From positions 320,001 through 384,000 of the forward strand of contig JANZKC010000002.1 in NCBI GenBank assembly GCA_025061115.1: a stretch of DNA of 64,000 bases, in the 5' to 3' direction. Positions 1 to 64,000 of this stretch are shown here, in pieces. The stretch is from Candidatus Culexmicrobium cathedralense (lineage in GTDB: Archaea; Thermoproteota; Methanomethylicia; Culexarchaeales; Culexmicrobiaceae). The notes under the pieces were generated by a model. That model saw only the letters and a list, made by a program, of their open reading frames with translations. It made no database searches and was not told where the DNA came from. Position numbers and translations under genes: made by a program. Position 1 is the first letter of the stretch, and every line of letters starts with the position of its first letter.

Positions 1-29
1 TTCCATCTTGAAGATGATTCTTCAGCCAA
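1..29 (-). CDS. Probable 5' end of the next ABC operon gene (likely DppC permease), runs off the window
   Basis: TTG start preceded by GGGGGTTGA SD-like sequence just after the dppB stop; reads MAEESSSRW; identity inferred only from operon order. Confidence 0.4.
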
Positions 30-41
30 TAGATCAACCCC

Positions 42-1070
42 CTAATACTTAATTCTAGGGTCTATCAATGCATACAATATGTCAACAATTAAGTTCATAA
101 CCGCATAAACAGTGCTAGCAAACAATGCGAATCCTAATATTCCAGCCATGTCAAGGCTCGTTGCTGCTCCAGCGGCGAATCTACCTAAACCCGGATAATC
201 AAAAACAGTTTCAGTTATAACTACGCCAGTAATTAGGTTTGCAATCATTATCCCCGCAACTGTAATCATCGGTATAAATGCATTTTTAACTGCGTGCTTC
301 CAGATAACCATCCATTTGCTTAGTCCCTTAGCTCTTGCTGCAGTAATGTATTCTTTGCCAAGTACCTCCAACATGCTTGAGCGCATTATCCTCATTGGCA
401 ATGCGGATGAGAGTATTGCCAAATTTAAGCTTGGAAGAATTACGTGATTCAAGGCATCCAAAGATACGTCGAGCCTTCCATTCAGTATACCGTCAATGAT
501 GTACATTCCGGTGTACTTTTTAAAACCCGAAATGCTTAATGACAAAAATATTTGCGGACTTAATCTACCTGGCGGAAACATCCCCAATACACCGTAGAAG
601 AATGCTAGCAGCACTATTGCAGACCAAAATGTTGGAAGGGACCATGCACTTATGGAGAAGAATCTTACGATGTGATCGATAAGAGAGTCTCTATAAACTG
701 CTGCTAAAATTCCAAAGGTTATGCCCAATATTAACGTAAGTGGAATGGCTAGAAAAACTAGCTCTAGTGTTGCTGGGAAGTATGTCATTAATGCTTGGGA
801 CACTGGCATATTTGCACTGATAGAGTATCCTAAGTTACCATGTAAAATGCTATTAATCCAGTATAAGTACTGAATTATTGGCGGCTCATCCAAATGATAT
901 CTCTTAATGATTTCATTTATATTAAGCATCTCCTCCCTTGATTGAACGTAGGCCACAGCCCTTTGAGCAGGAGTAAAGCATTGCATAATCGCGAAAATAA
1001 TTAGACTTACACCAAACATTATCACAGGTAACATGAACAACCTACGAACTATATAGGCCCTCAAACGCAC
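42..1070 (-). CDS. dppB: Oligopeptide/dipeptide ABC transporter permease (DppB/OppB family)
   Basis: N-terminal YIVRRL, GNLGYS, FPATLEL, EAA loop YITAARAKGL, VITETVF.PGLG, DPRIKY end; likely GTG start at 1070 (ORF extends to 1127). Confidence 0.93.
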   Translation of the reverse strand: MRLRAYIVRRLFMLPVIMFGVSLIIFAIMQCFTPAQRAVAYVQSREEMLNINEIIKRYHLDEPPIIQYLYWINSILHGNLGYSISANMPVSQALMTYFPATLELVFLAIPLTLILGITFGILAAVYRDSLIDHIVRFFSISAWSLPTFWSAIVLLAFFYGVLGMFPPGRLSPQIFLSLSISGFKKYTGMYIIDGILNGRLDVSLDALNHVILPSLNLAILSSALPMRIMRSSMLEVLGKEYITAARAKGLSKWMVIWKHAVKNAFIPMITVAGIMIANLITGVVITETVFDYPGLGRFAAGAATSLDMAGILGFALFASTVYAVMNLIVDILYALIDPRIKY

Positions 1071-1163
1071 TTGGATCCCTCCAAGGATCCCACTCCAACT
1101 CCGTACTGAGATAGAGGATAACAGCATTTAAGCTTTAAACAATAAAAAAGATGCGGAATTTAT

Positions 1164-2990
1164 TTACCCTGACTTCTCTAAGCCATAGAAGAATGGTCCA
1201 ACGAACATTGGATTATAGTATGGATTACCCTGTACCCATGTTCTTTGATACCACCGCTCAATTACCTGAACAAGTACTATGCTTGGGCAATCCTCGAAGA
1301 CTATTTGGCAAAGCTCCTTGTATATCGCAGCTCTCTCCTCGGGATCCATCTGTCTTACTCCCTCATCAACCAGCCTATCTACCTCTGGATTGGCATAGTG
1401 CTGATATAGAGGCCATACTCCCTGGCTATGATAGAACATGAATGCATGATTGTGAGGGTCAGCCATATCAGGCTTTCTTCCATCCATTTCTATAACCCAT
1501 TGATTAGCTTGGAAGTACTGTACTGATGCTGCCAACTCCACCTCCCTTAACTCAATGTGGAATTTTGGATTCAACGCTTCTATGTCCTTCTTAATTTCCG
1601 AGAAGACCATTTGAATTTCAGGCCATCCTGCAACGTAGTATAATGTTAACTTAAAGCCCTTCTCCCAAAGCTCACCGTCGTATGCCTTCTTAAAGTAATA
1701 CTTAGCTTTCTCAGGGTCATACTCGTATTTTGGAGCATCCTCCCAATAGTATGGAAGCCCCATTAAGTTGAAGTGATTTGATGGGCGGGACCCTAAACCT
1801 AGGAAGATTTCATTGATTATATTGTCGTAGTTGAGCGCGTATGCAAATGCCTTTCTGACATCTGGGTTTGAGAAGAAGTCCGGTGGAATTCCATTGCCAT
1901 CCAGCTTCCCGCTTCCAATGAAGGGACTGTCGGCAGAAACGTTAAAGTTGAAATGAATGTACCAGATCAATGGCGTTTGCAGCTCGTAGTAAGTTACGCC
2001 TTCAAGCCCCTCTAACTCTTTATAGTGGGCTGTTGGGACTAGAATCATATCTGCATCGCCAGTTTGCAACATTAACTTCCTTGTCGACCATTCTTGAACG
2101 TACCTTATAATAACCCTCTCGATCTTCGCCGGCTCACGCCAGTAATCATCGAATCTCTTAAGAACTACTTGTACTCCCGTCTCATAAGATTCTAACATGA
2201 ATGGACCTGTACCGCACATTTCAAATCTATGTGGAAGATCTTCTCTCGATGGATCATTCCAGTTTGGCCATTCAGTATATGCATTTGGACCTTCCTTGAC
2301 AAATCCAGGCCAATCACCCTTCTCGATACACCATTTCTTATTCATTATTGAAAACCAGCTTTGACACAATGCTGCAAGTAGCGGCGGATATGGGAACTTG
2401 AGGTGCAATATTACGTGAGTTGAGTTGCTTTCTATTGCATCATCTATAGTTTTTCCCAATTCCCTAACCTGCTCTACATCACTAAAGTTTATTGCTCTCA
2501 CCGTAGGAACTCCAGTCAATGGATACGTAATCAAATATATTCTTGCACCAGCTCTATCCTGAACTATAGCTCTCTCCAATGAATACTCCACATCCTCGGG
2601 CGTCAGTATTTCCCCATTATGGAACTTTACGCCCTGCCTAATTTTGAAAACCCAAGTTAATCCATCCTCACTAACCGACCAACTCTCAGCTAACCATGGA
2701 ACATATTTGTCAGGGTGGGCGCCATCATAAAAGACCAATGTTTCATAGACATTCTGAATTATTTCTCTTGCTCCGTACCACGTTTCATATGCAGGGTCGA
2801 AACTTAATGGCTCACCTGGACGAGCATAAATTATTACGTTTGGATTCTTTATCTCTGGACCCTTCGGCATGAAATACTGATAAGCAATATACCCTGCTAT
2901 TGCTGCAATAACAATTATTACCAATATTGCAATTGCTTGCATTCCCGTTATTGCCCTTCTATTAAGTTTTAATCTCAAGTAAATCACCAT
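1164..2990 (-). CDS. dppA: ABC peptide substrate-binding protein (SBP family 5) with class III-like signal peptide
   Basis: SFDPA, VYETLV, PWLAESW, GVKFHNG...TPEDV, GTGPF, VRKAFAYA motifs; N-terminus RRA/ITGMQAIAILVIIVIAAIAG; start 2990 or TTG 2978. Confidence 0.93.
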   Translation of the reverse strand: MVIYLRLKLNRRAITGMQAIAILVIIVIAAIAGYIAYQYFMPKGPEIKNPNVIIYARPGEPLSFDPAYETWYGAREIIQNVYETLVFYDGAHPDKYVPWLAESWSVSEDGLTWVFKIRQGVKFHNGEILTPEDVEYSLERAIVQDRAGARIYLITYPLTGVPTVRAINFSDVEQVRELGKTIDDAIESNSTHVILHLKFPYPPLLAALCQSWFSIMNKKWCIEKGDWPGFVKEGPNAYTEWPNWNDPSREDLPHRFEMCGTGPFMLESYETGVQVVLKRFDDYWREPAKIERVIIRYVQEWSTRKLMLQTGDADMILVPTAHYKELEGLEGVTYYELQTPLIWYIHFNFNVSADSPFIGSGKLDGNGIPPDFFSNPDVRKAFAYALNYDNIINEIFLGLGSRPSNHFNLMGLPYYWEDAPKYEYDPEKAKYYFKKAYDGELWEKGFKLTLYYVAGWPEIQMVFSEIKKDIEALNPKFHIELREVELAASVQYFQANQWVIEMDGRKPDMADPHNHAFMFYHSQGVWPLYQHYANPEVDRLVDEGVRQMDPEERAAIYKELCQIVFEDCPSIVLVQVIERWYQRTWVQGNPYYNPMFVGPFFYGLEKSG

Positions 2991-3079
2991 AGTATTGATG
3001 TTGAAATACAACTTTTAAATATTACTAAATGTTTAAAAAATGATTAAATCTATGGGACTTAAATCTCTAGGCTAATTTA

Positions 3080-3093
3080 AATTTCATGAAATT
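3080..3093. promoter_or_regulatory. Perfect 14-bp palindrome upstream of dppA, possible operator
   Basis: AATTTCATGAAATT inside the AT-rich divergent intergenic region; high AT content makes a chance match plausible. Confidence 0.3.
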
Positions 3094-3707
3094 AAATTTT
3101 TTGAACTTTTTAATTTAAAATATGTGGAAGCAAATTTGGATTAATTTAATTTAGAGATATTTCTAAAAAATTTCTATGTATTTTTACATTAAGTAAGTAA
3201 ATAAATGCAACCCTAAGTTTGATTTGATTAATTTTTATAGAGATAATGATAAAAGTTGGAAAGATTGTGAAGATGATGATAGAATTCAAGCATTGAAAGA
3301 TGAAGGCTTTGGGACTTACAGTGCAGATTAGTTGGTTATATTTTGGTTCCGATATGTCAAAAAAGATGGCTACACTCAAGATTACCGCCCGACGTATTAA
3401 ACCTAATTATGGTGAAGACTTACGCAGACAAACCCTTGTAGTAGGTGCTTGCTGAAAATTTAACACCATATTTGACGAAAACAGTGACGGCACATGAACG
3501 TTAACTATGCTTGCTGAATCCACCATGACTTCATCATTAACCTTACAAGAGAAATCATGAAAATATAGTTCACATAAATTTAACTTCAATTTTTCGCGTG
3601 AGAAGTGATAGTTCACTGAAAGTTTGGAAATGATTAATTTAAAGACGTTCGTTAATGGTATATATACAGAGTAGAATTAAATTTATAGAAGCATTAGTTT
3701 AGGAGCC

Positions 3708-4985
3708 GTGCTGCATTTGGAGCCGCTGCTAATAATTTACATGGCTGTTGCAATAATTTACATTGGCTTTTTCGGCTTGATATTATCTCGCAAGTCAGGT
3801 ATACCTCATATACTATTTCTTGTGGTCTTTGGAGTTGCTTTAGGTCCAATTTTACACCTCATAGAGTATAAGGTTTTAGTCTCGGCAATACCAGCGGTTT
3901 CAGCTATAACTATTGCGACCGTTACGTTTTATAGCGGGATGAACATCAATGTTGAGACTCTTAAGGCGCATGGAGGTAGAGCGCTTATCCTCGCCATAAC
4001 TGGATTTACTCTAAATACTATTGGATGCGGATTATTCCTTCAACTTTACTGCAATTTTCCGCCCCCACTAGCCTACATGATGGGCGCAGCCTTTGGAGGA
4101 ACCTGCGCAGCAATAGTTGTTGCATTATCATCTTCAGGTTCACTGCCCATACGTAAAAGCACAATTACCGCAATGACGTTGGACTCCACAATCACGGACG
4201 TATTATGCATAGTCATAGCAAGCGTATTTCTCAATTCAATGCTTCTGGGCGAACTTCCAATAAATGAAGCCTTATCAAAAATTGCAGCTCAATTCTCAAC
4301 TGGAATTCTTGCAGGCTTAATCATTGGGATCATTTGGATAAAAATCATGCACATCCTAGGTCAAGAGAAATACACTTACATGCTGACGTTCGCAACGCTA
4401 CTATTAACGTATGCAACTACTGAAGTTATTGGCGGCAGTGGAGGAGTAGCATCACTAGTTTTCGGATTGACACTGGGAAACTACAAGTCAATAGCATCAA
4501 CCCTTAAAATGCAGGTAGATAAAGGAATTCTTGAAGTTTTGAGAGTAGAGGTATTTCACTTACACTCCGAAATATCATTTCTAGTTGAAGCATTCTTCTT
4601 CACATATCTAGGCTTGATCTACACCATTGGAAGCGCATTTGAAATACTAGTTGCAGCTGCAATCACGATGATAGTTCTAATCAACAGGACATTGGCTTCA
4701 TTCGTCGCCACATCAATGAGCGAAATGGCGGAAGACAGAAGCGTAATCAGCGTCACCATAGGTAAGGGCCTCGCCGCAGCGGTAATGGGTTCAATGCCGG
4801 CGCAATATAGTTTGCCCCTCTCGGACTTGGCCATAAAAATAACGTTAAATGTCATACTATTAACAAACATAATCATGGTACTGCTGTTAGCAGTAATTAC
4901 AAAATTTGTTAAAAGGCCGAAGGCTAAAGCCGCAACTAAAGAAGCCACCGAGGCTTCCCGAACAGATACTTCGAAAGAAAGTTAG
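3708..4985 (+). CDS. Cation:proton antiporter (NhaP/CPA1-like)
   Basis: About 12 hydrophobic segments, IPHILFL..G..LGP, LDSTITDVL (ES..ND-like), FFFTYLG and KGLAAAV motifs. Confidence 0.85.
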   Translation: MLHLEPLLIIYMAVAIIYIGFFGLILSRKSGIPHILFLVVFGVALGPILHLIEYKVLVSAIPAVSAITIATVTFYSGMNINVETLKAHGGRALILAITGFTLNTIGCGLFLQLYCNFPPPLAYMMGAAFGGTCAAIVVALSSSGSLPIRKSTITAMTLDSTITDVLCIVIASVFLNSMLLGELPINEALSKIAAQFSTGILAGLIIGIIWIKIMHILGQEKYTYMLTFATLLLTYATTEVIGGSGGVASLVFGLTLGNYKSIASTLKMQVDKGILEVLRVEVFHLHSEISFLVEAFFFTYLGLIYTIGSAFEILVAAAITMIVLINRTLASFVATSMSEMAEDRSVISVTIGKGLAAAVMGSMPAQYSLPLSDLAIKITLNVILLTNIIMVLLLAVITKFVKRPKAKAATKEATEASRTDTSKES

Positions 4986-6342
4986 CAAAACCCCTTGAAG
5001 CATTGTAAAACTCATAAACTCCATCATTCAACATTACTTTAAACCCGCGGGAAAGCTCAGAGTAGACCAACTTGCCAAGTCTAGCTTCAAGCAGCTTTTC
5101 ACTAATAAGGTCTTTAGCCCTGCGATACTTCCTATTCACATAGACAATCCACCTATCTCCCTCAATTTTAGGACCTGCAATCGGAGAAGCATCCTTCAAA
5201 TACTTTTCAACAAAGCGAATGCTATGATCTCTAGCGTAAACTGGAGGTCCTAGGTGCTTCTTAAGGGGAGGAAGATCCGCACATTCTAATTCAAATAGAA
5301 ACACTAAGTAATGCAATTCGTCAGACCACACTGCATAGTCAATAATGCGAAAACCGTAGATTTCAAGAAGCCGCTTAATTCCATCAGCAGACTTATAGAA
5401 CTGCCCCCACAAAACATCTGGATGAGCTTTCGGACATCCGGTCAAAATGAATAAGAAATCAGTGCCGCGCTTATTAAACTCGTTTAAAACTTCATCAAAG
5501 CTTAAGGGAGTTAGCTGAGGGGGAAAAAAGAACTTCAAGTCAGGATTTTCAAGGAAAGCCCTCGAAGCAGCCATGAACTCACACATCTTCTGCAGCGATA
5601 AGGCAGCTGCAACATTCCTCCGCCTATCGACTGGATCAACAACCACCAGTGGAGCCTTAAACAAAATTAGAGGCTCAAAATTACTTGAATAGTGCCCCTC
5701 AATGTCAATGACCATTGAGTAGGGCTTCCAATCATAAGCTGCCGCCTTCAAAACGTCAATGAAAGAATTGTAGCGCATAACTAAAAGCTCGCAGAGGTAC
5801 CCCGAAAAACCTTGAACTTTAACTTCAGCACCATAAACTTCAATTCCCTTCATGAATTGCTTTAGCAGCCTCACCTCATCCCTCAAATCTTCACTTAGGT
5901 GGAGATTGATGTAATCGGTGTGAAATGGAGTTCTATCTACAGCTGACTCCGCCTCCTCTGAGCTTCTCACCGCAAAGCATGGGACCAAGTCAACTTTAAA
6001 ACCGTTTACCTCCGCCTCAATGTATGGATGCTCAGCATAGCACTCAATCCACTTATCTCCCGCAGCTTCCCTTGCTATTTGAAGGCCAATGGACTCAAGC
6101 CCTTCACGCCCAACTTCTCTCGGAAGCCTTATGAACACATCTATATCCCTATCGCCAGAAATCCAAGTGTCCTTAGCTATTGACCCTTCAACCCTAGCCT
6201 CAACTTTAACTCCAAGCCTTTCAGCAACTGCCTTTATGCGAGCCAATACGTCTGAAACAACCTTACCAACCAATTCCCTTTCAAGCGCATTGGGCCTAAC
6301 CCTTTCGAGAACAGCTCTAATCACTTCTTCAACTTTAGACAT
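4936..6342 (-). CDS. cca: Archaeal class I CCA-adding enzyme
   Basis: GSIAKDTW...DIDVF, YAEHPY, VDLVPC, SAVDRTPFHT, GFSGYLCELL, DPVD..RNVAAA. Confidence 0.97.
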   Translation of the reverse strand: MSKVEEVIRAVLERVRPNALERELVGKVVSDVLARIKAVAERLGVKVEARVEGSIAKDTWISGDRDIDVFIRLPREVGREGLESIGLQIAREAAGDKWIECYAEHPYIEAEVNGFKVDLVPCFAVRSSEEAESAVDRTPFHTDYINLHLSEDLRDEVRLLKQFMKGIEVYGAEVKVQGFSGYLCELLVMRYNSFIDVLKAAAYDWKPYSMVIDIEGHYSSNFEPLILFKAPLVVVDPVDRRRNVAAALSLQKMCEFMAASRAFLENPDLKFFFPPQLTPLSFDEVLNEFNKRGTDFLFILTGCPKAHPDVLWGQFYKSADGIKRLLEIYGFRIIDYAVWSDELHYLVFLFELECADLPPLKKHLGPPVYARDHSIRFVEKYLKDASPIAGPKIEGDRWIVYVNRKYRRAKDLISEKLLEARLGKLVYSELSRGFKVMLNDGVYEFYNASRGFANFLSKYLFGKPRWLL

Positions 6343-6353
6343 AGCCCATCTAC

Positions 6354-6938
6354 CTAACTTAACTCAACCTCCCTCAACGTCGTGTATATTGGACCTCTAG
6401 GAGTCAAAATGCTCTTCTTCAATCTAATGCACTTGACCTTCATCCTCCCAAAAACGACGTCGCCATACTCTTGAAAAACGCTCAATAACCTCCCAACATT
6501 CCTCCTACCCTTAACCCTTGCAATTGTGATGTGAGCAGTAAAGCGCTGAGCTTCTGGCTTAAATCCAAGCCTCTTAAGCCCAAATTCAAGCTTCCTAAAA
6601 ATACCCTCCACATCCTCAGATCCATCACCAACACCAGCCCATATAACTCTAGGACGCACTTTGGATGGGAAAGCGCCTAACCCCCTAACCTCCATTTCGA
6701 AGGGTGAGCATGCTGCAGATTTCATAATTTTGAAAATGTCATCGATTAGGATAACTGGTATTTCGCCTAGAAAGCGTAAGGTCAAGTGAATATTCTCACG
6801 CCTAACCAACTTCAAATCCGCGCCAGTCTTCATCAATGCGCTCTGAACACCCATCAAGCCCCTAAGTATATCTTCATCCTCGACATCAATGGATATGAAA
6901 GCCCTAACTCTCTCCAATTCAATCACCGCAATTCCCAC
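6354..6938 (-). CDS. thpR: RNA 2',3'-cyclic phosphodiesterase (2H family, LigT-like)
   Basis: Two HxT motifs (HLTLRFLG, HITIAR), RAFISID, PRVIWAG, GPIY; next to cca as is usual. Confidence 0.95.
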   Translation of the reverse strand: MGIAVIELERVRAFISIDVEDEDILRGLMGVQSALMKTGADLKLVRRENIHLTLRFLGEIPVILIDDIFKIMKSAACSPFEMEVRGLGAFPSKVRPRVIWAGVGDGSEDVEGIFRKLEFGLKRLGFKPEAQRFTAHITIARVKGRRNVGRLLSVFQEYGDVVFGRMKVKCIRLKKSILTPRGPIYTTLREVELS

Positions 6939-7003
6939 TCAACTAATGAATAATGCGTTACATTAAGCTTTTAAGGAATACGCATAAGCATTACCGAGTG
7001 AGG

Positions 7004-7579
7004 ATGGCGTTGAAAATGAAGAAAATTATAGGTCTAACGGGAATGCCTGGAGCAGGAAAATCAATAATTGCAAGGGTTGCAAAGAAAATCGGCATACCAG
7101 TAGTGGTGATGGGCGACGTGATAAGGGAGGAAGCAGCTCGAAGGGGACTTGCAGCAACACCAGAAAATCTCGGCAAACTAATGATAACCCTCAGAAAAAC
7201 AAATGGCCCAGGTGTAGTTGCCAGAAAATGCTTCCCAAAAATTGATAGCTTAGGAAGAAATACGGTGCTAGTAGATGGAGTGAGAAGCCTAGCTGAAATC
7301 GAGGAATTCAAGAAGAAGTACGGCAAAGTAGTCATTTTAGCAGTACATGCATCTCCCCAAACCAGATTTAAAAGGCTAAAGGCGAGGGGTAGGCCCGACG
7401 ACCCAAAGGACTGGGGGACATTTATGGAGAGAGATCTAAGGGAACTCAAAGTTGGAATTGGAAGCGTTATAGCTCTAGCGGACTACATACTTATAAATGA
7501 AGGATCAAAGAGAGAACTCGAAGTAAACGCGGAAAAAATACTAAAAAGGCTGGTCGAAAATGATCAAGGTAATCGTTGA
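7004..7579 (+). CDS. P-loop nucleotide kinase, UPF0200 / dephospho-CoA-kinase-like family
   Basis: GLTGMPGAGKS, MGDVIREE, DGVRS, RGRPDD, RDLREL motifs. Confidence 0.85.
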   Translation: MALKMKKIIGLTGMPGAGKSIIARVAKKIGIPVVVMGDVIREEAARRGLAATPENLGKLMITLRKTNGPGVVARKCFPKIDSLGRNTVLVDGVRSLAEIEEFKKKYGKVVILAVHASPQTRFKRLKARGRPDDPKDWGTFMERDLRELKVGIGSVIALADYILINEGSKRELEVNAEKILKRLVENDQGNR

Positions 7580-7991
7580 AGCTGAAGTGAAGCCAACTGA
7601 AGATGAAAACAAGGTAAAGCAGGCAATATTAAACCTTGTAACTCCAAATAAAGTAAGGCTCGAAGAGAGATTTGGCAGGAAATTCCTAGTAGCTGAAGCC
7701 GAGGGAGCCGAAAGCCTACTAAAGCTACACTCACTATTAAGGCGAGAGCAAATTTTGGACGCTGCCAGGAAAATGATGAAGAAGTGGTCAACCCAGGACA
7801 AAGTGATATTCTTCCTTAACAAGCAAGTTGCATACGTTGGACACCTATCATTCTGCATGCCAGAAAGAGAATCGCCGCTTGGCCCCATAAGATTCGAAAT
7901 AACATGTAAAAACGCCAAGGACGTCATAGACTGGCTCGCGCCCCCAACAAGTCGAGGAAAGCCACTATTCGAAAGAGAGCCACCGAATTAG
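7560..7991 (+). CDS. UPF0201 (DUF54) putative RNA-binding protein
   Basis: PTEDENKV, ILDAAR, LNKQVAYVG, ESPLGPI, DWLAP motifs; overlaps the upstream kinase. Confidence 0.88.
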   Translation: MIKVIVEAEVKPTEDENKVKQAILNLVTPNKVRLEERFGRKFLVAEAEGAESLLKLHSLLRREQILDAARKMMKKWSTQDKVIFFLNKQVAYVGHLSFCMPERESPLGPIRFEITCKNAKDVIDWLAPPTSRGKPLFEREPPN

Positions 7992-9226
7992 CAGGACAAA
8001 AATCGCGTCAAGTCAGAGCATTTGGGGCGCATAGACCTATAATCCCTATACCTCAAAGCCGAGGCCTTCATCAAGGCTCTTTGACCACAAATCGGCACCT
8101 GCAAGCCCTTAGCGCAAAGCAAGCAAGCGCCATTACACCCTTTAAGCGGCTTAAAATTCTCATCCAACCTACTTCTCCAATAAATTGGAGTGTCAAGCCC
8201 CTCACAGCTTGTTGAAGACATGAAAAGCTCGTTTAACCCCCTATAAAAAACCTCTCCATTCAACTCGACCTCCTCGAATTCCATGCAGAGAGCCATTGTA
8301 ACTCCAACTTCATCACAAATTCTCCTAGCAACCTTGAAAACTCCTTTCCTATACTCAACATCGCCATCCTGAGAGTACCTATAAACCCTGCGCCACACTT
8401 CAAATGCGTCAGGAAAATGCTCCTTAACCAAGCTGAGAAGCCTCCTTCTCCTCAACTCCCCAGGCCTGCCAATATCGCATAAACTGAAAATTATGTGCTT
8501 AGCACCCTCAGCCTTCGCTCTCTCCACAAGACTCCTAATTGAACGCTCATCATCAGTAATGCCTGGAAAGAGGGGGTCCATTCTAACCACAGTGAAAATC
8601 CCTCTATCGGCGCATCGCCTAACAGCCTTAAATTGCTCCTCAACGCTAGCACCGCCCGGAGCAAACAACCGGTTAACCTCCTCATCCACACTTAAAATGG
8701 TAAATTGAGCAATGCAATGCCCATAAGGGTGCTCCGCCATCCTATCTAAAAGCTTAATTGGTATGTTATCTCCCCGCTTAGTTATGAAGTCAACCGGCAA
8801 ATCCAAGTCGAGAAAAACATACGCGGATTTTTCGCTCAAGTGATAGTGATTTTCAAGGGGATGCTGGAATGGCTCGGAAGACGGGCTAAGGTAAGCGCAA
8901 GAAGCCCAGTAAAGCTTGCTCAACTCATCCTTCAACTTTAAATCAAAATTCTCAAAAACAGCAATCACTCCAGCTTCATCCCAAAGCGAAAAGTACCCGC
9001 CGAAAGACCTTGCGTAGCACATGGGGCAATTAACCGTACAGCCATTATACGGATTCAAAAGTATCCTCTCGGAAGTGCACTCCCTCCTCCCTCCATTCTC
9101 AAAGCCGTAAAACCAGCCATGGATAACCTCCTTCCTCGTTGGAACGACTATGTGCGGAATTGGATAAGGCATGACTTCAAATTCCTTAACGCGCCCACCA
9201 AATTGAACAAAAACTTTACGTGGCAA
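7988..9226 (-). CDS. Radical SAM protein (SPL/photolyase-like clade) with extra C-terminal Cys cluster
   Basis: LNPYNGCTVNCPMCYA (CxxxCxxC), SEPFQ, ITK, VRMDPLFPG; C-terminal CNGACLLC...C. Confidence 0.85.
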   Translation of the reverse strand: MPRKVFVQFGGRVKEFEVMPYPIPHIVVPTRKEVIHGWFYGFENGGRRECTSERILLNPYNGCTVNCPMCYARSFGGYFSLWDEAGVIAVFENFDLKLKDELSKLYWASCAYLSPSSEPFQHPLENHYHLSEKSAYVFLDLDLPVDFITKRGDNIPIKLLDRMAEHPYGHCIAQFTILSVDEEVNRLFAPGGASVEEQFKAVRRCADRGIFTVVRMDPLFPGITDDERSIRSLVERAKAEGAKHIIFSLCDIGRPGELRRRRLLSLVKEHFPDAFEVWRRVYRYSQDGDVEYRKGVFKVARRICDEVGVTMALCMEFEEVELNGEVFYRGLNELFMSSTSCEGLDTPIYWRSRLDENFKPLKGCNGACLLCAKGLQVPICGQRALMKASALRYRDYRSMRPKCSDLTRFLSC

Positions 9227-10184
9227 GACTACTCACCTTAAATGCAGGGTAAAGATCCAATACTTGAAAGTCCTCAGCAACAATGACGTTGGGAAAGATA
9301 GAGCTAGCCTGGCTCAAAATCTTAGAGACATCCCCCTCATAGCGTGCACTTATGTGAGTTAACGCTAAGTACTTCACGCCAGCCTTAAGTGCAATTTCAG
9401 CAGCTTGACTAGCAGTTGTATGACCATCCTCCGCAGCTTTAACAGACAACGAATCATCAAAAGTAGCCTCGTGAATAAGTAAATCCGCACCTCTAGCCAA
9501 CTCGACGACAGAGCTGCAAGGCCTGGTATCACCGGAATAAGCAACCTTAACTCCAGGCTTTGGAGGACCTAAAACTTGCGTGGGCTCAACAACCCTACCA
9601 TCAGGAAGCTTAACTGAAAATCCCATCTGCAATCTCTTCCAGAGAGGACCTCGAGGCACACCTAGAGAAATTGCCTTTTCAGGATAAAAGGTTCCCGGCC
9701 TAGGCTTCTCAACAATCGCATATGCTAAGCACGGCACCGTGTGGCAAGCCCACCTAGCTTCAACAACATACTCCTTCTCATCTAAAACAACACCCTCCTC
9801 AACCTCGAAAACCCTAACATCAAATGTCAATGCGAAACGCACGGTTCTCTTAACAGCATCTATAAAGTCGAAAACACCCTTAGGACCATATATTTCAAGT
9901 GGAGCTGAGCGATCCAAAAGCGACATGGTCTGAAGCAGGCCGGGAAGACCAAGGACGTGATCTCCATGCAAGTGGCTTATGAATATCCTGAACTTCGATG
10001 GAAAACCAATTCCAGCGCGAATAAACTGCCTCTGAGCACCTTCACCGCAATCAAAAAGCAATAGTTCACCCTTACGCCTAACTGCTATGCAGGGTAAGCT
10101 TCTACTTGGAGTTGGCACGCTTCCAGCAGTTCCCAAAAAGATTACTTGAAACTGCAAGGCCACCACCAAATCAATTACTTCCAC
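9216..10184 (-). CDS. rnz: Ribonuclease Z
   Basis: FLGTAG..P, FDCGEG.Q, SHLHGDH, GVPRGP exosite, YSGDT, HEATF, LTHISARY. Confidence 0.96.
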   Translation of the reverse strand: MEVIDLVVALQFQVIFLGTAGSVPTPSRSLPCIAVRRKGELLLFDCGEGAQRQFIRAGIGFPSKFRIFISHLHGDHVLGLPGLLQTMSLLDRSAPLEIYGPKGVFDFIDAVKRTVRFALTFDVRVFEVEEGVVLDEKEYVVEARWACHTVPCLAYAIVEKPRPGTFYPEKAISLGVPRGPLWKRLQMGFSVKLPDGRVVEPTQVLGPPKPGVKVAYSGDTRPCSSVVELARGADLLIHEATFDDSLSVKAAEDGHTTASQAAEIALKAGVKYLALTHISARYEGDVSKILSQASSIFPNVIVAEDFQVLDLYPAFKVSSLAT

Positions 10185-11227
10185 TACCGCTTAAGTACTG
10201 CGATAGTTCTAGTTAAACTTCTATGAACCCGCATCCTATGAACTTCAACAACTTTAAACCCAGCCTCCACACTTAAATCCTCCAGCATAAGCTCAAAGGG
10301 AGCTGCAATACACAAATAACCACCCACCCTCAACACTCCATAAGCCTCATGCAGGAAATCCCTGAGAAGCTCTTCAAGGCGGAAGCCCGCAGTAGATGCA
10401 GACCTACCATATGGAGGGTCGGTGGCAATGCAGTCAACCCTACGAAATGGCAAATGCCTCGCATCTCCAATCATTATCGAAACAGGATTAACACCAAAAA
10501 AATTCAAATTAGCCTTAGCACCAGAAACCATCTTTCGATCAATGTCCAAGCCGACAACCCTACAGCCTACAAGGCCGGCTTCAATTAGAAAGCCGCCCGC
10601 ACCGCAGAATGGGTCAAGAAAGATGTCGCCCCTCCTAGCCCTGCACAAATTCACGAAAAGCCTAGAGATTCTAGCATCTAAGGAGCTTGGATGAAAGAAT
10701 GGACGAAACTTAGGCCTTCTAGCATTGAAATCACCCCTCCTAACCCTACCAATCGCTAAGCCCAAAACGAAGATATCACCCGTCAGCACTCCTTGAAGTA
10801 GAAATTCAGGATTATTTAGATCAACCTTAGCTTCCCCACTTAATGACGAGTATATAATAGCTCCAATCTCCCTCTCCAAAACCCTCGTTGATATATGAGG
10901 AGAAGAGCGCATCACCCTCCTAACTCTAACCGCATACCTTCCACCCCTAATGAACGACCAGTCAACCTCTCTACAAGAAGCGAAAATTTCATCATAATCC
11001 GCTGAACAGCAAAATAGCTCCTCACAGCAAGAAAAAGTCATTGAGGCCCTACTGCAAACAGCACTGCAAGCTTCAAGCTCAGCTTCCAGGCGAAGCACGG
11101 CCGGCAGCCGCTGAAGAACACTAAAACACACACTTTCAGCTTCCAATATAGCTAAAACTTCCGAGAAAGGCAATGAAGGATGCTCCCCAGAAACTATGAA
11201 GAAAAGCCTCATAATAGATGAGCTCAT
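10184..11227 (-). CDS. trm11: tRNA (G10-N2) methyltransferase, THUMP + Rossmann MTase (Trm11/TrmG10)
   Basis: SGEHP, RPFFHPSS, LDPFCGAGG, TDPPYGR, VHRSLTR. Confidence 0.9.
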   Translation of the reverse strand: MSSSIMRLFFIVSGEHPSLPFSEVLAILEAESVCFSVLQRLPAVLRLEAELEACSAVCSRASMTFSCCEELFCCSADYDEIFASCREVDWSFIRGGRYAVRVRRVMRSSPHISTRVLEREIGAIIYSSLSGEAKVDLNNPEFLLQGVLTGDIFVLGLAIGRVRRGDFNARRPKFRPFFHPSSLDARISRLFVNLCRARRGDIFLDPFCGAGGFLIEAGLVGCRVVGLDIDRKMVSGAKANLNFFGVNPVSIMIGDARHLPFRRVDCIATDPPYGRSASTAGFRLEELLRDFLHEAYGVLRVGGYLCIAAPFELMLEDLSVEAGFKVVEVHRMRVHRSLTRTIAVLKR

Positions 11228-11265
11228 GCCAGGTAAACCTCTGAAGCCAAATAAGGAAGCTGGAC

Positions 11266-12147
11266 CTACAAGGCGCGCTTCAAAGCATGAGCAATAGCAG
11301 GTGCAACAGATACTTTGCTAAACTTATTCTCAATGGTATCCGTCCCAATAACTTCACGCACGCCAGCACGCTTCAACTTATTAAATGCATTGCCAACCAT
11401 AAGCGCATGAGTACAAGATGCATAGACGCACTTTGCCCCCAAATCCAAGGATATTTTAGTTGCATTTGCAATCGTCCCTCCCGTGCTAATTATATCATCT
11501 ACAATTATAACCTCCCTACCCTTAACATCAACTTCCTTGAAAATCGTCTCCACCTCTCCAGTAACTTTGTCTCTAACTTTCATCAAGTAGTCACATGGAG
11601 CGCCCAACCTTTGAGCGACAACCTTAATCATGGAGTAAGCCTTAAAGTCGGGCGCGAGCACAAATGGGTTAGACAACTTCATCTTAGCAAGGAAATCGCC
11701 AATCAATGGCATTGCAGAAACTTCAATAACGTCAACGTCGAAATGCTCAAGAACTGCCTTGCTGTGAGCATCAACCAGTACAACAGCATCAACTCCAACG
11801 CACTCCAACAGCTTAGCCACCACTCCAATGCTAACCGGTTCACCGCTCCTAAACCTCTTATCCTGCCTCATGTACGCCAAATAGGGAACAACAGCAAAAA
11901 CTTCACTTGCACCAAGATCCCTCACCAGATTCAACATCAGGAAAAGCTCCATCAACCTCTTATCCTGAGGCGGCGGATTTGATTGAACAACAATAACCCT
12001 TTCTCCCTTCAAGTCCCTCGGCAACCTAATGTAGCTCTCACCATCAGGAAAGAGCTTCCACTCAACATTAACTAGATCAGCCTCAAGAAGCTCCGAAATC
12101 CTCTCACTCAACATGGGTGAAGCCGGGCCAGCAACAACCAACATCAT
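11266..12147 (-). CDS. prs: Ribose-phosphate pyrophosphokinase
   Basis: FPDGESY, PYLAYMRQDK, VDDIISTGGT, CTH motifs. Confidence 0.96.
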   Translation of the reverse strand: MMLVVAGPASPMLSERISELLEADLVNVEWKLFPDGESYIRLPRDLKGERVIVVQSNPPPQDKRLMELFLMLNLVRDLGASEVFAVVPYLAYMRQDKRFRSGEPVSIGVVAKLLECVGVDAVVLVDAHSKAVLEHFDVDVIEVSAMPLIGDFLAKMKLSNPFVLAPDFKAYSMIKVVAQRLGAPCDYLMKVRDKVTGEVETIFKEVDVKGREVIIVDDIISTGGTIANATKISLDLGAKCVYASCTHALMVGNAFNKLKRAGVREVIGTDTIENKFSKVSVAPAIAHALKRAL

Positions 12148-12217
12148 GAAACACCACAGAAATATAGGCTAGCAGCTCATAATTATTTTGTGTAGGATCA
12201 AATTGGAGGTTTAAGCT

Positions 12218-13264
12218 CTGAAAGAAGCAATGCTTTATGAAAGCCTTGAAGATAAAAGCGTTAAATGCAATTTATGCGCAAGAAGATGCCTAATTAGAGA
12301 TGGGCATCTTGGATTTTGCAGAGTTAGGAAGAATATTGATGGAAAGCTCTACACGCTAGTTTATGGAAAGGTAGTTTCAGCAGCAGTAGACCCAATAGAG
12401 AAAAAACCCCTATTCCACTTTCACCCAGGGTCATCGGTAATGTCAATAGCAACAATCGGCTGCAACTTCCGCTGCAAATTCTGCGATAACTGGGTCATAA
12501 GCCAAGAAGAAGAAATTTATGGGAAGAAACTGCCGCCCGAAAAGGTTGTTGAACTAGCTTTAAAGTACAATTGCCAAGGCATAAGCTACACGTACACCGA
12601 ACCAACAATATTCTTCGAGTACGCATACGATACAGCGAAAATGGCCAAGGAGAAGGGGCTGTTCAACACCTTCGTAACCAACGGCTACATGACTCCAGAG
12701 GCAGTTGAAAAAATAGCTCCATACCTGGATGCAGCCACGGTGGACTTCAAAGGCTCAGCAAACCCGGAATTTTACAGGAAATTCTCAGGAGTCCCAAAAG
12801 TCGAGCCAATATTTGAAAGCCTACTGGAAATGAAGAGGCAAGGCATATTCATAGAAATAACAAATCTGATCGTTCCAAAGTACGGAGATTCCATGGAAGA
12901 CATGAAAAAACTTGCAAGGTGGATAGTGGAAAACCTAGGCCCCGAAACACCACTCCACATACTGCAATTCCACCCAGACTACCAATTAATAGACATCCCA
13001 TCAACACCGCTTGAATCCCTGGAAAAAGCACGCAAAATTGCATTGGAAGAAGGCTTGCATTACGTCTATATAGGAAATGTCCCAGGACACGAAGGGGAAA
13101 ACACCTACTGCCCGAAATGCGGCGAACTACTAATTGAACGCTACGCATTCACAATAATAACATGGAAAGTCACAGGCGATGGAAAGTGCCCCAACTGCGG
13201 CTTTAAAATAAACGTTGTTGGAAAAAACCTCGGCAGGAGGTCTCCACAACATGTCGTCCTCTAG
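12218..13264 (+). CDS. amrS: AmmeMemoRadiSam system radical SAM enzyme, copy 1
   Basis: CxxCxxxC...G.C.VR, DPIEKKPLFHFHPG, GCNFRCKFCDNW, YTYTEP, GNVPG...TYCPKC; start is CTG 12218 or ATG 12230. Confidence 0.92.
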   Translation: MKEAMLYESLEDKSVKCNLCARRCLIRDGHLGFCRVRKNIDGKLYTLVYGKVVSAAVDPIEKKPLFHFHPGSSVMSIATIGCNFRCKFCDNWVISQEEEIYGKKLPPEKVVELALKYNCQGISYTYTEPTIFFEYAYDTAKMAKEKGLFNTFVTNGYMTPEAVEKIAPYLDAATVDFKGSANPEFYRKFSGVPKVEPIFESLLEMKRQGIFIEITNLIVPKYGDSMEDMKKLARWIVENLGPETPLHILQFHPDYQLIDIPSTPLESLEKARKIALEEGLHYVYIGNVPGHEGENTYCPKCGELLIERYAFTIITWKVTGDGKCPNCGFKINVVGKNLGRRSPQHVVL

Positions 13265-14315
13265 AGGCGTAAGGGAAGCTTCAATGTATAGGACTTTAAG
13301 TGAAAATAAAGCTCAATGCATGGTATGCCCTAGAAAATGCATAATACCTGAAGGCAAAAGAGGCTTCTGTCAAACAAGGGAAAACAGAGGTGGAAAAATA
13401 TACACATTAATTTATGGAGAGATAACTGCCCTCGCATGCGACCCAATAGAGAAAAAACCCCTATTCCACTTTCACCCGGGAAGCCTCACATTCTCAATCT
13501 CCACGGTAGGGTGCTCATTCAAATGCCCCTGGTGCCAAAATTGGGAGATTAGCCAGTCAAAGCCAGGTGAAATACCCACAGTTCACCACGAGCCGGAAAG
13601 CATCGTCAAGCTAGCTAAAAGATATAGGTGCAACTCAATATCATACACCTACAATGAGCCCATAATATGGTACGAGTACGTTCTCGACACAGCGAAGGAA
13701 GCAAGAAAACATGGATTGCTAAACGTGCTAGTGACCAACGGATACATCTCAACTGAAGCACTGGCAGAGCTAGCACCATACATCGACGCTGCAAATGTTG
13801 ACGTTAAATCGTGGACGAGACACGTATACGTGGAGTACTGCAAAGCAGAGCTGGAGCCAGTACTTGAAGCATGCCAAGAAATGATTAAAAGGGGAATTCA
13901 TGTCGAATTAACCTACCTTGTCATACCCAAAATAAACGACGATGAAAGCCTATTCAAAGGCTTCTCCAAATGGGCACTAGACCACCTAGGCCCAGACACA
14001 CCCATACACTTCTCACGCTTCTACCCCCACTACAAGATGACGCACATACCCCCAACCCCAATTGAAAAACTTGAAAAAGCTAGACAGATAGCACTAGATA
14101 CTGGCTTACATTACGTCTACGTAGGAAACGTTCCAGGACACGAAGGGGAAAACACGTACTGCCCAAGCTGCAAAGAGCCAGTAATAACTAGATACGGATT
14201 CAGCATAACATCTCACTCCATAACCAAAGACATGAAATGCGCGCATTGCGGTGAAAAAATAAAGATAATTGGGCAAATCACCGAACGAAAGCGGTGGCGC
14301 TGGCTCTTCATGTAA
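13251..14315 (+). CDS. amrS: AmmeMemoRadiSam system radical SAM enzyme, copy 2
   Basis: Same motif set (DPIEKKPLFHFHPG, GCSFKCPWCQNW, YTYNEP, HFSRFYP, TYCPSC); overlaps the end of copy 1. Confidence 0.92.
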   Translation: MSSSRGVREASMYRTLSENKAQCMVCPRKCIIPEGKRGFCQTRENRGGKIYTLIYGEITALACDPIEKKPLFHFHPGSLTFSISTVGCSFKCPWCQNWEISQSKPGEIPTVHHEPESIVKLAKRYRCNSISYTYNEPIIWYEYVLDTAKEARKHGLLNVLVTNGYISTEALAELAPYIDAANVDVKSWTRHVYVEYCKAELEPVLEACQEMIKRGIHVELTYLVIPKINDDESLFKGFSKWALDHLGPDTPIHFSRFYPHYKMTHIPPTPIEKLEKARQIALDTGLHYVYVGNVPGHEGENTYCPSCKEPVITRYGFSITSHSITKDMKCAHCGEKIKIIGQITERKRWRWLFM

Positions 14316-14432
14316 AACATAAAATCACAAATAATTCCAGCAAAATAACGATAATTAAGCACATTTAATCAACTTCATTTAGCTACAACGAAACTGAGAA
14401 GGCTTTCACCCATTAACACTCAAAATCGTAGG

Positions 14433-14532
14433 TGGTGCGGCGGCCGGGATTCGAACCCGGGTGCCCTGGGCTTCCATCGCGCCTTTCAGGCGTGGCAGGC
14501 CTGCGTCCTAGACCAAGCTAGACGACCGCCGC
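14433..14532 (-). tRNA. tRNA-Gly(GCC) with encoded CCA and a 22-nt intron in the variable loop
   Basis: Acceptor GCGGCGG/CCGCCGC, anticodon arm CAGGC-CTGCCAC-GCCTG (anticodon 14496-14494), T arm CCGGG-TTCGAAT-CCCGG, ACCA end; insert at 14463-14484 forms a bulge-helix-bulge. Confidence 0.95.
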
Positions 14533-14610
14533 CACCGTAAATTGATTTTAAATGCTTGTCTTTAAGCCTTTCTCTTCGCTTACGCCAAAGTTTATTTAGA
14601 GGATCGTTTA

Positions 14611-14985
14611 ATGGCTTTCGGAGGATTGCCCTTGAGCGAAAGCGGGTTTATCCAATGCCCATGCGGCAGAGTGATCAAGAGCCCAAGGGAATATAGGCTT
14701 GTTTTCCTGAGAAGAGGAGCCCTCGAAGTAGATATTCTATGTCCCAACGAAGTTTGCTACTTAAAGGAGCTTGGATATGTTCGATTTAAGATCGACGACG
14801 ATTCTGTTAAATTTGAGAAGGCAGAGTTCTACCCTCCATTCGTAACTTGGAACTCCAGTAGACTTGGCTACGAGAAAACTTCAAGGATGCTGAAGGAGCA
14901 CCTGAAGACGATCATAAAGGAACTCATCGACTGGGAGCAAGTGAAGGAAGTTCTAAAAGAAGTTAAAGCTAAATTCCCAGGTTGA
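14611..14985 (+). CDS. Hypothetical protein, probable Zn-binding (CxC ... Cx4C)
   Basis: CPCG and ILCPNEVC motifs; protein-like composition. Confidence 0.75.
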   Translation: MAFGGLPLSESGFIQCPCGRVIKSPREYRLVFLRRGALEVDILCPNEVCYLKELGYVRFKIDDDSVKFEKAEFYPPFVTWNSSRLGYEKTSRMLKEHLKTIIKELIDWEQVKEVLKEVKAKFPG

Positions 14986-14998
14986 CCTCAAGTTCTTA

Positions 14999-15946
14999 AT
15001 GGTGATGAACTTGACCTGCATGAAGCAAGTTATTGAGGCGGCCGACCTACTTGAAAGCGCATACGTTACAGGAAGGAAAGTCAAGGATGTCTTAACCTCC
15101 AGAGGTCTAAGAGAAATTGAAGTTGAAAAAATAGAGGGTGAGAAGGGCTCAACCGACTTCATAAAAGTAATCGTACCTGGAAGAAATGGTAAAATGACTG
15201 GAGGAAAAGCCCCAACACTAGGCATTATAGGTAGGCTTGGAGGAGTAGGCGCTAGGCCAGCCATGATAGGATTAGTTTCAGATGCAGACGGAGCCATCGT
15301 AGCTTTAGCATGCGCGCTAAAGCTTGCGGACATGGCCAATGGAGGCGATGTACTTGAAGGCGACGTCATAATAACAACGCACATATGCCCAAACGCTCCA
15401 ACAACTCCCCACGAGCCAGTTCCATTCATGGGCTCACCAGTCGACATATTCACTATACTTCAAAAGGAAGTGGACGGGCAAATGGACGCCATATTATCCA
15501 TTGACGCTACGAAGGGCAATAGAGTCATCAAAGTTGAAGGATTCGCAATAACTCCAACAGTCAAGGATGGCTGGATACTGAAAGTCAGCGACGACCTAAT
15601 AGACATTTACGAAAGAGTTACTGGCAAAACAGTTGCAGTTGTGCCAATAACTATGCAGGACATAACCCCCTATGGAACAGGAATATACCACATAAACAGC
15701 ATAATGCAGCCATGGCTAATGACCAGCGCTCCAGTAGTTGGAGTAGCAATCACAGCAAAGCTTCCCGTAGCGGGCTGCGCTACTGGAGCAACTTACATAA
15801 CAAGCTTGGAAGCTGCAGCCAGATTCTGCATTGAAGTAGCCAAAGACTACACCTCCGGAAAATGCAAGTTCTATGATGAAAACGAATTTAAAAAGATATT
15901 AGAGATATTCGGAGACATGGAAAAACTAAGAAAAATACCTAAGTAA
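14999..15946 (+). CDS. DUF1177 family protein
   Basis: GSTDFIK, PTLGIIGRLGGVGARP, VSDADGA, THICP.APT.PH.PVPFM.SP, QDITPYG...HINSI. Confidence 0.88.
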   Translation: MVMNLTCMKQVIEAADLLESAYVTGRKVKDVLTSRGLREIEVEKIEGEKGSTDFIKVIVPGRNGKMTGGKAPTLGIIGRLGGVGARPAMIGLVSDADGAIVALACALKLADMANGGDVLEGDVIITTHICPNAPTTPHEPVPFMGSPVDIFTILQKEVDGQMDAILSIDATKGNRVIKVEGFAITPTVKDGWILKVSDDLIDIYERVTGKTVAVVPITMQDITPYGTGIYHINSIMQPWLMTSAPVVGVAITAKLPVAGCATGATYITSLEAAARFCIEVAKDYTSGKCKFYDENEFKKILEIFGDMEKLRKIPK

Positions 15947-16118
15947 AACAAGCAAATAATCAAATACAACATCAAAGGGCAGACAGTAATCAGCTTCATC
16001 AACAAAGCCTTCACCACCCCTCTCTTTAATAACAAGCAGTGCATCTAAAAGCGAAGCTTGAAGGCCCTTTCCATAAAGGGCTAAACTAAGCTCCAAACAA
16101 CGTGACATTAAGAGAAAG

Positions 16119-16937
16119 TCAATTAAAATCAAACTGAAGTTTAGCTAAAGCTGCAAGGCTAACTTCAACATCTCTCCAACATAAATTTTCAATTATTAGA
16201 GGGCCGGACAACTCTCTTCGTGCAATTTCCTCCAAAGCACCAATCCAATTCAGCGAGCCATCACCTAAAGCTAAGTGGAGATCGCTTTTACAATCATTAT
16301 CGCTGATGTGAAAGTAAGCTATCCTGCCAGAAAGCTTAACAACATAATCCATAAAATAGCCTCTAAGAAAAGCGTGAGGAATGTCAAGAGCCATCATAAA
16401 AGAATTCGAAAGCTTGAAAAAATCCCTAAAGTCATCCGGCGTAAGTATGAAAGCTCTAGAAGAAGCAGAATTTTCAAGGAGAGGAGTTATTCCATACTCA
16501 TCACACTCATCGCCAATTTCCGCGAGAAAGCGTATGCTCTCACTTCTAGGCTCATCAATATCTCTAAAGATGAAAGTAAATGCATCCCTAAATCCAGAGT
16601 GAAAAACCAGATACCTACAGTCAAGCCTCCTAGCGTGATCCACGCACTTCAACGTTAAATCCCAACAATACTTTCTAGACATAATATTTGTAGCTCCAAC
16701 ATTAACAGCCGCATACGGTGCGTGCATTGAAAGCTCAATGTCGAAACTTGAAGCCAATCCCTTAAGGAACAATAGCTTTTCCTCTCCATCTATGAAGTGA
16801 AGGCCATCATCCACGAACTCCCAAAGAGAGCTAGGCTTCCTGCACATGACATTCCGTAATTCCGTTATTGGCTTATTCAAAGCGCAGAGAGTGGATATAC
16901 CAATTTTAAAGCGCATAATGACACCTAGTAATACCAC
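16119..16937 (-). CDS. Sugar-phosphate isomerase/epimerase family TIM-barrel protein (AP endonuclease 2 superfamily)
   Basis: SMHAPY, VFHSG, LEN, LDIPHA, HISDN...DLHL.LGDG, IEN metal-binding motifs. Confidence 0.85.
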   Translation of the reverse strand: MVLLGVIMRFKIGISTLCALNKPITELRNVMCRKPSSLWEFVDDGLHFIDGEEKLLFLKGLASSFDIELSMHAPYAAVNVGATNIMSRKYCWDLTLKCVDHARRLDCRYLVFHSGFRDAFTFIFRDIDEPRSESIRFLAEIGDECDEYGITPLLENSASSRAFILTPDDFRDFFKLSNSFMMALDIPHAFLRGYFMDYVVKLSGRIAYFHISDNDCKSDLHLALGDGSLNWIGALEEIARRELSGPLIIENLCWRDVEVSLAALAKLQFDFN

Positions 16938-17950
16938 GTCCGAGTAAACTTATGCTCAGAGAGCAATTGAAGATTCAGATTGCCCCTAGCTCTACAAATG
17001 GAAGCTAAAATGCAATCTCCGGGGCAGTCGCCAATTAAATCAACCAGCGAACATCCATCCTTACTGCAGCCAAAAGCGCAGACTGGACGATCCCTACTAC
17101 AGCAATTTTTGCCTAAAAGCCACAGGAAATCATCAAGCAACGTTGGCTTAATTTTAGCAAATGCAGATGTAAGTTTAAAGGCCTCCTTAATCCTCATTCT
17201 CATGGCGTAATCTTCAGTGAAAGTGAATTCCTGGTGCCGCTCAATTTTCCTCATAGTCTCATCATCAACGGAAATCAAACCCACTCTAAGAGCAATTCTA
17301 CTCAAATGATTATCAACTGGCACTTCAAGCTTATCTTCATCGACAACATTAATGAAAGCCCTACGCTCAAGAAACTTAACCAGCAAAAATGATTTCTTCC
17401 CAACAGGGTCCTCGTAAGCCCTAAACCTCCTCAATCGCTCAATCAAGCCCTCTCCATTTCTAAATAGAAAGCCCCCTGACGCTTCAACCAAATTTAAAGC
17501 CGACCCACCATACTCCTCAATAAGCCTTGCAGCTGCATCCCTAAGCAGAAAAGCGCGGACATCAGGATCCCAAACCTCCCTTGGATACGGCTTCTCAACT
17601 TTAAGCCAATCTGCAACTTCGCTTGCAGTAATATTCACCATGCGCTTGGGAGTGAAGAAATCAGGGTCCTCATCAAGCTTCAGCTTGCCAAGCCTCCAAA
17701 GGAGGCTAGCTCCCCTAAGCATTTCACCTTCAACCAGCCCTTCGAAGGGCACGCCATCAAGATCAGTTCTATGGTCAATTGCGACCATGAAAAAGAAGTA
17801 ATTAACTGCTAAATCAGCACTGCAATTTAAATCAGGATAGAAGCGCGAGTCAGTGAAGGATTCAAACCTCATACGTAGCTTCCTAAGCAAGAGGCCAAAA
17901 TGCTGACAAGATTCAATGTTTAAACTAACCCTCAAAGCAACCCTCCTCAA
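16925..17950 (-). CDS. Queuosine-salvage/HhH N-glycosylase-like protein with C-terminal Cys cluster
   Basis: FFMVAIDHRT, YEDPVGKKSFL, PVDNHLSRIALRVG, LDDFLWLLG followed by Cx6C...Cx5C. Confidence 0.65.
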   Translation of the reverse strand: MRRVALRVSLNIESCQHFGLLLRKLRMRFESFTDSRFYPDLNCSADLAVNYFFFMVAIDHRTDLDGVPFEGLVEGEMLRGASLLWRLGKLKLDEDPDFFTPKRMVNITASEVADWLKVEKPYPREVWDPDVRAFLLRDAAARLIEEYGGSALNLVEASGGFLFRNGEGLIERLRRFRAYEDPVGKKSFLLVKFLERRAFINVVDEDKLEVPVDNHLSRIALRVGLISVDDETMRKIERHQEFTFTEDYAMRMRIKEAFKLTSAFAKIKPTLLDDFLWLLGKNCCSRDRPVCAFGCSKDGCSLVDLIGDCPGDCILASICRARGNLNLQLLSEHKFTRTWYY

Positions 17951-18026
17951 ACATCAACAACAAATATAAGTTCACGCATTAAAAGCTAACTCTAAATATA
18001 AGGATGAGAAACTGAGTAGAGCAGAA

Positions 18027-19109
18027 ATGAAGATACTTTTATGGGATGAAAAAGCAGGCTTAATGAAGCTGCGTGTTGAAAATCAAGATGATCTATGGGC
18101 ACTCTACAATATAATAGAGGAAGGAGACATAGTTTACGCCAAAACTACAAGAGAGCTAAAGGTTGGAAACAGCAGCATGAGAAAGCCCATGATCCTGGGA
18201 ATTAAGGTGAAGAAACTCGAGTTCCAGCCATTTACGGAGAGACTGAGAGTAAGAGGAGTGATAATCCATGAGCCAGAAAAATACAAGGAAAGAGGACTAA
18301 GAGGAAGCCACCACACAATAAACTTAGACATCGGTGGAGAAATAGCCATCATCAAAGAAAAGTGGCCGAAGCACGCTATCGATAGAATTAGGGAAGCATG
18401 CAGAAAAACAAAGCTTGGAGTAGTAATCCTATCCATAGATGACGAGGAAGCAGCAATAGCCATAATCAGAGACTACGGCGTAGAAATAATCTCAGAAATA
18501 GCTCTAAGACTCCCGGGAAAAATGGAGGCAGACAAGAGATACTTAGCATTAAGGGAAAAAATTAAGGAAGTCACGAAGGCAGTTAAGAGCACAATAAAGA
18601 ATACGTCATCCACAATATTAATAGTAGCAGGCCCCAGCTACATGCGAGAAAAAGTTGCAGCTGCTCTAGAGAAGGAGTACTCAGGAAAATCAGACAAACC
18701 AAAAATATATCAAGAAAACACCTCAAATGGAGGAGTTAGAGGAATCTACGAAGCAATACGTAGAGGATCAATAACTAAAGCCGTCAGCGAGCATGGAATA
18801 ATTGAAGAAACAAAACTAATGGCCCAATTCCTGAAGTTACTCTCAAAAAACGAAAACATGGTGACTTATGGACTAAATGAAGTTAAAGACGCAGCCAAAG
18901 CAGGAGCCATAAAAGCGCTCCTAGTTCTCGATGAAATGCTACACTCATATGGAGAAGTTAGAGAGAAAATTGAAGAAATAATAAAGGATGTCGAACGGAA
19001 AGGCGGAAAAATAAAGATTTTTAGCTCAATACATGAAGCAGGACGCCAACTAAAGTCCTTGGGAGGAGTAGCCGCAATATTAAGATTTAAAGTAAGAAAT
19101 AAACAGTAA
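18027..19109 (+). CDS. pelA: Pelota/Dom34 ribosome rescue factor
   Basis: DDLWALYN, FQPFTERLRVRG, HHT, LPGK, YG..EV..A...GAI, L..LGGVAAILRF. Confidence 0.96.
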   Translation: MKILLWDEKAGLMKLRVENQDDLWALYNIIEEGDIVYAKTTRELKVGNSSMRKPMILGIKVKKLEFQPFTERLRVRGVIIHEPEKYKERGLRGSHHTINLDIGGEIAIIKEKWPKHAIDRIREACRKTKLGVVILSIDDEEAAIAIIRDYGVEIISEIALRLPGKMEADKRYLALREKIKEVTKAVKSTIKNTSSTILIVAGPSYMREKVAAALEKEYSGKSDKPKIYQENTSNGGVRGIYEAIRRGSITKAVSEHGIIEETKLMAQFLKLLSKNENMVTYGLNEVKDAAKAGAIKALLVLDEMLHSYGEVREKIEEIIKDVERKGGKIKIFSSIHEAGRQLKSLGGVAAILRFKVRNKQ

Positions 19110-19124
19110 TAAGCCCAACAATTA

Positions 19125-19186
19125 ATTGGCAATGATGTAGCGTGTAAGGGCTGAAACTTGATGAGCCAGCTGAGCGCTGAGCCAAT
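19125..19186 (+). ncRNA. C/D box sRNA (2'-O-methylation guide) candidate
   Basis: ATTGGC stem, C box ATGATGT, 12-nt guide, D' CTGA, C' TTGATGA, 12-nt guide, D CTGA, closing GCCAAT stem. Confidence 0.88.
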
Positions 19187-19470
19187 CACCCAATCTAAAG
19201 CCCAGGCTTACCCCTAGAAAATCTAAATTCACCGGGGATAACCTCGACTCACGCACCAACCCTCCATAAGGAAGCCGTCAACCTCTGCAACGCTTGAAAT
19301 AAGCTTATGCAATGCTTAAAATTATATAATAGGATAAGTTACTCAACGTAATTTCCATAATTTCTCTTTTTAAAATTTATGTCAAGCATCTTTTTTGAAA
19401 AAAATTCACTTAAAAATATAAACTACAAAAACGTTAATTTAAAATGATGATGAAGAAATTCCAAAAATAG

Positions 19471-20616
19471 GTGGTTAGAGTGGAATGGAGAGAATGCCCA
19501 TCATATAGGAAGTATGTCAAGGCAATAGACGAAAACTGCGCCAAGATAATCAGTGCACTAAATAAAATCAAGTCCAGAAATCTATCTCTCATAGCTAGAG
19601 AGACAGGCATGCCTCCAGCCTTAGTTCACTACTACTACGATAAGCTTGCAAGAAGAGGAATAATCAAGTTAAAGGCGATTTTCAACTTCAATAAGCTTGG
19701 ACTAACACCAGTATTGCTAATGGCAAAAGTACCTCACAACCTAGCTGACAAAGCATGTGAAAAGCTAAAGGTAAACGACTATTGGAGAACATTAATAAAA
19801 AGCTATACGTCGGAAGACGTCTACTGCTACGGCATGTACACAATACCGCAGGGAATGGAAAGGAAATTTGAAGAATTCGCAGAGCAGCTCAAGCGTTACA
19901 AGCTAATCGAAAGCGTTAAACTATACTGGAATCCTGAAAGAATTTGCCCTAACTCCAACTTCCAATGGTTTAACTCTAAAGCAAAGAAATGGGAATTCCA
20001 TTGGAAGGCATGGATCGAGGAAGTATCAAAACTTCTTGAAGAGAAGAGAAAGTACCAAGTTGAAAGAGAGGAGGAAAAGGAAGTTCTAGTACCCCTTGAC
20101 GACACAGACATATTCATAATTAGAAAGTTAGAGGAAGACGCGGAAATAACATTTAAAGAGCTAGCTGCAATTCTTGAAGTCACACCTCCAACAATAAGGT
20201 ACCACTACTATAAGCACATCGTAAATTACGGCGTGCTCATTGGCTACGAGCCAGAGCTATATCCATATCCAAAGCAGTTTTCAAGGCGCGTAATTGTTAA
20301 CTTGAAATTCTCAAATACCAAGACATTGTGGGTGTTTCTAAAGTCACTTGAAAATAAGCCATTCACCCAGCAGCTATTCCTCCATAGAAAAGACTTAACG
20401 GCAATAATGAAAGCATACTTAATGCTAGATCAAGTCATAGGGTTTGCAAAGGCCCTATCGGAACTTACAGGCATGGGCGTTATTGCCAAATACACGTATT
20501 CAATCGTCGATCCGAGCGAATACTGGACCAACCTACTTCCAGTGCAATTATACGTTAAGGGAAAGTGGAAATATCAGCATGAGGAGTATATGAGTAAAGT
20601 AGCTAAAGTCGAATAA
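19471..20616 (+). CDS. Lrp/AsnC-like transcription regulator with two wHTH modules
   Basis: N-terminal RNLSLIARETGMP..LV.Y and internal LDDTDIFII..LE.DA...FKELA..L.VTPPTIRYHY HTH-like segments. Confidence 0.8.
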   Translation: MVRVEWRECPSYRKYVKAIDENCAKIISALNKIKSRNLSLIARETGMPPALVHYYYDKLARRGIIKLKAIFNFNKLGLTPVLLMAKVPHNLADKACEKLKVNDYWRTLIKSYTSEDVYCYGMYTIPQGMERKFEEFAEQLKRYKLIESVKLYWNPERICPNSNFQWFNSKAKKWEFHWKAWIEEVSKLLEEKRKYQVEREEEKEVLVPLDDTDIFIIRKLEEDAEITFKELAAILEVTPPTIRYHYYKHIVNYGVLIGYEPELYPYPKQFSRRVIVNLKFSNTKTLWVFLKSLENKPFTQQLFLHRKDLTAIMKAYLMLDQVIGFAKALSELTGMGVIAKYTYSIVDPSEYWTNLLPVQLYVKGKWKYQHEEYMSKVAKVE

Positions 20617-20617
20617 T

Positions 20618-21265
20618 ATGAACAATAAAGCACATACTTTTTTTAAGATAAAAATCTATGAATGGTGGAAAAGCAATAAGAGAGAATTTCCATGGAGAAA
20701 ACGTCAAAGCGCTTGGAAAATCTTGATCACATCAATTCTACTTAGAAAGACAAATGCAGAGAAGGTAGCTAAGTACTACGATGAAATTCTTGGCAAATTA
20801 GGGACTCCAATCAACACCTATAACTTAAAATTAAGCGAAATAGAAGAGCTGCTGAAACCTCTTGGGCTGCATAGAAGCAGGGCAAAGCAATTGAAGAAGG
20901 CAGCTGAAATTATCCTCAAAAAGTACGGCGGAAAAATGCCGACAAGCTTCAATGAACTACTAAAAATCCCCGGAGTAGGGAAGTACGCTGCATCTGCAAT
21001 TCTAAGCATTGCATATGGCAAAAACATTCCAGTAGTGGACATTAATGTCGAGCGCGTAATTTCAAGATTTTTCGGCGTACAAAAACCGACGTATGAAGAA
21101 GCATCAAAGATAATTATGGAAATAGCTGGTGAAGATGAAGCTCCAAAGCTTAGCCTAGCCATAATCGACTTTGCGGCTAAAGTATGCAGAGCCCGAAATC
21201 CAACCTGCAGAAGCTGTCCATTAAATTCAAAATGCAAATTCAATCCGCAAAACCAAAAATTTTAA
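20618..21265 (+). CDS. HhH-GPD DNA glycosylase with 4Fe-4S cluster (Mig/MutY-like)
   Basis: KREFPWR, ILLRKT (Mig-like LLRxT), HhH LLKIPGVGKYAA, VVDINV.RV, Cx6Cx2Cx5C. Confidence 0.88.
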   Translation: MNNKAHTFFKIKIYEWWKSNKREFPWRKRQSAWKILITSILLRKTNAEKVAKYYDEILGKLGTPINTYNLKLSEIEELLKPLGLHRSRAKQLKKAAEIILKKYGGKMPTSFNELLKIPGVGKYAASAILSIAYGKNIPVVDINVERVISRFFGVQKPTYEEASKIIMEIAGEDEAPKLSLAIIDFAAKVCRARNPTCRSCPLNSKCKFNPQNQKF

Positions 21266-21305
21266 GGGTTGAAAAATTTCACTCTCGGTAGAGGAGGCAC
21301 AAGTA

Positions 21306-21476
21306 ATGAGCATTAGAAAAGCTCTTGAAGAGGAAGAAGAAGAGTGGTGGGAAGAGCTGGAGGAGGAAGAAGAGGAGGAAGAGGAAGAATGGCTTGAAGA
21401 AGACTGGGAAGAGTACGAGGAGTGGCCTGAAGAGGAGTGGGAGGAAGACTGGGAAGAAGAGGAAGAGGAGTGGTAA
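21306..21476 (+). CDS. Glu/Trp-rich 56-aa microprotein (absent from ORF track)
   Basis: GAGGAGG SD at 21291-21297, ATG, double stop TAA TAG; MSIRKALEEEEEEWWEELEEEEEEEEEEWLEEDWEEYEEWPEEEWEEDWEEEEEEW; GAA and GAG codons are mixed. Confidence 0.75.
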   Translation: MSIRKALEEEEEEWWEELEEEEEEEEEEWLEEDWEEYEEWPEEEWEEDWEEEEEEW

Positions 21477-21622
21477 TAGGCAGTAAGTAGAGCCCAATGC
21501 CTAAATGCCTACTAATAACTAAGCTATTTATCTAAATAAATTTTTAAATAAATAGTAATTGCTTAATTGCTGAAACACTTAGCTAAAGCATCACTTCTGC
21601 CAACATAAATTAAGTAAGTTAG

Positions 21623-23836
21623 CTATCTAGGCAGAAAGTCCTCTGGACGCGGAATTTCTGGAGGCAATCCCTTTCTCCGCCTAATTTGGCGAATTATTTC
21701 CATGGCTAATTGCGCTGGCACTGGAGCCCATCTTGAAAACTCAGTGCTCCAGAAGCATCTTCCCTGAGTCGCACTTCTAATTTGATCCGCCAGGTCAAAG
21801 GTCTCGGAAACCGGTATTTCCCCTTTAACAAGCATTAGCATTCCATGTTGCTCAATTTGATGTACCCTGCCCCTCTTAGAAGATAACACTCGGAGAAATC
21901 CGCTGAGAAATTCTTGAGGCACCTTAGCTTCTATCTTCAGCAATGGCTCCAACAATATTGGGTTAGCCATTAAGAAGGCAGCGAAAATTGCATCCTTCGT
22001 AGCAGGCATTATCTGAGCGGGACCTCTATGAGCAGGATCCTCGTGAACCATAGCATCAACAAGCTTGACCTTAACTCCCCTTATAGGCTCTTGGCAAAGT
22101 GGCCCTGCCTCCATAGCCCACCTAAATCCAGCAATTATGGTGTCCTTAATATCCCTCAAGTACTGAACACCTTTAGTCACATCTATGAGGATATTTAAGT
22201 GCTGATCAATAGCCCAAATGCCTCGAGCCTCCTCAGCACTCCATCCAGCCTCAGATCTGAGAAGCTTAGCTCTTGTTCGCCAATCTTGATCTTCATAAAC
22301 TCGCCCATCTGAAAGAAGCTTCAAAGTCTTTTCATCAAGAGGTTCAATTGAAATGTAAATGCGATTATGCTTGTTCGGCGATTTACCCTCAACAGGTCCA
22401 GCCACGCCCTTAATGCTCTCCCTATAAACGACTATAGGCGGAGAAGTTTCTATTGGTATCCCACCAGTTCTCTGCTGCAAATCCCACAATGCAATTTCAA
22501 GGTGCAGCGTACCCATACCGCTAATTAAGTACTCGCCTGTCTCCTCATTAATTTTAACTTGAAGCGTGGGATCCTCGATTGCCATTTTACGAAGAGTCTC
22601 AACCAGCTTTGGCAGGTCGCTACTTCTTTTAGGCTCAATTGCAATCGTAACTACAGGCTCGCTAATATATTTCAATCTCTCAAATGGAACCATTACATCT
22701 TTAAACTTGACATCTACGATTGTCTCTCCAGCTCTCGCCCTGTCAAGCCCCAGCAAAGCCACTATATTTCCAGCGCTAATTTCATTTGCAATTTCACGGT
22801 AAGGCCCCATATAGAGCCCTACTTGCTGAACTCTACCAGGGCTTCGAGCCATTAATAGGTAAACTTCATCTCCATTATGGACCGTGCCGCTGAAGACTCT
22901 ACCTGTAGCAACTAATCCAGCATGAGGATCAATCACTATCTTGCTAATACAAACTACTAGAGGCCCATTAGGATCGCACTCAAGCATGGCTTTTCCAATC
23001 TCACTATCAAGATCACCAGGCCAAAGCTTCGGTATCCTATATCTTTGAGCCTCACGCGGATTCGGAATATGCTCAACTACCATGTTTAGTATAGCCTCAT
23101 AAAGTGGAAACTCTTTTGCCAGCTCCTCGACTCCTTCAGGCCCACGACTATAAGCGTCAACTATATCGCTAAACTTCAAGCCTTCACGCTGAACAATAGG
23201 TATAGTTACGCCCCACTTATGCAGTGCTGAACCAAAAGCCACTTGACCCTTAGCAGGATTTATCTTCCACTTATTCTTAAACTCAGGCTCGGCATACATG
23301 TCTATTAGTGCATTAAAGTCTCTGATGATCTCCATAAGCCTCTGCTGAACCTCAGCTGGAGATAGGCGAAGCTCCTTAATCAACCTATCAATCTTATTTA
23401 TATACAGTAGAGGGCGAACTCGCTCCTCAAGACCCTGCCTAACCACAGTTTCAGTCTGCGTCATCACTCCTTCAACAGCATCCACAACAACTATCGCTCC
23501 ATCCATGACTCTTAATGAGCGAGTAACATGGCCAGTAAAGTCAACGTGGCCAGGAGTATCTACAAGGTTTATCACGTAAGGCTTACCATTCCACTCGTGG
23601 TAGAGCGAAACGTTAGCCGCTTTAACAGTCATCTGCCTCATCTGCTCGATAGGAACGTAGTCAAGGGCAAGCGCTTTTCCAGCAACCTTAGGTGAAATCA
23701 TCCCTGCAGCCATCAGTAGGGAATCAGACAAAGTTGTCTTGCCGTGATCTACGTGAGCAAGAGTACCTATATTACGTACTTGCTCAATATTACTCATCAA
23801 CTTCAGCACGTGCTCAGTAGTCTTGAACTTAACCAT
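21623..23836 (-). CDS. fusA: Translation elongation factor aEF-2
   Basis: AHVDHGKTT, DTPGHVDF, NKID, GMGTLHLEI, EGKSPNKHN, diphthamide loop HRGPAQI. Confidence 0.98.
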   Translation of the reverse strand: MVKFKTTEHVLKLMSNIEQVRNIGTLAHVDHGKTTLSDSLLMAAGMISPKVAGKALALDYVPIEQMRQMTVKAANVSLYHEWNGKPYVINLVDTPGHVDFTGHVTRSLRVMDGAIVVVDAVEGVMTQTETVVRQGLEERVRPLLYINKIDRLIKELRLSPAEVQQRLMEIIRDFNALIDMYAEPEFKNKWKINPAKGQVAFGSALHKWGVTIPIVQREGLKFSDIVDAYSRGPEGVEELAKEFPLYEAILNMVVEHIPNPREAQRYRIPKLWPGDLDSEIGKAMLECDPNGPLVVCISKIVIDPHAGLVATGRVFSGTVHNGDEVYLLMARSPGRVQQVGLYMGPYREIANEISAGNIVALLGLDRARAGETIVDVKFKDVMVPFERLKYISEPVVTIAIEPKRSSDLPKLVETLRKMAIEDPTLQVKINEETGEYLISGMGTLHLEIALWDLQQRTGGIPIETSPPIVVYRESIKGVAGPVEGKSPNKHNRIYISIEPLDEKTLKLLSDGRVYEDQDWRTRAKLLRSEAGWSAEEARGIWAIDQHLNILIDVTKGVQYLRDIKDTIIAGFRWAMEAGPLCQEPIRGVKVKLVDAMVHEDPAHRGPAQIMPATKDAIFAAFLMANPILLEPLLKIEAKVPQEFLSGFLRVLSSKRGRVHQIEQHGMLMLVKGEIPVSETFDLADQIRSATQGRCFWSTEFSRWAPVPAQLAMEIIRQIRRRKGLPPEIPRPEDFLPR

Positions 23837-24042
23837 CCTTGTACACCTCTACTCCAAAATTAAGGCTGGATTGATAATATGAAGAGTATTTCTTAAACTT
23901 TGCGAATACAAAGGCCATTGGAGCCGCTCAGAAGCTAAGCTCCATAACCCATAAACTCAAAGCGCAGCATCCTACTAAGCTTAACCACACCAAAGTCGCA
24001 ATGCTTATTGAACTCCGAAACCCTAATTTCAAGGGGATTGAC

Positions 24043-24591
24043 GTGGCTAAGCTCACATATCCTCCTGAAAGTTACGTCAAATTCAGCCCTCCAAGCCCAG
24101 TTGTTCTCGTAACTTGCATATCCAAGGAAGGAAAGCCAAACATCATAACAATAGGAATGTACATGCCAATATCATTTAGACCTCCTCTCCTAATAATTGG
24201 AGTATCACCAAAACGCTACTCACACAAGCTGATAAGAGAAACAGGAGAATTTGCCATAAACGTCCCGCCAAAAAACCTAGTAAAGCAAGCCATTTACTGC
24301 GGCACTCACTCCGGATTAAAGGTAGACAAGTTTAAAGAAACAGGCTTAACGCCGATACCAGCTAGAGTAGTTAAGCCACCCCTCATAAAGGAGTGCTTAG
24401 CACACTTCGAATGCAAGTTATATGCAGCCCATGAAGCCGGAGACCACACAATATTCGTAGGAGAAGTAGTTTCAGTTACATTAGAAGAGAATTTAGAGAG
24501 GGAAGGACTTCTAAACGTCTTGAAAGCAGAACCAATTTCACATAGAGGAAAGTACTACTACATTCCAAAACTCCACTACAAGGCAGAATAG
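24043..24591 (+). CDS. Flavin reductase (DIM6/NTAB, flavoredoxin-like) family protein
   Basis: PVVLVT...GKPN, ISF.PP, R.SH..I..TGEF, CG..SG..VDKF, GDHTIFVGEV; GTG start after AAGGGGA. Confidence 0.9.
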   Translation: MAKLTYPPESYVKFSPPSPVVLVTCISKEGKPNIITIGMYMPISFRPPLLIIGVSPKRYSHKLIRETGEFAINVPPKNLVKQAIYCGTHSGLKVDKFKETGLTPIPARVVKPPLIKECLAHFECKLYAAHEAGDHTIFVGEVVSVTLEENLEREGLLNVLKAEPISHRGKYYYIPKLHYKAE

Positions 24592-24643
24592 CAAAATCCA
24601 AATAGGATTAAAGCTTCCCTGCAAATCCACATAAAAATAAGGT

Positions 24644-25018
24644 TTACTGGCTTAAAGAACTTCGAGTAAACAGTTCAATACTACTTTTCTCCAGAAGCGA
24701 CTTTATCGTCTTAGCTAAAAGTTCTGCTTGAACTCGAGATAATCCAGGCATTCTAGTATCTTTAACGCCAAATGGCGTTCTCTCCCTAAGAATTAAATCA
24801 CCCTCATTAGTTAGCCTAACATCCAAAATTTCGTCCAAGAAGAAGTCCCTAGGAAAAGCCATTGCAAGAATCCACCTCAAAGTCTTATAAAATCTACTCC
24901 CCTCAAAAAGCTGCTCCAAAAAAGCTCTCGCGCCACGCTTCAAGTCTACTTCCAACTTTTCATCAGTCAAAATTATAGTAAAATCCTTAGTCTCAAAAAT
25001 CATCTTCAACAAAACCAC
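24644..25018 (-). CDS. Hypothetical protein
   Basis: 124-aa ORF filling the gap, plausible composition; no recognised motif. Confidence 0.6.
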   Translation of the reverse strand: MVLLKMIFETKDFTIILTDEKLEVDLKRGARAFLEQLFEGSRFYKTLRWILAMAFPRDFFLDEILDVRLTNEGDLILRERTPFGVKDTRMPGLSRVQAELLAKTIKSLLEKSSIELFTRSSLSQ

Positions 25019-25151
25019 CTAATAATAATATTTAAGTGAACTTTAAATAAAATGCGCGCTTAAGCTTTAATACAAGCTTAAACACACTTAAATGCAGATA
25101 GCATTCGCAACAGCTAAATCTAGCCTTGGACTGAAAGATGCGGGGGAGAGC

Positions 25152-25253
25152 ATGTCGAAACCTGAAGAAAAGTGGCTGGACATCGAAATTGAAGAGGAAG
25201 AATGGACAGAAGACGAAGAATGGGAAGAAGCAGAAGAAGAGGCAGAAGAGTAA
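25152..25253 (+). CDS. Glu/Trp-rich 33-aa microprotein (absent from ORF track)
   Basis: GGGGGAG SD-like sequence, ATG; MSKPEEKWLDIEIEEEEWTEDEEWEEAEEEAEE then TAA. Confidence 0.65.
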   Translation: MSKPEEKWLDIEIEEEEWTEDEEWEEAEEEAEE

Positions 25254-25342
25254 ATGCAGTTAAACGCCCAAAAACAACTAAAAACAAAGCAAAGCAGCAG
25301 TTAATTAGCTAGTAAATCATATTCAAATGAATAGTGACCTAA

Positions 25343-26623
25343 ATGTACGACGCAATCGTAGTTGGAGCCGGAATCATAGGGCTCTCAACAGCATACCACA
25401 TAAAAAAGAAGAACCCAAATCAAAAAGTTCTTGTAATTGAAAAGGAAAGCGCACCTGGTTTTGGCGCCACAGGCAAGTGCGCTGGCTGCTTTCAAGGATT
25501 CTTCACATCAAGCACAAGCACAAAGCTAGCCGGATCTTCAATAAGATTTTATTGGACGCTTCAAAGCCGCTTTGGCTATAACTTAAAAATGCGCTGGCTA
25601 GGATTCCTCTGGCTACTAAATGAAGAGCAGTTCAAACAAGTTAAAGGAGCTTTAAGCAACATGCGAGGAGCTGAGGGAGAATACGAGCTCATAGACGCAA
25701 ATAAATTGGCTAAGCAGCTAAAAGTAAGAATCAAAGTTTCAACCGCGCAAGACGCTGCAATCATAGGCTTGCAGGACATCTATGTTGGACTTCTCGCCAA
25801 ATACGCAGGCACACTAGATGTAGATGCTCTCTTAAAGTTCTATGAAAGGGAATTCATCAAGCTTGGAGGAGAAGTCAAGTACGATTGCAAAGTCGACAGC
25901 ATAGTCATTGAGCCGCGCAATCCCCTGAACATAAATGGCGAACCACTATATTGGCAGGAAAAGGAAGTTACAGGCGTAAAAGTGGGCGCAAAAACTTTAC
26001 GCGCCAAAAAGACCATAATCGCTGCAGGCGGCTGGATGCAGCAGCTACTAGATGAAATAGGCGTTGATGCGCTCATCAGGCCGCTGAAAAAGAGCATATT
26101 CGTAATTAAAGCTAACAATGAGGAGCTGAAGAAAGTTCTCCACGCAAAAGGATTTAATAATGAAGGCTACATGCCATTCACAATAATTCCCCACCCGGAA
26201 GTTTACATTAAACCTGAAGTAGATGAAGAGTCGTTCTGGATAGGCCACGGACTAACATTTGGAATGCCATTCAAAATTGAGGAAGAGTATTTACCCGACA
26301 TGAAGCTTTATGAAAGAGGCATCTATCCAATACTGACAAGCTATTTCCCCCAATTCAAAGACGCTAGACCCATTAATGCGTGGTCATCAATATATGAAGT
26401 CACTACAGTGGATAGGCAGCCAATAATATTCGAAGAAAACAACCTAATTGCCGTAGGAGGAGGAAGCGGCTACGGCTTAATGAAGGCAGATGCGATAGGG
26501 AGGATAGCTGCAGCAGTATACTACGAAGAAGAATGGGCTCAACTCTTCGGAAATGTAAAGTTCAAGTGCGCAGACTTAAGCATCAAATGCAGAAAAGTGG
26601 AGCCTGAGCTCTTCACACTATAA
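25343..26623 (+). CDS. FAD-dependent oxidoreductase (DAO / sarcosine oxidase beta-like)
   Basis: VVGAGIIGLSTAYH Rossmann motif, GATGK, IIAAGGW, D.QPII, GSGYGLM. Confidence 0.88.
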   Translation: MYDAIVVGAGIIGLSTAYHIKKKNPNQKVLVIEKESAPGFGATGKCAGCFQGFFTSSTSTKLAGSSIRFYWTLQSRFGYNLKMRWLGFLWLLNEEQFKQVKGALSNMRGAEGEYELIDANKLAKQLKVRIKVSTAQDAAIIGLQDIYVGLLAKYAGTLDVDALLKFYEREFIKLGGEVKYDCKVDSIVIEPRNPLNINGEPLYWQEKEVTGVKVGAKTLRAKKTIIAAGGWMQQLLDEIGVDALIRPLKKSIFVIKANNEELKKVLHAKGFNNEGYMPFTIIPHPEVYIKPEVDEESFWIGHGLTFGMPFKIEEEYLPDMKLYERGIYPILTSYFPQFKDARPINAWSSIYEVTTVDRQPIIFEENNLIAVGGGSGYGLMKADAIGRIAAAVYYEEEWAQLFGNVKFKCADLSIKCRKVEPELFTL

Positions 26624-26754
26624 TTGCCATTCAACCAGGTAAAGACAGTGGACTTCAACAAATAAACGAATTGGAACCGAAAAGAACGCTAAAAACTTAA
26701 CTATCAAAGCAAAGTCATAATTAGATTGGAGATCTACTTTTAGTGGTGCCCTAA

Positions 26755-27843
26755 ATGCTCACCCTAAAGAACTTGGAAAGCTACTTAAGTGAAGTTTACT
26801 GTGGAAAAGTAAAAATAATTGGAATAGGCGAGCTAGGCGAAAAAATTGAAGAAGCTAAGAAGCTGAAGGGCTTCGGCTACGGTAAGCCTTACATAATCAA
26901 ATTTGAAGTCAATGGCGCCGCCAGAGAAGTCGTCTTAAGCACTGTAAAGCCAAGCATATTCGACCACCAACACTTCTCCGATAGAGCCAGAATACTGCTG
27001 TGGCAACACCACGCATTCAACAAGCTGCCTAAGCACGTAAAATCAATAGATGTTGGAGCATTCACAGTTAATGGCAAAATGATATCACTTGGAAAATGCA
27101 TAGAGTTCTTCATTTTAACTGAAAAGGTTGAAGGCACCTTATACCACGTCGACTTGGATAGAATAAAAGCTAGAGGCGAACTATCAAATCTCGACATTGA
27201 AAGATGCAAAGCCTTAGCCAAATACTTAGTTGACATCCACCGGGTAAAGGGCACCGACCCCTCACTCTACCATAGAAGAATTAGAGAACTAATAGGCCAT
27301 GGAGAGTGCATCATGGGGTTAATCGACAGCTATCCAACCAATCTCAGCTACGTTAATCAACAATTCTTTATCGAAGTGGAAAGAAAATGCATAGAGTGGA
27401 GATGGAAGCTGAAAAGAAAAGCTCATAGGCTAAGCCAAGTCCACGGCGACTACCACCCATGGAACATAATGTTCAGAGAAGGAACCAAATTCTCCCTCCT
27501 CGATCGAAGTCGAGGTGAGTGGGGCGAACCTGCAGACGACGTAACCGCACTAACAATAAACTACATATTCTATAGCTTGCAAGCCCACGGAAGACTTGAA
27601 GGAGCGTTCGAAAGGCTCTTCAAAATATTCTGGGAAACATATCTGAACTCAACTGGAGATGATGAAATACTCCAAGTTGTCCAGCCATTCTATGCTTGGA
27701 GAGGGTTAGTTGTAGCTTCACCAATATGGTATCCAACGCTACCATTAGAAGTTAGAGCAAAACTTCTCAACTTCATAAAAAACGTGCTTCAAACCGAAAA
27801 ATTCGACATCAAAGATGTAAATCAATACCTGGAGGAAAATTAA
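26755..27843 (+). CDS. Aminoglycoside-phosphotransferase-fold kinase
   Basis: KGFGYGKP, VHGDYHPWNI Brenner motif, LLDRSRGEWGEPADD. Confidence 0.85.
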   Translation: MLTLKNLESYLSEVYCGKVKIIGIGELGEKIEEAKKLKGFGYGKPYIIKFEVNGAAREVVLSTVKPSIFDHQHFSDRARILLWQHHAFNKLPKHVKSIDVGAFTVNGKMISLGKCIEFFILTEKVEGTLYHVDLDRIKARGELSNLDIERCKALAKYLVDIHRVKGTDPSLYHRRIRELIGHGECIMGLIDSYPTNLSYVNQQFFIEVERKCIEWRWKLKRKAHRLSQVHGDYHPWNIMFREGTKFSLLDRSRGEWGEPADDVTALTINYIFYSLQAHGRLEGAFERLFKIFWETYLNSTGDDEILQVVQPFYAWRGLVVASPIWYPTLPLEVRAKLLNFIKNVLQTEKFDIKDVNQYLEEN

Positions 27844-28398
27844 ATGGCAAAGGGATGGTGCGTCTGGATAACCGGCCTCCCGGGCAGCGGCAAGTCAACT
27901 ATAGCCAGAATTCTCCTAAAAATGCTTCAAGAAAGGGGAATCAAAGCTCAAATAGTCTCATCAGACGCTCTAAGAAAGCTCGCCACGCCCAAGCCCAAAT
28001 ACACTGAAGAAGAAAGAGACATAGTGTATGGAGCACTCGTATACGCAGCCAAGGTACTAACCGAAAACGGAGTCAACGTAATTATCGACGCAACCGGAAA
28101 CAAGAGGAAGTACAGAGAAATGGCGAGAAGGGAAATTGAGAAATTCATGGAAGCCTACCTCAAATGCCCATTAGAAACATGCATTGAAAGGGAATTAAGC
28201 AGAAAAGAAACGCATTACGCACCAAGAGGAATATACATGAAAGCTCTAACTGGAGAAAGCAAGACAGTTCCAGGCCTAGGCGCTCCATATGAAGAGCCAA
28301 AGAGTCCAGAGGTCATCATCAACACTGAAGAAAAACCACCAGAAGAGAGTGCAGGAGAAATTCTGAAACTAATTTTAAGTAAATTTGAGAAAATGTAG
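27844..28398 (+). CDS. Adenylyl-sulfate kinase-like P-loop kinase
   Basis: WITGLPGSGKSTIA, G.NVIIDAT, CPLETC..R, PG....YEEP..PE. Confidence 0.85.
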   Translation: MAKGWCVWITGLPGSGKSTIARILLKMLQERGIKAQIVSSDALRKLATPKPKYTEEERDIVYGALVYAAKVLTENGVNVIIDATGNKRKYREMARREIEKFMEAYLKCPLETCIERELSRKETHYAPRGIYMKALTGESKTVPGLGAPYEEPKSPEVIINTEEKPPEESAGEILKLILSKFEKM

Positions 28399-28451
28399 CT
28401 TAAGCAGTAGAGGTAATAAGTTCAAAAAATAATAAAGTTGTTGGGGGTGCC

Positions 28452-29243
28452 ATGAGCGCAATTCAAGAGCTAAAAAACGAGATATCGAAAACCCAAATCA
28501 TAATGCTAGTTGGAGGAAAGGGAAAACGATTAGGATACCCAAACATCCCCAAAGCACTAATCGAAGTTGCAGGAAAAACTCTCATCGAAAGAGAAATTGA
28601 GCTATATAGAGACTGCGGCTTCAAGAAATTCAAACTTCTAATCGGCCACCTAGGCGAGAAAATAATTAATTACATAGGAGACGGGTCAAAGCTGGGAGTA
28701 GAAGTAGAGTATGCGGAAGACCCTAAAATAGCAAATGTCGGAAAAGGAAAAGCTCTCAAACACGCAATTGAAATCGGAGTCATAGAGGCAAATTCAAGAG
28801 GAATAATAACTTTTCCAGACGACCTAAAGCTAGACAAGTTCCTACCACTAAAACTCATGGCCCACCACCTTTACGGAGTTGAAGAACTCGACATATGGGC
28901 GACAACCCTACTAGTGACATCCACAACGTACCCATATGGAGTAGCAAAGGTAAATCCAAATGGAATAGTTGAAGAATTCGTTGAAAAACCAAAAATTTCA
29001 ATGTTCACCCACGTAGGAGTATGCGTAGTCGAACCTCAAGTCTACAAATTAATAGATGATGCAATTGACATGCAGGCGCCCGAAGCAATTGAATATGAAG
29101 CAGTGATTCTACCTAAACTAGCAAGAGAGAAGAAGCTTTTCAGCATGACAATACCCGGCGACGATAGAAGCATTTGGATTCCAATAAACACTAGAAAGGA
29201 ACTTGAAATTGCTGAGAAAAAGTTAAGATTAAAAGGTAGGTAA
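28452..29243 (+). CDS. Sugar-phosphate nucleotidyltransferase (NTP_transferase family)
   Basis: LVGGKGKRL...PKAL, GDGSKLGV, YGV......VEEFVEKP. Confidence 0.85.
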   Translation: MSAIQELKNEISKTQIIMLVGGKGKRLGYPNIPKALIEVAGKTLIEREIELYRDCGFKKFKLLIGHLGEKIINYIGDGSKLGVEVEYAEDPKIANVGKGKALKHAIEIGVIEANSRGIITFPDDLKLDKFLPLKLMAHHLYGVEELDIWATTLLVTSTTYPYGVAKVNPNGIVEEFVEKPKISMFTHVGVCVVEPQVYKLIDDAIDMQAPEAIEYEAVILPKLAREKKLFSMTIPGDDRSIWIPINTRKELEIAEKKLRLKGR

Positions 29244-29401
29244 TAGAGGCGAAAAACAACAAATGGCTAAAAAGCAATTCACCACTTGACAATTAGCCGT
29301 AAAGCTTCTCCCCAGCCAATATTTGAAAATCACGGTTTCCTAGCTTAAGAGAGAATTAAAGCCTGCAGGGAAATAGAAAGCCCCTGGCTGAAAACTTCCC
29401 A

Positions 29402-30019
29402 TTATTTGAAAGATTCTATGCCAGGAAATCTTCGCTTCACAACATTGTAGATAAGTATTCCAGGGACGATTGTGAGAATCACATGAATGCTATTGTAAAT
29501 TCCAGTGAAAATTAAAGTCCAAGTCAAAGTTTGACCAGAGTCTAAGGGGTGACCAAAAAATTGCTGCAACAAATAAGTTGCGTAATCCAAGTATGCTGGA
29601 GCTATGAGCAAAAGAACTACGATATTGAAGATCGACATTACCACCACCCTCAAAACACCTCCAGCAAGACAGCAAGCAATTACATAAGCTCTAAAATTAG
29701 GATTCTTAGCAATCCTCCTACCCACACTTGAAGCCACCCAAAAGCCAGCCAGCATCGAAGCTACAGCAGCAAATTTCATGGTTGGACCAAGGACGTCGCC
29801 AGCCCTATAAATTAGAAAAAGCCAATGGATCACAGCCGTAGTAAAACCTGAAAATGGATTAACCAGGAAAAATGCAATTACGCTTGGAATTTCAGCGAAG
29901 TCAAACTTCAAATATGGAAGGACAGGATAAACAACTTCAAGCCTAGAGATAGTTATAACTATCGCCAAAGCAGCTAAAATAGCCGTAAGCGTTACAGCCA
30001 CACTGCTGCGCATGCTCAC
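29402..30019 (-). CDS. ECF transporter S component (RibU-like)
   Basis: YPVLPYLKFDFAEIP motif, about 6 TM segments. Confidence 0.82.
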   Translation of the reverse strand: MSMRSSVAVTLTAILAALAIVITISRLEVVYPVLPYLKFDFAEIPSVIAFFLVNPFSGFTTAVIHWLFLIYRAGDVLGPTMKFAAVASMLAGFWVASSVGRRIAKNPNFRAYVIACCLAGGVLRVVVMSIFNIVVLLLIAPAYLDYATYLLQQFFGHPLDSGQTLTWTLIFTGIYNSIHVILTIVPGILIYNVVKRRFPGIESFK

Positions 30020-30059
30020 ACCCGCTCACTAAACGCAGAATCAGCAATATAAGCATTAC

Positions 30060-30091
30060 CATTTTTGAGTATTTACTCAAAAATGAGTAAA
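30060..30091. promoter_or_regulatory. Overlapping inverted repeats, candidate transcription factor operator (RbkR-like)
   Basis: CATTTTTGAGTA-TT-TACTCAAAAATG (30060-30085) overlaps TTTACTCA-AAAA-TGAGTAAA (30072-30091); lies just upstream of the minus-strand TATA-like CTTATATT of the S gene. Confidence 0.7.
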
Positions 30092-30141
30092 ATACAACTC
30101 CTATTTATGCTATAAGTTGAAAGTAATAATGGGGAAACAAG

Positions 30142-30651
30142 ATGGTGATAATTCGAGAATTTAACAATGAAGACTTGGAAGATGTGAAGCTATTCGCCCT
30201 ATTAGCTCAAAAAAGGGAAAGCACTTACAATCCAAACCTCAAAACTGATGAAGAGGCTTATAACTTCCTACATGCATGGCTGAGAGAAAGCATATCCACC
30301 GGCGGAAAAATATTCGTAGCTGAAGAGCAAGGAGAAAACGTAGGATTTGCATGGGGTTGGATTATTCGCAAACCCTCAGAGCTATATAAAGTAGAGCGCA
30401 TCGGCTATATCTACCAAGTCTACGTTAAGGAAGAGAAGAAAAGAGAGATAAGGGAAAAGCTTCTTTCAGAGCTAATTAGGTACTTCAAGGAAAAAAGGAT
30501 AAAGCACGTTATTGCAGACTGCTACGCAAATGACCTTGAAACCATTAAATTATATGAAAAATTCGGATTTAGACCCCAAGCACTAACGCTGATGAGGAGG
30601 CTTAAAAATGATGGAGAAGAAGCTACATCTGGCAACGTTCGACCGTTATGA
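30142..30651 (+). CDS. GNAT family N-acetyltransferase
   Basis: IFVAE...VGF, GYIYQVYV, N...IKLYEKFGF; the AcCoA motif is degenerate (KKREIREKLL). Confidence 0.82.
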   Translation: MVIIREFNNEDLEDVKLFALLAQKRESTYNPNLKTDEEAYNFLHAWLRESISTGGKIFVAEEQGENVGFAWGWIIRKPSELYKVERIGYIYQVYVKEEKKREIREKLLSELIRYFKEKRIKHVIADCYANDLETIKLYEKFGFRPQALTLMRRLKNDGEEATSGNVRPL

Positions 30652-31366
30652 TAGGCAATTAAAAATATTAGGAATTGAGGGACAGCGAAAGCTGATGAAA
30701 GCCAAAGTCATGATAGCTGGAGTCGGTGGATTAGGATGCGTTTCAGCAATCCTCCTTGCGGTAGCTGGAATTGGAAAATTAGTGCTAGTTGACAAGGGAA
30801 AAGTAGAAATGAGCAACTTAAACAGACAAATACTATACACTCCAAAAGACGTAGGGAAGTTCAAAGCACCAATCGCCGCAAGAGCAATCAAAAAGTTAAA
30901 TCCAAACGTGGAAGTCGAACATGTAATAGCTGAAATCAACGAAGATAATGTTGATGATCTTACTAGAAATGTGGATTTAGTTGTAGATGGAATGGACAAT
31001 TACGAAGGAAGATTTCTGCTCAATAAAACCTGCATAAAATTTGGAAAACCATTCATTCATGGTGCAATTCACGGATTTATGGGACAGCTAATGACCATAA
31101 TCCCAAATAAGGGGCCTTGCCTTCAATGCATCATACCAACATACCCGCCCAAACCCGACACAATTCCAGTTCTATCAGCCACACCTTCAGTCATAGCTAG
31201 CTTGGAAGCCATGGAAGCGATAAAGGTTATCACTGGAGTTGGGGAGCCAGCATTAGGAAAATTAATGGTTTTTGATGGAGAGAAAATGAAGTTCTATGAA
31301 ATAAGAGCTGTTAAAAATCCTAACTGCCCAATTTGCGGAAAAAATAGTGGAAAGGAAATCACTTAG
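30608..31366 (+). CDS. ThiF/MoeB/HesA (E1-like) adenylyltransferase
   Basis: RYDRQ, GVGGLG, SNLNRQ, DGMDN, two CxxC motifs (CLQC, CPIC). Confidence 0.93.
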   Translation: MMEKKLHLATFDRYDRQLKILGIEGQRKLMKAKVMIAGVGGLGCVSAILLAVAGIGKLVLVDKGKVEMSNLNRQILYTPKDVGKFKAPIAARAIKKLNPNVEVEHVIAEINEDNVDDLTRNVDLVVDGMDNYEGRFLLNKTCIKFGKPFIHGAIHGFMGQLMTIIPNKGPCLQCIIPTYPPKPDTIPVLSATPSVIASLEAMEAIKVITGVGEPALGKLMVFDGEKMKFYEIRAVKNPNCPICGKNSGKEIT

Positions 31367-31712
31367 TAGTTATTGTGTAGTAGCAGCCAAGCGGCTTTAG
31401 TGCCTCATCAATCTTAGCAATGAGCTTCTGAAGCTCTTCAAAAGTTGGAGGTCTAGCCCACTCAAAGTAGAAGTCGAAGTCACCAAGCGTCCAACCACTC
31501 TTACTAATAAGCTTCTCCACACGCACCTGCGCCTCATCAACCGGTATGTTAAGAGTTTCTGCAGCATAGTCAGCTAGAGGAATAGCAGTTCCACCCAAAA
31601 AGTCGTAGAATGTAACTTCTGGAAACTCCTTAGAAATCTCAACTGCAGCTTTCTCAAGAGCTTTAAGTGCTTCTAGAATTGGCGGCCCATAAATTTTAAT
31701 GTAAGTCTTCAT
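31359..31712 (-). CDS. Hypothetical protein, intact paralog A (117 aa)
   Basis: MKTYIKIYGPP...KLISKSG..LGDFDFYFEW...GC.YTITTK; coding status supported by the adjacent paralog. Confidence 0.85.
   Translation of the reverse strand: MKTYIKIYGPPILEALKALEKAAVEISKEFPEVTFYDFLGGTAIPLADYAAETLNIPVDEAQVRVEKLISKSGWTLGDFDFYFEWARPPTFEELQKLIAKIDEALKPLGCYYTITTK
31455..31514. repeat. 60-bp perfect direct repeat, second copy at 31937-31996
   Basis: agcccactcaaagtagaagtcgaagtcaccaagcgtccaaccactcttactaataagctt is identical in both paralogs. Confidence 0.9.
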
Positions 31713-31840
31713 AGCAATTCCCAAAAGTTTTATCTCAAGCCAGCGATATTAATGTTATGTTGCTTAGAAAGCATGAGCGAAGTTCATCTAACTATAACTC
31801 AAACGATAATTTAAGTAAAAAGAAGAAAAACGGAATTAAG

Positions 31841-32193
31841 CTACTTTGTAGTTATAGTGTATTTGCAACCTAAAGTCTTCATCACTTCATCAATTTTAGA
31901 GATCAACTTTTGAAGCTGCTTAATTGTAGGTTGAGAAGCCCACTCAAAGTAGAAGTCGAAGTCACCAAGCGTCCAACCACTCTTACTAATAAGCTTTTGA
32001 CAATAAATTTTAGCGTCACTCATTGAAAGCCCAATAATATCCGCAGTTATTTCAGCTAAAGGTATAGCGCTTCCACCAGAAACGTCATAAAACCAAATTT
32101 CCGGTATCTCCTTTGAAATTTCCACTGCCACTTTTCCAAAGCCTTTATTGCTTCCATAACTGGAGGACCATAAATTTTAATGTAGGTTTTCAT
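31841..32193 (-). pseudogene. Paralog B of the same hypothetical protein with a 1-nt frameshift near 32132-32136
   Basis: ATG 32193 gives MKTYIKIYGPPVMEAIKALEK; homology continues in another frame (VAVEISKE...); 353 nt versus 354 nt for paralog A. Confidence 0.8.
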
Positions 32194-32337
32194 AGCACTC
32201 TCCAATTGATTATAAGATTTTATAAGTATTCAAATTTTGAGCATAAAAACTTACATTTTAAATCGAAATAATAACGCAGCAAATACGCTAAAAATAATGC
32301 GCTAAACCCTATATTAACCAAGACCACATATAAGTTA

Positions 32338-34149
32338 ATGATGAAAACGACTTCAGGAATCCCATATAGAAGCAAGCTTCATGAAGTTCTAGACGACCTA
32401 ATTTTAACCGCAACTGGAAAAATAAAGGCGGACCTAGTCATAAGAAATGGAAAGTTAGTGAACGTATATACTGGCGAAATTCTTGAGGAATTTGACGTCG
32501 CAGTTAAGGGCGACAGAATAGCATTAATTGGAGATGCAGCCCACACCATTGGACCACAAACCAAAATCATTGATGCCTCAGGCAAATTCATCGTACCTGG
32601 ACTTCTAGATGGCCACATCCATATTGAAAGCACAATGCTAACACTAACGGAATTTGCTAAAGCAGTTCTACCAAGAGGAACCACAGGCGTATTCATCGAT
32701 CCTCATGAAATAGCAAATGTGCTAGGCGTGAAGGGCGTCAAGCTAATGGCAGAGGAAGCCAAAGCACTACCACTAAAGGTATTCATATGCATCCCCTCAT
32801 GCGTTCCAGCTACAAGCCCAGAATTCGAAACTGCAGGAGCAGAGATAACAGCCGAAGACATTGAAAAAATGCTGAAATGGAGTGAAGTTATAGGGCTGGC
32901 CGAAGTGATGAACTACCCAGGAGTCATAGAGGGAGATGAACGCATCTTAAGCAAAATTCGAGCTACACTTAGAGCCGGAAAAGTCATTGAAGGCCATGCC
33001 CCAAAACTTCTAGGCGCAAAGCTATGCGCCTATGCAGCCTCCGGAATATCGTCATGCCATGAGACTACAAGCAGAAATGAAGGCCTCGAGAAGTTGAGAA
33101 CAGGATTAACCCTAATGATTAGAGAGGGATCAGCATGGAAAGACCTAGCAGAAGTCATCAAAGTGATTACTAAAGATAAGTTAGATTCGAGAAGAGTAGT
33201 CCTAGTTACAGATGATAAGCACCCAGAAGACCTGATAAAAGAAGGACACGTCGACCACCTCATTCGAAGAGCTATTGAAGAAGGAGTGGATCCAGTAACA
33301 GCAATACAAATGGCGACGATAAACGTAGCTGAGCACTACAACCTCGACATGCACATAGGAGGAATAGCTCCCCCAAGATATGCAGACATACTAATAGTCG
33401 ATGACCTAAAGAAATTCAAGGTTTCCAAGGTCATTGCAGATGGAAAACTGATAGCTGAAAATGGCAAATTAACGATCAAAATCTCCAAATACAAATATCC
33501 GAGCTACTCTACGAAAACCATCAAAGTGAAGAGAAAAGCCTTACCTGATGACTTTAAAATCAAGGTTAATGAACGCGGGAAAGTAAAAGTTAGAGTCATT
33601 GAAGTCCAAGAGGAAAGCGCATTAACAAAGCAAAGAATTGAAGAGTTAAATGTCCAAAATGGAGAAGTTAAAGTCGACATTGAAAAAGACATAGTTAAAA
33701 TCAGCGTTATTGAAAGACATAAGGCTACTGGAAACATTAGCGTAGGATTCGTTAAGGGATTCAACTTGAAGCACGGTGCAGCAGCATCAACAGTAGCCCA
33801 CGACAGCCACAACATAATAGTTGTAGGTGCATCCGAAAAGGACATGGCAGTAGCGGTGAACAAGCTAATAGAAGCTGGCGGAGGAATGATAGCAGTTTTA
33901 GGTGGAGAAGTGCTGGCAATGGTAGAACTGCCAATAGCAGGGCTAATGAGCAATGAGGAAGCTGAGGTACTAGCCGAAAAAATTGAAAAGCTAAATGATG
34001 CTTGGAGAAAGCTCGGCTGCAAAATGAAGTCACCATACATGACGATGTCAATACTAGCCCTACCAGTAATTCCAGAGCTAAGAATCACAGATAAAGGACT
34101 TGTAGACGTAAATGAGTTTAAGATCGTTGATGTCCTAGTGAACCAATAA
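32338..34149 (+). CDS. ade: Adenine deaminase (AdeC type)
   Basis: PGLLDGHIHIEST, DPHEIANV, AEVMNYPG, GHAP, IREGSA, TDDKH, TVAHDSHN, LPIAGLMS, LPVIPELRITDKG. Confidence 0.96.
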   Translation: MMKTTSGIPYRSKLHEVLDDLILTATGKIKADLVIRNGKLVNVYTGEILEEFDVAVKGDRIALIGDAAHTIGPQTKIIDASGKFIVPGLLDGHIHIESTMLTLTEFAKAVLPRGTTGVFIDPHEIANVLGVKGVKLMAEEAKALPLKVFICIPSCVPATSPEFETAGAEITAEDIEKMLKWSEVIGLAEVMNYPGVIEGDERILSKIRATLRAGKVIEGHAPKLLGAKLCAYAASGISSCHETTSRNEGLEKLRTGLTLMIREGSAWKDLAEVIKVITKDKLDSRRVVLVTDDKHPEDLIKEGHVDHLIRRAIEEGVDPVTAIQMATINVAEHYNLDMHIGGIAPPRYADILIVDDLKKFKVSKVIADGKLIAENGKLTIKISKYKYPSYSTKTIKVKRKALPDDFKIKVNERGKVKVRVIEVQEESALTKQRIEELNVQNGEVKVDIEKDIVKISVIERHKATGNISVGFVKGFNLKHGAAASTVAHDSHNIIVVGASEKDMAVAVNKLIEAGGGMIAVLGGEVLAMVELPIAGLMSNEEAEVLAEKIEKLNDAWRKLGCKMKSPYMTMSILALPVIPELRITDKGLVDVNEFKIVDVLVNQ

Positions 34150-34523
34150 GCTTACTGAAAAGGTGACTTCCAATAAAGGTGAGAATATAGCAGTAAAGAA
34201 CCGCCATGACTGGAACCGCAACAAAGAGCTGTAAATAGTATTGGACTTTCCAGCATCCACCAATATTAGTGGGAAAAGCAGGAAAATTAACTCAAACCTC
34301 TCTCGCCCCATGCTGAATCTGGATTTTTTCAGTGGATTGTAGAACTTCTCATCAAGATCCAATTGTTCTGCCAACTCGACATTCAGCCTATAAACTTTAA
34401 CTTCACCGCAACTCTATACCTCCAAAAACAATGCTTGAATATTAATTGCTGAATAAATAAATGGAAAACTTACACGCTCAACTTTACTTCCAATTCTAAA
34501 TATCAACTCAAGCTGATACTCCC

Positions 34524-36123
34524 TCAAGAAAGCTTAGGAGGGAAGCTGCCAAACCAACCATTAAAACTAACTTTAACGAGCTTTGAAGAATACACCACTA
34601 CTCCTCTTCTCCTGATAGCGAATTCAATACTTGAAATTGGAACTCTCTCAATAACCACAATCTCAGTTGAACTCGTTACGTCATTAGCCTTTGGCGAAAC
34701 CACTATTGCAAATGGAGTTACAACTTTAGATGGATTTAAAACTCGATACATTGGATCGCTAGGAAGCAAGAGTAAGTATGTGGGCCTACCACTAGCTTTC
34801 TCGTATGAAAGCATTGTGCCAGCCATGCATAGAGGATTAACTGGAATGTAGTAGCCAGTTTCATTTAGCATGACTTTAGCATCATACCTCGTATAAAGTG
34901 GAATATAATACACAATTCGCATGTTCGCAAGGAATAGGGCATTATCCTCAAAGGAGCCATCCATACTCTTAACTGCAAGAATAACCTCCTCAGAAACCCC
35001 TGACCTAACCATGAAGACTTGAGCTAAGTAAGTTGGAGCTAAAATGGCAATTATTAAGCTTAAAAATATGCTTGCAGCTATAAATCGACTTAAACGCCAA
35101 CTGGGCGCAATGGCATCAGCAGGAAAGCCCCTGCAACGCCAATGCATGCCGCATAAAATGGAAATCCAGTAAGGATTAAACAAATATCCCACGAGCCAGG
35201 GGCAACTGCAGACATTATGAAAGTAGACAATAGTGAAAGCAGAAGAAGAGAAATATCACTAGTGCGAGAAAGCAGCAGCACCAAAATCACCATTAAAAAC
35301 AAACCTATCAAATGCTCGTAGCTACCCCTTAACTTTAAATAAAACCCGAAGAGGGGACTCCGCACCGCCACCCACATAGCTTATCGCCTTACCCACATCA
35401 ATAGAAGTATACTCAGCACTATAGTACAGCGAAACGAAGTCTGCAATGAAGAACGCAGAAATCATCATCAAAGCTGAAAGCACAGCATAAGCAAGCAACA
35501 AAAGGACATCCAAATATCTTCGCTCCCAAATCCACTTAAAAAAAAGTACAGCGTAATTGAAACAAGAATTGAGGCAGTGAGCCCAGCTGTGGAGGTATGA
35601 GAAAAAGCAACGAGGCAGCTGAATAGGGAGGCTATCAGAATTTTTCGCCTGTCCATAAACTTCAACCCAATGAAATAATTTGCAACAGCAATCGGCATAA
35701 AAGCAACAGCAGCTGAATTCTTAAGCAAATGCTCGGCCATTCTAAAGCTAAACGATGAAAATGCAACTGCAAGAGATGCAAGTAATCCATCAATACTCCT
35801 ACCCCTAATGGACTTAGCAAAGTAAAAAGTGGATAAGGCAGAATCAGCTGCAAAAAGGGAAGCTGCAATTTTAACTGCAAGGGTGGCATCGCAAACTATG
35901 AAGTTTATCAAAGCTGCAACTGCAAAGCCGAGTATCGGAGCGTCGAAGTAAAGCACCCTCTCTCGCAAAGAAACTTGACTTGAAGGCTATTGTAAGGAGA
36001 ATCTGGAAGGGGAAAAGGATATGGAGTAGAATTGAGTGGAATGAAGCGCAATAGGAAGCAAAATACCCCGAGGAGAATCAATAAGATGAAATGCATCGAT
36101 TCACTCAAACATCTGAACTTCAT
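34524..36123 (-). pseudogene. Fragmented polytopic membrane protein, GT-C/ArnT-like glycosyltransferase
   Basis: Five overlapping hydrophobic fragments in shifting frames (35908-36123, 35468-35968, 35322-35513, 35090-35377, 34524-35192) join into LLRFIP...PDSPY...QV...G.LYFDAP...LLKN...FSHTST; remnant may extend to about 34150. Confidence 0.72.
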
Positions 36124-36339
36124 TAACTAGTGTTAATGCCCATGCACCATATATATCTGAAATACACCAATCGTGCATTTCAATTAATGATGCTCTACAC
36201 CTCAAAACTGAGCATAAGGGTAATGGAAAATTAGCGCAAACTAAAATGCAACAACTACTAAAGTTGTAATGCTTAAGAATTAAGATGCCAAGCAAGCAAA
36301 ATTAAAGGCTTCTAGTGAATAAAAAAGATATACTTAAAA

Positions 36340-36798
36340 TCACCTATTTGACAACCTAAACCTTCTTATCATAACTCCAGCTTGCTCTAGCAATTGCCTT
36401 GAAATGGGATCTTCATACTCACTATCGTAAACAACCTCCTTAATCTCCGCGTTTATAATAATTTTTGCACATATGGAACACGGAAAGTCTGTTACGTAAA
36501 GGGTAGCACCCCTCGTGCTAACTCCAAATACAGCTGCCTGAATTATGGCATTTTGTTCCGCATGAACACCTCGACAGATTTCATGCCTCTGGCCAGACGG
36601 TACGTTGAGCTGCTGCCTAAGGCAACCAACCTCAGCACAGTGAGGCAAACCCTTAGGTGCACCATTGTAACCAGTAGATAGAATGTGTCTATCCTTAACT
36701 AGAACTGCGCCAACCTTTCTTCTCAAGCATGTAGACCTTTCCTTGACTATATGGGCTATCTTCATGAAGTATTCGTCCCACGAAGGCCTCTTAGACAC
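36340..36798 (-). CDS. dCMP deaminase (ComEB family)
   Basis: [37 protein letters not shown]. Confidence 0.93.
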
Positions 36799-36848
36799 AC
36801 CGCACCACCAATTGCGATTCTCTGATTATGCTAGCATTAGCATTATAT

Positions 36849-37484
36849 TTATTTCGATAACAACGAACTTATAAAGCTAATAAAAGCAGATACTTGACTC
36901 TCAAAGTTGAAGTCGAACAATTCATCAACAAACATTTTGGCCATCGACTTAAGAACTTCATCTGCATTCCAGTAGAGGTATGCGAGCACAGTCCTAACTT
37001 CAGGGTACATCCTTTTCAGCAATTCAAAGTTCAGCATGGTAGACCTAAGGCGAGGTGCATCAACATCGATTTTAGCTTCAACTACGACAATAGGAACATT
37101 AACCGCACCCTCAATTCTCGATACGACAACGTCTAAAGCAGACCAATACTCGCAATCACCATACCTCCAAATTAGGAGCTTCTCATTCCATAAGATTTTA
37201 AAGCCCATTCCTTCAGGGTCCACCTTAGCTCTAATTAAATCGACAATATATTCTTCAAAGCTAAATGCTCTAAACTGCCCAATCATTTGGGGCATCCCTT
37301 TAAGCACCTGCATAATCCTGTCCTTCCACTTACTTTGAATGGATTCGATGAATACCAGAAAATCCTTGAGATCAAGCGTTTCCTTCCACTTAAAGTACAA
37401 TTTTAACAATTCTTCCCCAGCCTCAACGCCTCCACTATGGCTCAACAGCCTTTTTATGTAGTCTAAAGCCCTAGTCCTTCTCAA
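36849..37484 (-). CDS. Putative PD-(D/E)xK nuclease-fold protein
   Basis: FSFEEY ... LDVVV ... VVEAKIDVD pattern. Confidence 0.6.
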   Translation of the reverse strand: MRRTRALDYIKRLLSHSGGVEAGEELLKLYFKWKETLDLKDFLVFIESIQSKWKDRIMQVLKGMPQMIGQFRAFSFEEYIVDLIRAKVDPEGMGFKILWNEKLLIWRYGDCEYWSALDVVVSRIEGAVNVPIVVVEAKIDVDAPRLRSTMLNFELLKRMYPEVRTVLAYLYWNADEVLKSMAKMFVDELFDFNFESQVSAFISFISSLLSK

Positions 37485-37585
37485 GCCAAGTGCACCACGC
37501 TACTGAAATACATACAGCCAATTAAAACTAGTCGACCACAAAATTTTTAGAGTTAGGGTAGTAGGTTTGTTTAGGAGGCGCAGGT

Positions 37586-37762
37586 GTGAAGTGCCCATTC
37601 CTTTTAGATGGCAAATATTGTAGAATTAAGGGTTGGAAAATCAGCGGCGACAGGATTTTTATCTGCTTGAAGGGAGGTAACCGCTGCCCATACAAGTTGC
37701 GGTATCTGGCAAATGAGGGATATAGGGCTGGCCCTGAAATAATGTGGGCAGTTGAAAGGTAG
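37586..37762 (+). CDS. 58-aa four-cysteine microprotein (absent from ORF track)
   Basis: AGGAGG SD at 37573-37578, GTG start; MKCPFLLDGKYCRIKGWKISGDRIFICLKGGNRCPYKLRYLANEGYRAGPEIMWAVER; stop abuts the convergent hxlB stop. Confidence 0.7.
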   Translation: MKCPFLLDGKYCRIKGWKISGDRIFICLKGGNRCPYKLRYLANEGYRAGPEIMWAVER

Positions 37763-37763
37763 C

Positions 37764-38375
37764 TTATGGACCCTCAATTGTCGCATGCCTAGCTTTTAAG
37801 TCTTCTTCGGTCTTCCCCAGCCTATGCATTAATTCCACAATTATCGACTCGAGAAATACCATTGCAGATATTTCAAATAAGGTGCCTAAGGGAGCCACCG
37901 GCTCATGTATGCCGAGAATTTGCCTTGAAAAGTAATCGGTTTCTTCAGAAATTTTCGTTCTGCCTGGTACAAATACTACATGGTCAGCAAGCTTCCCTAA
38001 TGGTGAGTCTGGATGAGAAGTGATAGCAATAACCCTAGCTCCAACTTGCTTTGCAACTTGAGCCACAGTCACAACTATTCCAGTTCTTCCTGAACCCGAA
38101 ATTGCAATTAGAACATCTCCCCTACCAGCTGCAGGAGTAATTGTCTCACCTATTACGTATACGTGAAAGCCTAAGTGCATGAGACGCATGGCAAAAGCTC
38201 TAGCAATTAACCCTGACCGGCCGGCTCCAGCGACAAATATAGAGCGATTACCAGCTTGCGCATAAATAAGCATGTCAATCATCTTCTCAACTTGGTCGTA
38301 ATTCAGCATTGACGGTAGCTTAGAAATGTAAGCAGCAATTTTATTAAGACATTCCCGAACAGCTTGAAGAGCCAA
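37764..38375 (-). CDS. hxlB: 6-phospho-3-hexuloisomerase
   Basis: GAGRSGL, FAMRLMHLG, GETITP, ISGSG.T, APLGTLFE, RHATIE. Confidence 0.95.
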   Translation of the reverse strand: MALQAVRECLNKIAAYISKLPSMLNYDQVEKMIDMLIYAQAGNRSIFVAGAGRSGLIARAFAMRLMHLGFHVYVIGETITPAAGRGDVLIAISGSGRTGIVVTVAQVAKQVGARVIAITSHPDSPLGKLADHVVFVPGRTKISEETDYFSRQILGIHEPVAPLGTLFEISAMVFLESIIVELMHRLGKTEEDLKARHATIEGP

Positions 38376-38488
38376 ACTTTAACCTCCTACCTCCGCGAAA
38401 CCTTTCTGGAAGTGGTCTTAAAACTCTTTCTCATAGAAAGATAACGAATTAAACTTCCAGGAACACAAAATAATTGAAGGTGCTGAAA

Positions 38489-39349
38489 ATGGAAGTTGGC
38501 CAAGTCGAGAAAGTTGAAGTAAAAGTTCTAGTAGAAAATACGGCAGGAGCTAGAGAAATTTTAGGAGCACATGGATTGGCCATTCACATTAAAGCTCAAC
38601 TTAAAGCCGACAAACAGGTTAACATACTGTTTGACACAGGCCCATCAGACATGGTTTTGAAGCACAACGCCGAAATAATGAAGATAAACTTTAAGGAGCT
38701 AGACGCCATAGTGCTAAGCCATGGACACTACGACCACACTGGAGGCCTGATTGAAGCACTAAACTTAACTTCAAAAAGAATTCCAGTAGTAGCCCACCCA
38801 CACTGCTTCAACCCCAAATTCGTAGCCGACCCAAAAATCAGGTATAATGGAATACCATTCACGGATAGTCAAGTAATGAAACTTGGAAACCTAATTCTAG
38901 CCAAAGATCCCGTCAAGCTATCCCCCGGCATTATAACCACAGGAGAAGTGCCGAGAATCACAGACTTTGAAAAAATCAGGAAAATGAAAACGATAATTAA
39001 TGGAGCCGTAGTCGACGATCAAATGCTAGATGATCAGGCGCTGGTGATAAACCTCAATGGTGAGCTCATCATAGTATCTGGATGCGCCCATTCAGGAATC
39101 GTGAACACCATCATGAGGGCAATCAAGCTAACCAACATAAAAAAGATAAGAGCCGTAATTGGAGGATTCCACTTAATTGGGGCCAGTTCTGAGAGAATTG
39201 AAAAAACCATAAAATATATCGATGAAATTGGGGTTGAAAAAATAATGCCATGCCACTGCACAGGCGAAAAAGCCATGGTGAAGATGGCAATTAAGTTTGG
39301 AGAGAAATTTCAAAGGGTAGTTGCAGGCAGCGTCATAAGGTTCACTTAA
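38489..39349 (+). CDS. MBL-fold metallo-hydrolase (COG1237-like)
   Basis: HGL, LFDTG, LSHGHYDHTGG, DDQAL, GCAHSG, GGFHL, PCHCTG. Confidence 0.9.
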   Translation: MEVGQVEKVEVKVLVENTAGAREILGAHGLAIHIKAQLKADKQVNILFDTGPSDMVLKHNAEIMKINFKELDAIVLSHGHYDHTGGLIEALNLTSKRIPVVAHPHCFNPKFVADPKIRYNGIPFTDSQVMKLGNLILAKDPVKLSPGIITTGEVPRITDFEKIRKMKTIINGAVVDDQMLDDQALVINLNGELIIVSGCAHSGIVNTIMRAIKLTNIKKIRAVIGGFHLIGASSERIEKTIKYIDEIGVEKIMPCHCTGEKAMVKMAIKFGEKFQRVVAGSVIRFT

Positions 39350-40053
39350 ACATCCAGCTCATCAAGCCTAGCCTGTTTAAATGAGCTCCTCCCCTCATCG
39401 TACCTAGCTTCAAAGAATCTAGCAAGCTCAACACCCCTTTTTCTACCTAAACCCTCAACAAGCGCCAATTCAATTGGAGCGGCATTTACTATTCGCTTGA
39501 TGGAGCCAAACCTCCTTAAAAGCCTCTCCGCCAACTTGGGCCCAATACCGGGAAAGCTCTGAACGACAAAAAGTTGCTTCTCCCTCAAAGTTTCCAGCTT
39601 CGGCTTCCCTCTAATGACAATCCTCTTTCTAATTTCCGCCTGCTCATGCTTAATAAGCGCATAAAGAAGCTCAGCTGTTTCAAGCTCACTAGACGTGAAA
39701 AACGTAGCTACATCATAAGCCATCCAGAGAAAAGCCAAAGCACCAAAGAAAGACCTAATCCCCGCCTTGAGAGTTGAAATTGCAATGCGCACATCCCCCT
39801 CAATAATAAGCGTAGGCTTAGAGTAGGACTCAGCAAGCCTATAAGCTTGATCAAAAATCCTGCCACTACTCACGCTATTAACGAAATCCCTAGCAGTCTT
39901 CCTTTCAACCGCACAATCACTTGATAGAATGTAGTCTCCAACAGCCAACCGCTTAAATAAAACCCTAACGCCAAGAGTTCTAAGGTGCCAAGGAACTTTA
40001 CAGCCTTTCTCCCTCTCATCAACAATAGCCCTCAATGCAACCAACGCTTCCAC
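39346..40053 (-). CDS. xpf: Short crenarchaeal-type XPF/ERCC4 endonuclease
   Basis: VDERE, VGDY, VERKT..DF, HhH2 (FPGIGP, VEGLG), C-terminal PIP-like KQARLDEL; no helicase domain. Confidence 0.92.
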   Translation of the reverse strand: MEALVALRAIVDEREKGCKVPWHLRTLGVRVLFKRLAVGDYILSSDCAVERKTARDFVNSVSSGRIFDQAYRLAESYSKPTLIIEGDVRIAISTLKAGIRSFFGALAFLWMAYDVATFFTSSELETAELLYALIKHEQAEIRKRIVIRGKPKLETLREKQLFVVQSFPGIGPKLAERLLRRFGSIKRIVNAAPIELALVEGLGRKRGVELARFFEARYDEGRSSFKQARLDELDV

Positions 40054-40086
40054 CGAAGCTTTTTAGTGCAAAGAGACTAATAGGCT

Positions 40087-41238
40087 TTGGCGGTGCCAGA
40101 ATTGGCTCTTAAAGGAAGGAACACCAAGTTTTGGCAAGGGAATGTTGCTTGCGCTGAAGGGGCAATCGCAGCAGGGTGCAGATTCTTCGCAGGATACCCA
40201 ATAACCCCCTCATCCGAAATAGCCGAAAGAATGGCTTTAAGACTACCTAAAGTTGGAGGAATATTCATCCAAATGGAGGATGAAATCGCCTCCATAAACA
40301 CCATCATAGGCGCAAGCTGGGCAGGAGCCAAAGCCATGACTGCAACCAGCGGTCCGGGATTCAGCTTAATGCAAGAAGGAATAGGATACGCCTTCATGAC
40401 CGAAACGCCATGCGTAATAGTAGTAGTTCAAAGAGTAGGGCCGGCAACGGGTCAGGCAAGCAAAAATGCGCAGGGAAACTTCATGCAAGTTAGATGGGGA
40501 ACCCACGGAGATTACGCAGCAATAGTATTGGCGCCAAACTCTGCGCAAGAAATGTTCGACTTAACTATTAGAGCATTCAACTTGGCAGAGGAATACCGAA
40601 CCCCCGTAATACTACTAGCAGATGAGTTCACAGGCCACATTCTAGAACCCGTAGAAATCCCAGAGAAAATAAGAGTAGTGAATAGAAGAAAACCTAAAGA
40701 TCTCTCCAAGCCATTCTTCGGCTCAGACGATCCAAGAGAAGTACCGCCAATGCCTGAAGTTGGAGAAGGATTCAACGTGCTAGTAACTGGATCCACACAC
40801 AATGAGTGGGGCTACAGGTTTACTTCGAATGCCGAAGTTCACAGAAAACTTGTAACTAGACTTTACTGGAAAATCGAAGGAAACGCCCAAAAAATAGCTG
40901 ACTATGAAAACGCCATCATCGACGGAGCCAAAATCGGAATAGTATCATTCGGCTGCACTTCAAGATCAGCCTACGAAGCAATTAAGAGAGCTGAGAAGAA
41001 TGGAATGAAAATAAGTCACATAAGATTGAAAACCCTATGGCCCTTCCCAGACTGGATAATTGAAGAGCTAGCCGAAAAAGTCGACGCAATAATAGTGCCC
41101 GAATTAAGCCTAGGCCAACTAGTAAGGGAAGTTGAAAGAGCAGTCCATGGAAAATGCAAGGTAATCTCCATAACGAAGATAGGAGGCGGGGAAATGATAA
41201 CTCCGAGCGAAATACTTGAAGTCGCAAGGAGGTTGTAG
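40087..41238 (+). CDS. korA: 2-oxoacid:ferredoxin oxidoreductase alpha subunit
   Basis: AGYPITPSSEI, QMEDEIAS, TATSGPGFSLMQE, QRVGP.TG, LWPFP. Confidence 0.93.
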   Translation: MAVPELALKGRNTKFWQGNVACAEGAIAAGCRFFAGYPITPSSEIAERMALRLPKVGGIFIQMEDEIASINTIIGASWAGAKAMTATSGPGFSLMQEGIGYAFMTETPCVIVVVQRVGPATGQASKNAQGNFMQVRWGTHGDYAAIVLAPNSAQEMFDLTIRAFNLAEEYRTPVILLADEFTGHILEPVEIPEKIRVVNRRKPKDLSKPFFGSDDPREVPPMPEVGEGFNVLVTGSTHNEWGYRFTSNAEVHRKLVTRLYWKIEGNAQKIADYENAIIDGAKIGIVSFGCTSRSAYEAIKRAEKNGMKISHIRLKTLWPFPDWIIEELAEKVDAIIVPELSLGQLVREVERAVHGKCKVISITKIGGGEMITPSEILEVARRL

Positions 41239-41239
41239 T

Positions 41240-42061
41240 ATGGAGCACTTCGCAATCAAGTATTTAAGGAAGGAGTGCCTGCCAACCCCATTCTGCCCAG
41301 GATGTGGCATCGGAATAGTCATAAACTGCTTCTTCAAAGCTATAGAGGAGCTAGGCTATAAAGATCTAAGAAACTTCGTATTCTGCAGCGGAATAGGATG
41401 CTCAGCATGGATTCCATCGCCCCACTTCAAAGCTGACAGCATACACTCACTGCACGGCAGAAGCATACCCATAGCATTAGGAGTAAAGCTAGTAAAACCC
41501 CACTTAAAGGTCGTAGTATTTGGTGGAGACGGAGATCTAACAGGCATCGGGCTAAACCACCTAATACACGCAGCTAGAAGAAACATAGAGATAACCGTAA
41601 TTATGGTGAACAACATGATTTACGGGATGACTGGAGGTCAAGTAGCTCCAACAACGCCTAAAGGTGCAAAAACAACCACAACGCCATACGGAAATATTGA
41701 AAAGCCAATAGACGCTGTAAAGCTAGTTAAAGAGGCCGGAGCAGTTTACGCAGCCAGATGGACAACATACCACGTAATTCCGCTTAAAAACTCAATTAAA
41801 AAGGCACTCACCAAAAATGGATTCTCATTCATCGAAGTAGTAAGTCAATGCCCAACAGCCTATGGAAGAAGAGCTGGATTCAAAAATCCAGCGGAAATGC
41901 TTAAGTGGTTCAAAGAAAACGCAATTCACATCGAAAGAGCAAAGGCAATGAGACAAGAGGAAATTGAAGGAAAAATAATTGTCGGTGAATTTGCCGACAG
42001 AGAAGCCAAAGGCCTATCTGAGAAAATTCATGAATTAATAAAGCAGCTACAGGAGGCATGA
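41240..42061 (+). CDS. korB: 2-oxoacid:ferredoxin oxidoreductase beta subunit
   Basis: FCPGCG, SGIGCS, LHGR, GGDGD...NN.IYGMTGGQ TPP-binding motif, SQCPT. Confidence 0.93.
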   Translation: MEHFAIKYLRKECLPTPFCPGCGIGIVINCFFKAIEELGYKDLRNFVFCSGIGCSAWIPSPHFKADSIHSLHGRSIPIALGVKLVKPHLKVVVFGGDGDLTGIGLNHLIHAARRNIEITVIMVNNMIYGMTGGQVAPTTPKGAKTTTTPYGNIEKPIDAVKLVKEAGAVYAARWTTYHVIPLKNSIKKALTKNGFSFIEVVSQCPTAYGRRAGFKNPAEMLKWFKENAIHIERAKAMRQEEIEGKIIVGEFADREAKGLSEKIHELIKQLQEA

Positions 42062-42603
42062 AATTGAGAGTGGAAATTAGAATATGCGGATTAGGCGGGC
42101 AAGGAGTGATATTGGCTGGAGAATTACTCGGCCTAGCAGCAGTTCTAGAAGGAAAATACGCTACGCAGACAAGAAGCTATGGCTCCGAAGCTAGAGGCAG
42201 CGCATGCAAAAGCGACGTGGTAATCTCTGATGAAGCCGTACGGTACCCATTGATAGAAAAGTGCGACATCATGATAGCCATGAGCCAACCCTCAATCAAC
42301 ATCTACGCCAAAACCCTAAAGGAAAACGGAATACTGATATTCGATAGCGACCTAGTCAAGAAAGTCCCTAAAGAAATAGCTAGCGCCAAGCTCTATGGAG
42401 TGAAAGCAACAAGAATAGCTGAAGAAAAATACGCAAGAATAGTTGCTAACCTAATAATGCTCGGATTCACAGCCGAGCTAACGGGCATTGTTTCCGTCAA
42501 GTCACTTGAAGAAGCCGTAAAAAGCAGAATTCGAAGAATGGTTGATCTAAACATAGCAGCTCTCAGGGAAGGCGCAAAATTAGCCAAAGCGCAAAAACGT
42601 TGA
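42058..42603 (+). CDS. korC: 2-oxoacid:ferredoxin oxidoreductase gamma subunit
   Basis: GLGGQGVIL, SYGSEARG, ANLIMLG. Confidence 0.92.
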   Translation: MKLRVEIRICGLGGQGVILAGELLGLAAVLEGKYATQTRSYGSEARGSACKSDVVISDEAVRYPLIEKCDIMIAMSQPSINIYAKTLKENGILIFDSDLVKKVPKEIASAKLYGVKATRIAEEKYARIVANLIMLGFTAELTGIVSVKSLEEAVKSRIRRMVDLNIAALREGAKLAKAQKR

Positions 42604-43341
42604 AATCAATTCTTCAATAGCCAAAAAGTACTTAGCGTAAATCGCAGCAACAAACATGATGATCACCAGAGCTAGAAAAGCGTAATCCCTCCGCTCAAGC
42701 TTAAGTTCCCTCAAACTCGTCCTTTTAGGAGAAGCTCCGAAAGCTCTCGATTCCATCGCTTCAGCAACCCTAATAGACTTCCTAATAGCGCCCACGATCA
42801 GCGGAACTAGAATTGGAATAAAATTCCTCAATCTCCGCAGGAAGCTTCCCTTCTCAAGTTCAAGCCCCCTCGACCTCTGAGCATCCATTATCAACTGTGC
42901 TTCCCTCGCTAAAGTAGGCACGAAGCGGAGAGCCATAGTAAACGTGAGAGCAAACTCGTACGGAATCTTAAGCTTAACTAAAGCTTCAGCAAAATCCTCA
43001 GGATACGTCGTCAAGAAGAATATGGAAAAACAGGAAATTATGAGCAAAAGCCTAATACTCATTGCAAGAGCTCTCTCAAAACCTAAAGTGATAAAATTAA
43101 CTACAAAAACTATACCTACCAAAAACAGCGAGCCCTGAAGCGTCTTCAAAAACTTCCTCACTGCCTTGGCGATATAAAACAGAGGCAAGCTCGACAAAAA
43201 CAGAACTGAAAGCGTCACTGTGTGGGTGAAAATCATAGCTAAAGTGAAAATCGCAATTGAGTATGCCAGCTTAACCCGGGGATCCAATCTATGAATAAAC
43301 GTGTCTCCCCTCTTAAATTCGAAGCCCGCTAAAATCCTCAT
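42580..43341 (-). CDS. ecfT: ECF transporter transmembrane component T
   Basis: LDPRVK, LRFVPTL, AQRSRG, AMESRAF. Confidence 0.93.
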   Translation of the reverse strand: MRILAGFEFKRGDTFIHRLDPRVKLAYSIAIFTLAMIFTHTVTLSVLFLSSLPLFYIAKAVRKFLKTLQGSLFLVGIVFVVNFITLGFERALAMSIRLLLIISCFSIFFLTTYPEDFAEALVKLKIPYEFALTFTMALRFVPTLAREAQLIMDAQRSRGLELEKGSFLRRLRNFIPILVPLIVGAIRKSIRVAEAMESRAFGASPKRTSLRELKLERRDYAFLALVIIMFVAAIYAKYFLAIEELISTFLRFG

Positions 43342-44159
43342 TAATACTTAACCCCCAGAACTCGCAGTATAGCATCCCTAGCCTCCGAAACCCACATCAA
43401 GTCTTTCGGCACCCCAAGGTCCGATAACTCCCAAGCCACTTGGGTTATCTGTGGGGGAGTAAGCCTAGCCCTCCTGATCAAATCCGAGTCAGTTAATATT
43501 CTCCTAGTGCTTCCATCAGCTATAATTTTACCCTCCGACATTAACACTACTCTTGAGAAATTCTCAGCTACAAACTCGACGTCGTGCGTAACGACAACAA
43601 TAGTTTTTAGCTGCGACTTCAAAAGCTTAATAAGCTGAGCCAGCCTCTCCTTTTGAGCATAATCCTGCCCAACTGTAGGCTCATCGAAGACGATCACGTC
43701 CGGGTCATAGCTTAAAATGGATGCTATTGCAACTCTTTTCCGCTCCCCCCCGCTTAGCGCAAATGGAGATTGATCTTTAAGTTCATACAAGTCGAGCAGC
43801 TTCAAAACCCACTCAACCCTTTTCTTGATAACGTCACTTGGAAATCCAAAGTTCTTCAAGGCAAACGCGATCTCCTCTTCAACAGTCTCGGAGAAGAGCT
43901 GATGATCTGGATTTTGGAAAACCAATCCAACCCTGCGAGAAAGCTCGGCTACAGAAGCATTCCTAGTATCCACTCCAAAGATCTTCACATACCCCTTACT
44001 CGGCTTTAAAAGCCCATTAAAATGCTTAATTAAAGTAGTTTTTCCAGCGCCATTCTCTCCCATTATTGCCACAACTTCACCGGGCTGAATCTTAAGTGAA
44101 ACTCCACGAAGAGCAACCACTTCCTCATAGCTGTACCAAACATCATGAACTTCAATCAC
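43341..44159 (-). CDS. ecfA2: ECF transporter ATPase
   Basis: GENGAGKTT, FQNPDHQLF, LSGGE, DEPT, THD; GTG start after GGAGG. Confidence 0.92.
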   Translation of the reverse strand: MIEVHDVWYSYEEVVALRGVSLKIQPGEVVAIMGENGAGKTTLIKHFNGLLKPSKGYVKIFGVDTRNASVAELSRRVGLVFQNPDHQLFSETVEEEIAFALKNFGFPSDVIKKRVEWVLKLLDLYELKDQSPFALSGGERKRVAIASILSYDPDVIVFDEPTVGQDYAQKERLAQLIKLLKSQLKTIVVVTHDVEFVAENFSRVVLMSEGKIIADGSTRRILTDSDLIRRARLTPPQITQVAWELSDLGVPKDLMWVSEARDAILRVLGVKY

Positions 44160-45000
44160 CGCGCATAACCTCCAAAATAGCTCTGCGAACTTCATCGGGC
44201 GTAAGCGGCGTGAACCCAAAATTCACGCCATGCTTCTTAAGCTCATTGTAAAGCTTGACAACCTTAGGGACGCCAATGCCAATAGCCTCAACCAACGGCT
44301 TACGCAACACATCCCTGGGGTGCCCATCGAGAACTATTTTACCCCGATCCATAATGACCACTCTATCTGCAACAGAAGCAACTGCCTCAAGCCTATGCTC
44401 AACCAAGACTATCGTTACGCCAAGCTTAACCTTGAGATCTAAAAGCAAGTTCAATACGTGAAGAGCACTCTCAGGGTCGAGATTAGCTGTAGGCTCATCC
44501 AGCACCAATATCTTTGGTTTCATCGATATACATGCAGCAATAGCAACCTTCTGTTGCTCCCCACCTGAAAGCTCATGCGGAGATCTATCCCTCAAATGTG
44601 CAATTCCAACCAAGTTCATTGCCTCTTCAACTCTAGCACGAACCTCCTCCCTTGGCAACCCCAAGTTTTCAGGACCGAAAGCCACCTCCCTCTCGACAGT
44701 TAAGAGGAAAAGCTGAGACTCAGGATCTTGAAAAACCATTCCAACCATCTGAGCTAAGGTGCTAGTAGGAGTTTTTTTAACCGAAAATCCCGCAACGTAA
44801 ATATCCCCCTCAAGAGCACCTCTATAGAAGTGGGGAATTAAGCCGTTTAAGCACCTGCAAAGCGTGGTCTTGCCGCATCCGCTAGGCCCAGTTATCACCA
44901 CGTACTCCCCCGCCTCAATCGACAAGTCAATGCTCCTAATTGCAGGCTTGCTCGACCCGGGATACGTGTAGGTTACCTTGCTCATTTCAATAATCGGCAC
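44152..45000 (-). CDS. ecfA1: ECF transporter ATPase
   Basis: GPSGCGKTT, FQDPESQ, LSGGEQQK, DEPTANLD, EH. Confidence 0.92.
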   Translation of the reverse strand: MPIIEMSKVTYTYPGSSKPAIRSIDLSIEAGEYVVITGPSGCGKTTLCRCLNGLIPHFYRGALEGDIYVAGFSVKKTPTSTLAQMVGMVFQDPESQLFLLTVEREVAFGPENLGLPREEVRARVEEAMNLVGIAHLRDRSPHELSGGEQQKVAIAACISMKPKILVLDEPTANLDPESALHVLNLLLDLKVKLGVTIVLVEHRLEAVASVADRVVIMDRGKIVLDGHPRDVLRKPLVEAIGIGVPKVVKLYNELKKHGVNFGFTPLTPDEVRRAILEVMRGD

Positions 45001-45038
45001 TTCAAACCCCCCAAGCAAGCGAAAAGCAGTTATAGAAC

Positions 45039-46022
45039 TCAGCTCAGCTTTTCAATTAGCATTTTAACGCAAATATCTAGCGCCTCCTCCGGATCACCTA
45101 CTCCATTTGCCCCAGCAGCAGTAGCATGACCTCCACCAGCGCCACCTATCAGCTTTCCCACGAGCTCCATCAAGTCCCTTCCAAGATGTATACCAGTTTC
45201 ACTATGGAATTTGCTCCTCGCCCTAGCACTAATTCTCAGTGAAGCTTCATCACCACCAGCAACAAATGCTACATCAGCGCCCAATTCAATCAACGCTCTA
45301 GCAGCTGAAGCTTCAAATGAACCTACATGCGATGCAACAATAATCCAATCCTTAACTCTATAAATTTTAAGTCTCTGAGCAGCCTTCAACCTAGCAATTC
45401 TTTCCGACGCATCCATGGGCGAGTAAAGCACGCCAAGAGCAGTTGAGTAGTTCGCACCAGCATCAATTAAGTCAGCTGCAGCCCTAAGGGTACTTGGCTT
45501 TGCATTAACGAATCTTCTAGAATCATAAAGCATGCCAACAAGCAGAGCTAACGCTGAAAATTCATCTATCTCCATTGAAAGATCGCAGTAAAAAGAGTAA
45601 ATTATTTCGGCAGTTGATGACGCATTTTCATCAACTATTAACAGCGAAGCCTTTGATGAAACATCAGGGTGAGGTGAGTGATGATCAATTACAATTAAAG
45701 GCGAAGGATAATTTTGAACCTTACTGGACAGCGCGCCCAACTGAGCAAATGAGCAAGTGTCCACCATAATTAGCAAATCACTTGAATCGAAGTCACTGTA
45801 AATTTCTAGTTTAGGCAGCAATTCAATCAGCCTCCTAGAGGGCAAGCTGATGCTTTCCGGAGCCACTATGCTGAAATCTAATTCGGGAAGTATTTTGGAG
45901 AGCAAAGTTGAAAGGGCATATGCGCTTCCAATGGAATCTGGATCCGCATTATGGTGACAAAGAATAATGCAGCTCTCAGGTCGAATTTCAAGAATACAGT
46001 CCCTAAGCTTTGCACCTAGCAT
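45039..46022 (-). CDS. DHH family phosphoesterase
   Basis: HHNADPDS, IDHH, DHHA1 GGGH..AAG. Confidence 0.92.
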   Translation of the reverse strand: MLGAKLRDCILEIRPESCIILCHHNADPDSIGSAYALSTLLSKILPELDFSIVAPESISLPSRRLIELLPKLEIYSDFDSSDLLIMVDTCSFAQLGALSSKVQNYPSPLIVIDHHSPHPDVSSKASLLIVDENASSTAEIIYSFYCDLSMEIDEFSALALLVGMLYDSRRFVNAKPSTLRAAADLIDAGANYSTALGVLYSPMDASERIARLKAAQRLKIYRVKDWIIVASHVGSFEASAARALIELGADVAFVAGGDEASLRISARARSKFHSETGIHLGRDLMELVGKLIGGAGGGHATAAGANGVGDPEEALDICVKMLIEKLS

Positions 46023-46326
46023 TGCTGGAAAACTCCCTCAGCATCTTATCAACGACTTTGAATGCTTCGTCAACTGCTACTCTAACAATGTCATCGACAT
46101 CAACCTTGCATAATGGCGATAACGCAACATCAACATCGACGTTAAATGTGAGAACTTCTTCAAAGGACGCCTCAACAGTTATGTTCAAATCTAAAATTGC
46201 CCTTTTAGGAATCCTCGAAAAAATTATTCTTCTAGCAGCAAGTTCAGCTGCTTTGCAGACAGCTATTATTTGATCTTCTGTTAACTGGGGCAAGCCTATG
46301 CGCTCTATCTCCATCAGTGAATTCAC
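46003..46326 (-). CDS. DUF3194-like protein
   Basis: IGLP.LT..Q...C..AE..AR motif; typical position after pfdB. Confidence 0.72.
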   Translation of the reverse strand: MNSLMEIERIGLPQLTEDQIIAVCKAAELAARRIIFSRIPKRAILDLNITVEASFEEVLTFNVDVDVALSPLCKVDVDDIVRVAVDEAFKVVDKMLREFSSNARCKA

Positions 46327-46700
46327 TCCTTAGTCCCGCTAAGCCCAGCCGTCGACAAGGTCTTACTAATATCCTTCCTCAGATCCTCAAACTGCTTTCT
46401 AATTAGGCTCTCCTGCTTTTGAACTGTCTTTATTCTGAGCTCCAACGTTTCTTTCTTGTCCGTGAGCTCATCTACAACCTGCTTCTTCGTTGTTCTGAAC
46501 ATTATGTAACCAGCAGTCTTGTAAATTTCAGCATCTTGATCAAGCTTCTCGACTTGCTCTAAAGCATGCTCAACCTCCATCAACTGACTTTCAAGCTGCT
46601 GCCTCCTTAGAATCAGCATTCTAAGCTGCTCTTGTAGCTCTTGAAGTCTAATAAGCTTGCTTTCAATTTCAGGCGGTATTCTCTGCGTCAAATCATGCAC
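46323..46700 (-). CDS. pfdB: Prefoldin beta subunit
   Basis: IPPE, coiled coils flanking IYKTAG hairpin, KETLELRIKT. Confidence 0.93.
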   Translation of the reverse strand: MHDLTQRIPPEIESKLIRLQELQEQLRMLILRRQQLESQLMEVEHALEQVEKLDQDAEIYKTAGYIMFRTTKKQVVDELTDKKETLELRIKTVQKQESLIRKQFEDLRKDISKTLSTAGLSGTKE

Positions 46701-46746
46701 CTCACTGCCTTAGCTTTAACATCTGAAGTTAAAATGTTTGTCGCCT

Positions 46747-47016
46747 TTATAAGCGTAAGCTTGAAACTTCCCGCAGGCTTCTTGAGACAGCTGAAATCCA
46801 CCTCAAGTAGGAGTTTACCGCTGCTCTCAAAGCTGCCGTAGAATCGGCCTTCAACTCAACAAGAATAAAGCGCCCATCCAAGTCCAGGCGGACGGTAACT
46901 CTCGGCGAGGACTGACTTTCAACTTCTGGCTCCAAAGCTCTAAAAATAACTTCAGCTAAGTCCTCAGACCCCACGTCAAGCTTAAATTTAGCTTCAGCCC
47001 TCCACAATTTCCCCAC
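46747..47016 (-). CDS. pcc1: KEOPS complex subunit Pcc1
   Basis: ALEPE, LRAAVNSYLRW. Confidence 0.9.
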   Translation of the reverse strand: MGKLWRAEAKFKLDVGSEDLAEVIFRALEPEVESQSSPRVTVRLDLDGRFILVELKADSTAALRAAVNSYLRWISAVSRSLREVSSLRL

Positions 47017-47605
47017 TCCAAGGACTAAACGGCTTTTTAAGCGTTAGCCAAGCGCTCTTAACATTTATTAGTGGACCAATGGGAACCCCAAACTTATCCG
47101 TGAAAAGAATTCTGCAAAAACCGTTACTCTTTGGAACAAGCCTCAAAATAGCTGAATTAGAGGTAAGATTATTGAGAAGCTCACTTGAAACGACTTCAGC
47201 ATTAAGAGCAGCACTTAGAGCCTCAGCAAAAAGGACAACTTCGCTACTGGATCCTGCTTGAGGCAGTATGAAAAGGCTAGATGGATTCATAGACTTTGCC
47301 CGCGGAAACTCTCTAAGAAGCTTCACGCCAGCAATGTTGATAGTTGGAGGAAGCTCATAAAAGCTTCTACTCGACACTGAGAAAAACCTAATTCTACCAG
47401 GATTCCCTTTATAAACAGATATTAAGATGACTCTATTGGCACCAAGCTCAATAGCCTTAAGCGCAACGTCACTTAAGCTCATCTTGCCCCTATTAATCTT
47501 AATCGCTCTGGGAAGAGCTTGCTGCAAATCCTTACAAAAACTTCTCGTCCTTCTAGTTGGTCGCCTTGAAGTCGTTATGAGATATTTGTACGGCATTACT
47601 GACAC
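46994..47605 (-). CDS. Brix-domain ribosome biogenesis protein (Imp4-like)
   Basis: ITTSRRPTRRTRSF, NRGKMSL, GNP, GVKL.RE. Confidence 0.9.
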   Translation of the reverse strand: MSVMPYKYLITTSRRPTRRTRSFCKDLQQALPRAIKINRGKMSLSDVALKAIELGANRVILISVYKGNPGRIRFFSVSSRSFYELPPTINIAGVKLLREFPRAKSMNPSSLFILPQAGSSSEVVLFAEALSAALNAEVVSSELLNNLTSNSAILRLVPKSNGFCRILFTDKFGVPIGPLINVKSAWLTLKKPFSPWSGEIVEG

Positions 47606-47850
47606 TAGCGACTAACTTTGCCAGTTAATGGAACGTATGCTCCCCCAGCAAACGTATATTTGCATTTCCTGCAAGTCCATATTCCAACACTGATGCGCTT
47701 AAGCTTCCCCCTAGTTCTACACCTAGGACACCTATGAGGGGCACGCCTAGCTTCCTCAATTTTCTTAACCCTCAATCTGATCGTTGATCCATACCTAGCC
47801 CCATATCTCCCTGCAATACCGACTTTCCTTGTTCTACCCACACCAATCAC
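47605..47850 (-). CDS. rpl37ae: 50S ribosomal protein L37ae (eL43)
   Basis: KVGIAGRYGARYG, CPRC...GIWTCRKC..FAGGAY. Confidence 0.96.
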   Translation of the reverse strand: MIGVGRTRKVGIAGRYGARYGSTIRLRVKKIEEARRAPHRCPRCRTRGKLKRISVGIWTCRKCKYTFAGGAYVPLTGKVSR

Positions 47851-47852
47851 CC

Positions 47853-48674
47853 CTAAGACGAGCCTTTAAACTGCTCATAAGCCTCAAGAAGTTTACTCCT
47901 CAACTCCTTACCCTTCCCTATAGCTAAGTCAACGGCCTTTAAAATCTCCTCTGGAGTAAAAACTCCAGAAAAGCTCTTCTGCAAAGCACACGTATTTCCA
48001 TCCCTAGTTGTAAAGATAGTTAACCTGCAGTCCAAGACGCTTTCCTCCTCAAGCGACGGGTCCACTATGAGAGAATCGCCAATCTTCCCAATAGTGACCG
48101 CGATCGGATAATCCCTCAATTGTAATGGCTTTCTCTCCTCAGTTATAATTACCTCATCCCCCTCCACCTTAGCTACTGGGATGCTCGTGTTCATTAAGGC
48201 TGCAAGAGCAGCCAGAGCAGATGCATCCATCAAATTGCCATTGTAATCAAGCACGTAAATGTCAACCCAAATCATCCAAACCTTCTTTCCTGGAATTATG
48301 CAAAGCTCCTTCAAGTCCAAGGCTTCACTCTTCCTTATTCCCCTATCAACAACTCTAGCCAATTCAATGGCATTTTCATCTGGAGGTCCAGGCTCAAAGG
48401 ATGGAGATGCAAGTGGAACAAACTCCGCATTAACCATTAAAACTCCTTCATCAGGAGTGTCCGGAAAAGGCATTCCAATTTCAGCTTTCACTCCAACCAT
48501 CACGTAAGTATTTCCAATTTTAACTCCTGCAGACCCATCAGCCTTGCCTGCAATGCCAAACTCTATTGAAATTGGCCTATAATCACTTAAGCTCCTACCA
48601 TCAATTCTAGCTCCCTTAGAAGCTAAATCAAGCAAGTACGCCCTATTCAAATTAACTGGCACTTTACTTATCAC
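47853..48674 (-). CDS. rrp42: Exosome subunit Rrp42
   Basis: [33 protein letters not shown]. Confidence 0.96.
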
Positions 48675-49407
48675 CGCTAACCTCCTCCTGAACTGCTCCA
48701 AACTTCCTCCTCAAAGCCTCCTTTTGAAACTCATAAATCTTCTCACAAGCCAAAATAGCCATTTTAAATGCCTTCTCAAACTCCTCTCTAGTCAATATCC
48801 CATCCATTTGCAGAAGCGTAACCACTCCTTTACTCGGCATGTATGCTACTGGCATGTCAACTTCACCATACTTATCCTCAGCATCGCACAGATCAACAAC
48901 TAGCTGCCCATCAACTTTTCCAGCAGCACAAGCTACAACCAGATCCCTCATGGGAATCCCAGCATCAGCTAAAGCTACTGACGCAGCAGTAACGGCTGCG
49001 CATCTAGTACCTCCATCAGCTTCAAGCACTTCAACGAAAACGTCAATTGCAGTTCGTGGAAAGCGATCAAGCAAAATTGCTGGCTCCAATGCTTCTCTAA
49101 TCACTTTGGAAAGCTCTATCTCTCGTCTTGAAGGAGCCGGAGACTTCCTCTCCTCAACTGAGAAGGGAGCCATATGATACCTGCATCGAAGAAGAGCTCT
49201 ATCCGGTAGAGCCAAATGCTTAGGATGAAGTTCTCTCGGCCCATAAACTGCGACAAGCAACTTATTCTTTCCCTGCTCAATATAAGCTGATCCATTAGCG
49301 TTAGCTAAAACGCCAACTTCAATCTTTATAGGTCTAAGCTCATCAGGCTTTCTACCATCAACTCTCAATCCGCGTTCATCAATAAGCACAGGCTTTCCCC
49401 CACTCAT
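48664..49407 (-). CDS. rrp41: Exosome exonuclease Rrp41
   Basis: [33 protein letters not shown]. Confidence 0.96.
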
Positions 49408-49481
49408 ACTACACATCAACCCCAATGCAATTAATTAGCAGGCTAAACCAATTAGTTACATCAACAATATAAGTTAAGCGC

Positions 49482-50183
49482 TCAACCTCCATCAACTCTG
49501 CCCTTCTCCTCTTTTATCATCTTACGAACCCTCTCAGTTAAACCCGGAACCTGAGCTTCCATCTCAATCTTCCTAATCACCTTAATTGCAATATCCTCGT
49601 ACTTAGCATTCTTAGCTGAAACCCACACCCTACCATTCTGCCCAACAATTATTTGGCAGCCCAGCTCCTTCTTAATCATGTTGATCATCGAACCTCTCCT
49701 TCCAATTAGCCTCGGAACTTTCGTTGGAGAAATTTCAAGCAGCCGCCCACCCGATAACTTCCCATACCCCTTTCCCTTAGTTGTCAGCATGGGATTCCTA
49801 GTTTTATCGAAAACTATAACTTCGCCTACAATCACATCGCCAACATCGTAGTACTTTCTAATGTTTTCCTTAGCTGGATCTATGGGTTTGGGGAGAGCGT
49901 CTATCACTTGAAGAGTGGCTAAGTAAGGCGAGTTTATGTCGACTTGCCAGCTGGTCGGCGTGTAGTCGTATATTACTCCAATTACGACGTCACCCACCTT
50001 AGGCATATAGCAGCCCTTCAATGCAATTACACTAACAACTTTATTCTTAATTTCAGCAAGCCCTACAACAGAGGAGTATATCTTCTCGCCATCCTTATAC
50101 GTATTTGGACCAGCTTCAAATTTACCCTCAGCCAGCAATTCTCCCGGAAGTACAAGCTTCCTCCTATCCACATAAATTGCCAA
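49482..50183 (-). CDS. rrp4: Exosome RNA-binding cap Rrp4
   Basis: YMPKVGD S1 domain, KVPRLIG..GSMI KH domain, VGQNG. Confidence 0.95.
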   Translation of the reverse strand: MAIYVDRRKLVLPGELLAEGKFEAGPNTYKDGEKIYSSVVGLAEIKNKVVSVIALKGCYMPKVGDVVIGVIYDYTPTSWQVDINSPYLATLQVIDALPKPIDPAKENIRKYYDVGDVIVGEVIVFDKTRNPMLTTKGKGYGKLSGGRLLEISPTKVPRLIGRRGSMINMIKKELGCQIIVGQNGRVWVSAKNAKYEDIAIKVIRKIEMEAQVPGLTERVRKMIKEEKGRVDGG

Positions 50184-50184
50184 T

Positions 50185-50901
50185 TTACTTCCTCCCAACT
50201 TGACCTACTATTTCTACTTGAGCTTCACCCTTTGAAATTTCATTTACTTTAGATATAAATGAAGGCTGCAATCCCGCAGGCATTTCCACTTCACAGAGCC
50301 AACTTCCATCTGAAAGCCACTTTGACTGCTTAATCGAGCCGAAGCGAGAAACAACTCCATAAGCTCTACCAGCACATGTAGGTGGAAACTTGACTCTAAT
50401 GATGACATTTGCAATTTTCAGAGGAAGCACAACTCTCAAAGCCTTAATAACCGTCACAGCCTGCTCCTCGGCGTCTTTAAATGGGTCTATTGGAACTCCA
50501 ACCTCCTCCATGGCTAACTCAATTCTCTTTGGAGGGTGAGGAAGCCCAGTTCTCGGGTCAATGCAATTTCTAGAAATAATGCTAATTATCTGCCTCTTCT
50601 TCGCCTCAATAAGCTCACGCCTCTGCTCAGCAGTAAGCTGAAGCTCGCCCTTCTTTATGATCACCTCAGCAATCTTGTAGATGTCATCAGTTCCGAAAAC
50701 CTTTAAAATAGAAGCCTCCGAAGCCTTCAGACCCTTGCGGGCATCCTTATAAACTATTTCGCTTACCAGCACATCTCTTAAGTCAACATCCCCGCCTGAC
50801 TTAAACTTCCAAGCCAAATCAGGATCAACTAATATCTCAAACCGCTCTCCTTTGAAAGAATATCTTGCAATTACTGCCTTTTGCCCACTCACCCGCATCA
50901 C
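50185..50901 (-). CDS. Ribosome maturation factor SBDS/Sdo1
   Basis: [29 protein letters not shown]. Confidence 0.95.
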
Positions 50902-50918
50902 CCATTTAAGAGCAAAAA

Positions 50919-51644
50919 CTACTTGGAAGTTGCCTTGCTAATCCACTCAGCGATCTCCTCTCGAGACAGCTTCCTAAACTTCTTTTCCTTTACGTTAGCA
51001 ATACCAATTTCAAGCTTTTCAGGCTCAAGAGAGCCCTCAACAACAGGCATGAGGGCCTTTACAGCTAGCAGGATAGCTTCATCTAAAGTTAGTTCCAGCC
51101 TGTAGTTCTTCTCAAAGAAGTCGGTTACGGGCTGACTTCCAGCCCCAATAGCCCTAGCCAAGCAGCCTGCATAGGCCCCGCTAGGTTCAATTATGAAAAG
51201 CTTCGGCCCATTCTCATCCACGCCAGCAATCAACAGTGAAACGCCAAAGGGCCTCACTCCGGCATGCTGAGTATAAAGTTGCATTACATCACTAATTCTC
51301 CTCGTTAGAATCTCAACATCAATTGGCTCATCATAAAGCAACCGATTAATTTGAGCTTGAGTTCTAGCTCGATCAATTAAAACTCTAGCATCTGAGGGAA
51401 AACCAGCATAAGTAACTCCAATATGCTCATCAACCTTGAAAATCTTCTCAATAGAGTAGAGATCAATTAATGGAAATAGCTTCCTCTTCTCAGCTACAAG
51501 CACAACTCCCTCAGGACACTTAATGCCTAAAGTTGTAAAACCCTTCCTTACAGCCTCCATAGCATACTCAACCTGAAAGAGACGGCCATCAGGAGAAAAT
51601 ATGGTTATTGCCCTATCATATCCCATTCCAGGCGGTGTAAACAT
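50919..51644 (-). CDS. psmA: Proteasome alpha subunit
   Basis: [29 protein letters not shown]. Confidence 0.97.
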
Positions 51645-51990
51645 TTAATTCACCTCCAGCACTAACTATCCTCCGCTTTTAAATCTAGTTACACTGAAAA
51701 TCTTTAAAGCAATAAGTTTTACGGCAAAGCCAAGCAAGGCCGGTCACGAATAAGAATTATTGGCGCAGCACCTTAAACCCATGATCTAATCAAAAGCAAT
51801 GACATTAGCTTCCGACTCATCATCGCTCCATTTAAAAACTAAATGAAATCCTGCCAAAATTTAAGGCCAGCCTTCGCATCATCATGCACAGCTCATGAAC
51901 ACTCTAAAATACTGGAAAAACCACTATAACATGTAGCTGCCAAGCACATAACCACAATAAGATGGGCAGGCAACTCGAATTGCAAATCAG

Positions 51991-52512
51991 GTGAATAATA
52001 TGCGAGAAATGCTAATTCCATACCCCTACACCAAAAAGGGATTATATATACGCATAGCGGAGGTCATCCTATCGACAGCAGTATCCTTCTACCTTCTATT
52101 CAATACCATTCTAATAGAATTCATAATAAGCTTCCTAATGACGTTCCCAATTTCCTACATCATTCTATCAACATTCAACATTTTAAAGACCAAGAAAATA
52201 TCTGATAAATTAAATGATAAGCAAAAATATATAAAATCTAAGCATAAAGGTGAAACATACTACAAATTTCTTGTAAAAATAATTTTGATAACCATAGCGC
52301 CATTCATAATAATTATGATAAGCCCAATAATAGGCTTAGGCACAATACTTGGCTTTATATGCGCCCACGGATTTTCCGAAATAACGCACTACGCATACGT
52401 TAAAAATGTTGAAAGAAGACTTGGAGGCAGACTTTACCACTTTATATCAATAACCAGCATCAATGGATACTATTACACTGGATTTAAGGTTGTGAAACAT
52501 TTAGAAGAGTAG
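51991..52512 (+). CDS. Hypothetical membrane protein
   Basis: About 4 hydrophobic segments; AT-rich. Confidence 0.65.
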   Translation: MNNMREMLIPYPYTKKGLYIRIAEVILSTAVSFYLLFNTILIEFIISFLMTFPISYIILSTFNILKTKKISDKLNDKQKYIKSKHKGETYYKFLVKIILITIAPFIIIMISPIIGLGTILGFICAHGFSEITHYAYVKNVERRLGGRLYHFISITSINGYYYTGFKVVKHLEE

Positions 52513-53356
52513 TATGCTGAAAAGTTACGGGAGTATTACCAAACCTAGTTTTAACATAAACCTCAAAAACTAGAGATGCCTTCACCACTCCATTAACAAC
52601 ATTTCTCTTCAGCTTGAAAATGGGCACCTCAATCATTACAGTTCTACGCAAAGTCTCCAAGGGCCTTGAAACAAGCGGCGAGCCGTAAAAGTTCTCGCTA
52701 TAAACTCTGGCAACCTCGCCGCCAAAATAAACTTTATAAACAATCATCGAAAACTCGATGGCCCTAGCTCCCCTATTCACAACGCTATACGTAAGATTAA
52801 GGAAAGCCCTATCCACCTCAACATTAATCTGAATGTCTTCCACGTCTATCTCCAAAAGCTTGATGGAGTAGACCTCAAGGCTATAGTCGATGTAATTATT
52901 AATTAGTAAAGCGAATAACAGTAAGGTGAAAATAAAGTACCCAACCTTAAAGTACTTTGAACCATCAATTATAGTTGAAAGGTAAATTCCAATTGGGATG
53001 AAAATTAATGATAGGGGTGTAACTACCATCAAGATGTACATCAAAGCATTTCTGGATGAATAAATTGTAACTAGCTCTGCAGCCAAGCTACCAATGTTCA
53101 TTTGAATTGGTAACCTCACCAATACAACGGTCAAAATAACGCTTAAAACTGCAGAGGCCATATAGCCAAGAAAAGCTAACTTCAAGTCCTCAACCATATA
53201 GCCATAAATTAAGGAGAGAACGCTGAAAACCGAAGCATAAAACAGTGATTGCACATCTATTCTACCAACAAAAATGTAATTGAATAAGATGTAGGAAAGT
53301 GATAGCGAATATAGCAAGTTAATTAAAATTGTGAAGAAGCGCCCTTTCCAAGTCAT
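52484..53356 (-). CDS. Membrane protein with C-terminal beta-rich (LEA-2-like) domain
   Basis: About 5 TM segments then V.NRG...I.Y.VY beta-sandwich-like region; 2 bp after dppC. Confidence 0.65.
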   Translation of the reverse strand: MTWKGRFFTILINLLYSLSLSYILFNYIFVGRIDVQSLFYASVFSVLSLIYGYMVEDLKLAFLGYMASAVLSVILTVVLVRLPIQMNIGSLAAELVTIYSSRNALMYILMVVTPLSLIFIPIGIYLSTIIDGSKYFKVGYFIFTLLLFALLINNYIDYSLEVYSIKLLEIDVEDIQINVEVDRAFLNLTYSVVNRGARAIEFSMIVYKVYFGGEVARVYSENFYGSPLVSRPLETLRRTVMIEVPIFKLKRNVVNGVVKASLVFEVYVKTRFGNTPVTFQHTTLLNVSQP

Positions 53357-53358
53357 TC

Positions 53359-54795
53359 TTAACGCCTAACCCTCAGCCTTGGATTTAGAATCTCATCCAA
53401 TGCATGCCCTAACAGTACGAAGGCAAGTGCAAGAAACGTTATCGCCAAACCTGGAGGAATGATCCACCACCACATAAATCTGAAGAAAGCCCCAGCATAC
53501 CTAGCGTTGTAGAGCATTCTACCCCACGACGGAACTGACGGATCTCCAAGATTTAAAAAGCTTAAAGTAGCTTCAAGAAGTATTGCTCCAGGAACCCTCA
53601 TGACCAAGTTTATGTATATAATTGGAGTCAGCTGGGGCATGATGTGCCTGAATATTATGTACATGTCAGGAGCACCAATAGCTTTAGCGGACTCAACATA
53701 CATGCTATCCCTAATGGACATGACATAGGCACGCGTATTCCTAGCGAAGCCCATCCAGCTGAACAAAGCTATGAGAGCTATTTCCAAGTACAAGCTTTTA
53801 CCAATAAAAACGCTAACAGCAATTATGAGGGGAAGTATAGGCGTGAAAAGTAACGTATCTGTGAAGTACATTAAAATTTGATCAACAATGCCGCCCTTAT
53901 ATCCAGCTATTATTCCAACGATGAGGCCAATTGAAACAGATATGACAGACGCCAAAACTCCAACAAGTAGGGATACGCGAGTTCCATAAACCAAGTTTGA
54001 GAACAAGTCCGACCCAAGATTATCGGTTCCAAGAAATCCATAGAGTTTACCGTAAATCCTAAATTCCTTAGCTCCAAACTTAACTTCAACCCAGCCATCT
54101 CCTTCAACTGCATATATTGACGCTGTAAGCCTTAGCTTGTAGGTACCCTGCTGATCGAATATCTTCTCGCCAATATAATCGTGCGGAGAAAAGCCAAGTT
54201 TAAGCTTAAGAGAAATGTCACGTGCATCATAAGTCGCAGGCGTCTCAAGACGAGTTAAATTATACGCTATTGGCATGCTGTCATAAACTTCATACACCCT
54301 ACCTTTAGGAGTGATTATGAAGCACTTTATTCTAACGTAGCTTCCAAGGGCATCATATATCGTGACTTTAAACGGGATTTTACCACTAAATCTCTTCGGC
54401 GGATCATAAGTATAGTTAAAACTGTACTCAAACACGACATTATTAATAGAGGAACCGTTGCTACAATGAGCAGTTAAGACCATGACTCCACCATCATCCT
54501 TTAATGAGACGCCTTCACTCAATTGCTTAACGTTCCAGTCGTCAAAATCCAAGTTAAGAATAGTGTTTCTAGGCAAATTTCTATACTCCGAGAAAAAGGA
54601 AAACCACTCCGGAAAAGCATAGCTATCAGCCAATCCAGTTTCGTTGGGATCAATGGGTGCAAATAATGGAGCGAAAACGGCGACTATGACATATAGCATC
54701 AATATGCTAAGACCAAGTAAACCAGTTTTATGTAATCTAAGCTCCATTATGAAAGCTTTAATCGCTCCTAATTTACTTGATTGAAGCGAGGTCAT
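53359..54795 (-). CDS. dppC: Oligopeptide ABC permease (DppC) with large extracellular insertion
   Basis: LGTDNLG.D, GTRVSL, YVESAKAIGA, LSFL.LGDP, SWG.ML, NPRLR. Confidence 0.92.
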   Translation of the reverse strand: MTSLQSSKLGAIKAFIMELRLHKTGLLGLSILMLYVIVAVFAPLFAPIDPNETGLADSYAFPEWFSFFSEYRNLPRNTILNLDFDDWNVKQLSEGVSLKDDGGVMVLTAHCSNGSSINNVVFEYSFNYTYDPPKRFSGKIPFKVTIYDALGSYVRIKCFIITPKGRVYEVYDSMPIAYNLTRLETPATYDARDISLKLKLGFSPHDYIGEKIFDQQGTYKLRLTASIYAVEGDGWVEVKFGAKEFRIYGKLYGFLGTDNLGSDLFSNLVYGTRVSLLVGVLASVISVSIGLIVGIIAGYKGGIVDQILMYFTDTLLFTPILPLIIAVSVFIGKSLYLEIALIALFSWMGFARNTRAYVMSIRDSMYVESAKAIGAPDMYIIFRHIMPQLTPIIYINLVMRVPGAILLEATLSFLNLGDPSVPSWGRMLYNARYAGAFFRFMWWWIIPPGLAITFLALAFVLLGHALDEILNPRLRVRR

Positions 54796-54799
54796 GATC

Positions 54800-55798
54800 C
54801 TACCTCAATCTCACCCTTGGATCAAGTAAAGCAATTACTAAATCAGCTATGTAAAGAGAAACGACGGTGAGGACTACTTGTATAAAGAGAACGGCCTGAA
54901 CCACTGGATAGTCGAACTGAGTTGCTGCAGAGAACAACCACCTACCAACGCCATACCATGAAAATACGGTTTCAATTATAACAGCTCCGGAAATTATGCC
55001 TGGAAACTCCAAAGCTAAAATGTTTATCACTGGCGCAAGCACATTTCTTAAGACATGCTTAAGCATAACTTCCCTTTCATTCAAACCCTTGGCTCTAGCA
55101 GTTAATACGTAATCCTCCCCAAGCTGCGTCAAAAATAAATTCCTAATAAATAACGCGAAGCCACCAACACTGCTGATAAGAAGAGTGGTTAAAGGTAGAG
55201 CCATATGCCATAAAAGATCAGCCACATATTTTACTGGATCTCTAGGAGGCGGCCTACTTATCGTGCCAGCTATCGGAAACCACCTCAAATAAAATCCAAA
55301 TACCAATAACATCAATAAGCCCACATAAAAAAGTGGAAAAGCACTTACGAATATGCTTGAACCTATAACTGAAGCGTCAAACCTGGTACCTCTCTTTGAA
55401 ACTGCAATTATCCCAATTATCAAGCCAAGAATTATCGTTAATACCGTTGAGGTCCCCAGAAGTAGAACGGTGTTAGGAAGCCTTTCCAACAGTTCAGCGA
55501 AAACAGGCCTTCTAGTGTAAAAGGAGAATCCCATCTGACCAGTAAATAAGGCCAAAACATACTTCACAAACTGTGAAGCAAGAGATTCATCCAAGCCAAA
55601 CTGCCGTCTAATAAGCTCCTTCTGAGCCTCGGTCAAGTTAGGGTTAAGGAAGAAGAAGGAAGGATCTATACCCAACACATAGTAAGGTAAAACTCTAAGC
55701 AGGAGGAATTGGAGAGTTAATGATGAAATTATAACTGCAGCTCTATCAATAGCCCTTTTACTCATGTACTTCAGCAAACCTTCGCCAGCCGCACCCAT
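54800..55798 (-). CDS. dppB: Oligopeptide ABC permease (DppB)
   Basis: FGLD, RLPNT, DYVLTARAKGL, IETVFSW.GVG, DYPV, DPRVR. Confidence 0.92.
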   Translation of the reverse strand: MGAAGEGLLKYMSKRAIDRAAVIISSLTLQFLLLRVLPYYVLGIDPSFFFLNPNLTEAQKELIRRQFGLDESLASQFVKYVLALFTGQMGFSFYTRRPVFAELLERLPNTVLLLGTSTVLTIILGLIIGIIAVSKRGTRFDASVIGSSIFVSAFPLFYVGLLMLLVFGFYLRWFPIAGTISRPPPRDPVKYVADLLWHMALPLTTLLISSVGGFALFIRNLFLTQLGEDYVLTARAKGLNEREVMLKHVLRNVLAPVINILALEFPGIISGAVIIETVFSWYGVGRWLFSAATQFDYPVVQAVLFIQVVLTVVSLYIADLVIALLDPRVRLR

Positions 55799-55869
55799 GT
55801 TGCCAACTCCAGTTAGCTAAGATTAATTCGAATAATAAATAGAAAAAAAGTTTCTTTTATCTTTTAATT

Positions 55870-57972
55870 CTAAGCCCTTCTCCTCAATAGGACTACTGCT
55901 ATTACAGCTACAATCACCACTGCGATGCCTGCACCTATATATGGCAGGTACCTCTGCCAGACTGGCAGCACTGTGACGGATACACCCACAGTTCTACTCA
56001 GCTCACCAAGGCTAATTTGCTGAACAGCCGAAACCCTGAGATCGAAATCTCCTTCAAGCCCGCCAGTATCTATTTCAGCAACATAAACTCCATCTCCAGC
56101 ATGCGTTGCAGTCACTGACTTGACAACTTCGCTGTCCCTTACAAGCTCGATCGTTACAGTAGCGTTAGTAACCGGATTTCCAAGATAATCAGTTAGCGTA
56201 AGCTCAACAGAAAGCTTATCTCCAGAATACAGCACTTCATCGTACTTACTTAGAGTCACTGTAAGCGATTTCTCTGGATGCCTCTTCCAATACTGAGTAT
56301 TCCACGTGAGCAGTATGTACTCGCCCAGATGCCTCTCCTTAAATATGAATGGTCCAGTTCCAACTAGACATGTTAAACCTGGAACAGTTGGGTGATCAAC
56401 TTTACTTGGATCCCAAGCTTCCCATCCGCCGTGTTCTTCCAGTAAGGTAGTATTACCCCATATGTGCATTGGAATTATTGGAACGTTGAAGTCATAGAAG
56501 TAAGCCCAGCTTGTACCATTAATGTACACGGCAATAGTATAATCATCGGTCACTTCAGTCTTAACCATGCTTTCAAAAGCCTTAGCGTACAATTGCGTCG
56601 GCTGCTTTTCCTTTATGAACCAGAAGGTAAAGTTGACGTCATGCGCCGTAAATGGCATGCCATCATGCCAAGTAACGTTCTTAGCGAGGTAGAAGGTTAT
56701 TTTTGTACCTTTGGAGCCATCAATATCAACTTCCTCTATAGTCCACTTCTCAGCTAGCCACGGATAGTCGGATGAAACCTCGTCTGGATTAGCTATAAAG
56801 AGGTTCTCATAAACCATGCCTAGAACTTGCCATTCATCTGCGGTTAGCGCAGTAAATGGATTAAGCACCCTTGGATCTGAGCCGAGAGCCTCTCTAAATC
56901 TACCTCCAAATGGCTTCTGAATTCTATGCATATCAAGCAATGTGAAGTAATGTTGACCGCCAACAGGCTGACTCAAAACTACTCCAGCAATATCAGTTCT
57001 AAAGCCCACGTTGGCACGACCCATGTAGATCGGAATGTAGGGCAATAGCTCTGAAACCTTCTCCTGAGCCTTCCATAGCCAGTACTGCGCTTCAGTTGTG
57101 TTTGCAGTATAGTAGAACTTCTCCAAGTATTCATCCACCTCTGGATCACTTATGCCCCAGAAGTTCCAAGAACCATCAGTTCTAAACAGCTCATAAGCTA
57201 ACGTTGGAATTCTGCCCCAAATTAAGTACAGAATGAATGACTTGAATGTTTTGGCATATATTTGAGATACAAGTGCCTGAAACTCAATAGCCTCAATTTC
57301 CAATGGGAGACCAATGCTCTTGGCATCATCAACTATATGCTTAACCTCATTGAAGAGCCATGGAGCCTGCTCAGCCGGCGGAACTTGAATATAGAATATT
57401 GGCAGCTCATTGCCGTTCGGATCATACCACTTATTCTCCGCTTCATCGTACGTGAAGCCAGCTTCAAGGAGCACCTGCTTAGCTAGCTCCTTGCTATATG
57501 GGTAGGTTTTAACATTTGGATTTGACCACGCTCCAAAGGCTGGCGGGATAGGCGACTCCGTCGGATACCCAAATCCCTGAAAGACTTCCCTGATAATCCA
57601 CTCTCTATCAATCAAGTGGGCAACAGCTTTACGAATAGCCGTATAATTCCAAGGATACTGCATAGTGTTTATTCCTAAAAGCTGCAAGTTGAACGTCTGA
57701 TATGATAATATGTAGATGTTAGGATCATCCTTAACCTCCTCAAGCCTTTCCGCCTCTATCCCAGCAGTATCGATCTCCCCAGCCTTAAAGGCCATGAGCT
57801 CGGCATCATAATCGGTTATAATCGTGTATAGGTATTCGTCAACTCTTGGGCCGTAAGGTTCCCATCGCCAATTCTCCTGTTCAGGAGGAACTTCACCAGC
57901 ATATATTGGCACGACGTGCACGAGCTGCATTAATAGAAGTAGCACCCCAATTCCCACAAGTATCTTCTTCAT
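55870..57972 (-). CDS. dppA: ABC peptide-binding protein (family 5), circularly permuted, with Ig-like domain and C-terminal anchor
   Basis: Sec-type signal peptide; IRKAVAH..DR precedes LNPF/PWLA/WHDG.PFTA.DV/GTGPF; C-terminal TM + RRRA. Confidence 0.9.
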   Translation of the reverse strand: MKKILVGIGVLLLLMQLVHVVPIYAGEVPPEQENWRWEPYGPRVDEYLYTIITDYDAELMAFKAGEIDTAGIEAERLEEVKDDPNIYILSYQTFNLQLLGINTMQYPWNYTAIRKAVAHLIDREWIIREVFQGFGYPTESPIPPAFGAWSNPNVKTYPYSKELAKQVLLEAGFTYDEAENKWYDPNGNELPIFYIQVPPAEQAPWLFNEVKHIVDDAKSIGLPLEIEAIEFQALVSQIYAKTFKSFILYLIWGRIPTLAYELFRTDGSWNFWGISDPEVDEYLEKFYYTANTTEAQYWLWKAQEKVSELLPYIPIYMGRANVGFRTDIAGVVLSQPVGGQHYFTLLDMHRIQKPFGGRFREALGSDPRVLNPFTALTADEWQVLGMVYENLFIANPDEVSSDYPWLAEKWTIEEVDIDGSKGTKITFYLAKNVTWHDGMPFTAHDVNFTFWFIKEKQPTQLYAKAFESMVKTEVTDDYTIAVYINGTSWAYFYDFNVPIIPMHIWGNTTLLEEHGGWEAWDPSKVDHPTVPGLTCLVGTGPFIFKERHLGEYILLTWNTQYWKRHPEKSLTVTLSKYDEVLYSGDKLSVELTLTDYLGNPVTNATVTIELVRDSEVVKSVTATHAGDGVYVAEIDTGGLEGDFDLRVSAVQQISLGELSRTVGVSVTVLPVWQRYLPYIGAGIAVVIVAVIAVVLLRRRA

Positions 57973-58121
57973 TTCAATTCACCTATTTGAAATTCAACGT
58001 TATGCTGTAACAATCTGGGAAGCCACATACTTATATATTTTTACATTTCCTATAAATAAATTTCAATTTTTAAATTTTAAAATAAAACTTTTATTATAGA
58101 AATCATTTAAAGATTTTAATG

Positions 58122-59114
58122 TTATTTGTATAGGTGGCAAGCGACGAAATGACCTTTTGAAACTTCAATTAACTCGGGCTCAGTCCTCTTGCACACGCTT
58201 TTAGCATATACGCATCTAGGATGAAATCTGCAGCCCTCAGGTATATTTATTGGAGAAGTAACTTCCCCCTTAATTGGGATCTCCCCTATTTTCACTCGTG
58301 GGTCTGGCGTAGGAATTGCGGATATCAAAGCTTTAGTATATGGATGATACGGATTATCAATGACCTCCTCAGCCAGGCCGAGCTCGAATATTTTACCTAA
58401 GTACATTATGCCTATTCTGTCGCAAATATACTTTGCAACTGCTAGATCATGAGTTATGAAAAGATATGTTAATCTGTGCTCATCCCTGAGCTTAAGCATT
58501 AAGTTAAGTATTTCAGCTCTAATGGACATGTCCAGCATCGAGACAGGCTCGTCCGCAACTATGAACTCTGGATTAAGAATTAATGCCCTTGCAATGGCAA
58601 CTCTCTGACGCTGCCCGCCACTTAACTCGTGCGGTCTTCTATATAGGAATTCCTCAGGCGGCTTAAGCTCAACATCCTCAAGAGCCCTCATGACCAGTTC
58701 AACTCGCTCGCCTTTACTTCCAACCTTATGAATCCTTAAAGGCTCCTCGACTATATCGTAAACAGTCATTCTGGGGTTGAGAGATTCGTAAGGGTCTTGA
58801 AATATTATTTGAGCCTTCTTCCTGAACTCCTTAAGCTTCAAGCCATCATATTCAAGTACATTCTCGCCTTTGAAGAGCACTTTTCCAGATGTTGGCTCAA
58901 CCAACCTAAGAATAGCCCTCCCAGTAGTTGTTTTGCCGCAGCCAGACTCTCCAGCTAGACAAAAAATTTCCTTCTCATATATGGTGAAAGTAACACCATC
59001 AACGGCCCTTACATATAACTTTGGTCTTCTCCTAATAAGGTCAAGTATGCCGGTTCTCACGGGAAAGTACTTCTTCAAATTAACTGCTTCAACTACAGGC
59101 CTACTTGAAGTCAA
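58122..59114 (-). CDS. dppF: Oligopeptide ABC ATPase
   Basis: GESGCGKTT, LSGGQRQR, DEPVS, HPYT, GCRFHPRC, VACH. Confidence 0.93.
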   Translation of the reverse strand: MTSSRPVVEAVNLKKYFPVRTGILDLIRRRPKLYVRAVDGVTFTIYEKEIFCLAGESGCGKTTTGRAILRLVEPTSGKVLFKGENVLEYDGLKLKEFRKKAQIIFQDPYESLNPRMTVYDIVEEPLRIHKVGSKGERVELVMRALEDVELKPPEEFLYRRPHELSGGQRQRVAIARALILNPEFIVADEPVSMLDMSIRAEILNLMLKLRDEHRLTYLFITHDLAVAKYICDRIGIMYLGKIFELGLAEEVIDNPYHPYTKALISAIPTPDPRVKIGEIPIKGEVTSPINIPEGCRFHPRCVYAKSVCKRTEPELIEVSKGHFVACHLYK

Positions 59115-60081
59115 TTCCTCTCAACTCCTCAAATCTATGACACTTAACCAAATGATGGGGAGAAGCTTCAACCAGCTCAGGCTCCTTCTCAATACACAGA
59201 TCAATTTTAAATGGACATCTCGGATGAAATCTACAGCCACTTGGAGGATTAAGCAGGTTTGGCGGAGCGCCGGGTATTGACTTGAGCTTCCTCCTCTTCT
59301 CCCTAATACTTGGAACGGATGATAGAAGCGCCTTGGTATATGGGTGAAGTGAATTAGTATAAACATCAACTATGTCACCAAACTCGACTATCTGCCCAGC
59401 ATACATTATTGCAATTTTATCGCTCAATTCACTAACCATAGATATGTCATGAGAGATCAATATAACTGATAACTTCAACTTTCTTTGAATATCCTTTATT
59501 AGCTTGAGTATCTGAGCTTGAACAATAACATCCAAAGCAGTTGTAGGCTCATCTGCAATCAATATTTCAGGGTTTAAGGCTAAGGCCATAGCAATCATGG
59601 CTCTTTGACGCATGCCGCCGCTAAACTCAAAGGGATAACCGTTAGCTCTAGAGGGGTCAATACCCACCATTTCAAGGAGCTCTACAACCCTTCTCATAGC
59701 TTCCCTCTTACTTACCTTCTTGTGAATCATAATTGCCTCAGCAATTTGATCACCAACTTTTATCACCGGATTTAAAGCGTTCATTGCTCCTTGAAAGACG
59801 ATGGATATGCGCTTCCACCTCACATCTCTTCTAAATCTTTCAAGATCCATGCTTAGAATGTCCTCACCATCAAGAAGAATCTTCCCCTCACAAATTTTCC
59901 CATTAATTGGCAAAAGCCTCAAAATTGTGATGGCCAGGCTGCTCTTCCCACATCCAGATTCACCAACTATACCGAGCGTCTCCCCCTTATCCATCGAGAA
60001 TGAAACACCATCAACTGCGTGAACAAAGCCCTTTCCAAGCAGTTCATAATACATTTTCAGATTCTCAACTTCCAATAGCAC
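59101..60081 (-). CDS. dppD: Oligopeptide ABC ATPase
   Basis: GESGCGKS, FSGGMRQR, DEPTTALD, HPYT, GCRFHPRC. Confidence 0.93.
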   Translation of the reverse strand: MLLEVENLKMYYELLGKGFVHAVDGVSFSMDKGETLGIVGESGCGKSSLAITILRLLPINGKICEGKILLDGEDILSMDLERFRRDVRWKRISIVFQGAMNALNPVIKVGDQIAEAIMIHKKVSKREAMRRVVELLEMVGIDPSRANGYPFEFSGGMRQRAMIAMALALNPEILIADEPTTALDVIVQAQILKLIKDIQRKLKLSVILISHDISMVSELSDKIAIMYAGQIVEFGDIVDVYTNSLHPYTKALLSSVPSIREKRRKLKSIPGAPPNLLNPPSGCRFHPRCPFKIDLCIEKEPELVEASPHHLVKCHRFEELRGIDFK

Positions 60082-60320
60082 GTCGCAGTTCCTCCGCTTA
60101 CTTGAACACTATCAATTGAAGCCAATTTAATCGTAACCACTGATGTATATATATTTTAATTTTTCAATTACGCTAATGAAATAAAGTACTATAATACAAG
60201 CAAAACAACAATTGAAATATTAAACATTAAAATCAAAAATAAAATAATTTTGAAAACCATTGTTAAAGTAGGAGGCTTCTAGACATATTTAGCATTGAAG
60301 ATACATGATTAAAACAGTAT

Positions 60321-60393
60321 TGGGGTCGGTTCGTCGCGAGGACGTCATTCTCCGCCCGAAGTCAGGCGTCTGGGACGGCTTCTTCATCCCCCA
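60321..60393 (-). ncRNA. C/D box sRNA candidate overlapping the pop5 3' end
   Basis: TGGGG stem, C ATGAAGA, guide, D' CTGA, C' ATGACGT, 12-nt guide, D CCGA, closing CCCCA; GC-rich patch beside AT-rich DNA. Confidence 0.6.
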
Positions 60394-60745
60394 CATCCAC
60401 TGGTCGAGGTAGGCTATTAAGTATTTCTCTAGCTTTCTTGAGCGTGCCAGTCACCTTAATCACATGTACGATTACCGGCAATCCGCCTATTTCATCTATG
60501 ATTGCCAGTGCAGCCCTCAACTTCACTACTGCTCGATGATTGCATCTAATTATACCTCTTTGAAAGTCATTATTGTAATCTATCAAGTTTATGTGAATTG
60601 ATGCAGCTCCAACTTCGCCGAATAGCCTTAACGTAGCATCGAAGATATGCTTAAGCAGCTTAAGCTTGTTTAACTCGATTTTTTGCGGTGAATGTATTTC
60701 GAAGATCAAGTACCTATTACGCCTATTTTTTACCAAGTGGTTCAC
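60362..60745 (-). CDS. rnp2: RNase P protein Pop5
   Basis: RYLIFEI, LFGEVG, GIIRC.H, LRAAL, VTGTLKKA. Confidence 0.93.
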   Translation of the reverse strand: MNHLVKNRRNRYLIFEIHSPQKIELNKLKLLKHIFDATLRLFGEVGAASIHINLIDYNNDFQRGIIRCNHRAVVKLRAALAIIDEIGGLPVIVHVIKVTGTLKKAREILNSLPRPVDVGDEEAVPDA

Positions 60746-61475
60746 CTTTCTTTATCAATCTGACTCCGGGCATGATATAGCTCTCGCTCAGTTTTTCTCT
60801 GTTTCTTCGAATCAGCTCCAAAGGTATTCTTGATAAAGACTCCCTGGCTTCAAACTCCGTCAAGCCTAGAAGTGTTGCGAGTGCAGCCAACTCCCTCGGA
60901 GCCCTCATTTCATAAATGCTCGTCGCACCACTCGAGAATATTACTGGCACTTTGAATCGCTTGGCTATCTTCAAGTTCTCACTTAAAATTCTGATTGCCT
61001 GTATTCTCTCGCTCGAGCTTTTAGCTTTAATCAAGTCAATTAAATTGACCTCCAAAGCAGACTCTCCACTCAATGCTAAGGCGGCTTCAGACTTGTCGAA
61101 GAAGTTCTCCCTCCAACTTTTACTAGAAAAAATGAGTAAATCCACTCTTCGATCCCTAGCTGCAAGCCTGGCCACATTTACATTTACGCAGTAAACTGCG
61201 ATTACTTCAACCTTCCTTCTGAGCTTTCTAAGAGCTCTTTTAAGCAGTCTGGGGGAATGCTCGACGATATCAGCTCTAGCAATCAAGTCCACGCCATAGC
61301 TTTCAAATATACTTCTAACGTCCTGCAGAAGCCCGATATTCTTTAGGTTGAAGTCAGCTAAACCGATTGCTTTAAAACCTAGGTGAGCTGCCATCCTAGC
61401 TATTGAAGATGGAGAAGAATTTCCATTAGACAAGCTTGACTTCACGTGAAGATCTACGAACTGCCTTTTAGGCAA
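60723..61475 (-). CDS. rnp3: RNase P protein Rpp30
   Basis: FVDLH, R.AA.D.RVDLL, SSGA...EMRAPRE. Confidence 0.92.
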   Translation of the reverse strand: MPKRQFVDLHVKSSLSNGNSSPSSIARMAAHLGFKAIGLADFNLKNIGLLQDVRSIFESYGVDLIARADIVEHSPRLLKRALRKLRRKVEVIAVYCVNVNVARLAARDRRVDLLIFSSKSWRENFFDKSEAALALSGESALEVNLIDLIKAKSSSERIQAIRILSENLKIAKRFKVPVIFSSGATSIYEMRAPRELAALATLLGLTEFEARESLSRIPLELIRRNREKLSESYIMPGVRLIKKGEPLGKK

Positions 61476-61477
61476 TT

Positions 61478-61948
61478 TCAGCCCTCACTCATCACGAGGC
61501 CTAGATCCCTACAAACTCGAAGCAAATCCTTCTCACTCCTAATTGAGGTGAAGGACAAGGTTACTTTAATGACTCCATCATAGTCTGCCAAAACTAAGTT
61601 TCCTCGATAAGCCTCCTCCTTGCTAAACCTCATGTAGAAAGTCTTGGCTTTAAATGTCCTCAAAGCAAAGGTGGACTCCAAGAGCTTTTTATCCAAGCTG
61701 TCAAGCTTAGAGGCTATGTAGCTGATTATGTCACTAAGTAACATTTTATCCCTAACTTTAATTCTAAAAACAGTTACTGGATTACCGTAATACCCTCTCA
61801 AAACGTTTTTGGATATTTTAACGCAATTTCTAGCGTGACTTGGCAGAATGGAAAGCATTGCCCTTTTAACTTTATCGGGATCTTCAGTGGCATGAGAATA
61901 AGCTTCAATCTTAATTTCAGTTACTGGAAAAGCTTTTTCATCAGGCAT
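61478..61948 (-). CDS. COG1325-type RNA-binding protein of the exosome superoperon
   Basis: HATEDPDKV, GYYGNP, FYMRFSK motifs; located between rpl15e and rnp3. Confidence 0.88.
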   Translation of the reverse strand: MPDEKAFPVTEIKIEAYSHATEDPDKVKRAMLSILPSHARNCVKISKNVLRGYYGNPVTVFRIKVRDKMLLSDIISYIASKLDSLDKKLLESTFALRTFKAKTFYMRFSKEEAYRGNLVLADYDGVIKVTLSFTSIRSEKDLLRVCRDLGLVMSEG

Positions 61949-61957
61949 GAAACCATC

Positions 61958-62563
61958 CTACTGCTTTTTCTTCTTTCTCCCAGCTCTTTTATATGCAGCC
62001 CTCCTGCTCGGTCTAACTTTAACTGCCCTCTTGCCCTTAACAGTTAATCCTCTCGACTTTCTTCCAGCTGGAGTTAAACCTCTAAAGACTCTGCCTCTTT
62101 GAGCTGGATTTGTTATCCAACTTATTTCGGGATCGCTTTGAATTGCCGGATGGTGAGGATCAACTAATACGATCTCAAACCACTTATATCGGCCATCCTC
62201 CCCAACCCAATAACTTCCGAGAACCTCTAGGTTTGGAAACTTTCTAGCGGCTTTCTCCTCAGCAATCCACTGCAAGCTCTTTCTTGGAGTGTGACCGTAA
62301 ACTCCCATCCTCTTAGGTCGCCTGCCACTTCTGGGCCGTGGCTTACTTAAACTTCCCTTTTTAACTCTAACTCTAGCCACAACGAAGCCTTGCTTAGCTT
62401 TATAGCCTAGCTGCCTAGCCTTGTTAATTCTAAGAGGCTTTTCAACTCTAACTACTGTAGGCTGCCTCCTCCACTTTACCAATCTCCACTTCATAAGCTC
62501 AGCAAGCAACCCCTCTTTAGGGCGCTTCCATAGGTCTGCAAGGTACTTATACACTGGAATCAC
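61958..62563 (-). CDS. rpl15e: 50S ribosomal protein L15e
   Basis: [48 protein letters not shown]. Confidence 0.97.
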
Positions 62564-62616
62564 TCCTCTATCTTAAAGCTCAACTCCCTAGGCTGCATAT
62601 GCATTTCAAAAGCCAG

Positions 62617-63549
62617 CTATAAAGTTTTTCTCCTAAAATACTCGATTATCCTATTTGCCAATATAACTGCAGCAGCTCTCTGCGCTTCTACTGTCATTGC
62701 GCCAATGTGAGGAGTAGCTACGACATTTGGAAGCTTGATGAGCTCCAATTCCCACGGCTCCTTCGGAGGTTCGTTTTCGAAGACATCCAGGCAGGCGCCA
62801 AGCAGCTTTCCACTCTTCAGAGCTTCAAGTAAAGCCTTCGTATCTACAACTGCACCTCTGGACGTATTTACTATAACTGCGGTGGGCTTCAAAAGGGAGA
62901 GCTCCTTTTCCCCAATCAAGTGGTATGTTCCAGGAGTTAGTGGAACGTGAATTGTTATTATGTCGGATGCCGTCAAAACTTCATCCATACTTCTAAATTC
63001 AGCTTCAAGAGCCTTTTCAACTTCAGGTGGAGCCCTTCGGATATCGTAATATACGACGCGCATTCCAAAAGCTTTAGCTCTAGCAGCAACCTCCCTTCCA
63101 ATTCTGCCTAGGCCAATGATCCCTAAAGTTTTCCCCTGCAACTGGAATCCAAGAGCCTTACGCTTAACCCACTTGCCCTCCTTCATCGACCTATCACAGA
63201 AAGCTATTTTCCTATACAGCGCAAGCAGTAGTCCAAAAACGAGCTCAGCCACAGATGTACTTGAAGCTTCGGGGCTCGAGAAAACTTTTATTCCCTTTTC
63301 TTCTGCAGCCTTCAAGTCTATGTTATCTAGACCGACTCCAGCCCTACCTATAACCTTAAGATTCTCAGCCGCATTTATGATTTCCCGCGTAACCTTAGTC
63401 CTACTTCTCACGATGAGCACATCGTAGCTCCTTATCCTGGACTTCAACTCTTCATGGCTGATTCCATAGTCTAAGTCAACTTGAAACCCATTAGACTCGA
63501 GTAGCTTAACTCCATCCTCATGAATTGGATCTGTGATCAGCACCCTCAA
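62617..63549 (-). CDS. D-2-hydroxyacid dehydrogenase (short SerA-like)
   Basis: VRSRTKV, GRAGVGLDNID, GLGRIG, NTSRG, LDVFE.EP, TPHIGA.T.EAQ. Confidence 0.92.
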   Translation of the reverse strand: MRVLITDPIHEDGVKLLESNGFQVDLDYGISHEELKSRIRSYDVLIVRSRTKVTREIINAAENLKVIGRAGVGLDNIDLKAAEEKGIKVFSSPEASSTSVAELVFGLLLALYRKIAFCDRSMKEGKWVKRKALGFQLQGKTLGIIGLGRIGREVAARAKAFGMRVVYYDIRRAPPEVEKALEAEFRSMDEVLTASDIITIHVPLTPGTYHLIGEKELSLLKPTAVIVNTSRGAVVDTKALLEALKSGKLLGACLDVFENEPPKEPWELELIKLPNVVATPHIGAMTVEAQRAAAVILANRIIEYFRRKTL

Positions 63550-63574
63550 GGCTAAGCACCACTCACACCTAAAT

Positions 63575-64000
63575 CTACTTCCTAAGCTTTCTTAAAGCTA
63601 TTTCAGCAGCCCTAGTTATGGGTTCAATGGCATCAGCAACGGGCGGGCTATAGCAAGTATCTATTGAAGCTATGGACTCAGCATCCATGCCGCAGGCAAT
63701 AGCGGCAGCTAACAAGTTGATCCTCTGAGCCACCGCCTCGCCTCCAACTATTTGCCCTCCAATCAGCTTACCATCATCAGCTCTAAACACCAGCTTAACA
63801 ACTATCTCCCTAGCCCCGGGGTAATATTCAGCCTTCGTCAGCCACTTAACCTTCCCAACAACCGTGCGGATGCCCTCCCCTTTAGCCTGCTCGCATGTTA
63901 GCCCAGTAAAGCCCACTTCAAATCCAAAAACCCTAAGAACAGTAGACCCTAAGCTTCCGGCGAAGCGCAGCGAGCTTCCAGCAGCATTCGCACCAGCAAC
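63575..64000 (-). CDS. C-terminal part of a pyridine nucleotide-disulfide oxidoreductase (CoA-disulfide reductase/NADH oxidase-like); 5' end outside window
   Basis: Dimerisation domain: VGFTGLT, YYPG, KLVF...GKLIGGQIVG, RIN, CYSPP; frame stays open to the window edge. Confidence 0.88.
   Translation of the reverse strand, partial: VAGANAAGSSLRFAGSLGSTVLRVFGFEVGFTGLTCEQAKGEGIRTVVGKVKWLTKAEYYPGAREIVVKLVFRADDGKLIGGQIVGGEAVAQRINLLAAAIACGMDAESIASIDTCYSPPVADAIEPITRAAEIALRKLRK

Follow-up and report, generated by a model that had tools for sequence, protein, structure and literature searches.

A 56-codon open reading frame of Candidatus Culexmicrobium cathedralense, composed almost entirely of glutamate and tryptophan, probably codes for a member of a family of microproteins that spans the Thermoproteota, is previously undescribed and is linked by gene neighbourhood to the ribosome-recycling ATPase ABCE1. 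We estimate at about one half the probability of our best reading, in which the family would be translated into trans-acting polyanionic peptides, anchored by a tryptophan and tied through a partner to ribosome recycling. All archaea and eukaryotes possess ABCE1, an essential protein that splits and recycles ribosomes, and the partners it has in archaea are believed to be known. Yet a gene conserved beside it in Bathyarchaeia, in Methanomethylicia-type lineages, in Desulfurococcales and in Sulfolobales has apparently been overlooked, short low-complexity ORFs of this kind being discarded by gene callers and homology tools.

The micro-ORF and its conservation in the Culexmicrobium family

The window, i.e. 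the whole stretch of 64,000 nucleotides that was analysed (contig JANZKC010000002.1, positions 320,001 to 384,000), contains the micro-ORF in the following setting, in window coordinates.

19471..20616 (+): 381-aa protein with two winged-helix (AsnC/Lrp-type) HTH regions (Pfam HTH_24/HTH_AsnC)
20618..21265 (+): HhH-GPD base-excision glycosylase (Pfam PF00730, 66 bits), ending 40 nt 5' of the micro-ORF ATG
21255..21268 (+): A-rich/TATA-like box AAAAATTTTAAGGG, 38-51 nt 5' of the ATG, overlapping the glycosylase stop codon
21291..21297 (+): Shine-Dalgarno sequence GAGGAGG, 8 nt 5' of the ATG at 21306
21306..21476 (+): coding sequence of the Glu/Trp microprotein, 56 codons, TAA at 21474-21476 included (ORF reading, synteny with G001-G004)
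21477..21479 (+): second in-frame stop TAG, directly after the TAA
21623..23836 (-): elongation factor 2 (EF-2), convergent on the micro-ORF (Pfam GTP_EFTU, EFG_III, EFG_IV, EFG_C)

Re-reading of the DNA bore out the description given in the initial annotation: the Shine-Dalgarno sequence, the ATG and the double stop bound a peptide of 56 residues with 35 Glu, 2 Asp and 8 Trp, the Glu codons (18 GAA, 17 GAG) are irregularly mixed so that the regularity resides in the protein, and both motifs quoted from the peptide, LEEDWEEYEEWPEEEW and WEEDWEE, are present. Its place 40 nt after the Lrp-like/glycosylase pair and convergent with EF-2 was likewise confirmed by Pfam and by the coordinates. The coding part proper (21306-21473) adds 3 Leu and one residue each of Met, Ser, Ile, Arg, Lys, Ala, Tyr and Pro, with neither Gly nor Cys, which gives a net charge of about -35 from the sequence. 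The peptide opens with a short head, MSIRKAL, of basic or hydrophobic character; one Trp per 4-14 residues and a single Trp-Pro follow, and the C-terminus is EEEEEEW directly before the TAA. Tandem Repeats Finder returned only weak and short arrays, with periods that are multiples of 3 and scores of 32-57, and the micro-ORF is therefore not a clean microsatellite. With a threshold of at least 25 Glu per 56-residue stretch, it is the sole place in the six frames of the 1.98-Mb genome (maximum 35). An Rfam scan of 20900-21900 gave nothing but a sub-threshold sR23 match inside EF-2.

The EF-2 gene lies 143 nt past the second stop, and no same-strand gene lies downstream of the micro-ORF in the window. 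A Pelota gene is found 2.2 kb upstream, so that regulator, glycosylase, EF-2 and Pelota all lie within 3 kb. The genome of the window (G000) was compared with all four other genomes of its family (f1), namely G001, which is a congener, and G002-G004. The AsnC/Lrp-type regulator lies upstream of the micro-ORF in 5/5 genomes, and the tail-to-tail arrangement with EF-2 is also found in 5/5, against 0/25 EF-2 loci in the other families of the class. Between regulator and micro-ORF, the glycosylase gene is present in G000, G001 and G003, and missing in G002 and G004 (the latter with an N-gap). The box AAAAATTTAA(A)GG is nevertheless kept at equal distance in all five, G002 included, and the regulatory tie to the adjacent glycosylase that had been suggested finds no support in this distribution. 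This promoter-like box would serve as the promoter of the micro-ORF. The Shine-Dalgarno equivalents occupy the same place (GAGGAGG in G003 and G004, GAGGGGG in G001, GGAGG in G002). The second stop is not conserved, the relatives having a single one.

Syntenic ORFs of 51-55 aa were found in all four relatives, with the frame and the Trp/Pro motifs kept: every one has EEWW[ED]EL, EEWPEEE and a terminal ...EEEEEW-stop. The objection that syntenic homologues might be missing falls away because 4/4 relatives possess them. Aligned codon by codon, G000 and G001 agree at 27 codons and show 21 synonymous and 3 non-synonymous differences, in addition to three whole-codon indels; the order of all 8 Trp, of Pro and Tyr and of 2 of the 3 Leu is kept, the third Leu being replaced by Ile. 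Judging from these aligned codons, purifying selection is shown to act on the amino-acid sequence of the microprotein.

The ORF might be no functional gene at all: the convergent genes may simply flank a low-complexity, purine-rich (GAR)n tract that is open by chance. Such a tract would fit the run search, which listed no RNA sequencing run containing the stretch, the lack of an exact copy in a collection of 15 billion proteins, the weak period-3n arrays and the antisense frames, which are open as well, a by-product of the GAR repeats. It is made very unlikely by the start codon, Shine-Dalgarno sequence and promoter-like box conserved in 5/5 genomes, by indels that are whole codons only among G000-G004, by the substitution pattern and residue order just described, and by the persistence of the same peptide type across the phylum. 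Four DNA runs also bear on it: a contig of an independent study spans the whole queried stretch with the ORF intact and 2 differences, one of which, at 21580, is outside the ORF. Other pieces from the DNA runs align with the Glu/Trp 3' part alone and come from micro-ORFs of other organisms, and one run has 3- and 6-base length variants in that part. The 56-aa Glu/Trp ORF is thus very probably a real protein-coding gene.

Two other readings of the same DNA were set aside. A basic ORF in the +1 frame (53 aa, Lys/Arg-rich) was rejected, its frame being broken in G001, G003 and G004 and its start having no Shine-Dalgarno sequence. A role at the RNA level, as a GGAGG-rich 'anti-SD sponge', does not agree with GAA/GAG positions that vary freely, nor with AT-rich members that use mostly GAA.

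The peptide had also been likened to eukaryotic Sem1/DSS1, and the resemblance in acidic/aromatic spacing concerns one stretch only. A homologue of Sem1/DSS1 is scarcely credible: the Pfam-A hmmscan of the peptide gave 0 families at E<=10, a six-frame search of the whole genome with PF05160 gave no match at E<=10 (1 candidate scored), and phmmer against 177,635 distinct PDB sequences gave 0 at E<=10, a test that the composition correction of HMMER may blunt. The stretch LEEDWEEYEEW occurs only in G000 and G001; G002-G004 read WEEEW or WLEEEWEEEW, with Tyr missing in all three and L-E-E-D-W missing in G002, and the family consensus owes nothing to it.

A microprotein family across the Thermoproteota

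A phmmer-type genome search with the microprotein matched only G000 and G001 among 41 genomes. Because it missed three syntenic orthologues, the family was located by DNA patterns and synteny, with the reversed pattern as a control; composition dominates any HMMER-type score for such low-complexity peptides. In the phylum, 155 of 401 genomes contain the EEEEW-stop pattern and 12 contain its reversed control (counted from the table). In the class, the EEEEW+stop/W DNA pattern occurs in 31 of 62 genomes, and the reversed control gave 5 matches. Per taxonomic family, presence is nearly all-or-none (23/23, 21/25 and 13/16 vs 0/56, 0/24 and 0/17).

The consensus of the family reads M-x(2-8)-[ED/W]n-E(3-7)-W-stop, and the window microprotein fits it: members have 18-56 aa, with a short non-acidic head, then Glu/Asp with spaced Trp/Phe, and the ending E(3-7)-Trp-stop. 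The majority are no more than 18-25 aa long, and their acidic run begins at residue 3-5. The relocated forms have basic heads of 7-9 residues, MSIRKAL here and MSRKKKPPK in family f25. The family nearly always ends in Glu-Glu-Glu-Trp, a regularity that is due in part to search patterns that required the terminal Trp; in the genomes missed by the patterns, a small unbiased sample, the ORFs upstream of ABCE1 end in ...LEEEW, ...DWEEEW, ...WEEEW and ...DEDEEW. A Trp-Pro-Glu motif is specific to the class, as WPEEE in 5/5 genomes of f1 and as WP[ED] in all 13 f5 rows of the microprotein alignment, and is not found in its f9 row. The window 56-mer probably belongs to this ABCE1-linked family, a homology that is founded on shared motifs (the WPE of the class, the terminal Glu run with Trp) and on complementary distribution, not on statistics.

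The Glu/Trp tail is not confined to free peptides. A sister family has it attached to a LysW-like zinc ribbon (PF21344 29.3 bits, cut-off 27; NF041070 38.6 bits, below the cut-off of 75; FYDLN_acid PF09538 26.7 bits vs a cut-off of 23.9), whose public name is 'FYDLN acid domain-containing protein [Candidatus Culexarchaeum yellowstonense]'. It is also carried by two proteins of ~110 aa, the relatives of which are named hypothetical proteins of Pyrobaculum islandicum. The zinc-ribbon fusion raises the question of whether the acidic tail acts as in LysW/ArgW, i.e. as a swinging arm or as the substrate of an ATP-grasp ligase, LysW tails being acidic and having a Trp within their terminal EDWGE (PMC10433800, in the sections available). 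For the window ORF this is highly improbable: it has no zinc ribbon, its terminal residue is Trp and not the substrate-carrying Glu of LysW, and G000 has no PF21344 match above the cut-off.

Pfam and NCBIfam, run on 9 and 7 members, assigned no family, the only match being a weak BRCT_2 (E=0.19) in one fusion protein. The homologous-protein search with the window peptide scored 4 candidates, none at E<=10. In the collection of 15 billion proteins, 0/9 stand-alone family members are present; therefore, gene callers do not report such ORFs. The ESM Atlas contains the window peptide letter for letter and gave no lead, the scores of the nearest clusters (0.82-0.84) being at chance level. No description of such a peptide turned up in the main text of the open-access articles searched, nor any family record. 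Pattern-plus-synteny searches can thus recover microprotein families that are invisible to profile methods.

Linkage to ABCE1 and proposed mode of action

Gene neighbourhood, and gene neighbourhood alone, links the family to ABCE1. Across the phylum, ABCE1 lies downstream of the micro-ORF in 26/30 loci. In two sister families, a TFS-like zinc-ribbon gene stands between the micro-ORF and the ABCE1 gene downstream at 21/21 loci; within the class to which this genome belongs, the TFS-like gene, led by a Shine-Dalgarno sequence, follows 25-45 nt after the micro-ORF, an operon-like order. Of 80 named loci surveyed, 73 hold the micro-ORF and 65 are assessable for ABCE1 (8 are not). ABCE1 is downstream on the same strand in 56 of these 65, at <=300 nt in 44 and at 301-2000 nt in 12; of the other loci, 5 have ABCE1 on the opposite strand and 4 have none within 2 kb or more. 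The two genes carry separate signals in Bathyarchaeia: a TATA-like box and GGAGGTGA for the micro-ORF, whose stop is followed by a T-rich tract, and TTTATAA ~30 nt before the ATG for ABCE1. The position beside ABCE1 is the usual one for the family, and probably the ancestral one.

The micro-ORF of the window is not adjacent to ABCE1, which in G000 is ~118 kb away on the same contig, and no acidic ORF was found upstream of the TFS-like/ABCE1 genes in G000 and G002. Because the genome has no copy adjoining ABCE1, we read the micro-ORF of this order, tail-to-tail with EF-2, as a putative relocated member of the family. An ABCE1-adjacent copy is likewise absent in the examined genomes of other lineages with a copy elsewhere (f3 1/1, f25 3/3, f19 4/4, f38 1/1 and f16 1/1). 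The micro-ORF moves as a unit and is retained in every examined genome of six relocated lineages. Its new neighbours vary, being a TFB-like gene in f25 and, in 6 of 7 f19 loci, a SAM-decarboxylase-like gene that the micro-ORF precedes.

The main rival to our best reading is a sensor at the level of translation, in which the act of translating the ORF matters and the peptide, once released, does not. The ribosome would be destabilised or stalled by a nascent chain with a poly-acidic N-terminus, the outcome would depend on recycling capacity or on conditions that stabilise ribosomes, and the expression of the neighbouring gene, mostly ABCE1, would be set by attenuation, re-initiation or mRNA fate. 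Such a sensor accounts well for members of 18-25 aa, whose whole chain would remain in the exit tunnel, for the 56/65 loci that are same-strand upstream of ABCE1, for the operon-like order with the TFS-like gene, for the T-rich tract of Bathyarchaeia and for the gene that follows in f19. It also agrees with the intrinsic ribosome destabilisation by N-terminal acidic runs, as it is presented in the accessible parts of PMC12673854, PMC11162784 and PMC9718836.

We consider this sensor possible, at odds that are clearly unfavourable. Action in trans is favoured because the window micro-ORF has no same-strand gene downstream, because the relocated lineages, G000 and G002 among them, have no acidic ORF at ABCE1, because 5 loci are divergent from ABCE1, because micro-ORF and ABCE1 of Bathyarchaeia each have their own TATA-like box, with a T-rich tract after the micro-ORF, and because two lineages carry the tail joined to folded domains. 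The same points speak against the sensor, as does the retention of the gene as a unit after relocation. Furthermore, the position-specific conservation of Trp, Gly, Pro and the terminal Trp exceeds the needs of a merely acidic chain, and the basic heads of the relocated forms look like adaptations for the production of a peptide. On balance, the microprotein rather probably works in trans, as a peptide.

The peptide might alternatively be a general polycation buffer or chaperone, its Glu and Trp binding polyamines, Mg2+ or basic (ribosomal, chromatin) proteins non-specifically and with no partner in recycling. Glu and Trp are the usual make-up of polyamine-binding sites. The extreme composition and charge suit this role, as do the varying neighbours (EF-2 here, the SAM-decarboxylase-like gene, of the polyamine pathway, in f19 and the TFB-like gene in f25) and two further acidic/Trp micro-ORFs in G000. 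This role is unlikely, given an invariant terminal Trp right before the stop, which points to a specific docking site, and a tight ABCE1 linkage over at least 3 classes, which points to a specific relationship. As to the two further micro-ORFs of G000, the strict start-region pattern had no match for them in G001-G004, and synteny located one.

In the trans-acting reading that we prefer, the microprotein would be an almost purely polyanionic and probably disordered peptide, with a free C-terminal Trp obligatory after the Glu run. The Glu run would lie along a basic surface of a component of the termination/recycling apparatus, a pocket of that component would receive the C-terminal Trp together with its carboxylate, and the peptide would tune or chaperone it. 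The first candidate partner would be ABCE1, or its ribosome-bound or maturing form. That ABCE1 or the recycling complex is the direct partner is a tentative proposal. Complex prediction with the G000 ABCE1 (28-row alignment) and the microprotein (24-row alignment) scored 0.00 in both runs, which speaks neither for nor against it. Against the preferred reading count, among other points, the run search that listed no RNA run, the 0/9 members present in the protein collection and a neighbour that differs in other lineages (SAM-decarboxylase-like in f19). Furthermore, very short ORFs with a poly-acidic N-terminus are described as destabilising ribosomes (PMC12673854, PMC11162784), and for the members of 18-25 aa this fits a role at the translation level at least as naturally.

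Thermoproteota is an archaeal phylum near the eukaryotic stem. A bolder version of the preferred reading, with the microprotein as a dedicated archaeal cofactor of ABCE1 whose C-terminal Trp is a docking 'ticket', and hence a counterpart or forerunner of Lto1 or else a new ribosome-splitting factor, appears decidedly unlikely. Either mechanism, a polyanionic ligand in trans or a poly-acidic ORF acting as a sentinel for ribosome stability, would open a new way into the tuning of archaeal recycling. In the window, an odd low-complexity tract has turned out to be what we take for a relocated family member, and its function can be tested there apart from ABCE1.

Comparison with known systems

Sem1/DSS1 is, as the microprotein, small, acidic, Trp-containing and presumably disordered; it differs in that no profile or sequence match was found and in that its defining stretch is unconserved among the archaeal orthologues. 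The partners of Sem1/DSS1 (proteasome lid, BRCA2) are eukaryotic.

LysW/ArgW and FYDLN_acid proteins combine a zinc ribbon with an acidic tail, which is the architecture of the sister-family version. The window peptide, in contrast, has no Cys4 zinc ribbon and no Pfam match, PF09538 with its FYDLN motif included, and it does not have the EDWGE with terminal Glu that the available text of PMC10433800 gives for LysW.

Leader ORFs subject to intrinsic ribosome destabilisation (IRD) share with the micro-ORF an N-terminal acidic run in a very short ORF before a ribosome-homeostasis gene. In the portions available of PMC12673854, PMC11162784 and PMC9718836, consecutive acidic residues in the N-terminal region lead to IRD, which needs dedicated small-subunit recycling, and in E. 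coli two ABC ATPases that bind the ribosome, EttA and YbiT, relieve IRD. The differences are that the window ORF has no downstream gene, that specific Trp, Pro and terminal residues are conserved, and that the tail is also found in fusions.

The tail of the P-stalk protein aP1 is similarly a flexible acidic run that ends in a hydrophobic/aromatic anchor, and it recruits translational GTPases and ABCE1 (PMC6125642, from the part available). The initial annotation had raised the alternative that the peptide may bind EF-2 in the manner of such a tail; the neighbours of the microprotein gene, ABCE1 in the phylum and EF-2 here, are clients of the stalk. The only PF00428 match of G000 is at C4:41991-42257, and its aP1 tail ends in ...EEIAEGLAALFG (also ...KEEASEEEIAEGLAALFG; ...EGLAALFG). 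The microprotein, unlike aP1, is a free peptide that lacks both the PF00428 domain and an L-x-x-L-F or GLxxLFG-type motif.

Archaea are not known to possess a Cia1/Met18 complex. PF01883 (DUF59, Cia2-type) is present in 118/131 genomes, and its co-occurrence with the micro-ORF showed no correlation (carriers f11 0/3, f29 0/2 and f25 2/5; non-carrier f10 16/16), a result that argues only against one particular receptor. Measured against the signal [LIM]-[DES]-[WF]-COO- of the CIA machinery (PMC10245660, in part), the microprotein fits with Trp at -1 and Glu at -2, and has Glu at -3 instead of Leu, Ile or Met. The deca-GX3 motif described for Lto1 in the accessible part of PMC4523923 is absent from the microprotein, which has no Gly. 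According to the same part, it is through its conserved C-terminal Trp that Lto1 brings in the Fe-S targeting complex, and it does so specifically for Rli1; in the CIA 'TCR' signal the aromatic side chain and the free carboxylate dominate binding (available parts of PMC10245660 and of the preprint 10.64898/2026.04.06.716496). The likeness is in the terminus itself: Lto1 presents an acidic-Trp-COO- end on a factor dedicated to ABCE1/Rli1, and here a family of E-W-COO- peptides is encoded beside ABCE1.

The Glu/Trp micro-ORF beside EF-2

Direct reading of the window confirmed the Shine-Dalgarno sequence, ATG, 56 codons, double stop and Glu/Trp composition described in the initial annotation. The features are as follows.

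21291-21297, + strand, Shine-Dalgarno GAGGAGG, 8 nt 5' of the ATG
21306-21473, + strand, micro-ORF coding region, ATG at 21306, 56 codons, then TAA and TAG
21623-23836, - strand, EF-2

The predicted peptide starts with MSIRKAL, and the following 49 residues comprise 35 Glu, 2 Asp, 8 Trp, 2 Leu, 1 Tyr and 1 Pro. The Glu codons (18 GAA and 17 GAG) are mixed in no order, and Tandem Repeats Finder reported only short, weak arrays of period 3n. The ORF starts 40 nt after the end of the HhH-GPD glycosylase gene and is convergent with EF-2 on the other strand. Across the 1.98-Mb genome, read in six frames, no other site reaches 25 Glu per 56-residue stretch, and the ORF was found unbroken in one contig of an independent study.

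In a comparison of EF-2 3' ends across 30 genomes of the window's class, a short Glu/Trp ORF tail-to-tail with EF-2 was present in 5/5 genomes of the window's family (its own genome G000, the congener G001, and G002-G004) compared with 0/25 other loci, one of which ends at a contig edge. Syntenic homologues preserving the frame and the Trp/Pro order, a point on which the initial annotation could be checked, are thus present in G001-G004. These four orthologues, of 51-55 aa, share the motif order EEWW[ED]EL ... W ... WPEEE ... W and the C-terminus EEEEEW-stop. Comparison with G001 shows 27 identical codons, 21 synonymous and 3 non-synonymous differences, and each of the three indels is whole-codon. 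With ~12 synonymous and ~140 non-synonymous sites, estimated by arithmetic, the synonymous sites are close to saturated and the protein has hardly changed, with the caveat that the residue alignment within poly-Glu is arbitrary. A box AAAAATTTAA(A)GG, ~40-50 nt 5' of the start codon, and a GGAGG-type Shine-Dalgarno sequence occur in 5/5 family genomes; G002 keeps both although no glycosylase gene separates the upstream regulator from the ORF. In 3/4 relatives the +1 frame, which is rich in Lys/Arg, is interrupted, and GAR repeats account for the open antisense frames. As judged from sequence comparison, the micro-ORF behaves as a gene.

The peptide had also been interpreted as Sem1/DSS1-like. 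No Pfam family matched it at E<=10, PF05160 gave no match at E<=10 in a six-frame search of the genome, and phmmer found no match among all PDB chains. Among the five family genomes, the resembling stretch is restricted to G000 and G001 and is not kept in G002-G004. This interpretation was therefore wrong, and the Sem1/DSS1 identity was dropped.

Two further acidic/Trp micro-ORFs were observed in this genome.

25152-25253, + strand, second micro-ORF, 33 aa, MSKPEEKWLDIEIEEEEWTEDEEWEEAEEEAEE, GGGGGAG before the ATG
G000:C3:7645-7761 (contig C3; = locus L054:1501-1617), - strand, third micro-ORF, 38 aa, MSKWKEKWDYEEEEEEELEDWEEEEWDEELEEEEEEEW, with an E-run and a Trp end

The second precedes, by 90 nt, a gene for a FAD-dependent oxidoreductase (25343-26623), and its syntenic orthologues in G002, G003 and G004 end in ...EEEAEE; as it ends in Glu, not Trp, it belongs to a different small family. 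The third, downstream of a thioredoxin-reductase-like/GNAT fusion gene, was not found in G001-G004 with a strict start pattern.

A phylum-wide family and its linkage to ABCE1

A phmmer-type genome search with the peptide recovered only 1/4 orthologues, so DNA patterns for the C-terminus were used instead, EEE(E)W and then a stop or another Trp, with the reversed pattern as control. In the class, the pattern was present in 31/62 genomes versus 5 control matches, and in the phylum sample in 155/401 genomes versus 12 genomes with control matches (our own count). The distribution per taxonomic family is nearly all-or-none, 23/23, 21/25, 13/16 and 7/8 versus 0/56, 0/24, 0/17, 0/17 and 0/12. The underlying ORFs encode 18-56 aa, for example MIFEEEDEWEEGEDEEWEEEEW, MPEEEEWEEEEWEEEEWEEEEW and MYHLELDEDFEEDWTEEEFEEEEWPEEEEEEWPEEEEDFEEEEW, and most genomes hold one match, some up to three. 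Named carriers among the matches listed are Bathyarchaeia, Desulfurococcales (Ignisphaera, Pyrodictiaceae, Thermogladius), one Sulfolobales MAG and a few others. Among the 80 named loci of the matches listed, 7 failed the Glu/Trp micro-ORF filter, including L199, a genuine member truncated where the locus begins. Nine stand-alone members were absent from a 15-billion-protein collection, the window peptide is present in the ESM Atlas, and such peptides were not found in the main texts of the open-access papers searched.

Within the window's class, two families show, in 21/21 loci, first the micro-ORF, then a ~100-aa RPB9/TFS-type zinc-ribbon gene and then the gene of the ribosome-splitting ATPase ABCE1 (NF009945, 544 bits). 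ABCE1 was downstream of the micro-ORF in 26/30 phylum loci.

Position of ABCE1 relative to 73 micro-ORFs of the 80 named loci, among the matches listed
Same strand, <=300 nt downstream: 44/73
Same strand, 301-2000 nt downstream: 12/73
Opposite strand: 5/73
None within 2 kb or more: 4/73
Not assessable: 8/73

As a control for circularity, regions upstream of ABCE1 were inspected in genomes missed by the pattern. Glu/Trp ORFs were present there in 2/2 genomes of family f15, 2/3 of f27 and one each of f4, f7, f8, f36 and an f5 genus, with the C-termini ...LEEEW, ...DWEEEW, ...WEEEW, ...EEDEEW and ...DEDEEW; the terminal Trp is therefore no artefact of the pattern. Fifteen genomes of eight other families had no Glu/Trp ORF within 1.5 kb upstream of ABCE1, so the family is absent or unrecognisable in part of the phylum.

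Both in the window's class and in loci of Desulfurococcales type, the gene immediately before ABCE1 encodes the ~100-aa zinc-ribbon protein (PF02150, 34-37 bits).

L088:1548-1850, + strand, zinc-ribbon protein in a compared locus
G000:C2:223091-223351, - strand, zinc-ribbon protein on contig C2 of the window's genome

It has an RPB9/TFS-type N-terminal ribbon, a basic middle and an acidic tail, no TFIIS-type C-terminal ribbon, and scores under the cut-offs of the TFS and TFS4 profiles. In family f24 (G098:C11:378086-378544 and other genomes), the ABCE1-like match lies in a ~785-926-aa open frame and starts from query residue 18-54; a long extension or fusion appears to be present at the N-terminus of this ABCE1.

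Members away from ABCE1

The TFS-like and ABCE1 genes of G000 are on the same contig, ~118 kb from the micro-ORF, with no acidic ORF upstream of them, and likewise in G002. The sister family has no Glu/Trp ORF at ABCE1; it encodes a fusion protein of 85-93 aa, with a LysW-like zinc ribbon and a long Glu/Trp tail that ends in EEEEEW, present in public records for Candidatus Culexarchaeum yellowstonense. Family f25 carries MSRKKKPPKEEEE...W as a stand-alone gene, with no such ORF at ABCE1 (3/3 genomes). In f19, MPIWYYREEEEWEEEEELWEEFEEEWEEEEEW precedes a SAM-decarboxylase-like gene by 130-250 nt in 6/7 loci (L293-L297, L306, L308), and no Glu/Trp ORF was found at ABCE1 in 4/4 genomes. The same complementarity, a copy elsewhere and none at ABCE1, holds for f38 and f16. 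We read the micro-ORF as usually single-copy, with an ancestral place beside ABCE1 and several moves. On this reading, the window's ORF has been relocated and belongs to a Glu/Trp microprotein family, apparently undescribed, that spans the phylum and is linked to ABCE1, kinship across the phylum being based on motifs and synteny, not on statistics.

In the window's family, the micro-ORF would have come to lie between a regulator operon and EF-2, lengthening to 51-56 aa with a basic head.

18027-19109, + strand, Pelota (TIGR00111, 265 bits)
19471-20616, + strand, two-HTH regulator, 381 aa, GTG start, upstream of the micro-ORF

Pelota and EF-2 flank the regulator/glycosylase/micro-ORF block, each within 2.5 kb, which places the relocated micro-ORF in a small cluster of genes for translation rescue and elongation. 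The regulator has a 33%-identical paralogue at G000:C1:358614-359711.

The f19 SAM-decarboxylase-like gene (motif ESHISIHTWPE) and an aconitase-like gene, upstream on the other strand in 5/7 loci, were named by sequence reading, not by family search. One f19 genome also encodes two ~110-aa proteins in which an uncharacterised N-domain with Cys is followed by a Glu/Trp tail, ...EEEEELWEEFEEEWEQEDEWEEEWEEEEEW; their relatives are 'hypothetical proteins' of Pyrobaculum islandicum (Pisl_1178, Pisl_1275). Together with the Culexarchaeum record, this name identifies the phylum as Thermoproteota.

L305:1680-2033, + strand, first tail protein
L307:2047-2424, - strand, second tail protein

Outside Thermoproteota, a Cys-rich zinc-finger-like protein of Candidatus Hadarchaeota archaeon (L168) ends in ...EAEEDYWGWEEEEW, so tails of this kind may be attached to folded domains in another phylum too.

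Possible modes of action

Two proposals were considered. The product could be a trans-acting peptide, which we favour for the window's own ORF with a probability of about 0.5, or the ORF could act as a translation-level sensor, which is less probable for the window's ORF. According to PMC12673854, PMC11162784 and PMC9718836, a run of acidic residues close to the N-terminus makes ribosomes unstable during translation, and this calls for special small-subunit recycling, with relief in E. coli by ribosome-binding ABC ATPases. An 18-25-aa poly-acidic ORF before a recycling ATPase gene fits this picture well, and the arrangement is operon-like in the window's class; for the short ABCE1-adjacent members, the odds of the two proposals are closer. 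Action in trans is favoured by the lack of a gene downstream of the micro-ORF in the window, by its relocation without loss and by the 5 loci divergent from ABCE1 among the matches listed. In Bathyarchaeia, the micro-ORF and ABCE1 each have their own promoter-like box, and a T-rich tract lies between the two genes. The Glu/Trp tail behind folded domains in two lineages points the same way, as do the position-specific Trp, Gly and Pro residues and the terminal Trp, always directly before the stop.

A trans-acting peptide of this design, an acidic run and an aromatic last residue whose carboxylate is free, would resemble several known docking tails. The P-stalk tail is reported to dock on translational GTPases and ABCE1 (PMC6125642), and the EDWGE motif of LysW on LysX (PMC10433800). 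In membership tests the peptide fits neither the P-stalk nor the LysW family. For the Lto1 signal [LIM]-[DES]-[WF], the Glu-Trp end agrees and the Glu at position -3 does not, and the peptide has no deca-GX3 motif; no co-occurrence of a DUF59/Cia2-type domain with the micro-ORF was found. Among the tails compared, the most pointed parallel to the Trp end is Lto1, whose C-terminal Trp is described, in PMC4523923, PMC10245660 and the preprint 10.64898/2026.04.06.716496, as recruiting the Fe-S machinery specifically for ABCE1/Rli1.
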